From: a virus
Length of the DNA: 35,059 nt
IMG/VR virus record: IMGVR_UViG_3300020138_000005
Coordinates: 1 to 35,059 of that record
Direction: 5' to 3' (one strand)
Both the position numbers and the translations under genes were made by a program. The notes below the pieces were generated by a model. That model searched no databases and had not been told where the DNA came from. It worked only from the letters and a program-made list of their open reading frames with translations. Shown piece by piece: positions 1 to 35,059 of the stretch. Each line of letters begins with the position of its first letter. The first letter of the stretch is position 1.

Positions 1-127
1 AAGCAATAAATGACCGTGGCAGGTTAGATTGTTGGAAATAGTGTCGATGTCGCTACTCCGTAAAACGCCTTATCAAGCAATACATCGTGCCGTCCGTAAG
101 TGTGCCACCATATCGGGTAGCGGTAAA
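1..127. repeat. Terminal direct repeat, left copy; identical to 34933..35059
   Basis: Base-by-base reading shows 1..127 equals 34933..35059. A length of exactly 127 is typical of a k-mer overlap in a circular assembly. Confidence 0.95.
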
Positions 128-187
128 CATGAAGCGATTAGCTTAGACCTGTCTAGTAAACCGTGTCTTCGCTATGAAAAACAATTA

Positions 188-214
188 CAGCTCTTCGGGG
201 CTGTTTTTGTTTTA
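188..214 (+). terminator. Rho-independent terminator
   Basis: Stem cagctc/gggctg (one G-U pair) with a ttcg loop, followed by tttttgtttt. It lies inside track ORF 29..268, which argues that ORF is not coding. Confidence 0.7.
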
Positions 215-299
215 AACAAGATGCGATATAATAAAAGTAAGATAGTAGTTCGCACCACTATCTTATAAGTAAAAATAACTTGAGGGTAGTGTTTACTAG

Positions 300-308
300 T
301 GATATAAT
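300..308 (+). promoter_or_regulatory. Extended -10 promoter, tgatataat
   Basis: Matches TGNTATAAT. An intrinsic terminator follows about 25 nt later, before the first gene. Confidence 0.5.
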
Positions 309-331
309 ACAACTAGCGAACTACGCAGAAT

Positions 332-357
332 AGCCACCCTCATCGGTGGCTTTTTTG
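332..357 (+). terminator. Rho-independent terminator or attenuator in the leader of the 378 gene
   Basis: 7-bp stem agccacc/ggtggct with loop ctcatc, followed by tttttt. Confidence 0.7.
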
Positions 358-377
358 TACCCTCAGAGGGGGCATAC

Positions 378-866
378 ATGAAAACAGCAATATTAAAAAC
401 AAGCTTATGGGATGATGATTCGTTTTATGAGCTGAATATAGATACTAAGTTACTTTATCTATTGTTAGTGTCGGCACCAGAAAGAGGTGTTAGCGACGTG
501 TATAAAGTTTCTGACCGTATATTATCTGTCAGAAGTGGTCTTAATAACAACCAAATAAAAGTATGTAAAGAGCAATTAGTTAACGCTGGTATGGCAGAAT
601 TTGAAGAAAACTATGTTTGGTTAAAAGGTGAAGCTTTTGTGCAACCAAAACGTGGTAGGTTCACTGACGACGCTTTAATGCGTGAAGCACATGAATTACC
701 AGAAAATATCAGGGGTAAGTTTAATAGTAGTTTAATAGTAGAATACTATAACGATACTTTGTATAAAGATAATAATAACGATATAAATAAAGATAATGAT
801 AAAGGGTATAAAAAGTATCTTTCAGCTAGGGAACAACTAAAAAGAAAACTAGCTGTTAATAGTTGA
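378..866 (+). CDS. Hypothetical protein; possible winged-helix or DnaD/replisome-organizer-like DNA-binding protein
   Basis: 162-aa ORF with SD gaggggg 5 nt upstream of the ATG. The N-terminal pattern (LWDDDSFYELNIDTKLLYLLLVS) resembles DnaD-like phage proteins, but the match is weak. Confidence 0.3.
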   Translation: MKTAILKTSLWDDDSFYELNIDTKLLYLLLVSAPERGVSDVYKVSDRILSVRSGLNNNQIKVCKEQLVNAGMAEFEENYVWLKGEAFVQPKRGRFTDDALMREAHELPENIRGKFNSSLIVEYYNDTLYKDNNNDINKDNDKGYKKYLSAREQLKRKLAVNS

Positions 867-1195
867 GCAATATGAAAGCAACGAAATTGCCACCTTATGA
901 CGCTGTAAGACTAAAACACGTTGATTCTGATGGTTCATACAAAGAATATAAGTTATGGAGAAAAAGTCAGGAATATATAATCTGGAGAAACAAACAATGG
1001 AAAAAACAAGACGGTAGATGTGCTTATTGCCGTATGTCTTTGATTGGTAAAAAGACGTGTGTTGAGCATGTATTACCGCAATGGCTAAAAACTAGGAACA
1101 TAAACTCTGGTAAGAATCTAGTGTTAGCTTGTGTGGAATGCAACAAGAAAAAAGGTTCTAAAATATTGAGGAAAAACAGACGACCAAGATTTTAA
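863..1195 (+). CDS. HNH endonuclease, terminase-associated type
   Basis: Motifs CAYC..., VEHVLPQ..., and LACVECNKKKG form an HNH ββα-metal zinc-finger core. The gene sits directly upstream of terS/terL. The start is either TTG 863, which overlaps the upstream TGA, or ATG 872. Confidence 0.85.
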   Translation: MSNMKATKLPPYDAVRLKHVDSDGSYKEYKLWRKSQEYIIWRNKQWKKQDGRCAYCRMSLIGKKTCVEHVLPQWLKTRNINSGKNLVLACVECNKKKGSKILRKNRRPRF

Positions 1196-1231
1196 AATAT
1201 CAGGGTGGCAGTTCTATGCTAAACTAAGCTC

Positions 1232-1681
1232 ATGAGTAAGGTGGAAAAGAATAATACAAAACACCCAGGTGGCAGACCACTGAAGTTTAAGACTGTTGAA
1301 GAATTGCAAGCAGCCATTGATGAATATTTTGACTATTGTGATAACCGTATAAAACAAGTTCATTCAAAAGAAGGTGAATCATACGCCGTCGCAAATCCTG
1401 AACCTTATACAATGGCAGGGTTGGCTTACAAGATAGGATTAAGTAGACAAGGGCTTATTGACTATGCAAGTCGTGATGAGTTTATTGACGCTATAAAAGA
1501 CGCTAGGGCAAGAGTCGAGGCTGATGTAGAGCGTAGAATGAATGACAAAGAAACATTCACACCTGGATTGATATTCAACGCAAAGAATAACTTTGGCTGG
1601 AAAGATAAAACCGAGCAAGAGCTTACCCTTACAGAAAAACCTAAACCACTAGAAGACCTCACAAAACCAAAAAAGGGGTAG
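1232..1681 (+). CDS. terS: Terminase small subunit
   Basis: N-terminal GGRPLKF...EELQAAIDEYFDYC is typical of gp3-like small terminases. The gene lies immediately upstream of terL. Confidence 0.75.
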   Translation: MSKVEKNNTKHPGGRPLKFKTVEELQAAIDEYFDYCDNRIKQVHSKEGESYAVANPEPYTMAGLAYKIGLSRQGLIDYASRDEFIDAIKDARARVEADVERRMNDKETFTPGLIFNAKNNFGWKDKTEQELTLTEKPKPLEDLTKPKKG

Positions 1682-1684
1682 ACT

Positions 1685-3742
1685 GTGGCATACGCCATTA
1701 CAACCGCCTACAAAAAACTCAATTCCATGAAACAGAGGGTGCGTATCCTCCAAGGAGGCACTTGCTTCGCTAAAGGCACTCTAGTGCTAATGTCAGACGG
1801 TTCATACAAGCCTATTGATAAGATTGTCGGTGGCGATTATGTATTGAGCAGGGGTGTAAACGGTGGTATAATCAAAACAGAGGTAATAAGGCAGTGGGAA
1901 AACCAGCCTTGTAAACCTATTTTGAATATCTCAATAAACGGCGAGAGGATAAAGGCAACATATGACCACAAGTTTTACACCCCCAGCGGATACAAAGAAC
2001 TATACAAAATTGCCTGGGGAGCAATGGCGGAGAGCCAAAGGCTTCAGCTCAAACTATTATGTGAGCAATATGGGGCGGATATTGACATTAACCCACTACG
2101 GGCACAAGAACTCACCAGCTATAATGAAACCAGCAAAAGCGAAGGACTCGCGCCGACCGAACGACACCAATTACTATCTGAGAGCAGTTATGGACGGCAA
2201 GACAGTAAAACCTCACAGGGTGGTAGCTCAAACTTGGATACCAAACCCGAACAACTACCCGCAGGTGAATCACAAGAACGGCAACAAATCGGACAACCGA
2301 GCAGAGAACTTGGAGTGGTGCAACAATCAGACGAACCAAAAACACGCCTACCTAATGGGGTTACGTCAGCCAATGCAGGGCGAGAAGAACCACAAAGCGA
2401 AGCTAACAGCCGAAGATGTTATGGAGATACGCAGAAGCTGGAATATGGACATGGACAGGCTAACCCGAAAAGGATACGCCCAAAAGTTTGGCGTATCGGA
2501 GCTGACGATAAAGGACGTTTTGGCAAATCGAAGCTGGAAGTGGCTACCGTTGACGATATACGGGTACAAGAATGGGAAGCGGTATATGCGATTGAAACCG
2601 AAACAGGGAACTACTTTGTCAGCCGACAAAATGTAGCCGTATCTAATAGTGCTGGTAAGACAATAGCTATATTATTATGGTTAATAAACTATGCTACTAA
2701 AAATAAGGGCAAACTTATAACAATCGCAGCCGTAAGTTATCCACACCTTAGGCGTGGTGCTATGCGAGACTTTAAGAATATCCTGACCGAGAATAACTAC
2801 TGGGAATACTACCAGATACAACAAAACAAAGCAGAATCTACTTTTACATTCTTTAACGGCACGACAATTGAGTTTGTAGCACTAGACGAAGGAACAGCTA
2901 GAGGGGCAAGGCGTGATGTCTTATTCGTAAATGAGTGCAACCTTATACCTCATGCTACCTATGACCAGCTAGAAGTCCGTACAAGGGAATTAGTTATCTT
3001 AGACTACAACCCGACAACAGAGTTCTGGGTGCATACTGACGTGATACCGACTACCGAGCATGACTTTGACATATTCACCTACAAGGATAATGAAAGCCTT
3101 GAGGATAGTATTGTAAAGTCTATTGAAAGTCGCAAAGGTAATAAAAACTGGTGGAAAGTATACGGACTAGGACAGATTGGTGAGCTAGAGGGATTAGTCT
3201 ATTCAGGCTGGACAGTTACCGATATACCAGAGCAAGCCGAGTTACTAGGTTATGGGTTGGACTTTGGATTCACTAACGACCCTACGGCTATTGTCGCAGT
3301 ATATAAGCACGATGGTAGATATATTTTAGATGAGATTTGTTACAAGACTGGACTATTCAATACAGATATAGCCGATATTATCCGAGCAAACAAATTAGAT
3401 AGAGTTCTAGGTGTAGCAGATAGTGCAGAACCTAAAAGCATTGCCGAACTGGATAGAATGGGCATAACTATCAAGGGAGCTAATAAGCAAGCACCTCAAG
3501 AGAGTAAAGACAGCTATCGGACATGGGCTGTTAATAAGATACAAGAGATGACCGTAAGTTATACGCCAAGAAGCGTAAACCTGCAAAAAGAATACTTGAG
3601 TTATATGTGGGAAACTAATAGATTCGGTAAAACACTGAACGTACCGCAAGACGGCAATGACCACGCCCTAGACGCCTCCAAGTATAAACTGATTGACCTT
3701 ATATCGCCTAAGATTGCCTGGGCTAAACCAAGAGGCTTATAA
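1685..3742 (+). CDS. terL: Terminase large subunit precursor containing a 295-aa intein in the Walker A loop
   Basis: GTG start. The exteins join as ...RILQGGT|SAGKT..., restoring GxxxxGKT. Downstream are an ATPase region (DVLFVNE, Walker B-like) and a nuclease region. A single open frame of 685 codons. Confidence 0.9.
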   Translation: MAYAITTAYKKLNSMKQRVRILQGGTCFAKGTLVLMSDGSYKPIDKIVGGDYVLSRGVNGGIIKTEVIRQWENQPCKPILNISINGERIKATYDHKFYTPSGYKELYKIAWGAMAESQRLQLKLLCEQYGADIDINPLRAQELTSYNETSKSEGLAPTERHQLLSESSYGRQDSKTSQGGSSNLDTKPEQLPAGESQERQQIGQPSRELGVVQQSDEPKTRLPNGVTSANAGREEPQSEANSRRCYGDTQKLEYGHGQANPKRIRPKVWRIGADDKGRFGKSKLEVATVDDIRVQEWEAVYAIETETGNYFVSRQNVAVSNSAGKTIAILLWLINYATKNKGKLITIAAVSYPHLRRGAMRDFKNILTENNYWEYYQIQQNKAESTFTFFNGTTIEFVALDEGTARGARRDVLFVNECNLIPHATYDQLEVRTRELVILDYNPTTEFWVHTDVIPTTEHDFDIFTYKDNESLEDSIVKSIESRKGNKNWWKVYGLGQIGELEGLVYSGWTVTDIPEQAELLGYGLDFGFTNDPTAIVAVYKHDGRYILDEICYKTGLFNTDIADIIRANKLDRVLGVADSAEPKSIAELDRMGITIKGANKQAPQESKDSYRTWAVNKIQEMTVSYTPRSVNLQKEYLSYMWETNRFGKTLNVPQDGNDHALDASKYKLIDLISPKIAWAKPRGL
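1864..1872 (+). promoter_or_regulatory. Internal extended -10 box, tggtataat, about 90 nt upstream of the nested HNH ORF
   Basis: Perfect TGNTATAAT inside the intein N-lobe coding sequence. The same 9-mer precedes the two other free-standing HNH genes. Confidence 0.4.
1962..2636 (+). CDS. NUMOD4/HNH_3-type homing endonuclease, nested in the +1 frame inside the terL intein
   Basis: NUMOD4-like EQWRRAKGFSSNYYVSNMGRI. HNH core HRVVAQTWIPNPNNYPQVNHKNGNKSDNRAENLEWCNNQTNQKHA. C-terminal HTH-like KLTAEDVMEIRR...GVSELTIKDVLANRSW. The stop lies 11 nt before the C-terminal splice junction. Confidence 0.85.
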   Translation: MTTSFTPPADTKNYTKLPGEQWRRAKGFSSNYYVSNMGRILTLTHYGHKNSPAIMKPAKAKDSRRPNDTNYYLRAVMDGKTVKPHRVVAQTWIPNPNNYPQVNHKNGNKSDNRAENLEWCNNQTNQKHAYLMGLRQPMQGEKNHKAKLTAEDVMEIRRSWNMDMDRLTRKGYAQKFGVSELTIKDVLANRSWKWLPLTIYGYKNGKRYMRLKPKQGTTLSADKM

Positions 3743-3748
3743 CTGATT

Positions 3749-3757
3749 TGCTACAAT
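3749..3757 (+). promoter_or_regulatory. Extended -10 promoter, tgctacaat, 6 nt before ATG 3764 (predicted leaderless)
   Basis: TG-N-TACAAT, then aagagt, then ATG. No SD is possible in that spacing. Confidence 0.55.
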
Positions 3758-3763
3758 AAGAGT

Positions 3764-4111
3764 ATGAGTACATGCAAAAAAGAAGTTGACTTATGTATCA
3801 CGCAGGGTGATGAAAAAGCTTACAATCTGACCTTCAAAGACGGCGACGGCAACGCTATAAACATTACTGGTAGCACAGTATCTTTTAGTGCAAAAGCAAG
3901 ACTATCTGATACGGCTACGGTTATAAGTAAAGATGTAACAAACCATACCGACCCGACCAATGGCAAAACTACTATCACTCTAACTACTACGGATACAAAC
4001 ATAGATAGAGGTGTTTACTACTATGATATTCAGATACAAGGTGGTGGCATCAACCGCAAAACAGTAGTTAAGGGCAAACTAGAGATTACCTGGCAAGTTA
4101 CGGAGGGTTAA
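3764..4111 (+). CDS. Small Ig-like/BppU-N-like β-sandwich protein (fibre anchor or decoration candidate)
   Basis: 115 aa. The pattern ITQGDEKAYNLTFKDGDGNAINITGSTVSFSAK...GVYYYDIQI is typical of phage Ig-like baseplate or fibre N-domains. Confidence 0.4.
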   Translation: MSTCKKEVDLCITQGDEKAYNLTFKDGDGNAINITGSTVSFSAKARLSDTATVISKDVTNHTDPTNGKTTITLTTTDTNIDRGVYYYDIQIQGGGINRKTVVKGKLEITWQVTEG

Positions 4112-5896
4112 ATGGACATTGATGTTGTCATTGAAGATGCGCAGCCTATCAATGTAACTCTTGGTGATGCGACAAACTACTATAATGGTGGAGCTACTCC
4201 TGAGTGGGGTAATATCACCGGAACACTATCTGACCAAACCGACCTGCAAACAGAATTAAACAATAAGGTGAATACCAGTTCTCTAGCCACCGTAGCGACA
4301 AGCGGTGACTATGGTGACCTTACCAATACACCAACCCTCGGAACCGCAGCAGCAGCCGACACCACAGACTTTGCTACAGCAGCACAAGGCTCTACGGCCG
4401 ACACAGCCCTGCAACCAGGTGATGACATCTCAGACCTCACTAATGACGCTGGGTATATTACCGCAGGAGACATCCCTGCTGATGCAGTTTCTAGCGTAAA
4501 CACACAAACAGGGGCTGTAGTCCTCGACGCTGATGATATTGACGACACCACTACGACCAACAAGTTCGCGACAGCAGCTCAGTTATCCAACGCCGATACC
4601 GCCGTACAACCAGGTGACCTCGCAACTGTCGCCACGACAGGTGATTACGATGACCTCATAAACAAACCAACCATCGCTTCTGAATGGGGCGATATTACTG
4701 GGACACTCTCTGACCAGACAGACCTACAGAATGCTCTTGATGAGAAAGCTGATGCAAGCTCTCTAGCTACTGTTGCGACGACAGGTGACTACGATGACCT
4801 TACGAATACCCCATCTATCCCTAACGAATTGACCGACCTAGACACCACCGTTACAGGCTCACAACTCAATAGCGACCACTCCAAGCTCTCTGGTATCGAA
4901 GCCAACGCTGACGTTACTGACGCTACAAATGTAGCTGCTGCTGGTGCAGTGATGACAAGTGGCGACCAAACGATTAGCGGCGATAAAACTTTTACGGGAA
5001 TTATCCAGGTGCCGACACTGAAAAGTCACGATGGTAATTTCCAAAAAAGAATTAACTTAGATGGTAACAACTTCTCGTACCAGACATATGGCAGCCATAG
5101 GTTCGCTATTTACGATGGTGCAGCGTACGCCGATAAGTTTCATATCACTAGAAACAGCGGCTCAAACTGGGGTGTTGGCATAGGTGTATCGACCCCTACC
5201 GAACGGCTGGATGTTGACGGCAATATTGCAGTCTCAGGCACAGTAGACGGTAGAGATGTATCGACAGACGGGGCTACCTTGGACGCACTTGGCTCAAGTG
5301 TTCGTAAGCGGATTGGCACTGGAACGGGCATGGTATACGGCAACACAGAGCGAGACTATAGGATACTCGGGCAGGCGTATTTAAATAATACCAACACCGC
5401 CACTCCGAGTACGAACCGCTGGTACTTTGAATTTTATGACGTTGTGGAACCAGTTACCGTTGACAGAGTGGCTATCGAGGTTACAGCCGCTGGGGCAGCA
5501 GGGAAATTGGTACGCATGGCACTCTATACAGCCGATACATACATGCAACCGCAGACACTTATTCAGGATTTTGGGACAGTCGCAACCGATGTTGGCTCTG
5601 TACCTACAATGCAGATTGTAACTATAAACCCTACACTCACTTTGCAGCCTGGTAGATATGTGGGGATAATTATACAAGATGGCGGTGCGTCATTCAGAAC
5701 TATCACGGGCTACTCATTGTCTGGCAACTCACTCAACGGTGCTGCTGGGGTGAACCCTTATAGAAATATTGGGTCACTTGGCGGTAGTGGAACCGTAGCA
5801 AATGGCTTCGCGACGGTAAACCCTAGGTGGGAGCGTGACATTTATACTACTGGAGGTGCGGTGAGTTACTTTATGAGGTTTAGGGAGGTAGCATGA
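4112..5896 (+). CDS. Fibre protein with repeated modules
   Basis: LATVAT(S/T)GDY(G/D)DL(T/I)N(T/K)P occurs three times. EWG(N/D)ITGTLSDQTDLQ occurs twice. The ISGDKTFTG motif is present. All are common in phage tail fibres. The C-terminal roughly 250 aa is unique. Confidence 0.7.
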   Translation: MDIDVVIEDAQPINVTLGDATNYYNGGATPEWGNITGTLSDQTDLQTELNNKVNTSSLATVATSGDYGDLTNTPTLGTAAAADTTDFATAAQGSTADTALQPGDDISDLTNDAGYITAGDIPADAVSSVNTQTGAVVLDADDIDDTTTTNKFATAAQLSNADTAVQPGDLATVATTGDYDDLINKPTIASEWGDITGTLSDQTDLQNALDEKADASSLATVATTGDYDDLTNTPSIPNELTDLDTTVTGSQLNSDHSKLSGIEANADVTDATNVAAAGAVMTSGDQTISGDKTFTGIIQVPTLKSHDGNFQKRINLDGNNFSYQTYGSHRFAIYDGAAYADKFHITRNSGSNWGVGIGVSTPTERLDVDGNIAVSGTVDGRDVSTDGATLDALGSSVRKRIGTGTGMVYGNTERDYRILGQAYLNNTNTATPSTNRWYFEFYDVVEPVTVDRVAIEVTAAGAAGKLVRMALYTADTYMQPQTLIQDFGTVATDVGSVPTMQIVTINPTLTLQPGRYVGIIIQDGGASFRTITGYSLSGNSLNGAAGVNPYRNIGSLGGSGTVANGFATVNPRWERDIYTTGGAVSYFMRFREVA

Positions 5897-6219
5897 TAGT
5901 CAGCACAGTATACGGAGCAGGCGGGTTAGACACCACTAAGCCAAATAACAACATCATTGAGACTACAGAGCGAATAAACGCTGATGAGTGCGTGGTCAAA
6001 GAGTACGATGGCGAAACGGTAGTGAGAGAAACAACTGTAAATATACCAGAGCCACCACAAACACCAGTTCTACTAAGCGTGCCATCTGACGCTGTTGATG
6101 AGCTAATTTCAGCCATGGATGATAGCTCGGTGAATAGTGTCGCAGACATCAAGCAGAGTATTATGCAGTTTGCTAGCAAGATTATGAGTTCAACAGATGC
6201 GGGAGTGAGTAACAATTAA
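5893..6219 (+). CDS. Hypothetical protein, possibly a fibre accessory or chaperone
   Basis: 108-aa ORF whose start overlaps the stop of the fibre gene (ATGA). No recognisable motif. Confidence 0.5.
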   Translation: MIVSTVYGAGGLDTTKPNNNIIETTERINADECVVKEYDGETVVRETTVNIPEPPQTPVLLSVPSDAVDELISAMDDSSVNSVADIKQSIMQFASKIMSSTDAGVSNN

Positions 6220-6295
6220 TAATCTACAGGAGCAGAAAGAAGAACTAGCCAGTCAGATTGCCCAGAGTAAGCAGGAGCTAGGGTTATAACAGCTT

Positions 6296-6304
6296 TGCTA
6301 TAAT
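6296..6304 (+). promoter_or_regulatory. Extended -10 promoter, tgctataat
   Basis: TGNTATAAT in an intergenic region upstream of the 6338 and portal genes. Confidence 0.5.
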
Positions 6305-6337
6305 GGATAGAGAACAGATAACACAGGATTTATCCCT

Positions 6338-6550
6338 TTGAAAGACAACCTACGAAAAATAATATCCAAGTTGAAATCATCGCCATATGAATACTATATT
6401 CTGACCCTCATATCACTGGGCATACCGTTAGTAGCATTTTTGTACTTTGATTACCGAGCTGCTATTTTATCTTTCGTAATTATACAAAGTGTAATTGGTT
6501 TACTTGCTATAAAGAACGAATCAGAGGCTGCAAGCGATGACAGTAATTAA
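6338..6550 (+). CDS. Small membrane protein
   Basis: 70 aa, TTG start, two hydrophobic segments. It overlaps the portal start. Confidence 0.45.
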   Translation: MKDNLRKIISKLKSSPYEYYILTLISLGIPLVAFLYFDYRAAILSFVIIQSVIGLLAIKNESEAASDDSN

Positions 6551-8597
6551 ACGAGCGATTAGTACAGCTACAAAACTGGCAGTTACGCCAAAGAATCAGG
6601 TTTTGGACTTGAATAGCATTGTAGGCTGGCATTCTGTTGGCAACACTCTTACGCATTACGCAAACGATAACTATGAGAATGGTTATTCTAGCATCCGTGC
6701 TATTGCTAACAGGTTTATGATTCTATCGCCTTATGCAATAGATGAAAAGGGTATGCCACTAGCAAAACAGCCTAATGTTATACAGTGTCTATCACGTCCT
6801 AATGAGGATATGTCTGGTGTAGACTTCCGAGACGCTCTAGCAGTTATGACAATGGTTCATGACAGCGTTTATATCCTAGTACACGAGCGATATGGAGCTG
6901 GTATACGCCCTGCCAGTGAGAATGTAAGGGAAGATAGGATTGCAGGCTTTACATTCCTAGAAAACGTCCTAGAGGTAACAGTAGATGGCGAAACACAATA
7001 CGAGGTTTATTCTAAGGGCAAGAAAGATGTTTATTACCCGTATCAGGTTATCGTACTCAGAGACGTAAACCCGAACAATCTGTCTAAGGGATATTCACCT
7101 GCACGAGCAGCCAAACGCTGGACAAACATAGATGACTACATTGCTGATTATCAGTCTGGCTTCTTTAAGAATGGTGCTGTACCTGCTGGACAGTTCATTA
7201 TCACCGCTCCGACAGACCAAGAGTTTAACGACATCGTAGACGGACTGGAAAAGAAGCACAAAGGTGCTGGCAAGAATAACAACGTAGTCTACACCTACCA
7301 ACCTATTGACCCAAACACAGGTAAAGCAGCTCAGGCTACTATTACATGGGTACCATTCAACACGAATAACAAAGACATGGCACTCAAAGACCTGTTTGAG
7401 CAAGCTAATAAAAAGATTGATTCTGTTTACGGCGTATCAGCATTTATCCGCGCAATTGATGAGGCTCCTAACTTTGCCACTGCACAGGTTATTGAGCGCA
7501 ACTTTGTAGAGAATACTGTCCGACCTTTTGCTATTAAGAAGTATGGACGTTTACAGCATGAATTAAACCGTATTACTGGTGGGCTTGGCTATGGAATCGC
7601 ATTTGACCTTGAAACACCGAACATTGCTGAAGAAGAAAAAGCCGAAGCCGAGACTAACAGCATACGGGTAGCAACTATCAACGCCCTTGTAATGCAAGGC
7701 TATTCACTAGACTCTGCTATTGAAGCACTGCAATTACCTAAATCTTTCAGGCTATTGAAACAGGGAGCAGCACCGCAGACAGTTACCGAGACAACCGAAC
7801 CAGGAGAACTCCCGACAAATAAAGGGGCAGCGAAACGCACAAACCCAAAAGCTGAACTCACAGACGAAGAATCGCTGGAGTTAGCGGCTAGAAACTACCT
7901 CAAAGCCCAAGTAGACCGAGCAGTCAAAGAATACAAAGCTACTGCTACCGATGAAGCCGAACCAACTGATGATGAATTAGAAACGTTTATTAACCAGATG
8001 ATGTTGGTAGTGTCTGGTATACTCCTGACGTATGGAGCAATAGGATATGATGACGGACTGGCTATTCTTGCGGCTTCTGGGGTGGATACAAGTCTATTGA
8101 GTGGGTTTACGCTTACCGACGAGGCTACAAACTCATACAGGTTGTACTTGGAAAAAGTCGGTCGGTCGTTCGGTGATGGTACAAGTGACGCCATCAAGAA
8201 AGTTTTGTCTGATTCACAAGAATTAGGATATACACGAGCCGAGACTGAAAAAGCACTAAAATCTATAACCGATATAGAAGAATACAGGGTCAAGAGAATC
8301 GGTCGCACAGAGTTACAACGCTCGCAACAAATGGGCAATATAGAGGGCATGAAGTCGATTACAGAGCAGACAGGTATTCAAGTGCAAAAAGTATGGCACG
8401 TGAACCGCTCTGACGCTTGTGATTATTGCAAGTCTATGAATGGTACAAAGGTAAGCTTAGAACAGCCATTTATCCCAGTAGGCGGTGCTATTGTCGCAGA
8501 AGATGGCTCAATACTAGTAAACGATTTTGTAGATATAGATATTGCTCTTGGTCACCCAAATTGTACCTGCTCAACCCTGTTTGAGCTAGTTGAATAA
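6537..8597 (+). CDS. Portal protein fused to a MuF/SPP1 gp7-like minor head domain
   Basis: 686 aa. The N-terminal roughly 400 aa is portal-like. The C-terminus has RIGRTELQRSQ ... CDYC ... GHPNCTCS, the MuF HPNCRC-type signature. Confidence 0.75.
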   Translation: MTVIKRAISTATKLAVTPKNQVLDLNSIVGWHSVGNTLTHYANDNYENGYSSIRAIANRFMILSPYAIDEKGMPLAKQPNVIQCLSRPNEDMSGVDFRDALAVMTMVHDSVYILVHERYGAGIRPASENVREDRIAGFTFLENVLEVTVDGETQYEVYSKGKKDVYYPYQVIVLRDVNPNNLSKGYSPARAAKRWTNIDDYIADYQSGFFKNGAVPAGQFIITAPTDQEFNDIVDGLEKKHKGAGKNNNVVYTYQPIDPNTGKAAQATITWVPFNTNNKDMALKDLFEQANKKIDSVYGVSAFIRAIDEAPNFATAQVIERNFVENTVRPFAIKKYGRLQHELNRITGGLGYGIAFDLETPNIAEEEKAEAETNSIRVATINALVMQGYSLDSAIEALQLPKSFRLLKQGAAPQTVTETTEPGELPTNKGAAKRTNPKAELTDEESLELAARNYLKAQVDRAVKEYKATATDEAEPTDDELETFINQMMLVVSGILLTYGAIGYDDGLAILAASGVDTSLLSGFTLTDEATNSYRLYLEKVGRSFGDGTSDAIKKVLSDSQELGYTRAETEKALKSITDIEEYRVKRIGRTELQRSQQMGNIEGMKSITEQTGIQVQKVWHVNRSDACDYCKSMNGTKVSLEQPFIPVGGAIVAEDGSILVNDFVDIDIALGHPNCTCSTLFELVE

Positions 8598-8606
8598 TGG
8601 TATAAT
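8598..8606 (+). promoter_or_regulatory. Extended -10 promoter, tggtataat, for the HNH-AP2 gene
   Basis: Perfect TGNTATAAT immediately after the portal stop codon. Confidence 0.55.
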
Positions 8607-8614
8607 AAATGTAA

Positions 8615-8664
8615 GAGGATAAAAAATATCCTCCTATCAGCGTCTAAACCAACAAGGAGGATAT
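8615..8664 (+). promoter_or_regulatory. Alternative hairpins; a 10-bp helix sequesters the SD of the HNH-AP2 gene
   Basis: atatcctcct (8626..8635) is the perfect complement of aggaggatat (8655..8664), which contains the SD. The same segment can instead pair with gaggat at 8615..8620. Confidence 0.6.
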
Positions 8665-8668
8665 ATCT

Positions 8669-9304
8669 ATGAGTGTAACACAAAAATGCAAGATTGAGGG
8701 GTGTAACCACTTACTCGCTTTAGATTCAAGAACTGGCAAGCGATGTTTAACAAAAGGATATTGTAAGTATCATTACAATAGGCTGTGGTTATATAATGAC
8801 CCCACTCACGATACTAATGCTCATAGACGTCATATAGACTGTGGTGATTATGTCAAGATTCCAACTCAAAAAGATGGTGTTCATTTATTAGTTGATAGCC
8901 ATCTAAAGCAATTAGATGAATATCTTTGGTGTATTGATAGCTTAGGGTATGCAAACTCCAAAAAAGGAAGGGCTCACACACTAATTATGGGCAAACAGCC
9001 TAAAGGGTTTGTTATTGACCATATAAACGGCAACAAACTGGATAACAGACGTAGTAACTTACGAATCTGTACACATCGACAAAATATGCAGAACCAACAA
9101 GTGCAATCAAGAAGTTCAACAGGGTATAAGGGAGTATGGCTGGATAAAAGAGCCAGAACCAAACCTTATCAGGCTATGATAAAGCATATTGGTGAGAGAT
9201 TTTATCTAGGAACGTACAAAACTCCAGAAGATGCCGCCAAAGCCTACGACAAAGCAGCCAAAGAGTTATGGGGAGAATACGCCTATCTGAACTTCCCTGA
9301 TTAG
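8669..9304 (+). CDS. HNH_3 plus AP2-domain homing endonuclease
   Basis: HTLIMG...[25 protein letters not shown] is an HNH core. YKGVW...[43 protein letters not shown] is an AP2 DNA-binding domain. The N-terminus has a Cys-rich CxxGC...CxxHY module. Confidence 0.85.
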
Positions 9305-9309
9305 TGCTT

Positions 9310-9318
9310 TGCTATAAT
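9310..9318 (+). promoter_or_regulatory. Extended -10 promoter, tgctataat, 6 nt before ATG 9325 (predicted leaderless)
   Basis: TG-N-TATAAT, then taaagc, then ATG. Confidence 0.55.
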
Positions 9319-9324
9319 TAAAGC

Positions 9325-9504
9325 ATGAAAGAATACGAACTAGCTTGCAGATACTGCAAACGCTTCCTACAAAAAGTAGAGAATAGCGGTACTTTTCATA
9401 TTAAATGTTCAAACTCTGCCTGCCGTAAGCTCCGCAATGGGCTGGATAAGTACAAGATTGTATTCATGAGCGACATGGCTAAGCACACGCACAAAGAGTC
9501 GTAA
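9325..9504 (+). CDS. 59-aa Cys-rich (zinc-ribbon-like) protein; falls below the ORF-track cutoff
   Basis: Hand translation gives MKEYELACRYCKRFLQKVENSGTFHIKCSNSACRKLRNGLDKYKIVFMSDMAKHTHKES. It has CxxC and CxxxC pairs, and a promoter sits at leaderless distance. Confidence 0.5.
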   Translation: MKEYELACRYCKRFLQKVENSGTFHIKCSNSACRKLRNGLDKYKIVFMSDMAKHTHKES

Positions 9505-9513
9505 AAGCTGTTT

Positions 9514-9522
9514 TGTTATAAT
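9514..9522 (+). promoter_or_regulatory. Extended -10 promoter, tgttataat, upstream of the capsid gene
   Basis: TGNTATAAT in an intergenic region about 80 nt upstream of ATG 9601. Confidence 0.55.
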
Positions 9523-9600
9523 AGATATAGAACCTTAGATGCAAAGCTCAGAAAGAGCGCACGAGAGTGTTCTACCTTTTAATAACATAAGGAATAGCAC

Positions 9601-11550
9601 ATGAAGAAGTTCTGGCGTATACAGGATTCTGTCGAATCAGACGGTCAAGAACTCATCCTTGAAGGGGTTGTATCTGCTGAAGAGTGGTGGGGTGATGAAA
9701 TTACTCCGAAAGCTTTCAGGGACGAACTCGCAAAGATTAACGGAAAGCTGACTGTTGTCATTAACAGCGTTGGCGGTGAAGTCTTTGCAGGAGTACAGAT
9801 ATACAACATTCTAAAGGCTCGTGGCAATTCTACTGTACGAGTAGAGGGCATTGCTGGCTCTATCGCTTCCGTCATTGCGATGGCAGGTGAAGAAATAGTA
9901 ATGACACCAGGCTCCGTCATGATGGTACACAAACCGTCTATGGGGGCATGGGGCAATTCTTCTGACATGGAAGATGCGCAGAAAATACTCGAACTGCTCG
10001 AAGATGAACTTATTGAAATCTATGTATCACGAACTGGACTCACCAAAGAGAAAGTCTCTGAACTGTTAGTTGGTGATAACGGAAATGGTACGTGGATGGG
10101 CGGTAAGGAAGCCGTAGGGCTAGGTTTTGCCGATAGAGTGCTAGAGGATGAGGAATTGAAGCTGACTGTGAAAGACGCAATGAAAGCCATGATGAGCAAT
10201 AAATTACAGTTCACCATGCAAGTAAGCAAAGAATCCTTAGAAGCATTTGCGAAAGAAAATCCAAGTGCTGAAACCGATGGAGGTGCAAAGGATGATACCG
10301 ATGTTACCACATCAACTGATGAAACTCCTGACGAGACATCAAACAATACTAATGAGGCAGAGGAATCCGAAGCCGATAAAGAAAAGGAATTAGAAATGGA
10401 CGAAAAAGAGAAGAAAGCTGCTGCCGAAGCTGATGCTCAGGCTCAGGCTGAAGCAGACGCTAAAATGCAGAAGCAAATTGAAACTGCTGTAGAGGGAATT
10501 GTTGCTAAGGCACTACCAAAGCAGCCTAAAGCAGAGAAGAAAGTAAGCGACTTCGCTGTACGTTCTAACTTTGTAAACCAAATTAGCGCACTGATGAACA
10601 AGAACTCAGTTGCACTTAGCCAGTACGTTAAAGAGGGTGCAGAACTCCGTGGCATTGAAAATGCTGTCGCTGATGGTAGTAACCTCTGGGTTGATGAAGT
10701 TGTTCGCAACGACATCCTCAAGGCTTACAACCAAGTTGGTCGTGTAGGTACCCTTGTTGACCGTGAAAGCATTACTGCCGACACTCTGAAAATCTTGGTA
10801 GAAACCGCAGGCGTAGGCTTCCAGCCTGTTGCACTCGGTGCTGCTAAGGGTACTGACGCTCCTACATGGACACCAGTTACATTTGAGCCATATGAATGGG
10901 CTGTTATTGTGCCTTGGAAAGATGGTGACCAGAAGCGCACGACTATCAACATCTATAACCAGATTGTTCAGTACATCGCTACCGAATACGCAAAGCTTGA
11001 GGACAAGATTATCTTGACCTACACTGGCGGTAATGTTGGTTCTGAAACCCGCCCTGCTACTGGTCTTGTTCCTATCTTGACTACTGCTGGTCGTGATATT
11101 CAGGCTACCGATTATAGTTCGGCTGAAGTTATCGGCGCACTTGCTGAGGCTTATGGACAGACTGAATCTGATGGTACTATCACCTTAGTAGCTAACCGTG
11201 TCACATGGGCACAGCTTGCAACTAGCCTTGACGGTATGGACAGGCCACTATTCACCGTTGTTGGTGACCAAGTAAGCGCAGGTGCACTCGGTTCGTTCCG
11301 TGTCGTCATCTCTAGCGTGATGGCAGATGGTGATGTAGTTATCGGTAACTTTGCAGATTACCTGCTGGTTACTCGTGGCGGTCTTGGCACACTGTTCAGC
11401 CGTGAAGCTACAATTAACCTTGGCGGTGAGCAGACTCTTAACCTGTTCCAGCAAGACGCTAGCGCACTCCGTGCTGACGTAGACATTACTGGTGGTGCTA
11501 AGAGAGTCAACTCATTCAGCCTGATTCAGTTCCTAGGTACAAGCTCTTAA
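9601..11550 (+). CDS. Fusion of ClpP-like (S14) prohead protease, an acidic scaffold-like linker, and an HK97-fold major capsid protein
   Basis: The N-terminus has VVINSVGGEVFAG...GIAGSIASVIAMAG...MMVHKP, which is ClpP-like. Residues about 220-300 are an acidic, E/K/A-rich coil. The C-terminal roughly 330 aa is major-capsid-like. Confidence 0.8.
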   Translation: MKKFWRIQDSVESDGQELILEGVVSAEEWWGDEITPKAFRDELAKINGKLTVVINSVGGEVFAGVQIYNILKARGNSTVRVEGIAGSIASVIAMAGEEIVMTPGSVMMVHKPSMGAWGNSSDMEDAQKILELLEDELIEIYVSRTGLTKEKVSELLVGDNGNGTWMGGKEAVGLGFADRVLEDEELKLTVKDAMKAMMSNKLQFTMQVSKESLEAFAKENPSAETDGGAKDDTDVTTSTDETPDETSNNTNEAEESEADKEKELEMDEKEKKAAAEADAQAQAEADAKMQKQIETAVEGIVAKALPKQPKAEKKVSDFAVRSNFVNQISALMNKNSVALSQYVKEGAELRGIENAVADGSNLWVDEVVRNDILKAYNQVGRVGTLVDRESITADTLKILVETAGVGFQPVALGAAKGTDAPTWTPVTFEPYEWAVIVPWKDGDQKRTTINIYNQIVQYIATEYAKLEDKIILTYTGGNVGSETRPATGLVPILTTAGRDIQATDYSSAEVIGALAEAYGQTESDGTITLVANRVTWAQLATSLDGMDRPLFTVVGDQVSAGALGSFRVVISSVMADGDVVIGNFADYLLVTRGGLGTLFSREATINLGGEQTLNLFQQDASALRADVDITGGAKRVNSFSLIQFLGTSS

Positions 11551-11569
11551 TAGACAAGGAGATAAGTAA

Positions 11570-12052
11570 GTGGATACCGCAACAGCAATAGTGGAACAAT
11601 TAACCTGCCTATATTTAAAGGCGGAGACCTCAACAAGGTCATACGACGTTCGTGATGGCTACAGTACGGTATTCACTGACATCTTTGAATCTGTTACGAG
11701 TGTAAAGCTAGATGATGTAGTGCTTGGCACCTCCGACTACACTGTAAAGCAGTGGGATAGGCGGAATGCTGACTGGTACAACTCTATTGTCCTAGATTGT
11801 AAAGAGGGTGAACTTCTTACAGTTACAGGCAAGTGGGTCATACCATCAGAACTTCAGGCACTCATCACTAGCTTGGACGGAATCTTAACAAACAGTAAAA
11901 GCGGTAGAGTGAAGTCTAAGAGGGTTGAGGATTTCCAAATTACTCTCAATGACAACACAGATGTACAGCAGTTTGCGCTGGATAATGCGGCACTTATATC
12001 AAAGTACAGTATTTGCAACGCTACGAATGTACGGAATGGAAAGGTTTGTTAG
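11570..12052 (+). CDS. Head-tail connector/adaptor candidate
   Basis: 160-aa ORF with a GTG start after SD aaggag. The call rests on synteny, directly downstream of the capsid gene. Confidence 0.45.
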   Translation: MDTATAIVEQLTCLYLKAETSTRSYDVRDGYSTVFTDIFESVTSVKLDDVVLGTSDYTVKQWDRRNADWYNSIVLDCKEGELLTVTGKWVIPSELQALITSLDGILTNSKSGRVKSKRVEDFQITLNDNTDVQQFALDNAALISKYSICNATNVRNGKVC

Positions 12053-12432
12053 TGGAGGACATTCTTATCGGTAACGGCATACGGGTCAACGGACGAGATT
12101 ACGAGATTGTCGGTTGTACAGGCGGTGACCATTACTCTGATGGCGGTCCAACAGTCTTTGACGTTTTCGATACTACCGAATACCAGTACCTTGAAATATC
12201 CAGAGGGACAATTGTAGGCAACGAGATTACCGCTACATACTCTGCTTGTGGCGTGTATAAGCTCCGTACAGGGCTTGTACGAGGTCAAAATAGCGAGAAT
12301 GTAGAACAGGGTGCAACACTGCATATAAAGCCAACAGAAAGCTTTCTAAGCAACGTACCGAGTAACCGTGAACATTACACATTGACCCTCATACAGAGTG
12401 ATTTTAGCGACTATACGGATACAAGCTCATGA
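12052..12432 (+). CDS. Head-closure/head-tail joining candidate
   Basis: The ORF track gives 12013. GTG 12052 overlaps the upstream TAG (tagtg), which suggests translational coupling. The function is assigned by synteny only. Confidence 0.4.
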   Translation: MEDILIGNGIRVNGRDYEIVGCTGGDHYSDGGPTVFDVFDTTEYQYLEISRGTIVGNEITATYSACGVYKLRTGLVRGQNSENVEQGATLHIKPTESFLSNVPSNREHYTLTLIQSDFSDYTDTSS

Positions 12433-12752
12433 GTGTGAAAGTAACCATGAAACCAGGCTGGCAGAATGACCTTATTAAAGGCACTCAAAAAGCCTTGCTA
12501 GAAATGGCTACTGACATACACCGTCGGGCTGTAATAAATGCTCCTATTGAAACAGGTGCACTCCGTAATAGCGGTAAAGTTGAGCCTGTAACCGATGGAT
12601 ATGCAATACGGTTCGGTTCGAGTAGAGTACCATACGCTAGGCGTCGGCACTTCGAGAATAAGAAGAACCCACAGACTAAAGGCTATCTGGCAAAAGGTGC
12701 AGATAGTGTAGCTAGAGGCAATATATCTAAGTATTTTAGGAATAAAGTATGA
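12429..12752 (+). CDS. HK97 gp10-like head-tail joining protein
   Basis: 107 aa. PIETGALRNSG and later motifs are typical of the gp10 family. The start overlaps the upstream stop (ATGA). Confidence 0.6.
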   Translation: MSVKVTMKPGWQNDLIKGTQKALLEMATDIHRRAVINAPIETGALRNSGKVEPVTDGYAIRFGSSRVPYARRRHFENKKNPQTKGYLAKGADSVARGNISKYFRNKV

Positions 12753-13165
12753 TAGCTCACTCACTCATGGCACAAATGCAGATAGACGGCTTCGGTACGG
12801 TCAATGAAGATATACAGCTTGGCACTTTACCATTAAAGCCTGACCGCAACCCACGGAACGGCATAGCAATCGCCTTAAGGGGTGAAACTGTTACGAGGGT
12901 ACAGATAGAGATACAAGCAATAGACTTCTATGTACGCAACACCAATCCATTAACCGCAACACAAACAGCTCAAGAAATACTGGAATATCTGCAAGAATCC
13001 TACGCAGATGTTTGCACATTACCAGCCTTATCCCCCTATACGACAGAAACGTATAGCAACGTTACCATAACGCCCACAAGCTCAGTTGAGTTTGCTGGAG
13101 TTGATGATAACAATGGTCACGTTTACGTTGTATCTGGTGAGATAAGATATACAAAAGATAAGTAA
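12749..13165 (+). CDS. Tail completion/terminator candidate
   Basis: 138-aa ORF with an ATGA overlap with the upstream gene. It lies just before the major tail protein. Confidence 0.4.
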   Translation: MIAHSLMAQMQIDGFGTVNEDIQLGTLPLKPDRNPRNGIAIALRGETVTRVQIEIQAIDFYVRNTNPLTATQTAQEILEYLQESYADVCTLPALSPYTTETYSNVTITPTSSVEFAGVDDNNGHVYVVSGEIRYTKDK

Positions 13166-13181
13166 CTTAAAGGAGAATGAC

Positions 13182-13772
13182 ATGGCAACATTAACTGACC
13201 TAAGTTCGATTCAAGGAAAGATGGATATAACTATCTTCTACCCAGATTTGAATGAGGGTGTAAGAATACCAGCTGAAATGCTAGTTGAAGACATTGAAGT
13301 GGCAAACGGTGAAGAGCAGGTTAGCACTGTTACGACATTTGCAGGTGAGGAAAGCGAGCCAAACGGCACGTATGCTTCACCACAGATAAACTTCAGCATA
13401 AAATTAAACATGAAAGCACTAAGAGCTGTTCAGCCGAATATCTCCATAAATTCAAACGATCGCCCAACAGTTGCAGGACAAACTATCTTTGGTGGTAGTA
13501 ACTGCACAATCACTGATGATGCAATCCTGATTGTTCATCAAACTTGTGGCGTAAACAGCGACAATGACCTACAGTTCCCAAGAGTTAAACTCTCTAAGAA
13601 CTTCGGTCTGACACTTAGCCCTGGTGAAGTATTTACGCTGCCATTCAGTGCGTATATATTGCCATCACCAGACCACGATGGCGCACTAGCTGTCTACGGC
13701 ACTGGCGACCTAGATGAGCCAACACTATTTGACGATGAGACTGGTACTTATGTACCTGTCAGCAGCTCATAA
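13182..13772 (+). CDS. Major tail protein candidate
   Basis: 196 aa with SD aaaggag. It sits between the connector genes and the chaperone and tape measure genes. Confidence 0.55.
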   Translation: MATLTDLSSIQGKMDITIFYPDLNEGVRIPAEMLVEDIEVANGEEQVSTVTTFAGEESEPNGTYASPQINFSIKLNMKALRAVQPNISINSNDRPTVAGQTIFGGSNCTITDDAILIVHQTCGVNSDNDLQFPRVKLSKNFGLTLSPGEVFTLPFSAYILPSPDHDGALAVYGTGDLDEPTLFDDETGTYVPVSSS

Positions 13773-13774
13773 TC

Positions 13775-13783
13775 TGGTATAAT
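13775..13783 (+). promoter_or_regulatory. Extended -10 promoter, tggtataat
   Basis: TGNTATAAT in the 27-nt gap before the chaperone gene, followed by SD aggggaag. Confidence 0.45.
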
Positions 13784-13799
13784 AGGGAAAAGGGGAAGC

Positions 13800-14240
13800 A
13801 TGGCTGAAGCACTTGAGATTAGAACAGGTAAGTTTACGAAATCAGGTAAAGTCGATATAGACGGAAAAATCTGGGACGTAAGATTGCCTGGTACTGGTAC
13901 TGAGCTACGCTTCAGCCAAGCCCAAAGAGCTCTAAAACTCTATGAGCAAAGAATCAAGATACTAGATAAAAAAATAGATGATGGAACCATCACAGAAGAA
14001 GAACTGGATAAATACGAAGAATATTCGGCTAAATACGATGAGAACACCAAAATCATCATGGACACTTTTACACAGACATTCAATGATGGTACTCCCGATA
14101 ATAAGCACGTTAAGAAGTGGGTCAATGACACACCAACTGCTATCATTATGTTAGCGTTTGAGGATATACAAACTGCAGGGGAGGCTAAGAATGACGAAGT
14201 CACAGATGCCACAGACAAAGAGACCCCAGCCCAAAACTAA
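13800..14240 (+). CDS. Tail assembly chaperone (G-like)
   Basis: 146 aa and acidic. It lies immediately upstream of the tape measure gene. Confidence 0.55.
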   Translation: MAEALEIRTGKFTKSGKVDIDGKIWDVRLPGTGTELRFSQAQRALKLYEQRIKILDKKIDDGTITEEELDKYEEYSAKYDENTKIIMDTFTQTFNDGTPDNKHVKKWVNDTPTAIIMLAFEDIQTAGEAKNDEVTDATDKETPAQN

Positions 14241-14610
14241 GGTTGTAAATCTAAAAGACAAACTCAGCTCTGACGACTTAGCAAAAATACAAGAATACCA
14301 ATTTGACACTACCTCTACAATTCCTGTAGATAGGGAATGGATGATTTTAGCGGAGTGGTTGAAAATAGCTGGCTACCAAGCTTACCTAGATGCTAGAAAC
14401 GATGCTAGAGATGAAAATGGCAATCTCATCATCACGACACAGGAGATACTTACCTTGATAGAAGCAACACGAAAATTAGAAGCCCTAGACCACTATAGAA
14501 ACGCAGAGGCAGCGTTTATAGGTGCAGGTTCTGCTCAAACTAAAAAACCGTCCGCCGCTTTCAAAAGCTTAACTAAGAACATTCTTAATAAAATTAAGGT
14601 ACAAGAATAA
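14191..14610 (+). CDS. Second tail-assembly protein (T-like position), apparently independently initiated
   Basis: It is in the +1 frame relative to 13800..14240 and has its own SD ggggagg 6 nt before ATG 14191. The track ORF begins at TTG 14158. Confidence 0.45.
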   Translation: MTKSQMPQTKRPQPKTKVVNLKDKLSSDDLAKIQEYQFDTTSTIPVDREWMILAEWLKIAGYQAYLDARNDARDENGNLIITTQEILTLIEATRKLEALDHYRNAEAAFIGAGSAQTKKPSAAFKSLTKNILNKIKVQE

Positions 14611-16565
14611 TGGCAGCTACAACAATTGGCGAAATTCAAGTCATAGCAAAGATAGACACCTCACAATATAAAAAGGGTGCTGGTGAAATAGATCAGACTA
14701 ACAAGAAAATGGAACAGTCTGGATCCAAAACTACTACTAGACTAAATAGCGGTTTTAATAAAGCTGCTAAGGTCGGTATAGCTGCGATTGGAGTTGCTAC
14801 AGCAGCAGCTGGGGCGTTGATTTTCAAAAACATTGGCGGAGCCGTCGAGCGCGTAGACAAACTGGTAGCTTTTCCTAAAGTTCTAAAATCACTAGGGGCT
14901 AGCAGTGAAGAAGCGGCTGCTGCTACAGACAAGTTAAGTAAAAAACTAATTGGACTTCCTACATCGCTGTCTGATGGTACAGCAGGAGTCCAACGTCTTG
15001 TTACTGCTGGTCTTACTGTTCCTAAAGCTACGGATGCTTTTCTCGGGCTAAATAATGCACTGTTGGCATCTGGCGCACAAGCCCCACAAGTAGAATCTAC
15101 TATGCTACAGCTAACTCAAGCGCTAAGTCGTGGTAAGTTTGAAGCACAAGAATGGAACTCCATCACGGCTAATATGCCAGTTCTACTAGGAGCCTTACAG
15201 AAAAGTACGGGTAAATCTACTGAGGAACTAAAGGAGATGTTCAAGCAAGACCCTCAGGCACTAATGGATAAAATAATTGAACTCAATAAAAAAGGGGGAG
15301 AGGGATTTGAGTCTTTAGAAGAAACAGCAAGGAATGCTACAGGTGGTATTGGTACTGCATTCAGAAACTTAGACAATGGTATACAACGGGCTATGGAGAA
15401 TGTAGTGCGTAAGTTAGGGGATGGTAATTTAGAAAAAGGGCAGAAAAAAATATCAGGTGCCATCGATAAGATTAGTAAGGCTGCCTCTGATGGTATAGCA
15501 AAAGTCGGAGATTTTATTGGTGCGATCGCTGCCGACCCAGACAAACTAAAAGCAACAGGAATCGCACTCAGTGGGTTTTTAGCCCTTGGTATTATCGAGT
15601 TGAGCAAATCACTACTAGGGTTTGTTGCAAATCCTGTTGTGTTAGGTATATTAGCGTTAGCAGGCGCTTTTTATTTGGTCGCTACTAATTGGGATAAGAT
15701 AAAAGAAACCTTGCAACCATTAATAGATTTATTTAAAAAATTCTGGGAATTTATAAAGCCTTTTAGAGAACTTATTGCTGACCAATTTGCTCAAGCTTGG
15801 GAGGATTTGACGAAAGCTTTCGATGATGTAAAAAAATCTATAGCACCAATGATGCCAACACTAAAACTTATCGGGCAGATTATAGGCGGAGTAGTTTTAG
15901 TAGTCATTGGTTTGTTTATTGCTGGTTTAGTGATAACTGCTGCTTGGATAGCTAGACTTATTGGCTGGATAGCTAGGTTTATTGGCTGGTTTGTTAAAGC
16001 TGGTGTAGAAACAGGAAGATTTATTGGAAACTTTGTTAACACAGTAAGACTAGGTTTTCAGACTGCCTGGAATTGGATAACTAGAACTTTTGGCAATATA
16101 GGTAAATGGTTCTCAGATAAATTTAATGGTGTCAAAAACACTGTCATCAACATATTCAACAATATAGTCAATTTTGTGAAAGGAATACCTGGCAAAATAG
16201 TCAATATGTTCAAGAATGTAGGCACTAGTATTGGTAATGCCATAAAATCAGCATTAAATAGCCTTTTGAATTTGCCACTAAAAGTGCCTAGCATCAACAT
16301 AGGTGGTAAAAAGTTTGGTGGTCAAACCATTATCCCTAAACTTGCCGAGGGAGGAATAATATCTTCCGCCACTTTAGCAGTAGTTGGTGAGGGTAGAGAA
16401 CCTGAGGCAGTGATTCCTCTCAGCAAACTAGACAAGATGCTCAGGAACGCTGGCGACACTAGTGGCGGAAAAAGTGCAACAATCAACCAATACAATACTG
16501 TGAACACCGAGGTAGATATGAATGTAGTGAACCGCCAACTGACTTGGGAGATGAACAGAGCATGA
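14610..16565 (+). CDS. Tape measure protein
   Basis: 651 aa. An N-terminal helical region has TMP-type motifs (QLTQALSRGKFEAQEWNSI), followed by central hydrophobic/TM-like repeats (WIARLIGWIARFIGW). Confidence 0.85.
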   Translation: MAATTIGEIQVIAKIDTSQYKKGAGEIDQTNKKMEQSGSKTTTRLNSGFNKAAKVGIAAIGVATAAAGALIFKNIGGAVERVDKLVAFPKVLKSLGASSEEAAAATDKLSKKLIGLPTSLSDGTAGVQRLVTAGLTVPKATDAFLGLNNALLASGAQAPQVESTMLQLTQALSRGKFEAQEWNSITANMPVLLGALQKSTGKSTEELKEMFKQDPQALMDKIIELNKKGGEGFESLEETARNATGGIGTAFRNLDNGIQRAMENVVRKLGDGNLEKGQKKISGAIDKISKAASDGIAKVGDFIGAIAADPDKLKATGIALSGFLALGIIELSKSLLGFVANPVVLGILALAGAFYLVATNWDKIKETLQPLIDLFKKFWEFIKPFRELIADQFAQAWEDLTKAFDDVKKSIAPMMPTLKLIGQIIGGVVLVVIGLFIAGLVITAAWIARLIGWIARFIGWFVKAGVETGRFIGNFVNTVRLGFQTAWNWITRTFGNIGKWFSDKFNGVKNTVINIFNNIVNFVKGIPGKIVNMFKNVGTSIGNAIKSALNSLLNLPLKVPSINIGGKKFGGQTIIPKLAEGGIISSATLAVVGEGREPEAVIPLSKLDKMLRNAGDTSGGKSATINQYNTVNTEVDMNVVNRQLTWEMNRA

Positions 16566-17392
16566 TAGTTACCATTAACTCACTAGTCTTTGGGGCTAAC
16601 ACTAAACTGGCTTTGAGCCCACCAATACAAGGATTATCTATTCCACCTGTCAGGACTTCCAGCGGTAATTATTCTGGGCGTGATGGCGGCTGGCTTAGTT
16701 CGCAATTCTATAGTCCAAGAGAGATAGTCATCAATGGTTCAGTCAATGGCTCAACTTGTGCCGAGGCAGAAGCAATAGCCTGTGGACTTATTGAAGCCTT
16801 ACCTATACGAACACCTTTAGCTTTTGATTTTTCTCCAGACACAGGAGATGAATACAGCACAGAAGTTTATTTTATAGATATAAAAATGGATATAGTGAGC
16901 AAAAAACAAATTCCTTTTCAGATTACACTCGTAGCCCCTGACCCATACTTTTATAAGAATTCTGGCGCGTGGATTGAGGAGGACATAGAAAAAATTGTAG
17001 GTGGCGGATATGTAACCCCTTATATTTTACCAGTAGAATGGGATGCCTCCTCTCAGCCTACTATAATAAATAACCCAACGAACACTGACATATTCCCCCA
17101 GATTGTACTTGAGGGAAAATTCACTAACCCTAGAGTAGCTAACCTCACGACTGGTCAGTTTATTCAGGCAAATGTCACGACAACAGATGGAGATATTATA
17201 ATCTTTGACTTGAAAGAGCGAACTATTACTTTGAATGGCGGCTCAATCTTGCCTACTAGAAGTGGTACTTGGTGGGGTTTGGTGCAAGGTGACAATACAA
17301 TAGAATTTTCATCTGAGGGGGGTGATGACGATACTTCGGGTATAATCAGATACCGCCCTGCATATAGTTCAGTATTCGAGGGAGTATGTTAG
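16562..17392 (+). CDS. Distal tail protein (Dit)
   Basis: The start overlaps the tape measure stop (ATGA). Size and position match siphovirus Dit proteins. Confidence 0.6.
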   Translation: MIVTINSLVFGANTKLALSPPIQGLSIPPVRTSSGNYSGRDGGWLSSQFYSPREIVINGSVNGSTCAEAEAIACGLIEALPIRTPLAFDFSPDTGDEYSTEVYFIDIKMDIVSKKQIPFQITLVAPDPYFYKNSGAWIEEDIEKIVGGGYVTPYILPVEWDASSQPTIINNPTNTDIFPQIVLEGKFTNPRVANLTTGQFIQANVTTTDGDIIIFDLKERTITLNGGSILPTRSGTWWGLVQGDNTIEFSSEGGDDDTSGIIRYRPAYSSVFEGVC

Positions 17393-18462
17393 ATATTCCA
17401 GAGTGGACAGTGTCACTTTATGACCTCAACGACAATGAGATTATGGACATCTCAAAGTATGTTGATTTGAAGCTGAATTTGAAATTGAATGACGTGTCTA
17501 CCTGTGAGTTTGACATAGATATGGTGCAATTTGAGAGATTATGCGCCAGTGTGAATGCTAGCCCTCGGAATGTGCTTTATCCAGCCAAAACAGAAATTAA
17601 AGTTAGTAGAAACGGTAACGCGTTATTTGGTGGTATTGTTTCCAGTGCAGATAGCAATTTAGGCGAGATCGAAAAAACAATCTCAGTTAAGGCAGATAGC
17701 TATTTGCAATATTTTGCTAAGAGGTTGCTGAAGAAGACATATGTCCAAACGGACCGCTCACAAATAGCTTGGGACGCCATAAATCTTGCGCAGTCAGTTC
17801 CAAATGGTGATTTAGGGATTACCCAAGGCGAACTAGCAACGGTATTCAACTCTGATTTGACCGCTGATTATAGGGATATAAAAAGTATAATTCAGCTCTA
17901 CACTTATGCCCAACCCACAACCTACGATTTTGAAATCACTCCAGACAAGGTGTTCAATACATACCTTAGGCTAGGTAGCGATAGACCAGAATATGAGCTA
18001 GTTTACCCTTGGAATATTGTATCTATGGGAGTGCCACGCAATTCAGACACACTATACAATACTGTCTTAGGTATCGGCTCAGGTATTGGCGAGGAACGTC
18101 TGCAAACCACGAAATCTGACCTTATCTCACAGCAAACTTATCGGGTCTTAGCGACTAAACAAACTTTCAATTCTGTAGAAAAGATAGATACACTAGAGGA
18201 AAACACCGAGGGCTTCTTAGTTCAATCTACAGGTGTGCTAGTGCTGCCTAGTGTCACCGTCAATGCTGATGCGATAGATTTAGATGTAGTAAGGGTGGGT
18301 GATAGCTTGCCTGTAAAAGTGTTAGGGTCTACTTACAATGATGATGTTGATGCAATGCTACGAATATATGGTATGAATATAACGGTTGATCAGAACAGTT
18401 TTGAGACTATATCACTCGATTTTTATCGCCCAGATAATGGTGGTGAAGTAGATGATATATAA
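17386..18462 (+). CDS. Tal-like baseplate hub/minor structural protein
   Basis: 358 aa, following Dit. The N-terminal region resembles prophage-tail/gp27-like hub domains. Confidence 0.55.
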   Translation: MLDIPEWTVSLYDLNDNEIMDISKYVDLKLNLKLNDVSTCEFDIDMVQFERLCASVNASPRNVLYPAKTEIKVSRNGNALFGGIVSSADSNLGEIEKTISVKADSYLQYFAKRLLKKTYVQTDRSQIAWDAINLAQSVPNGDLGITQGELATVFNSDLTADYRDIKSIIQLYTYAQPTTYDFEITPDKVFNTYLRLGSDRPEYELVYPWNIVSMGVPRNSDTLYNTVLGIGSGIGEERLQTTKSDLISQQTYRVLATKQTFNSVEKIDTLEENTEGFLVQSTGVLVLPSVTVNADAIDLDVVRVGDSLPVKVLGSTYNDDVDAMLRIYGMNITVDQNSFETISLDFYRPDNGGEVDDI

Positions 18463-18856
18463 GCGTGACAAATCATTCCCTGAAACAGTTGGCGATTTAG
18501 CTCAGGAAGTCAAAGATATAAAGAGCTTGCAACGTGTTGGAAATGATAATTTGGTGGTTAGGTACTATGAAGATAGTCTGACTGGTATATCGGTGGCGGA
18601 GGATGAAACAGCTTTATTTCGAGGAACGTTCGTATTCAATAACCCATCAAACTCTTACGCACCTATTTTTTTCAGTTGGACTTCGCTAGATTTTTTTTTC
18701 TATGTCGAGACAATTTATGATGACCCTAATACCGCAACAAGCACTACTATGAAACGCGCATTTATCGCCATAACTCCTGATGCAAGCATGAATATGTACA
18801 TACGCGCAAGTTGCAAGAGTACCGAACAGGGAACATTTGTGCTGGAGAAGCTATGA
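18452..18856 (+). CDS. Baseplate-region paralog 1
   Basis: Shares the N-terminal motif L..(E/D)(V/I).D(I/L)KS.Q..G.DNLV and a C-terminal (F/M)YI(K/R) motif with the next two ORFs. Confidence 0.5.
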   Translation: MIYKRDKSFPETVGDLAQEVKDIKSLQRVGNDNLVVRYYEDSLTGISVAEDETALFRGTFVFNNPSNSYAPIFFSWTSLDFFFYVETIYDDPNTATSTTMKRAFIAITPDASMNMYIRASCKSTEQGTFVLEKL

Positions 18857-19317
18857 TAGACCGCAAAAGATTAAGTTTAGCATCTCAGATTGCAGACCTA
18901 GATAGAGATATATTAGATCTAAAATCCACTCAATTTTCTGGAGCAGACAATCTCGTACTATTTCGCCAAGAAACTTCTAACTCTTATGACATACAAGTAA
19001 CCCTTGCTGATGACACTAGAACAGACATCTACGCCAACTTTTACTATGACCATGGAGAACTAAAGCCTTGGCAGCCATCAGCCTATGTTGCTATCTACCC
19101 TCAGGTGTATATAGGCGACATGTCTACAACATACACAGGCAGAGACAATGATGGTATAAACTTTTTTGTGACCCAAAATACAAATGAAAAAAATCATGTG
19201 CATATCATTCAGGCACTGAATGAATCAGGCTCTACCATGACTTTTTATATAAAATATTTTATAGTCGCCACAGTTTCATCTGGCGGGTTAGCTGTCTCGG
19301 AGCTTCCTCATGTCTGA
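18853..19317 (+). CDS. Baseplate-region paralog 2
   Basis: ATG 18853 overlaps the upstream TGA. The motif IADLDRDILDLKSTQFSGADNLV aligns with paralog 1. Confidence 0.5.
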   Translation: MIDRKRLSLASQIADLDRDILDLKSTQFSGADNLVLFRQETSNSYDIQVTLADDTRTDIYANFYYDHGELKPWQPSAYVAIYPQVYIGDMSTTYTGRDNDGINFFVTQNTNEKNHVHIIQALNESGSTMTFYIKYFIVATVSSGGLAVSELPHV

Positions 19318-19759
19318 TAGAAAAACTGACAATATAGTAACTCGTACTAGGGGCTTGCAAAGAGAGATACAATCATATAAGTCTGTTCAGCCTTTAGGGG
19401 GTGCCAGTTTTGTAAATTATACTACTTTTAGTAATTCTAATTACGACTTCTCAAGAATAAGCAGTGGCGTATATCAATCATACAGACTGACTTTTACTTA
19501 CTCAGAACCAGAGGGCTATCATATAATGAATCCGAGTTTATTTTTTAGGATAGATAATCCAGATGTGATGGATGACCCCTATTTATCTACGCTGAATCAG
19601 GAGTATTTTATAAACATAATTGGCGAAGAACCTCAATCAGGTTATAACTCATGGATTGTCGATTTGAGTAATGTCTCAGGAGTAACACATACTTTTTACG
19701 TAAAGGCGTTTTTCACTGGTACCACTAGTGGGTCATTCAATCTGAGTGCTATACTATAA
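19310..19759 (+). CDS. Baseplate-region paralog 3
   Basis: LQREIQSYKSVQPLGGASFV and FYVKAFFTGTTSGSF align with paralogs 1 and 2. Confidence 0.5.
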   Translation: MSDRKTDNIVTRTRGLQREIQSYKSVQPLGGASFVNYTTFSNSNYDFSRISSGVYQSYRLTFTYSEPEGYHIMNPSLFFRIDNPDVMDDPYLSTLNQEYFINIIGEEPQSGYNSWIVDLSNVSGVTHTFYVKAFFTGTTSGSFNLSAIL

Positions 19760-19770
19760 AGGAGGAAACG

Positions 19771-20703
19771 ATGGCATTATTTTTAAGTAACAGAGATGGT
19801 GGAAAGACTGATGAGGAGGGACACTACCGCTTCCAGACTAATGTTTGGAACGGTGAAGTAGCTAATGGTCTCAATGTAGCTCAGAATTCACCATTAGGTA
19901 TGTCAGTAATAATAAATGAGGGTGATGCAAAAGTTCCTTATAGCGATTATGCCTACACAGTATGGTCTACTGGTGATACTGCCAGCATTACTACCGCTGA
20001 CCCATCTAATCCACGAATAGACAGAATCGTATTATATGTAGATAGGAGTGAAACTCCTCAGACCGCTAATCCCAACAATCCAGGGATACCAAAAATAGCA
20101 GTTGTTGCTGGTACCCCTGGAAGTAGTCCGAGTAGACCATCTGATGGCACTGTAGATACAGCAGTATCCAACAATCCTTGGATAGATTTAGCTGACGTTT
20201 TAGTTGGCACTGGCGTAACTCAAATCACCAATGCAAACATCACAGACACTAGAGAGCTTATAGAAGTTCCAGCACTTTCAGTGCCATCAGATGCACTACA
20301 AGACAATTCCGTTAATTCGGAAAAACTCGCTGTTGCTCTTGAGAATGCGACCCCAGGGTCGGTAGGAGATGTAGGAACCAGCAACGAAACTCTGGCTACA
20401 CTGGACGTGCCAGCAGGAACATGGTTTATATTTGCTAAAGGAAACACACAAGTAAGTGTGGCACAGCAAACTCAAGCCACTGTCGAACTTTACAACTCAA
20501 CTGACGGCGCAGTCATAGACACAACTATAGCTGGCTCTGACTATGTGTCGGGGACTGATGAGTCTAGAATACCTTTTAGTGTCGCTGATATCACCACCAT
20601 CACTAGCACAAAAACTATCATCGCTAGAGCCAGAGTAAATTCGGGTTCAGGCAGCTTCGGAATATACAATGTGAAACTTTTCGCTGTGCCTGTAGGAGTT
20701 TAG
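19771..20703 (+). CDS. Receptor-binding/tail fibre candidate
   Basis: 310 aa with SD aaggagg. It is the last structural gene before the lysis cassette. The DPSNPRIDRIVLYVD motif is seen in siphovirus baseplate and RBP proteins. Confidence 0.45.
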   Translation: MALFLSNRDGGKTDEEGHYRFQTNVWNGEVANGLNVAQNSPLGMSVIINEGDAKVPYSDYAYTVWSTGDTASITTADPSNPRIDRIVLYVDRSETPQTANPNNPGIPKIAVVAGTPGSSPSRPSDGTVDTAVSNNPWIDLADVLVGTGVTQITNANITDTRELIEVPALSVPSDALQDNSVNSEKLAVALENATPGSVGDVGTSNETLATLDVPAGTWFIFAKGNTQVSVAQQTQATVELYNSTDGAVIDTTIAGSDYVSGTDESRIPFSVADITTITSTKTIIARARVNSGSGSFGIYNVKLFAVPVGV

Positions 20704-20704
20704 A

Positions 20705-20983
20705 ATGAATGAAGATGACCACGAGAACACACCAACCACTGTACGTGAAATCGGAATACATATTGGCTATCTCAGAGAGGATGTGAAAGAACTAAAAGAC
20801 GTAGCTAATCAACTTGCCGAGGGCACCATAACCAGAAAAGAGTTTGAAGGGCTAACCGTTCGAGTATCAGCTTTAGAAAAGTTCCTAGATTCAATCAAGA
20901 TCAAGATAGCTGGGTGGAGCATAGCTATATTCATTTCAATGGTTCTAGCTCTGTATGGGCTAGATAGATTTTTTAGGGGGTAA
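20705..20983 (+). CDS. XhlA-like lysis-associated membrane protein
   Basis: 92 aa with an N-terminal coiled coil and a single C-terminal TM segment (WSIAIFISMVLALYGL). It lies immediately upstream of the endolysin. Confidence 0.4.
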   Translation: MNEDDHENTPTTVREIGIHIGYLREDVKELKDVANQLAEGTITRKEFEGLTVRVSALEKFLDSIKIKIAGWSIAIFISMVLALYGLDRFFRG

Positions 20984-20985
20984 CT

Positions 20986-21759
20986 ATGAAAATACGAAGT
21001 AATCCAGCCAGTCCAAGTAACTACAGCAAGGGTAGGGGTGGCAAGAAAATTAACAAGATTGTGATTCATCATGCTGCTACTACTGATTTTGACGGCATAG
21101 GTAGGACCTTCAAAAATCCTAACCGTAAGGCTTCTGCGCATTATGGGGTAGGGCGCAAAGGTGCTGTAGATAGGTATGTGTCTGAGAGTGACACTGCATG
21201 GCACGCTGGGACTAAATTCCCAAAACCAAACCCTAATCCAACCTCTATCGGGATTGAAAACGTGAATAGTACAGGTGCACCAAACTGGAAAGTTGCCGAA
21301 GATACTTTTGATACTTTAGTAGAGCTGGTACACGACATAGCTAAGAGAAACAAACTATTACCTCTCAAGGTGGGCAAAAACCTATTCGGGCATAAAGACT
21401 ATGTTGCTACGTTCTGTCCAGGTGTACTCTATGGGCGTTTAGGCGAACTAGCAAGGCGCGTCAACAACAAGTCTGAGATAGATAGTAGTCCTAAGCCTAA
21501 AGCTCCTAAGAAAAGCTCTAAAGCTGTTTATTATGGTTACCACCCATATGTAGGTAAATCCCCTGTGATTGGAAGTATTGCTAAATTTATGAGAAAACAC
21601 TTCCCTGCTTATACCAATAAAAAGGCTCTAGGTGACTACTATGGTCCTAATCTGAGAAAAGCTATCATGACTTTTCAGAAGCGAACTGGTCTTGTACCAG
21701 ATGGAGTTATAGGACCTAAGACACAAGCTAAATTGAAATCTTATGGATGGAAAGGGTAG
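20986..21759 (+). CDS. Endolysin: N-acetylmuramoyl-L-alanine amidase (Amidase_2/PGRP) plus a PG_binding_1 domain
   Basis: KIVIHHAAT..., SAHYGV..., and HKDY..TFCPG are zinc amidase_2 signatures. C-terminal LRKAIMTFQKRTGLVPDGVIGPKTQAKL is a peptidoglycan-binding repeat. Confidence 0.85.
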   Translation: MKIRSNPASPSNYSKGRGGKKINKIVIHHAATTDFDGIGRTFKNPNRKASAHYGVGRKGAVDRYVSESDTAWHAGTKFPKPNPNPTSIGIENVNSTGAPNWKVAEDTFDTLVELVHDIAKRNKLLPLKVGKNLFGHKDYVATFCPGVLYGRLGELARRVNNKSEIDSSPKPKAPKKSSKAVYYGYHPYVGKSPVIGSIAKFMRKHFPAYTNKKALGDYYGPNLRKAIMTFQKRTGLVPDGVIGPKTQAKLKSYGWKG

Positions 21760-21761
21760 TT

Positions 21762-21983
21762 ATGTTTGAACTGATAGAAATTTTATTTGATAAAAAATCG
21801 GCGACAGGTAAAGCATTCAGAACCTTTTACCAAGGCTTGGGCTGGTTCTTGCTGAACTTACCACTAATAATTGCCCTACCTCAAGTGCAAGAGCTTATAG
21901 AAACATATCCAGCATGGTTTGTGCTGTATCTGAATGCTGGTGCAGCCATTGTATCGTTTACGCAAAATAACAGAGGTAAATGA
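21762..21983 (+). CDS. Holin candidate
   Basis: About 73 aa with two hydrophobic segments, directly after the endolysin. The track ORF starts at 21747. Confidence 0.5.
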   Translation: MFELIEILFDKKSATGKAFRTFYQGLGWFLLNLPLIIALPQVQELIETYPAWFVLYLNAGAAIVSFTQNNRGK

Positions 21984-22177
21984 TGTCTGAAGCCCTAGAT
22001 ACTTTAGAATTTTATCCACCTGAGGCACAGGTTGAGGATTATCTGCGGACTGCTTACCAAGTAATTGACGGTCTATGTGACAGTGGCATCATCACGATTG
22101 AGCAAGCCGAGGAAGCTAGAATGGAACGGTTCGATTGGGCGCACGACAATTTAGGGGGTAACGATGGAGAGAGATAA
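21980..22177 (+). CDS. Small acidic hypothetical protein
   Basis: 65-aa ORF with an ATGA overlap with the holin gene. Confidence 0.4.
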   Translation: MMSEALDTLEFYPPEAQVEDYLRTAYQVIDGLCDSGIITIEQAEEARMERFDWAHDNLGGNDGER

Positions 22178-22367
22178 TCCTTTTGGAAATTATGAGCCGA
22201 CAATAAGCCGTGTTGGTAAGGCAATAGACTGGCTTGCTAGCCACTTGTCTGTGTTTCCTGATGGCGTAGAGCTTTGTCTAGCTGAACATCAGCCACATGG
22301 TGCGGCTGAAATGCTAGATAGTGAGCTTTACGATGTTCCAGACAATGTGGAATTGGGGCAGGAGTGA
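22164..22367 (+). CDS. Small acidic hypothetical protein
   Basis: 67-aa ORF, the last gene of the + strand late block. Confidence 0.4.
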   Translation: MERDNPFGNYEPTISRVGKAIDWLASHLSVFPDGVELCLAEHQPHGAAEMLDSELYDVPDNVELGQE

Positions 22368-22412
22368 TATAATCTATTTGCGAACGGGTTGCTTACGCGT
22401 CCAACCAACAGA

Positions 22413-22443
22413 AAAGCCTACTTTTTACGAGTAGGCTTTCTTT
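22413..22443. terminator. Bidirectional rho-independent terminator between the convergent blocks
   Basis: 10-bp stem aaagcctact/agtaggcttt with a 7-nt loop. T-runs are present on both strands. Confidence 0.8.
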
Positions 22444-22512
22444 GTGTGAGGGTAAGCCTTTCGGCAGCTCTAGTTTACATTTAGTTGACAATGAAAATCT
22501 AGTGATTGACGT

Positions 22513-22998
22513 TTACCGCCAGCAGTGAGATGAGGCAAGCCAAGGACGTGTACCATTCTCTTTGAAATGTTTTTCAAAATACTCGTCTTGTATTTTAGGT
22601 GGTGCATACCTAGCCTTAGAGTAGCCCTTGTAATTGTTCCAAGTAGTGTCTAGAAACTGATATTTTCCAGATGCAGTGCTTGTTGGACTTTGGGCAGTAT
22701 ATGAGCCGCCACTTTCGCAACAAACAATTCTGTCTTTCAAAGTACCGCCAGAACACTTCGTACCTACCTTTTTTGCTACGCCTGCTGCGTCTTTAGCCTT
22801 AGACTGGGTACTTTTACCATTAGCTTTAGAAACGCTTTTAAAACGTCTCTGAGACAGCCTGTCGACTTTTACTTCTATAGGCTGTCTAGCACTTACCTCT
22901 TGAACTGGTTGTGGTTTAGTTGGAATGGCTGCCACTGCAAGAGCGACAACCACACCAAACACTATAGCTTTCATTAGAATAGTTTTGGGACAAGCCAT
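22513..22998 (-). CDS. Exported Rpf-like transglycosylase-domain protein
   Basis: CCESGGSYTAQ...ASGKYQFLDTTW...RPWLASSHCW matches the Rpf/transglycosylase-like signature. The N-terminus is a Gly/Ala/Val-rich hydrophobic segment. An alternative start, ATG 22974, overlaps the upstream stop (TAATG). Confidence 0.7.
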   Translation of the reverse strand: MACPKTILMKAIVFGVVVALAVAAIPTKPQPVQEVSARQPIEVKVDRLSQRRFKSVSKANGKSTQSKAKDAAGVAKKVGTKCSGGTLKDRIVCCESGGSYTAQSPTSTASGKYQFLDTTWNNYKGYSKARYAPPKIQDEYFEKHFKENGTRPWLASSHCWR

Positions 22999-23165
22999 AC
23001 GAAGAAGCTTGAGCCTACTCCAATATACACCATCTGTAGTACCGTATTCAGTTCCACTTCTGGTAATCCAACTATTGACATACCTATTGCGTAGGCAATA
23101 ACTATGGAGCTAAAAGCTGCTACCTTTATTTTGTTTTTGATAGTTTTAGTTTTTTGTTTTGTCAT
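22974..23165 (-). CDS. Small two-TM membrane protein (holin-like)
   Basis: The start is set at MTKQKTK... because the consensus promoter 23197..23225 covers the track start. It has a Lys-rich N-terminus and two hydrophobic segments. Confidence 0.55.
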   Translation of the reverse strand: MTKQKTKTIKNKIKVAAFSSIVIAYAIGMSIVGLPEVELNTVLQMVYIGVGSSFFVWLVPKLF

Positions 23166-23196
23166 TTTAGTCCTTTCTTTTTTAATGACACTAGGG

Positions 23197-23225
23197 ATTA
23201 TATTACTTATGCTTACAATTGTCAA
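23197..23225 (-). promoter_or_regulatory. Perfect consensus sigma70-type promoter, TTGACA-N17-TATAAT
   Basis: On the - strand: ttgaca attgtaagcataagtaa tataat. It is followed by the 20-nt RBS cassette and ATG 23165. Confidence 0.75.
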
Positions 23226-23237
23226 GTATAATACATG

Positions 23238-23549
23238 TCAGTCTCTCTCATCACTCTCTAGACTATCTACTGCTTGGCGCATCTCTAAAAGCTGATAGTT
23301 TCGCTGCAACCTGTTGTAGCAAGTTACGCAGCTAATATTCCTAGAGGTGATATTGTCGTACTCTTCGCAGTGTGGTTGCCAGTTATCGCCAAGAGCCTCT
23401 CTCACCCTCTCCAGCAGTTCTTTGTTGGATTTTTGGATGAGGGCTTCAATTTCATTACCGATACGCTTAACACGCAAGTCTTCATCCTGTTGAGGTGCGA
23501 AGTCCCAGTATCCAATAATACGGTCTATCTCTTCTCTTAAATTAGTCAT
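23238..23549 (-). CDS. Hypothetical protein; paralog of 23966..24163
   Basis: The N-terminal (T)NLREEIDRIIGY motif is shared with the other ORF. It has a C-terminal CxxC. Confidence 0.5.
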   Translation of the reverse strand: MTNLREEIDRIIGYWDFAPQQDEDLRVKRIGNEIEALIQKSNKELLERVREALGDNWQPHCEEYDNITSRNISCVTCYNRLQRNYQLLEMRQAVDSLESDERD

Positions 23550-23689
23550 CGCAGAGCCTCAAATAAGATTGATTGTAGTTTCCCTATAAGCTCCTCGACT
23601 TGCCCTATCGTTAAACTATCGTCGAAGAATTGCTCAGTTCTTTTAATTAGCTCGAGTGCGTCTTCTCTATCTATACTTACTTTACTCAT
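23546..23689 (-). CDS. 47-aa hypothetical protein (below track cutoff)
   Basis: Hand translation gives MSKVSIDREDALELIKRTEQFFDDSLTIGQVEELIGKLQSILFEALR. SD is aagggggg. It has an ATGA overlap with the downstream gene. Confidence 0.45.
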   Translation of the reverse strand: MSKVSIDREDALELIKRTEQFFDDSLTIGQVEELIGKLQSILFEALR

Positions 23690-23828
23690 AACGCCCCCCT
23701 TGGTCTTTATACTCGCTATAAATAGCCCAGTTAATCTTGTTCGTCTTCAGCCAGAACCATACTTTTACGATTGTGCCGTCAGGGATTTCGCCCCAGCGGA
23801 TGTTCTTCAAGTCAGTTGTTATCTTCAC
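23682..23828 (-). CDS. 48-aa hypothetical protein (below track cutoff)
   Basis: GTG start after SD aaggag. The product reads VKITTDLKNIRWGEIPDGTIVKVWFWLKTNKINWAIYSEYKDQGGRYE. It overlaps the next ATG. Confidence 0.4.
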   Translation of the reverse strand: MKITTDLKNIRWGEIPDGTIVKVWFWLKTNKINWAIYSEYKDQGGRYE

Positions 23829-23956
23829 TATTCTTCTCCTTGTAGTTTGTTACGCTCTGCCTTAATTATTGTCAGTAAATACGTGGCGTACCCTAGTTTT
23901 AATTCGGTGTTCTCGTGCATCCAACGTTTCTGCTCTTCGTACAGCCTATCCAACAT
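23828..23956 (-). CDS. 42-aa hypothetical protein (below track cutoff)
   Basis: The product reads MLDRLYEEQKRWMHENTELKLGYATYLLTIIKAERNKLQGEE. Its stop overlaps the next GTG (tagtg). SD spacing is poor. Confidence 0.3.
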   Translation of the reverse strand: MLDRLYEEQKRWMHENTELKLGYATYLLTIIKAERNKLQGEE

Positions 23957-23965
23957 CTCCAGCTT

Positions 23966-24163
23966 CTATCTGTCGGCTTCTTGTTGGATGAGGTTTTCTA
24001 GGTCTTTCACAATCCAAACATAATCTTTATCATGTCGGTGCTTGCCAGTCATATCTCTGATGGTCATGTTCCAAGGCTTGCGGTTAAAATCGCTTTCTGG
24101 CTCGTTTGATTCGTAGCCGAATACTCGGTCTATTTCTTCTCTAAGTGATGTGGTCATAGCCAT
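23966..24163 (-). CDS. Hypothetical protein; paralog of 23238..23549
   Basis: Has the TSLREEIDRVFGY motif and SD aaggagg. Confidence 0.5.
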   Translation of the reverse strand: MAMTTSLREEIDRVFGYESNEPESDFNRKPWNMTIRDMTGKHRHDKDYVWIVKDLENLIQQEADR

Positions 24164-24261
24164 TTAACCTCCTTACAAACAGTGCACATGTAACCAATCA
24201 CATCGTCGTCCTCGTCTACAATTTCTTTCCACCAGTGTTTTATTGAACACAATAAGCTCAC
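24154..24261 (-). CDS. 35-aa Cys-containing micro-ORF (below track cutoff)
   Basis: GTG start after SD aaggag. The product reads VSLLCSIKHWWKEIVDEDDDVIGYMCTVCKEVKWL. It overlaps the next ATG. Confidence 0.3.
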   Translation of the reverse strand: MSLLCSIKHWWKEIVDEDDDVIGYMCTVCKEVKWL

Positions 24262-24310
24262 AATAAATTCTCCTTCTTTAATTCCAATACTAAACGCAAT
24301 GTTTCGTCGG

Positions 24311-24814
24311 TCATTGGTTGTTCTCCTTGCTTAAATGTTGCTTATCAATTAGTTCTACTGAATACTCATCATCAATTCGGACTACTACGCTACCGAATGC
24401 TGGAGATTTCCCTTTTTTGCCTAACCCACTCTCAAAGTTGAGTCTCCCACTAGGTATAAAAAGCCTGAAGCCTCGTATAGAATTGTGGAACTTTGCAGTA
24501 GTTAAAAATTCTATCGGTAATAATATATATATATCTGCTTTGGTTTGGTTGTATGTTTCCTGAGCCTTTTTGATGAACTCCTGCTTCATAGTAAACGGTG
24601 GGTTAATCCATATACGCTTAAATTTAGTCCAGTCTTGCTCAAGCCCATTCGTTTCAATAGTGTCAAAGTGCTTTACACCAAACTCTGCAGCTTTTTCTGG
24701 TGTGGTAGCAGGGTCATAGTCAAACTCACCAAAATACCTAACAACACTCTTGGGGGTGTAGTATTCGTTGTCTTTGGCGTACGACTTCGGTAGATAGCCT
24801 TGCTGTCCAGCCAT
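24311..24814 (-). CDS. dam: Phage-type DNA N6-adenine methyltransferase (Dam family)
   Basis: EYYTP near the N-terminus and the catalytic motif WINPPF. The start is set at MAGQQGY behind SD ggaggag. The track ORF starts at 24859. Confidence 0.75.
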   Translation of the reverse strand: MAGQQGYLPKSYAKDNEYYTPKSVVRYFGEFDYDPATTPEKAAEFGVKHFDTIETNGLEQDWTKFKRIWINPPFTMKQEFIKKAQETYNQTKADIYILLPIEFLTTAKFHNSIRGFRLFIPSGRLNFESGLGKKGKSPAFGSVVVRIDDEYSVELIDKQHLSKENNQ

Positions 24815-24815
24815 C

Positions 24816-25190
24816 TTACTTCTCCTCCAGTTTAGATTGTAGTTTTGAACGTATCGCAAAGAATGCTTTTATTAGCCAGTCAGGTATGTCTTGATGTACC
24901 TCTGCATCAGTACCGAGAATACCGTTTATCATTTCCAGCTTTGCCTTTAGCCTATCCTCCACTCGTATACGTTCGATAGCAGCGAGGGCGTCCTTTTCGG
25001 CGTTAATTATCAAGTCTTTGGTAAGCTCTGTAGATGAGCCCGTATTCACCATCGCTCCCATCATCACTCCCATAGTCTGCTCGACTAATTCTTCTACTAC
25101 TTCTTCTACTGTTCTACCACACTTCCCACAACTACAATCACGCAATATATCTTTATCGTCATAGTAGCTTTTGCATTTGAATCTATTCAT
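24816..25190 (-). CDS. Hypothetical protein with an N-terminal Cys cluster
   Basis: The start is set at MNRFKCK... behind aaggaag. It has a CSCGKC motif. No family is recognised. Confidence 0.4.
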   Translation of the reverse strand: MNRFKCKSYYDDKDILRDCSCGKCGRTVEEVVEELVEQTMGVMMGAMVNTGSSTELTKDLIINAEKDALAAIERIRVEDRLKAKLEMINGILGTDAEVHQDIPDWLIKAFFAIRSKLQSKLEEK

Positions 25191-25332
25191 TGCTTCTTCC
25201 TTTCTTCTTTTAGTCCAAACAAATAATCGAGACATCTTTTACGCATACCGTCTGGGTCAAAGCCACAGTATGCGCAAGGGTATATTTTGTTTACATCTCC
25301 ATTCCCAATGCTAAGTAAGGTAGGGGTTTTGT

Positions 25333-25983
25333 TTATATCTTCAGCTGCAAGACCTTGTCGATCAGTTCAACTGCGTGTTTTGCAAAATCATTGTTTTCAG
25401 GTGTATCACCCTCTCGGATTTGCCAGAACCATTGTTCAGCTGGATTGTGTAGCCCCATGTCGTAATAAGGAAGAGAAGAACAGACGTTCTTAGCCCCCTT
25501 GCCAGTATTGCCGCCAAGTGTACCAATCAAGCAAGCACAGTCACCTTCATACTGAGTGCCTTGTATGCGCCCAGCGACTAACGCTTCGCGTAGTCCAGGC
25601 AATTCAGGCTTTAGGTGTTCAAAGATGAATAGCATATCTCTACTGCAGTTGTTGATGTAGTGTTCTGGTAGGTTCTCAATTGGCACACCTCTCAGGTCAG
25701 CACCTCTCAGGTCAGCACCTCTCAGGTCAGCACCTCTCAGGTCAGCACGACTCAGGTCAGCATCTCTCAGGACAGCACCTCTCAGGTCAGCATCTCTCAG
25801 GTCAGCACCTCTCAGGACAGCATCTCTCAGGACAGCATCACTCAGGACAGCACCTCTCAGGACAGCATCACTCAGGACAGCACGACTCAGTGTTTCCTTA
25901 ATAGTATTATTTTCTGATTCATACTCGAATAGTACGGCCCCGCTTAACCAGCTTTTGATCTCTATCTTGATTTTGTTCGCCAT
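25333..25983 (-). CDS. Pentapeptide-repeat protein with a Cys-containing C-terminal domain
   Basis: About 13 consecutive A(D/V)L(R/S)(G/D)-type pentapeptides ([17 protein letters not shown]...). The C-terminal roughly 120 aa (…[14 protein letters not shown]…) belongs to no family I recognise. Confidence 0.85.
25686..25890. repeat. Tandem 15-nt repeat, 13 full units plus a partial one
   Basis: The unit is cacctctcaggtcag. The first four copies are identical and later copies differ at 1-3 positions. The array encodes the pentapeptide repeats on the - strand. Confidence 0.95.
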
Positions 25984-26103
25984 TATTTCCTCTTTCTCAG
26001 GATTGCTCCTGCTACTTTACTACTCACACTCAATCTGAAACTACTTAAAAATTCTTGGGGGGTATAGCCGATTTCATACTCAAGTCCATACTGGTCTAGG
26101 AAT

Positions 26104-26310
26104 TTAGTTTTTGGCATTTTTTCCCCCAATCCTGCGTGATTTAGCACCGCCTTTGGCAGCAGCCTCTCTCCTTTTCTCTAGAGGCATGACAGCAAAGCCT
26201 TTAGACACTCTTGCCATACCGCCCTTACGACCTATTTTCTTGAAATGATTTGGGTCTCTTGCCAATATAGTTTCTCTTGTTTTTGCTGCCCCTGCTTTAG
26301 TTCCTGCCAT
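26104..26310 (-). CDS. KGG-motif small basic protein (general-stress-protein-like repeat)
   Basis: FKKIGRKGGMA and AAAKGGAKSRR resemble the stress-induced KGG repeat. Confidence 0.5.
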   Translation of the reverse strand: MAGTKAGAAKTRETILARDPNHFKKIGRKGGMARVSKGFAVMPLEKRREAAAKGGAKSRRIGGKNAKN

Positions 26311-26312
26311 GA

Positions 26313-26441
26313 CTAAGCCCCTACCCTTAGCTTCTTAACTGCTCTGCACTCGCACTGGTGAAATGTTCCATCAAGCCTAGTTATAAACCGAACTGGATAG
26401 TGCTTGTGCAATTTTTTCACTACACCATCTATATATTTCAT
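26313..26441 (-). CDS. 42-aa micro-ORF (below track cutoff)
   Basis: The product reads MKYIDGVVKKLHKHYPVRFITRLDGTFHQCECRAVKKLRVGA. It has an ATGA overlap with the upstream micro-ORF. Confidence 0.35.
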   Translation of the reverse strand: MKYIDGVVKKLHKHYPVRFITRLDGTFHQCECRAVKKLRVGA

Positions 26442-26569
26442 AATTCCCTCTCTAATTTTTCTAATTTAGTTACACTATAACCTCTACCGTCCTCGACCAT
26501 AGACTGCCTGAGTTGACTGGATATGCTGCCTAGCTGCACAATATTTTCTTTCAAGTATTTGCTTGCCAT
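26438..26569 (-). CDS. 43-aa micro-ORF (below track cutoff)
   Basis: The product reads MASKYLKENIVQLGSISSQLRQSMVEDGRGYSVTKLEKLEREL. SD aaaggag lies at the end of the exonuclease gene. Confidence 0.4.
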   Translation of the reverse strand: MASKYLKENIVQLGSISSQLRQSMVEDGRGYSVTKLEKLEREL

Positions 26570-26570
26570 T

Positions 26571-27326
26571 TTAATCTCCTTTATCCGTTATAGTTATTCC
26601 AGCTATTAGGTCGTCAACTTCTAGTATGTCAAACTGAGGAGTGCGCCATTTTGCTTCTTGTACAATCTTAAATGATTTGTTGAACTTGTCCGCTCCGCTC
26701 TCTAGGAATGAGCTGTCGCAGTGCCAGAGTTTAATGCGGTGCGGTGCTTCGCTCTCAATTACCGCAAATAAAACGTGTGAAGCGACTGTTAAAAAGTCAT
26801 ATACAGAGCTTTGCAGGTCGTAGTTTTGGTAGAGGGCTTTTTTATCAAAGCTGTCAAACACTTGAGTTGATACGAACTTCCAGTCAATGACTGTTTTGCC
26901 GTTGTGGTTTGAGATTACGTCAAGAATACCTTTGATGTTGTAGCCGTTAATCTCTTTTTCAATCTTCACCTCTGGCTTGCAGTCTTGTAAGTATGGTGCG
27001 ATTTTTGGGTGGTTAATTGCTCGCTCGGCGATTGCGTTGAACTGCTCCATTTTGGCTTCGCTTACAATCGCAGTGTCATCTGGTTGGCTATCTCGCCACG
27101 CCTTAGCGTCGTTTGTCCTAAAGCTAGCGTATGGGCTGATTGCGATTTTCGCAGGCTCACCGCCTAGCTTCTCGGCGATTATAGCGTGTAGCAGGCGACC
27201 GTCTGACATTGCAGCGGTGTCTTTACCGAACGTACCTAGCTTTTCACCTACGGCGTAGTCATAGCCGTTGGATAGGACTTTGCCTAGGAATGACGGCGAT
27301 AGGTTGATTGGGTTAATTGTTTTCAT
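26571..27326 (-). CDS. PD-(D/E)XK (RecB/Cas4-like) recombination exonuclease
   Basis: GILDVISNHNGKTVIDWKF fits the D...(D/E)xK nuclease core. It is paired with and overlaps the annealase gene. Confidence 0.6.
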   Translation of the reverse strand: MKTINPINLSPSFLGKVLSNGYDYAVGEKLGTFGKDTAAMSDGRLLHAIIAEKLGGEPAKIAISPYASFRTNDAKAWRDSQPDDTAIVSEAKMEQFNAIAERAINHPKIAPYLQDCKPEVKIEKEINGYNIKGILDVISNHNGKTVIDWKFVSTQVFDSFDKKALYQNYDLQSSVYDFLTVASHVLFAVIESEAPHRIKLWHCDSSFLESGADKFNKSFKIVQEAKWRTPQFDILEVDDLIAGITITDKGD

Positions 27327-27876
27327 TTACCGCTCCTAGCGTATTAGCGATTTTAATTCGTGATCTATTAACAACTTCTTCTTCGTATTCTGCTTGGTCA
27401 TCGTTTCGTGTGAGGTTACGCCCGAACAAGTTTCCAAATGATTTGGCGGCGTTTTTGATAGCCTCAGCCTTGGCTCGTGGAATTGCCATTACGCCAGCAC
27501 CCTGAATGATTTGCGATAGGTCAGTTGGCAGTGACCCCTTTTTAGTCTGGAACTCAGCAAAGCCGATACCGTCCGCCACTAGCTCTTTATCGCTCATTGG
27601 GATTTTGGCTCGTAGGCGTACGACCGTATAAAAGCCGTTTGCCACTTGACCCTCTCGTAGTATTTCAGCACTCCAGCCGTCAAATAAGCCGTCTAGTAGG
27701 CGTTCTACCGCTGTTATTGGTAAATAATCGAAGTTGCCGAATTTATGATGTCGTACAATGCTTTTTGACGGTCTAGTGGCTAGAAATTTTTTATATGTTA
27801 GGTCAGTTAGTTTGCTAGCTTTTTCGATTTGCTTGTCGATGATTTCCAGCTCTTTTTTGCTTAGTTCTTCGCTCAT
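27313..27876 (-). CDS. Rad52/Sak-like single-strand annealing protein
   Basis: FDYLPITAVERLLDGLFDGWSAEI resembles the Rad52-family N-terminal signature. SD is ggaggaag. Confidence 0.55.
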   Translation of the reverse strand: MSEELSKKELEIIDKQIEKASKLTDLTYKKFLATRPSKSIVRHHKFGNFDYLPITAVERLLDGLFDGWSAEILREGQVANGFYTVVRLRAKIPMSDKELVADGIGFAEFQTKKGSLPTDLSQIIQGAGVMAIPRAKAEAIKNAAKSFGNLFGRNLTRNDDQAEYEEEVVNRSRIKIANTLGAVNENN

Positions 27877-27892
27877 ACTTCCTCCACTACTT

Positions 27893-28015
27893 CTATGCGC
27901 CTGCCACAGTATCTAGCTTGTGCAGAAGCCGATTGGCTTTAGTCCTAGCCTGTGGCACTTTGCTTAGACTATCTAGCACATACGCTTTGCGAATTTTACG
28001 ATATCTCACGTCCAT
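27893..28015 (-). CDS. 40-aa basic micro-ORF (below track cutoff)
   Basis: The product reads MDVRYRKIRKAYVLDSLSKVPQARTKANRLLHKLDTVAGA. Its start lies inside the end of the upstream ORF. Confidence 0.3.
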   Translation of the reverse strand: MDVRYRKIRKAYVLDSLSKVPQARTKANRLLHKLDTVAGA

Positions 28016-28233
28016 AGCCACTCCTGTATGTAGTTCTCGACCCTGTCATAAAGTTTGGGATTTTCATCTTGGTAGATTGGCTGTCCTTGGGTGTCGAACT
28101 TGTCTCTAAATTTTTTAATGCTGCCAATGGTGACCCATTCATCTTTTGGGCGTAGTTCAAATTCCACAGTAAATTCTTGGGTGTCTATTTTGAAGTCCAA
28201 CTCGAACCTCTGGGCAAGCCTGATAATTTTCAT
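28006..28233 (-). CDS. Hypothetical protein
   Basis: 75-aa ORF with an ATGA overlap with the upstream ORF. Confidence 0.45.
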   Translation of the reverse strand: MKIIRLAQRFELDFKIDTQEFTVEFELRPKDEWVTIGSIKKFRDKFDTQGQPIYQDENPKLYDRVENYIQEWLWT

Positions 28234-28421
28234 TTGAAACTCCTACCACATATACATTTCTTTGGTGGATTGGGATATGTCTGGTAGTGACCAAACACCT
28301 CGCATTGTTTTCGTAAAGCTTCTAAATATTTGTGCCGAAGCCAAAGTTGTTTGAAAATTGTCATTTTAGAAGTCCAATGTTCGATTACCAGAATAATTTT
28401 TGTAGCTTTCTGGGTTTTCAT
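28230..28421 (-). CDS. Hypothetical small protein; the true start may be ATG 28364
   Basis: The track ORF overlaps the upstream gene by 56 nt. Internal MTIFKQLW... begins 1 nt after the upstream stop. It has a C-terminal CICG. Confidence 0.4.
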   Translation of the reverse strand: MKTQKATKIILVIEHWTSKMTIFKQLWLRHKYLEALRKQCEVFGHYQTYPNPPKKCICGRSFK

Positions 28422-28563
28422 TGTAGATAGCTTTGGCGGCTTTCACTACCTTACTCCAACCTATGTAGCTTTGTTTTTCTTTTGTGCCATCTGCATGGCG
28501 CAAAACCACTTCCCAAATGCCGTGCTGTACATTCGTTACTTTGCTGATGTTGTTCTTTGTCAT
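28366..28563 (-). CDS. Hypothetical protein, first gene after promoter 28591..28619
   Basis: The start is set at MTKNNISK... because the track start lies upstream of the promoter's -10 box. The same 20-nt RBS cassette occurs at 23158..23177. Confidence 0.5.
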   Translation of the reverse strand: MTKNNISKVTNVQHGIWEVVLRHADGTKEKQSYIGWSKVVKAAKAIYNENPESYKNYSGNRTLDF

Positions 28564-28590
28564 TTTAGTCCTTTCGTTTACGACTATCTT

Positions 28591-28619
28591 ATGATAGCTC
28601 ACCGTAAGCGCAATGTCAA
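28591..28619 (-). promoter_or_regulatory. Sigma70-type promoter, TTGACA-N17-TATCAT
   Basis: On the - strand: ttgaca ttgcgcttacggtgagc tatcat. It is followed by gaaaggactaaaATG. Confidence 0.65.
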
Positions 28620-28662
28620 GGATTTTTACTCACCCTGTGGATAATTTTCATTCAACAGATAC

Positions 28663-28715
28663 AAAAAACCACCCTAAGAACCAAGTGAAAGGACTAATTT
28701 CGTCTTGGTGGGTGG
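28663..28715 (-). terminator. Rho-independent terminator downstream of rusA
   Basis: On the - strand a composite stem (ccaccca.ccaag / cttgg..gggtgg) is followed by tttttt. Confidence 0.65.
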
Positions 28716-28740
28716 TTGTCTAGATAGTATATAATACTTT

Positions 28741-28807
28741 CGCGAGTGTCCATAGAGTTTAGGTTATCCTACTGAACTCTGGACAAAGGCTGGTTGTCCC
28801 ACTCGCT
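28741..28807. other. Y-shaped (two-hairpin, closed) structured element abutting the rusA stop
   Basis: A 7-bp closing helix gcgagtg/cactcgc encloses hairpins ggacaa/ttgtcc and agagtt..tagg-ttat-ccta..aactct. Confidence 0.45.
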
Positions 28808-29182
28808 CTAGTCTTCTATAAATATTTCAGCTCTAGGATTGTCTCGGTCTATACCACCGTATTCCACGCACCACTGACTGATATGCTTGGTATCGTCATC
28901 TTCAATTACACCAGCAGCCACAAGACTGTCACACACGGAACTCAGGCAATTATCTAAATCCCTACGCCGCTCGTCTTTGTTGTAAACCACAATCGTGATG
29001 GCTATCGGATAGTCTACTACCTTGAACCCCTTGAATTGTCGCTTGAGCTGTAACTGTGCTGATTGCTGCCATTGCTTTACTCTGTCATTGCTGGCTATAA
29101 ACGGTTTGCCCGTTTTACGGTTTATAAGTATCTGTTTGGAGTTCTTTTGACTCGGCACTTGCCCACTTATGACCAGCTTCAT
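28808..29182 (-). CDS. rusA: RusA-family Holliday junction resolvase
   Basis: N-terminal GQVPSQKNSK plus RRRDLDNCLSSVCDSLVAAGVIEDDD are RusA catalytic Asp motifs. Confidence 0.85.
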   Translation of the reverse strand: MKLVISGQVPSQKNSKQILINRKTGKPFIASNDRVKQWQQSAQLQLKRQFKGFKVVDYPIAITIVVYNKDERRRDLDNCLSSVCDSLVAAGVIEDDDTKHISQWCVEYGGIDRDNPRAEIFIED

Positions 29183-29246
29183 AGACTAATCGTAGCATAT
29201 GAAGATTTTTGAAATCCGAGTAAGTAGAATATAATCAAAAATAAGC

Positions 29247-29262
29247 TAGCTCAAATAGACAT
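29247..29262. repeat. 16-nt direct repeat, copy 1 (tagctcaaatagacat)
   Basis: Identical to 29324..29339. It overlaps the putative -35 of the leftward rusA promoter. Confidence 0.9.
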
Positions 29263-29285
29263 TGAGCCAGCCCACAGTATTAGAA

Positions 29286-29314
29286 AAGACCCCGTAGGGT
29301 CTTGTGTTTGTTTT
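29286..29314 (+). terminator. Rho-independent terminator
   Basis: 7-bp stem aagaccc/gggtctt with loop cgta, followed by gtgtttgtttt. Confidence 0.65.
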
Positions 29315-29323
29315 GAGTTTTTT

Positions 29324-29339
29324 TAGCTCAAATAGACAT
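29324..29339. repeat. 16-nt direct repeat, copy 2 (tagctcaaatagacat)
   Basis: Identical to 29247..29262, with 77-nt spacing. Confidence 0.9.
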
Positions 29340-29667
29340 CTATATAGTACCACGACGGGCGATGCTGTACAAGTACTTTTTCAACAAAATAGTGATCAGC
29401 CATCGGGTTATAGTATCCCAACCAAAAAAGCTAGACTGGTTTCACGCCGACCTCAGCGTCAAGTCCCTAGTGATTCGCCCACTGATAGCTAGGGAGCTGC
29501 ATTGGGGTTGGCACTGGGTAGTAAAGAGATAGGGAGCAGGGGCTACGTAAGTAGGCAGAGCTATCAGCTAAAGGAGTAACGGCATAATCTCGCCCGACTA
29601 TTGAACCTCAGAGTTGAAGAAGACCAACCTCACTAGCCTTGTATTGCAGCAGGGTAAAGTGGGTTAG

Positions 29668-29676
29668 TGGTACAAT
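29668..29676 (+). promoter_or_regulatory. Extended -10 promoter, tggtacaat, 6 nt before ATG 29683 (predicted leaderless)
   Basis: TG-N-TACAAT, then agactc, then ATG. Confidence 0.55.
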
Positions 29677-29682
29677 AGACTC

Positions 29683-29808
29683 ATGTGCAGAATTTGTGGC
29701 AAGAACCAGATGCGTGTTAGATGTGATAGTTGTGGGCGTATTTGGTTTGAGCGTCGACAAAAAGCCAAAGTTACTTGTAAATGTGGGCAGGTTGTTTTGG
29801 CAGAATAG
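29683..29808 (+). CDS. 41-aa zinc-ribbon protein (below track cutoff)
   Basis: Hand translation gives MCRICGKNQMRVRCDSCGRIWFERRQKAKVTCKCGQVVLAE, with three CxxC/CxC pairs. Confidence 0.5.
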   Translation: MCRICGKNQMRVRCDSCGRIWFERRQKAKVTCKCGQVVLAE

Positions 29809-29814
29809 CATCTA

Positions 29815-29823
29815 TGGTATATT
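29815..29823 (+). promoter_or_regulatory. Extended -10 promoter, tggtatatt, 6 nt before ATG 29830 (predicted leaderless)
   Basis: TG-N-TATATT, then cagcct, then ATG. Confidence 0.5.
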
Positions 29824-29829
29824 CAGCCT

Positions 29830-30072
29830 ATGGATTACGAGGTGGTAGAGGCAAAACCAAACCTGCATTTTATTTTTGCTTCTAAAACCATCTACATACA
29901 AACTACACATCAAACCATAAGATTAGATTGCTGGACCGGTAAAGATAAGAAAATCCGAGAGCTGAAGAAGATGATTGCCAGAGGTGTCATCTCAGATATA
30001 AACAGCCTGACGCACCACGCGTCTCGTAAAAAACTATTTTTGACGGCAACAGCTAGGCGATTTACATTATGA
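29830..30072 (+). CDS. Hypothetical protein
   Basis: 80-aa ORF with an ATGA overlap with the following gene. Confidence 0.45.
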   Translation: MDYEVVEAKPNLHFIFASKTIYIQTTHQTIRLDCWTGKDKKIRELKKMIARGVISDINSLTHHASRKKLFLTATARRFTL

Positions 30073-30737
30073 TGGACGTGGTCATTCCCTACAGGCGGTC
30101 TTTCAGCAAAGAACTAATTTACGCTCTGCGTTCCATAGACCAAAACCTACCTCACCGCAATGTTTATATCATTGGCGATGACACACCAGAGCTAGCCATT
30201 GAAAACATCCAATTCCAGCAAAGTTCAGACATAGCTAGAAACACCGCAGACATCATAACTCTCGCCTGTAACAATCCAGACATATCTGATGATTTTATCT
30301 ACACGCATGATGACATATTCGTTATGAACCCGATTGCCAAAATACCAATTCACTATAAAACCACGTTTAGAGAGCTTCTAAGCGACGTAAAAAAGCCAAA
30401 TGACTATTACACCAAACGAGCTATAAAAACCTACCAGAAGCTGCGAGAACTAGGAATTAGCGAGCCTCTATGCTATGAGCTTCATATACCGTTCGTCATA
30501 AACAAGAAAAAGTGGCTAGAAACAGCAGAAACAGCGGGCTATCAATTCAACAAGACCTCAATCTATGGGAATTTACATGAGATAGGCGGCACACAGCTAA
30601 AAGACCCAAAGGTCTTTAGAACTGATTGGCTACCGAGCGGTGATTTCATCTCAACTCATGAAGCTACGTTTGACAAATTTCAAGCTGGTAGAATAATTAG
30701 AAGTAGATTTGCGGAAAGGTGTCGGTATGAACGGTAG
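30069..30737 (+). CDS. Stealth (CR2)-like sugar-phosphate transferase candidate
   Basis: KELIYALRSIDQNLPH..VYIIGDDTPE and FIYTHDDIFVMNP resemble the Stealth CR2 pattern (ELRYSLRS ... NDD.F). Confidence 0.45.
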   Translation: MMDVVIPYRRSFSKELIYALRSIDQNLPHRNVYIIGDDTPELAIENIQFQQSSDIARNTADIITLACNNPDISDDFIYTHDDIFVMNPIAKIPIHYKTTFRELLSDVKKPNDYYTKRAIKTYQKLRELGISEPLCYELHIPFVINKKKWLETAETAGYQFNKTSIYGNLHEIGGTQLKDPKVFRTDWLPSGDFISTHEATFDKFQAGRIIRSRFAERCRYER

Positions 30738-31356
30738 CACAGGTGGCGAAATTAAGAATGTGTCGATGACAGAATATCAGCAAAGGTACCTTGCTCATCA
30801 GCAATTTGGTAAAAAAGACCAGCTAATTGCGATAATGAAAGAAAGGCACAGCCAAAGGCAATTCGACACAAAAGAAATACCAGAAGAAGTAGTACAAGAA
30901 ATACTTTCATCGTGCCGCTATGCGATGTCTAGCTGCGACAGATTCGGTGTTCGGATATTAGTTACTGATGACAGAGACGACAAGGCGATATTAAATGGTC
31001 TACTCGTAGGATCAGTAGGGTGGATATATAGAGCTAAAGTAGTTCTACTACTTATGGCAGACCCTAGAGCGTATCAAGCTAATGATGAGATAGGATTTAT
31101 GCCTTACTTGGATGCTGGAATACTTATAGAACATATCAGCTTATTGTCAACATCAATGGGACTTAGGAGTGCCTATAGCAATCCCAACATCAGACCCAAC
31201 AATGTTGCTCACTTCAAGCAACTATTCATGCCCGAAGGGTGGAGCGATGTTATATTTTGCGGAGCTATTGCTTTAGGTTGGCCACATCAAGATGAGATTC
31301 ATCACGAACGTAATTTACTAGAAAAAATCACTGTCAATAGAGGTGGTATAATATGA
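30727..31356 (+). CDS. Nitroreductase-fold flavoprotein
   Basis: MKERHSQRQFDTKEIPEEVVQEILSSCRYAMSSCDRFGVRILV matches the R.S.R.F ... P.e.l..il ... PS..N.Q nitroreductase N-terminal signature. The start is set at ATG 30727 behind gaaagg. Confidence 0.6.
   Translation: MNGSTGGEIKNVSMTEYQQRYLAHQQFGKKDQLIAIMKERHSQRQFDTKEIPEEVVQEILSSCRYAMSSCDRFGVRILVTDDRDDKAILNGLLVGSVGWIYRAKVVLLLMADPRAYQANDEIGFMPYLDAGILIEHISLLSTSMGLRSAYSNPNIRPNNVAHFKQLFMPEGWSDVIFCGAIALGWPHQDEIHHERNLLEKITVNRGGII
31344..31352 (+). promoter_or_regulatory. Extended -10 box, tggtataat, abutting the HNH gene start
   Basis: Perfect TGNTATAAT ending 1 nt before ATG 31353. A transcript from it would begin near 31359 and would use the in-frame ATG 31395. 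Confidence 0.35.
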
Positions 31357-31976
31357 CTATAAACATAAACCCCACAAGAAAGGATGAGTTTCTCATGGGC
31401 AACACTATTATACCAAAAAAATGTACAATTGGCGGCTGCGGTAAAGGCGGTCGAATAACAAGAAATTTGTGTAGTGGGCATTATCATAAATACCTACGCT
31501 ATGGAGACCCAAATGTATCTAAACAGACTAGATACGAGAGCTGCCAAATAGACGGCTGTGATAAAAAAATCAAAACCTGGACTTCAAGAGGAATGTGTAG
31601 GATGCACTACACAAGATATTGGAGGCATGGCGACCCAATGTACACTGAAATGACTATGCTTTATACAAATAACAAGGCTGAAGCAGATGTATGGTCAGGG
31701 ATGAAAAAGAGGTGTTACAACAAAAACGATGCTAAGTACGAATATTATGGAGGCCGAGGGATTAAAGTTTGTGACAGATGGTTGGAATCATTCGCTAACT
31801 TTTTAGAAGATATGGGGAATCGTCCTAGCGACTCCCACTCTATTGACCGTATTGACAATGACGGCAACTATGAACCTGGAAATTGTCGTTGGGCGACAGC
31901 TAAACAGCAAGCAAATAATAGACGAAAACCTACCAAGAAGACCAGACGACTTATAGATAGTGTGGTGATGGAATGA
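31353..31976 (+). CDS. HNH-family homing endonuclease with duplicated CxxGC...HY zinc modules
   Basis: C-terminal VWSGMKKRCYN...YYGGRGIKVCDRW..F..F..DMG.RP...SIDRIDNDGNYEPGNCRWATAKQQANN is a common phage HNH signature. The N-terminal Cys modules are shared with the 8669 gene. Confidence 0.75.
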   Translation: MTININPTRKDEFLMGNTIIPKKCTIGGCGKGGRITRNLCSGHYHKYLRYGDPNVSKQTRYESCQIDGCDKKIKTWTSRGMCRMHYTRYWRHGDPMYTEMTMLYTNNKAEADVWSGMKKRCYNKNDAKYEYYGGRGIKVCDRWLESFANFLEDMGNRPSDSHSIDRIDNDGNYEPGNCRWATAKQQANNRRKPTKKTRRLIDSVVME

Positions 31977-32677
31977 GTGTTGGTATCGTAACCGTAATTT
32001 ATGATGGTTATGGAAAATTCCTAGATCAGTTTGTGGAGTTTGTCCTCAAGTCGACTGTCCAGCCTGAGCAACTGACAATTGTTCTGGGCAAAAAGCATGG
32101 TGTGACTGCTGAACAAAAAAAAGCCATCAAAGAGAAAATAAATGTTGTCTTCGTTTACGACCGCAAAGACAATCCGAACGTAGGCAGACTAAGCAACGCT
32201 GGAATAGCTAAGACCGACACCGAATGGATTATGGTCATGGACGTGGACGACCTTATTCTGCCAAAATCACTGGAAGTATTTTCTCTAGTCGAACACAAAG
32301 CAGACTATATTTGTATTGGCTGGCGGCTATATTTGAAAGGCAAGATGTACCACTACACTTCACCCCTGCCAAGTTACTGGGCGAATCTCAAGCCGAACCA
32401 ACGCAGCAAACGCCGTATAAACAACAACTCGCCATTCCGACGTAAACTATGGGAAGCTAATCAGTTTGCTGAAAACAATTGGTGCACTCTGAAATTCATA
32501 GCGGATTGTGTGGAACAAGGAGCCAGATTTATACAGGTAAGCCGTGCCTGCATAACTTACCGACAATGGCACGGCAGTATGTATGGTAGTGACGAATGGA
32601 AAGACGCCAAACCTGAAGTTATCAAAGACGTTCAGGATATGTATGCAAGAATTCAAAGGTACTATGCTAAATCCTAA
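31973..32677 (+). CDS. GT2-family glycosyltransferase
   Basis: N-terminal VGIVTVIYDGY... and MVMDVDD (DxD) in a GT-A arrangement. Confidence 0.6.
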   Translation: MSVGIVTVIYDGYGKFLDQFVEFVLKSTVQPEQLTIVLGKKHGVTAEQKKAIKEKINVVFVYDRKDNPNVGRLSNAGIAKTDTEWIMVMDVDDLILPKSLEVFSLVEHKADYICIGWRLYLKGKMYHYTSPLPSYWANLKPNQRSKRRINNNSPFRRKLWEANQFAENNWCTLKFIADCVEQGARFIQVSRACITYRQWHGSMYGSDEWKDAKPEVIKDVQDMYARIQRYYAKS

Positions 32678-33407
32678 CCCTCGTATTTTTATAGTTGGAG
32701 GATGGTGGAAAGAGCCACAGCATCTTGTAGATGATTGGTATGAGAGTTTTTCTTGGGCAGATAAAATTTGTATCGTAGATGATCGCAAAAACAAAGTGTG
32801 GGGTGACGAGGGTAAATATAGATTGAAACAACGCGCCAAACTGGAAAAAGCAGGTATAAAGCCATGGGATTGGGTATTTGTAACCAGCCCTGATGAACGG
32901 CTGGAAGTCGGTGCTGAAGCTGTCATGAGAGAAGAAATCCAAAAGGATCTGGGTCTTAGGACTTACTCTTTTGACCTAAAAGAATTATTTACACCATTGC
33001 AATACAGGACAGATGGAATCTGGGGCAGAAAAACACGACCTAGGTTATACCCTTATTTACCTAACCAGATATTTCATACCAGGAAAATTCAGCAAACTCC
33101 AGTCCCACTGACGCGAATCAACCAAAGATATAAACGCCTAAAGCTAGACCTAAATATTTATCACCTGAAAATGATAGAACCGGAAAACCGCCAAACAAGG
33201 ATAGATGACTATACCGCAGCCGATCCACAAGGCAGATTGGTCAACAAGAACAGCCCCTCTATAAAACGATTAGACCCAGAGGGTAAGTTTGCAAAGCATG
33301 GTTGGAATTATCTAAAAGACACTGAGGGCATGATTTTAGAGCGAATACCAAGGGGTAGAGGATATCGACCTAAATATAAGCCCTATAGTTTGCGGAAAAT
33401 AAGCTGA
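32664..33407 (+). CDS. GT2-like glycosyltransferase candidate
   Basis: ICIVDDRKN ... WDWVFVTSPDERLE resembles the GT2 D.D ... DaDE pattern. The start is set at ATG 32664, overlapping the upstream stop. Confidence 0.4.
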   Translation: MLNPNPRIFIVGGWWKEPQHLVDDWYESFSWADKICIVDDRKNKVWGDEGKYRLKQRAKLEKAGIKPWDWVFVTSPDERLEVGAEAVMREEIQKDLGLRTYSFDLKELFTPLQYRTDGIWGRKTRPRLYPYLPNQIFHTRKIQQTPVPLTRINQRYKRLKLDLNIYHLKMIEPENRQTRIDDYTAADPQGRLVNKNSPSIKRLDPEGKFAKHGWNYLKDTEGMILERIPRGRGYRPKYKPYSLRKIS

Positions 33408-33479
33408 TAGTATAGCCAAGATTGAGAAGCAGAAGTTACTAGATTTACTATAGTCTGTGGATAACCAAGAATAAAGTGC

Positions 33480-33507
33480 TTGACAATTATATAATATTCT
33501 ATATACT
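33480..33507 (+). promoter_or_regulatory. Sigma70-type promoter, TTGACA-N16-TATACT, in an AT-rich block
   Basis: ttgaca attatataatattcta tatact. Additional TATA-like boxes follow. Confidence 0.45.
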
Positions 33508-33546
33508 GATAGATACAATAAACTAATTCATGAAAGGCATAAAAGC

Positions 33547-33768
33547 ATGAAAACAATCTATCTAATAACAGTAAACGGGAATGTAAGTAATGAAGCTTAC
33601 TCAACCATAGAGGAAGCTCAAACCTTTATAAACTCAAGATTAAATCTAAACCCGACTAGATGGATAAGAGCACACCACACACCAGAAACAGGATTCTGGG
33701 ATATAGAGCAAGCACAGGACAACGGTTTGACAAACCGCTACACGATTAAAGACGTAAGAGTTAAATAA
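33547..33768 (+). CDS. Hypothetical protein
   Basis: 73-aa ORF. Confidence 0.45.
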   Translation: MKTIYLITVNGNVSNEAYSTIEEAQTFINSRLNLNPTRWIRAHHTPETGFWDIEQAQDNGLTNRYTIKDVRVK

Positions 33769-33817
33769 CCATCCGACCCGAGCACGTCGTTAAACTGCTC
33801 TGCCTAAAGGAGAAAAT

Positions 33818-33967
33818 ATGAACCAAGACTGGCTAATCAAGAACATACCAGTAGAGACAAGACTAAAGATTAAAAAGTACGCCAAAGATAACGGCTATAC
33901 TATCGCTGGAGCTATTAAGGCGTTAGTAAATGAGGCTTTAGATAGTATAGAGGCTATACATGGGTAA
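33818..33967 (+). CDS. Ribbon-helix-helix (Arc/CopG-like) DNA-binding protein (below track cutoff)
   Basis: Hand translation gives MNQDWLIKNIPVETRLKIKKYAKDNGYTIAGAIKALVNEALDSIEAIHG, a β-strand plus two helices. SD is aaaggag. Confidence 0.6.
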   Translation: MNQDWLIKNIPVETRLKIKKYAKDNGYTIAGAIKALVNEALDSIEAIHG

Positions 33968-34160
33968 AATATCAGATATTGAAATAGTAGAAAAAGACTG
34001 GATGCCAGAAGATACATTTGCTCTTGTTACCGAACGACTATCCAAGCAATACGATATACCACCGATGATTAAAAGTAAGACTAAAAAAGAGAGCTGGTTG
34101 AAACGTAAAGTAAGTTTGTATAGGTTTAAAAAAGCATTGGTAGAGAAAAGGATGAGATGA
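33960..34160 (+). CDS. Small basic hypothetical protein
   Basis: 66-aa ORF that overlaps the RHH gene by 8 nt (ATGGGTAA). Confidence 0.45.
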   Translation: MGKISDIEIVEKDWMPEDTFALVTERLSKQYDIPPMIKSKTKKESWLKRKVSLYRFKKALVEKRMR

Positions 34161-34366
34161 AAGACACCCCACAACTAACAGACCTAGAAAAAGTAGTTAA
34201 GGTGCTAGACTCAAAGATTACTACTAACTTACAGATTACCCGAAGCATATTTGAAATGACAGCCTATTCTATATACGAAGAGCCAAGAGCAAAAGAGCTT
34301 ATCGGGAAGCTTGAAAAAACTATTGACCAGCTGGAAGCAGAAATCAAAGAAACCCTGGACAACTAA
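34157..34366 (+). CDS. Small coiled-coil hypothetical protein
   Basis: 69-aa ORF with an ATGA overlap. Confidence 0.45.
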   Translation: MKDTPQLTDLEKVVKVLDSKITTNLQITRSIFEMTAYSIYEEPRAKELIGKLEKTIDQLEAEIKETLDN

Positions 34367-34464
34367 CATTTATGCTAAACTAACCTTGTATACCTACCAA
34401 GCGTTGGATATACCCTTAAAGCCTCTTGATGGCGAGACCTTATGGATCAATATCGGGGGCTTTT

Positions 34465-34473
34465 TGTTATAAT
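34465..34473 (+). promoter_or_regulatory. Extended -10 promoter, tgttataat
   Basis: TGNTATAAT in an intergenic region after a hairpin and T-run. Confidence 0.5.
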
Positions 34474-34522
34474 AGAGGTAGCACTTTAACATTACGGGCA
34501 AGTTCAATGAAAGGTAAAGAAT

Positions 34523-34891
34523 ATGGACAAGGATACGAAAAAGGCACAACTCTATGTTTATGTAGAGAGTGATATACCGTCACGAGATGACGGCTGGAAG
34601 AAGACAAATGTTGAACTTACAATTGACCAAGGAGTTCGTAAACTATCATGGCGTACAAGCGAAGATAGTGTTACTGAAGTAGGAGGCTGGGGTTCTAATA
34701 ATATTGTTGCTGGACGCAAAGATATTGATAGGCTCACAGGCGAACTCCTGACACTAGCTGATGCTATGATAGGCGACAAAGAACAGCGTGACGCATGGAA
34801 GAAGCTTTTACGCTCAACAATTCACAAATGGCACGACGAGAAGTTTAATCGCTACGAATTAACTCCAAAAGACATAAAAGAACTACAATAA
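34523..34891 (+). CDS. Hypothetical protein
   Basis: 122-aa ORF. No family is recognised. Confidence 0.45.
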   Translation: MDKDTKKAQLYVYVESDIPSRDDGWKKTNVELTIDQGVRKLSWRTSEDSVTEVGGWGSNNIVAGRKDIDRLTGELLTLADAMIGDKEQRDAWKKLLRSTIHKWHDEKFNRYELTPKDIKELQ

Positions 34892-34915
34892 CTAACCCAC
34901 CTTGCCCGTAGGTGG

Positions 34916-34924
34916 TGCTATAAT
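34916..34924 (+). promoter_or_regulatory. Extended -10 promoter, tgctataat, reading into the ORF-poor junction region
   Basis: TGNTATAAT directly after hairpin ccacct/aggtgg. The next terminator lies at 188..214 across the circular junction. Confidence 0.5.
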
Positions 34925-35059
34925 AGAAACACAAGCAATAAATGACCGTGGCAGGTTAGATTGTTGGAAATAGTGTCGATGTCGCTACTCCGTAAAACGC
35001 CTTATCAAGCAATACATCGTGCCGTCCGTAAGTGTGCCACCATATCGGGTAGCGGTAAA

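Follow-up and report, generated by a model that had tools for sequence, protein, structure and literature searches.

The large terminase (terL) gene of the window, the whole 35,059-nt stretch of viral DNA analysed here, carries an 885-nt insert in its Walker A codons. In the terL frame this insert reads as a putative Hint intein, and in the +1 frame as a candidate homing endonuclease of the HNH type. Comparative sequence analysis confirmed that the combination of a terL intein with an out-of-frame HNH gene is real, evolutionarily maintained and widespread, and the insert is probably a bipartite selfish element.

A putative intein in the Walker A motif of the large terminase

The host gene gave Pfam matches to Terminase_3C, Terminase_6N and Terminase_3 and was assigned by PHROG to the terminase large subunit, with hundreds of homologs found. 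Its parts are as follows:

1685..3742, + strand: terL precursor ORF, 685 aa, GTG start, made up of N-extein, intein and C-extein (ORF list, Pfam and PHROG)
1685..1762, + strand: N-extein, ending in …QGGT, the first half of Walker A (aligned to the intein-less P0002 and L167)
1763..2647, + strand: intein, 885 nt or 295 terL-frame codons, running from Cys1 through TYDH to SN and followed by Ser+1
1763..2010, + strand: N-terminal part of Hint with blocks A and B, wobble in the terL frame, beta-rich in the AlphaFold2 model
1958..1969, + strand: intein block B, TYDH, whose TAT-GAC codons make the +1-frame ATG at 1962
2036..2533, + strand: terL-frame linker, stop-free, unconserved as protein and predicted to be unstructured
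2534..2647, + strand: C-terminal part of Hint with blocks F/G, ending in …VYAIETETGNYFVSRQNVAVSN, overlapped by the variable tail of the HNH ORF, with the wobble back at terL position 3 from ~2560
2648..3742, + strand: C-extein, starting with SAGKT, the second half of Walker A, and continuing with the ATPase and nuclease domains

All the splicing blocks that had been read in the terL frame are present, namely Cys1 in CFAKGTLVLMSDG, TYDH, VYAIETETGNYFV and the terminal SN followed by Ser. Alignment of 28 precursors showed that C27 (the Cys1 codon, 1763-1765), the block B residues T92, Y93, D94 and H95, and N321 and S322 at the C-terminus (…VSN/S) are invariant. The intein boundaries were identical in six relatives, where its length is 876-888 nt. 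When each frame was searched separately with profiles, both the N- and the C-terminal blocks were matched by Pfam Hint families (E-values 3e-5 to 2e-3), although with scores under the gathering cut-offs: 24.6 bits for Hom_end_hint (gathering 32.1), 22.7 for Intein_splicing (35.8) and 18.1 for Hint (29.7). The N-terminal part also showed weak similarity to that of the Gordonia phage Affeca-type terminase inteins (34% identity, E=4e-4). For the C-terminal part, beta strands were modelled by AlphaFold2 at residues 284-320, and the C junction was recovered in the alignment of relatives. The penultimate His of block G is replaced by Ser in the subfamily of the window (VSN); it is kept in many other members of the family, whose junctions are HN/S, HN/T or HN/C. 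Inteins without a penultimate His can splice, and hence the Ser at this position is not disqualifying.

Excision of 1763..2647 joins QGGT to SAGKT, as originally predicted, and the intein-less P0002, 84% identical, reads QGGTSAGKT at the same place. Of the 120 best terL homologs, some 90 lack the insert and have a length of ~390 aa. The distribution of the insert is sporadic, since the nearest exteins lack it (P0002 and also P0003, 82%) and it is present in L004 (72%). The centre of the intein in the terL frame is devoid of endonuclease motifs, with zero Pfam matches and, in the AlphaFold2 model, a pLDDT of ~20 over terL residues 140-260 and no secondary structure. The conserved splice residues, together with the essentiality of terL, suggest that the insert is a class-1-type Hint intein that undergoes splicing.

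An I-HmuI-like endonuclease is encoded in the +1 frame

Two further features lie within the intein:

1962..2636, + strand: I-HmuI-like homing endonuclease ORF with NUMOD4, HNH_3 and a C-terminal HTH, 224 aa, in the +1 frame of terL
1962..2035, + strand: true dual-coding zone, nearly invariant at all three codon positions in seven diverged sequences

The domain composition proposed for the +1 ORF was borne out by the profile search, with scores of 31.8 for HNH_3 (cut-off 24.8) and 29.1 for NUMOD4 (23.4), and the ORF matched the HNH family phrog_59 at 2e-40. A profile of the HNH family aligned with I-HmuI (1U3E) at positions 17-185 (E=1e-12), and its positions 132-185 matched a homeodomain HTH, that of engrailed, at 8e-7. 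The AlphaFold2 model of the +1 product reached a pLDDT of 84.5, and 1u3e was its sole significant PDB match in Foldseek (E=6e-7, probability 1.0). Residues H104, N112, N116 and N125 do not vary in 35 sequences and correspond in the alignment to the DH…N…N core of I-HmuI. The ORF is ~35% identical to many annotated free-standing phage HNH genes, and its homology to other HNH proteins is limited to residues ~17-208. Judged from sequence and model, the +1 product is likely to be a functional homing endonuclease, capable of cleavage and homing.

As had been noted, the HNH ORF opens with an ATG formed inside block B, from the codons TAT-GAC, and its stop is separated from the splice junction by 11 nt. 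The accompanying claim of dual coding at both ends stood at the N-terminal end only, where positions 1958..2035 are under a real two-frame constraint and encode 'YDHKFYTxxGYKELYKIxWG' of Hint in the terL frame and 'MTTSFxPPxDTKNYTKLxGExW' of the HNH protein in the +1 frame. At the other end, the last ~16-25 HNH codons, which overlie blocks F/G, form a variable tail missing from most relatives, and the overlap there is therefore incidental.

The embedded endonuclease recurs in a large family

The same layout recurs in 44 distinct loci, which come from independent metagenomes and from viral contigs; these loci were defined by zero host-frame stops and are phylogenetically related, so that their counts are not counts of independent events. 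In these loci the HNH sequence lies within an ORF of 0.9-3.4 kb, and it is in the +1 frame of the host in 44/44 and in any other frame in none. HNH identity in these loci is 35-70%. The insertion site is always a P-loop, G/C…N/[STC]GK[ST], in several terminase families and in other NTPases. An in-frame HNH intein was absent from the 120 best HNH matches, all of them of at most 368 aa except the broken P0182.

Some loci depart from this layout or were annotated differently. L047 and L172 may represent split or decayed forms. In L253, the same terL holds another intein with a second, unrelated HNH_3 in the +1 frame. A second embedded HNH lineage is interspersed with free-standing ones. In L003, the gene caller had split terL into an HNH gene and a 401-aa fragment.

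Start codon and expression of the endonuclease

Two features upstream of the HNH ORF bear on its expression:

1950..1952, + strand: TAA stop closing the HNH frame three codons upstream of the ATG (read from the sequence)
1844..1872, + strand: candidate promoter of the sigma-70 type, reading TTGAGC-17-TATAAT and having an upstream TG, some 90 nt ahead of the HNH ATG

An ATG upstream of NUMOD4 is present in the HNH frame of all 44 embedded copies, and where the block B Tyr is encoded by TAC, another ATG is found a few codons upstream. Shine-Dalgarno motifs were not enriched before the HNH ATGs of the embedded copies (32% vs 36% background). The TGGTATAAT box is present, and 10 of the 12 positions of the promoter match agree. 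Among the window and six relatives, the -10 is kept in 5/7 and the -35 is exact in 3/7; both elements are made from conserved V-L-S and G-G-I-I codons, which confounds this comparison, and the box is not clearly conserved beyond codon constraints. Thus, for the claim that the HNH gene is expressed from its own start, the ATG spoke in favour, but neither the Shine-Dalgarno motifs nor the partly conserved box did. From the sequences, we infer translation from the HNH gene's own ATG.

The endonuclease could instead arise by programmed +1 frameshifting, either as a fusion of N-extein, Hint-N and HNH or, with two shifts, as a conventional intein. T-rich/C-rich runs right after block B (AAG TTT TAC ACC CCC), the near invariance of 1958-2035 at all three codon positions in seven sequences and the lack of an evident Shine-Dalgarno before the HNH ATG would fit such recoding. 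However, the conserved runs are accounted for by the two-frame protein constraint, the +1 frame has a stop shortly before the ATG, and this ATG is universal in the embedded copies and replaced upstream where the block B ATG is lost. Moreover, free-standing relatives begin at the equivalent position with their own ATG, and a terL made by shifting would need no stop-free terL frame, yet keeping it open costs many codons. Recoding is consequently regarded as improbable.

Free-standing relatives beside intein-less terL genes

Outside inteins, the HNH ORF has its closest relatives in free-standing genes that lie directly upstream of an intein-less terL in syntenic phages and overlap the start of that terL, as in L169 and L171, where the HNH gene directly precedes such a terL. 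Their own ATG is at the position equivalent to that of the embedded copies. In a rough tree these terL-adjacent genes are nested within the embedded clade, and they may hence be intein escapees; alternatively, the embedded copies are captures of terL-neighbour HNH genes.

This neighbourhood, and the fact that HNH proteins assist phage terminases (PMC11855218), would also suit a domesticated packaging nuclease that is associated with the terminase and kept for DNA packaging, not for homing. Against this, a small classical HNH (863..1195, PF01844) already lies next to terS, the usual place of a packaging HNH, and the nearest terL orthologs have neither the insert nor an upstream HNH gene. Furthermore, the same element occurs in P-loop proteins other than terminases, and the predicted fold matches a homing nickase, I-HmuI. 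We give this function a low probability, and a homing role remains the preferred reading.

Selection acts on both reading frames, in different ways

Relatives with stops in the terL frame were looked for, and none of the 44 embedded copies has a host-frame stop, whereas 91 free-standing or other non-embedded homologs have a median of ~12.5 stops per 100 codons in the equivalent frame. T at the third position of HNH codons followed by AA, AG or GA, the context that creates a host-frame stop, occurs in 0/2594 cases in the embedded copies, a figure that is partly circular because these loci are defined by zero host-frame stops, and in 25.1% elsewhere; the free-standing homologs have 34.7% in that context vs 34.5% elsewhere. 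Independent support for stop avoidance comes from the bimodality of the stop counts and from the contrast with T3 use in other contexts. For the window, synonymous resampling of the HNH ORF with the codon usage of the window gave 21.6 expected stops and a probability of 9e-13 for an open terL frame, which makes chance far less likely than the ~1e-5 of the original prediction.

An unbiased nucleotide alignment of seven sequences (the window and six relatives) showed that the wobble phase follows terL position 3 up to ~1975, HNH position 3 up to ~2580-2600 and then terL position 3 again. Over the linker, terL codon position 1, i.e. HNH position 3, varies most. The switch was reproduced with 39 loci, including when the alignment was made through the host frame. 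The HNH protein has the highest mean amino-acid identity (0.44), followed by Hint-N (0.36) and the terL-frame linker (0.26), and the identities of Hint-N and HNH co-vary (Spearman 0.50). The switch of wobble phase indicates that the HNH protein is under purifying selection and that the terL-frame centre is only kept open. Purifying selection was found in the HNH frame, and the centre of the terL frame is not conserved as protein.

The geometry of the overlap is relevant in this respect. In the +1 arrangement, all terL-frame stops are removable by HNH-synonymous changes. The opposite geometry would be blocked at the conserved I-M-K-P motif, since ATG-AAR contains TGA.

Another possibility is that the +1 ORF is a decaying, untranslated relic of a former in-frame HNH intein, displaced by real compensating frameshifts while the intein still splices. 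Decay of the endonuclease is the expected fate in the homing cycle, and the unenriched Shine-Dalgarno motifs would agree with an untranslated ORF. Nevertheless, a relic would gain stops in its own frame, and the ORF, the ATG and the catalytic residues are intact in all 44 copies; besides, the +1 frame is under protein-like purifying selection in sets of 7 and 39 diverged sequences, with position 3 the most variable and 0.44 against 0.26 identity. A relic is therefore very improbable. The chance that two compensating sequencing or assembly indels have displaced the HNH part of an ordinary, in-frame intein is negligible: each switch of frame does fall in a short segment (about 1975-2035 and about 2535-2580) within which a single-base indel would join the two readings, but such an error is excluded by the identical frame relation in 44 different sequences, which come from independent samples and assemblers and show 35-70% HNH identity, by the absence of the in-frame version from the best HNH matches, and by a context-specific codon choice that an artefact could not yield.

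Proposed mechanism and origin of the element

In the mechanism proposed for the bipartite element, the terL frame would be translated through the 885-nt insert to give Hint-N (~80 aa), a hydrophilic unstructured linker of ~170 aa and Hint-C (~38 aa). The two Hint halves would co-fold, and the intein, through Cys1, TYDH, the terminal Asn and Ser+1, would excise itself to leave GGT-SAGKT and an active terminase of ~390 aa, the spliced protein being presumably indispensable to the phage. The HNH protein would most likely be made by internal initiation at the block B ATG, the message being either the terL mRNA or an RNA transcribed from a promoter within the gene. By analogy with HNH homing endonucleases of this family, it would nick or cut the intein-less terL of co-infecting relatives near the P-loop codons, and recombinational repair would then copy intein and endonuclease into these alleles. 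Both readings are under selection, the HNH frame as a protein and the terL frame across it simply for remaining open, and this openness is kept by the avoidance of T-ending HNH codons ahead of AA, AG or GA codon starts.

The original prediction was a mini-intein invaded and overprinted by an autonomous homing endonuclease gene. Overprinting is upheld by the recurrence, the stop avoidance, the wobble phase and the structural models; invasion in the predicted direction was not confirmed by the rough tree, in which the free-standing terL-adjacent genes are nested within the embedded clade. We tentatively consider it possible, though rather doubtful, that endonuclease genes pass both ways between free-standing and intein-nested forms and that the +1 geometry is a general rule and not an accident of descent. 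Such a rule would follow from this being the sole overlap in which all host-frame stops can be purged silently in the endonuclease. The second HNH_3 of L253 and the second embedded lineage hint at independent origins in the same frame.

Comparison with known systems

The original prediction regarded the arrangement as undescribed, which did not hold, since out-of-frame endonucleases in inteins are reported in two preprints (bioRxiv 10.1101/2025.01.02.630785 and 10.64898/2026.09.14.751524). The general type is already known from these preprints of 2025-2026, and what is new here is the HNH_3 endonuclease, the +1 frame and the large metagenomic family.

Gosselin et al. 2025 (10.1101/2025.01.02.630785) described a few actinophage terminase inteins with out-of-frame endonucleases. 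As in the window, the host is the terminase large subunit, the endonuclease ORF is flanked by the splicing blocks, runs in the same direction as the host gene and uses a frame different from that of extein and intein, the in-frame centre is without recognisable structure, and an origin from free-standing endonucleases was proposed. However, their endonuclease is Endonuclease_7 in the +2 frame ('frame 3'), which we checked for Affeca, where the intein lies elsewhere than in the Walker A P-loop; in the window it is NUMOD4, HNH_3 and HTH in the +1 frame at that P-loop. That study contains neither codon-level nor wobble-phase evidence for the out-of-frame cases, both of which are available for the window family, and its few actinophage examples contrast with a large metagenomic family in many P-loop hosts. 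The second case (Phillips, DeSimone and Gogarten, 10.64898/2026.09.14.751524) is a cyanobacterial dnaX intein with an out-of-frame LAGLIDADG endonuclease, for which secondary invasion of a mini-intein was proposed. It shares with the window an overlapping endonuclease ORF under purifying selection, an in-frame region disordered in AlphaFold and a common history of endonuclease and splicing domain. It differs in that LAGLIDADG is in the +2 frame of a cellular gene, instead of HNH_3 in the +1 frame of a phage gene, and the report contains no free-standing sister genes beside the target gene, such as exist in the window family. With NUMOD4 and HNH_3 in +1 versus Endonuclease_7 or LAGLIDADG in +2, the element of the window is thus a variant and not a member of the same element family.

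In the ShiLan-type insertions in phage DNA methylases (Arsenault et al. 2025, PMC11855218), an HNH is likewise hidden in an alternative frame of an insertion without host-frame stops. There, the splicing domain is undetectable, and hence the insert is presumed to remain part of the protein, unlike the window, where the Hint blocks are complete and conserved and the host motif is rebuilt on removal. In addition, the ShiLan HNH starts with GTG, in leaderless-prone Mycobacterium hosts, and that of the window with ATG. Fractured genes (Dassa et al. 2009, PMC2677866) also have a free-standing-type endonuclease gene between the N and C halves of a split intein, but there the host gene consists of two ORFs joined by trans-splicing; in the window it is a single stop-free ORF of 685 codons, and cis-splicing is expected from this continuous frame.

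The HNH homing nickase I-HmuI (PDB 1U3E), from a group I intron of Bacillus phage SPO1, and the free-standing phage NUMOD4/HNH_3 genes share with the window HNH the domain order, the fold and the catalytic His/Asn core. The gene for I-HmuI sits in an intron loop and the rest are stand-alone genes; none overlaps a second coding frame, unlike the HNH of the window. Finally, in collaborative (trans) homing, free-standing endonuclease genes lie beside endonuclease-less splicing elements (T4 mobE/I-TevIII, PMC2790892; F-CphI, PMC6083498). The likeness is that a free-standing HNH-type gene adjoins a gene that holds, or is able to receive, a splicing element, as in L169 and L171. The trans-homing cases are, however, group I introns, for which a frame overlap like that of the window is undescribed.

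Significance

How inteins gained their homing endonucleases is a long-standing question, put as 'splicing first, endonuclease invades later'. It is only recently that endonucleases out of frame have been recognised in inteins, in a few actinophage and cyanobacterial cases. The locus of the window belongs to a much larger and more diverse family, which has no fewer than 44 distinct members spread over several terminase families and further NTPases with a P-loop. The question becomes more tractable here through a clear and quantifiable signature of two-frame selection (context-specific avoidance of T-ending codons plus the switch of wobble phase), the simple codon logic behind the +1 geometry and the free-standing sister genes beside an empty target gene. 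Genes of this kind are broken up or mislabelled by gene callers, and therefore every reading frame of a 'mini-intein' with a long low-complexity centre should be examined anew. If traffic in both directions is true, the locus would be a natural series for the birth of composite inteins, and it would show homing endonucleases moving between stand-alone and nested life-styles.

An intein interrupts the P-loop of the terminase

The window corresponds to a ~35-kb siphovirus-like phage contig, in which the following features were located.

863..1195 (+), small classical HNH gene (PF01844/HNH_5, 110 aa, TTG start), directly upstream of terS
1232..1681, terS
1685..3742 (+), terL (685 codons), followed in order by the portal-MuF gene, the protease-capsid fusion and the tape measure gene
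1763..2647, intein within terL (codons 27-321)
1962..2636, HNH ORF (224 codons) in the +1 frame of the intein
4112..5896 (+), ORF of 594 aa in which a ~16-residue motif (…ATVATSGDYGDLTNTP… / …ATVATTGDYDDLINKP…) occurs in several copies, with a PHROG tail protein match, unusually placed between terL and the portal gene
9601..11550 (+), one 649-aa ORF with a head maturation protease match (residues 1-311) and a major head protein match (residues 193-644), which is the protease-capsid fusion

The coordinates of terL, the intein and the +1 ORF were all correct in the original prediction. The insert starts with the Cys of CFAKGTLVLMSDG, contains TYDH and VYAIETETGNYFV, and ends with SN followed by Ser. 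Terminase domains were found by Pfam only downstream of it, and Hint-family matches were obtained at both of its ends, every one under the curated threshold. Among the matches listed from a large protein database, ~90 terL homologs of ~390 aa are devoid of the insert and 28 further homologs (661-1017 aa) carry it. The closest intein-less terL among those matches (P0002, 84% identical) shows QGGTSAGKT exactly at the insert position, and its DNA locus (L167) reads CAAGGTGGTACT|TCCGCTGGTAAA around the insertion site. The insert is patchily distributed among close terL relatives, since it is absent from orthologs with 84% and 82% identity and present in another with 72% (L004); such sporadic presence is typical of homing elements. 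In the AlphaFold model of the terL precursor, obtained with 28 aligned precursors as input, the N- and C-terminal Hint parts were beta-rich and the exteins were well modelled, and residues ~140-260 (pLDDT ~20) were devoid of secondary structure.

The +1 frame of the intein encodes an HNH endonuclease

Both NUMOD4 and HNH_3 were detected in the +1 ORF above the Pfam thresholds, and HNH families of PHROG were matched at 2e-40. The family profile matched I-HmuI (1U3E) with E=1e-12 and the C-terminus matched a homeodomain HTH, confirming that a complete NUMOD4 + HNH_3 + HTH endonuclease is encoded in this frame, as had been proposed. The AlphaFold2 model of the product reached a mean pLDDT of 84.5, with I-HmuI as the sole significant fold match in the PDB. 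The His/Asn core is invariant in 35/35 sequences, and a database search with the ORF retrieved homologous proteins up to 70% identical.

The ATG of this ORF is built from the TAT-GAC codons of the Hint block B, the frame is closed by a TAA three codons upstream of it, and 11 nt separate its stop codon from the downstream splice junction. An ATG precedes NUMOD4 in all 44 embedded copies (those in which the HNH lies inside a long host ORF in another frame); where the block B Tyr is encoded by TAC, another ATG is found a few codons upstream. No enrichment of Shine-Dalgarno motifs was detected before the HNH ATGs. As to the promoter box of the original prediction, its presence was verified (TTGAGC-17-TGnTATAAT, 1844..1872), but conservation beyond codon constraint was not: the box is conserved in part only, inseparably from the constraint on the V-L-S and G-G-I-I codons.

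At one related locus (L003:3001-4784) the gene caller divided terL between an HNH gene and a 401-aa 'terminase', with no call over the N-extein and Hint-N, which illustrates how terL genes with an embedded HNH become mis-annotated.

The arrangement recurs with a stop-free host frame

The DNA of relatives was collected by exact-protein look-ups and by pattern scans of IMG/VR, JGI metagenomes and GTDB genomes. The HNH match was wholly within a long ORF in another frame in 44 of 138 distinct HNH-homologous loci. The HNH occupied the +1 frame of the host in 44/44 of them (the other frame in 0/44), and the check for stop codons in the host frame gave zero in 44/44; these loci are phylogenetically related and the counts do not represent independent events. 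The same frame of 91 non-embedded homologs contained a median of ~12.5 stops per 100 codons (minimum 0.8). When the window HNH ORF was resampled synonymously with the codon usage of the phage, 21.6 stops were expected in the terL frame and the probability of an open frame was 9e-13, which strengthens the initial rough estimate of ~1e-5 for an open frame by chance. The open terL frame is therefore not the product of sequencing error or chance, both of which are excluded by the recurrence of the arrangement, the single frame relation, the zero stops and the low probability obtained for the window. Four rivals were rejected as the main explanation of the arrangement, namely an error of sequencing, a relic ORF, programmed frameshifting and a role in packaging.

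At every embedded locus the insert is located in a Walker A P-loop, G|C…N|[STC]GK[ST]. The hosts are terminases of several unrelated families as well as other NTPases, such as a RecF/SbcC-like protein (L094). The Hint-N and HNH identities co-vary (Spearman 0.50, non-independent pairs), which is consistent with a composite moving as a single unit.

Selection differs between the two frames

A terL-frame stop in the overlap requires a T-ending HNH codon before a codon starting with AA, AG or GA. In embedded copies, T was found at HNH position 3 in 0/2594 of these stop-making contexts versus 25.1% in other contexts, the former figure being partly circular because the embedded class is defined by absent host-frame stops. 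In free-standing homologs T was equally frequent in both contexts (34.7% vs 34.5%). The independent evidence for frame maintenance consists of the stop bimodality and the within-gene contrast in T-ending codons.

Codon-position variability was analysed in a frame-blind nucleotide alignment of 7 diverged elements of the terL subfamily. The most variable position up to ~1975 was terL position 3, from there to ~2580-2600 it was terL position 1 (HNH position 3), and past this point it was terL position 3 again. This switch was reproduced in 39 loci with protein-guided codon alignments, including those in which the HNH DNA was aligned via its host-frame translation. The HNH showed the highest mean pairwise amino acid identity (0.44), ahead of Hint-N (0.36) and of the HNH DNA read in the host frame (0.26). 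The wobble switch, together with the identities of 0.44 vs 0.26, indicates that the HNH evolves as a protein under purifying selection, one of the points to be checked from the original prediction, whereas the terL-frame centre is merely kept open.

Both ends of the HNH ORF had been regarded as dual-coding. This holds for positions 1958-2035, where almost no variation is seen at any of the three codon positions and which constitute the sole real dual-coding zone, but not for the C-terminal end, since the HNH tail over blocks F and G is variable and missing from most relatives.

Free-standing relatives and direction of transfer

The largest group of close HNH homologs consists of stand-alone genes (~190 aa, 53-61% identity). 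The DNA of two of the ~30 presumed free-standing relatives was examined (L169/L170 and L171); in both, the HNH is directly upstream of an intein-less terL and shows 5-8 stops in the host-like frame. The genes at L169:3001-3570 and L171:3001-3573 overlap the terL start codon, and the phages are syntenic. These HNHs are candidates for collaborative homing or intein escape. No significant residual depletion of T-ending codons was detected in them (13/129 vs 34/248, p=0.33, two sequences only). The P-loop GGMRASKS of the terL beside a free-standing HNH was considered as a mark of target-site immunity and rejected, because a Ser-for-Gly Walker A variant (GGTSASKT) is common in intein-less homologs.

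In a rough neighbour-joining tree of the HNHs, without support values, the free-standing group fell inside the embedded clade, where its sister was the subfamily of the window, and a second, smaller embedded set was interspersed with free-standing copies. Given this topology, a mini-intein may have been invaded by an HNH, or the HNH may have escaped from an intein.

Variant loci and other inteins

Two inteins are present in the 1017-aa terL of contig L253 (P0039). The first is of the window type, with a +1 NUMOD4/HNH_3 ORF at 802-1437. The second (L253:2695-3447; …GNDH|C … VSN|C…) interrupts the nuclease domain and contains a different +1 ORF (251 codons), which matches HNH_3 strongly (2.6e-19) and is devoid of NUMOD4. 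This second out-of-frame HNH shares its frame relation with the first and is apparently independent of it. At L047:1549-3631 a single-shift variant was observed, in which the frame of the N-extein, Hint-N and linker stops at 2454 and the HNH frame, with its ATG at 1799, extends over Hint-C and the C-extein as far as 3631. This variant represents either a one-base error or a natural split/fused intermediate. The helicase-like host P0182 (L172:406-2506), with the HNH in frame with Hint-N, was rejected as an in-frame Hint-HNH fusion: N-extein/Hint-N, linker and Hint-C/C-extein are spread over three frames, and the locus is either a copy in decay or a 2.5-kb contig prone to errors.

Two loci with the same terL intein (L005:6172-8061 and L006:3442-5331) contain a 963-aa portal/MuF gene with an Intein_splicing match, which is a further intein in the same packaging module. 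The terL of the cultured jumbo phage Acinetobacter phage vB_AbaM_ME3 (KU935715.1; L254:2042-4324), annotated just as 'large terminase subunit', contains a mini-intein devoid of an endonuclease (GRR|C…CHN|TGKT), inserted at the same Walker A site. It was rejected as an out-of-frame HNH case, being an ordinary mini-intein with no alternative-frame ORF, and could serve as an experimental comparison.

Phage context

Packaging-associated HNH proteins are usually encoded immediately upstream of terS. The packaging module of this phage carries two unrelated HNH genes, the one at 863..1195 and the intein-embedded one. No tRNAs were found in the window. A DNA search of GenBank phages with terL gave no match, hence no cultured close relative is available. 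An intein-less terL homolog (P0071) is labelled Candidatus Saccharibacteria, and two embedded copies on GTDB genome contigs (L179 and L205) belong to bins of a Candidatus Woesearchaeota archaeon MAG and a Flavobacterium MAG. These clues are mutually contradictory, for which the binning of viral contigs may be a reason, and the labels were too weak for a host to be named.

Proposed mechanism and comparison with described systems

In the proposed mechanism, ribosomes would read terL straight through the insert, and the Hint halves would fold round the unstructured linker, splice and rebuild GGT-SAGKT. Splicing is suggested by three features: the splice residues are conserved, the frame is kept open by selection, and terL has an essential role in the phage. 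The HNH would most likely be made by internal initiation. By analogy with its family, the enzyme would act on P-loop alleles that lack the intein, nicking or cutting them and so leading to homing. The +1 geometry may be explained by the removal of stops: in this frame every host-frame stop would be removable by HNH-silent changes, unlike in the opposite geometry, where a host-frame stop would be unavoidable at the invariant I-M-K-P motif, given that ATG-AAR contains TGA.

The arrangement was initially believed to be undescribed, which does not hold in view of two reports. Gosselin, Arsenault and Gogarten described actinophage inteins, terminase inteins included, whose endonuclease is either antisense or encoded in a frame of its own (endonuclease VII-like, 'frame 3'), and proposed invasion by free-standing endonucleases (bioRxiv 10.1101/2025.01.02.630785). 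The window Hint-N weakly matches the Gordonia phage terminases named in that work, in which we verified an Endonuclease_7 ORF in the +2 frame. Phillips et al. reported a cyanobacterial dnaX intein with an out-of-frame LAGLIDADG in a +2 ORF, a disordered in-frame region and frame-dependent selection (bioRxiv 10.64898/2026.09.14.751524). Out-of-frame HNHs in methylase insertions without splicing domains (Arsenault et al. 2025, PMC11855218) and split inteins with free-standing homing endonuclease genes (Dassa et al. 2009, PMC2677866) have also been described.

The window element differs from the described out-of-frame cases in its nuclease (NUMOD4+HNH_3+HTH), its frame (+1) and its site (the Walker A P-loop). 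Its family is large, has a wide range of host proteins and free-standing sister genes that adjoin the empty target gene, and offers evidence at the codon level. Thus, the out-of-frame endonuclease within an intein is a general type already described, and the NUMOD4+HNH_3 family in the +1 frame of P-loop inteins is a new variation on it.
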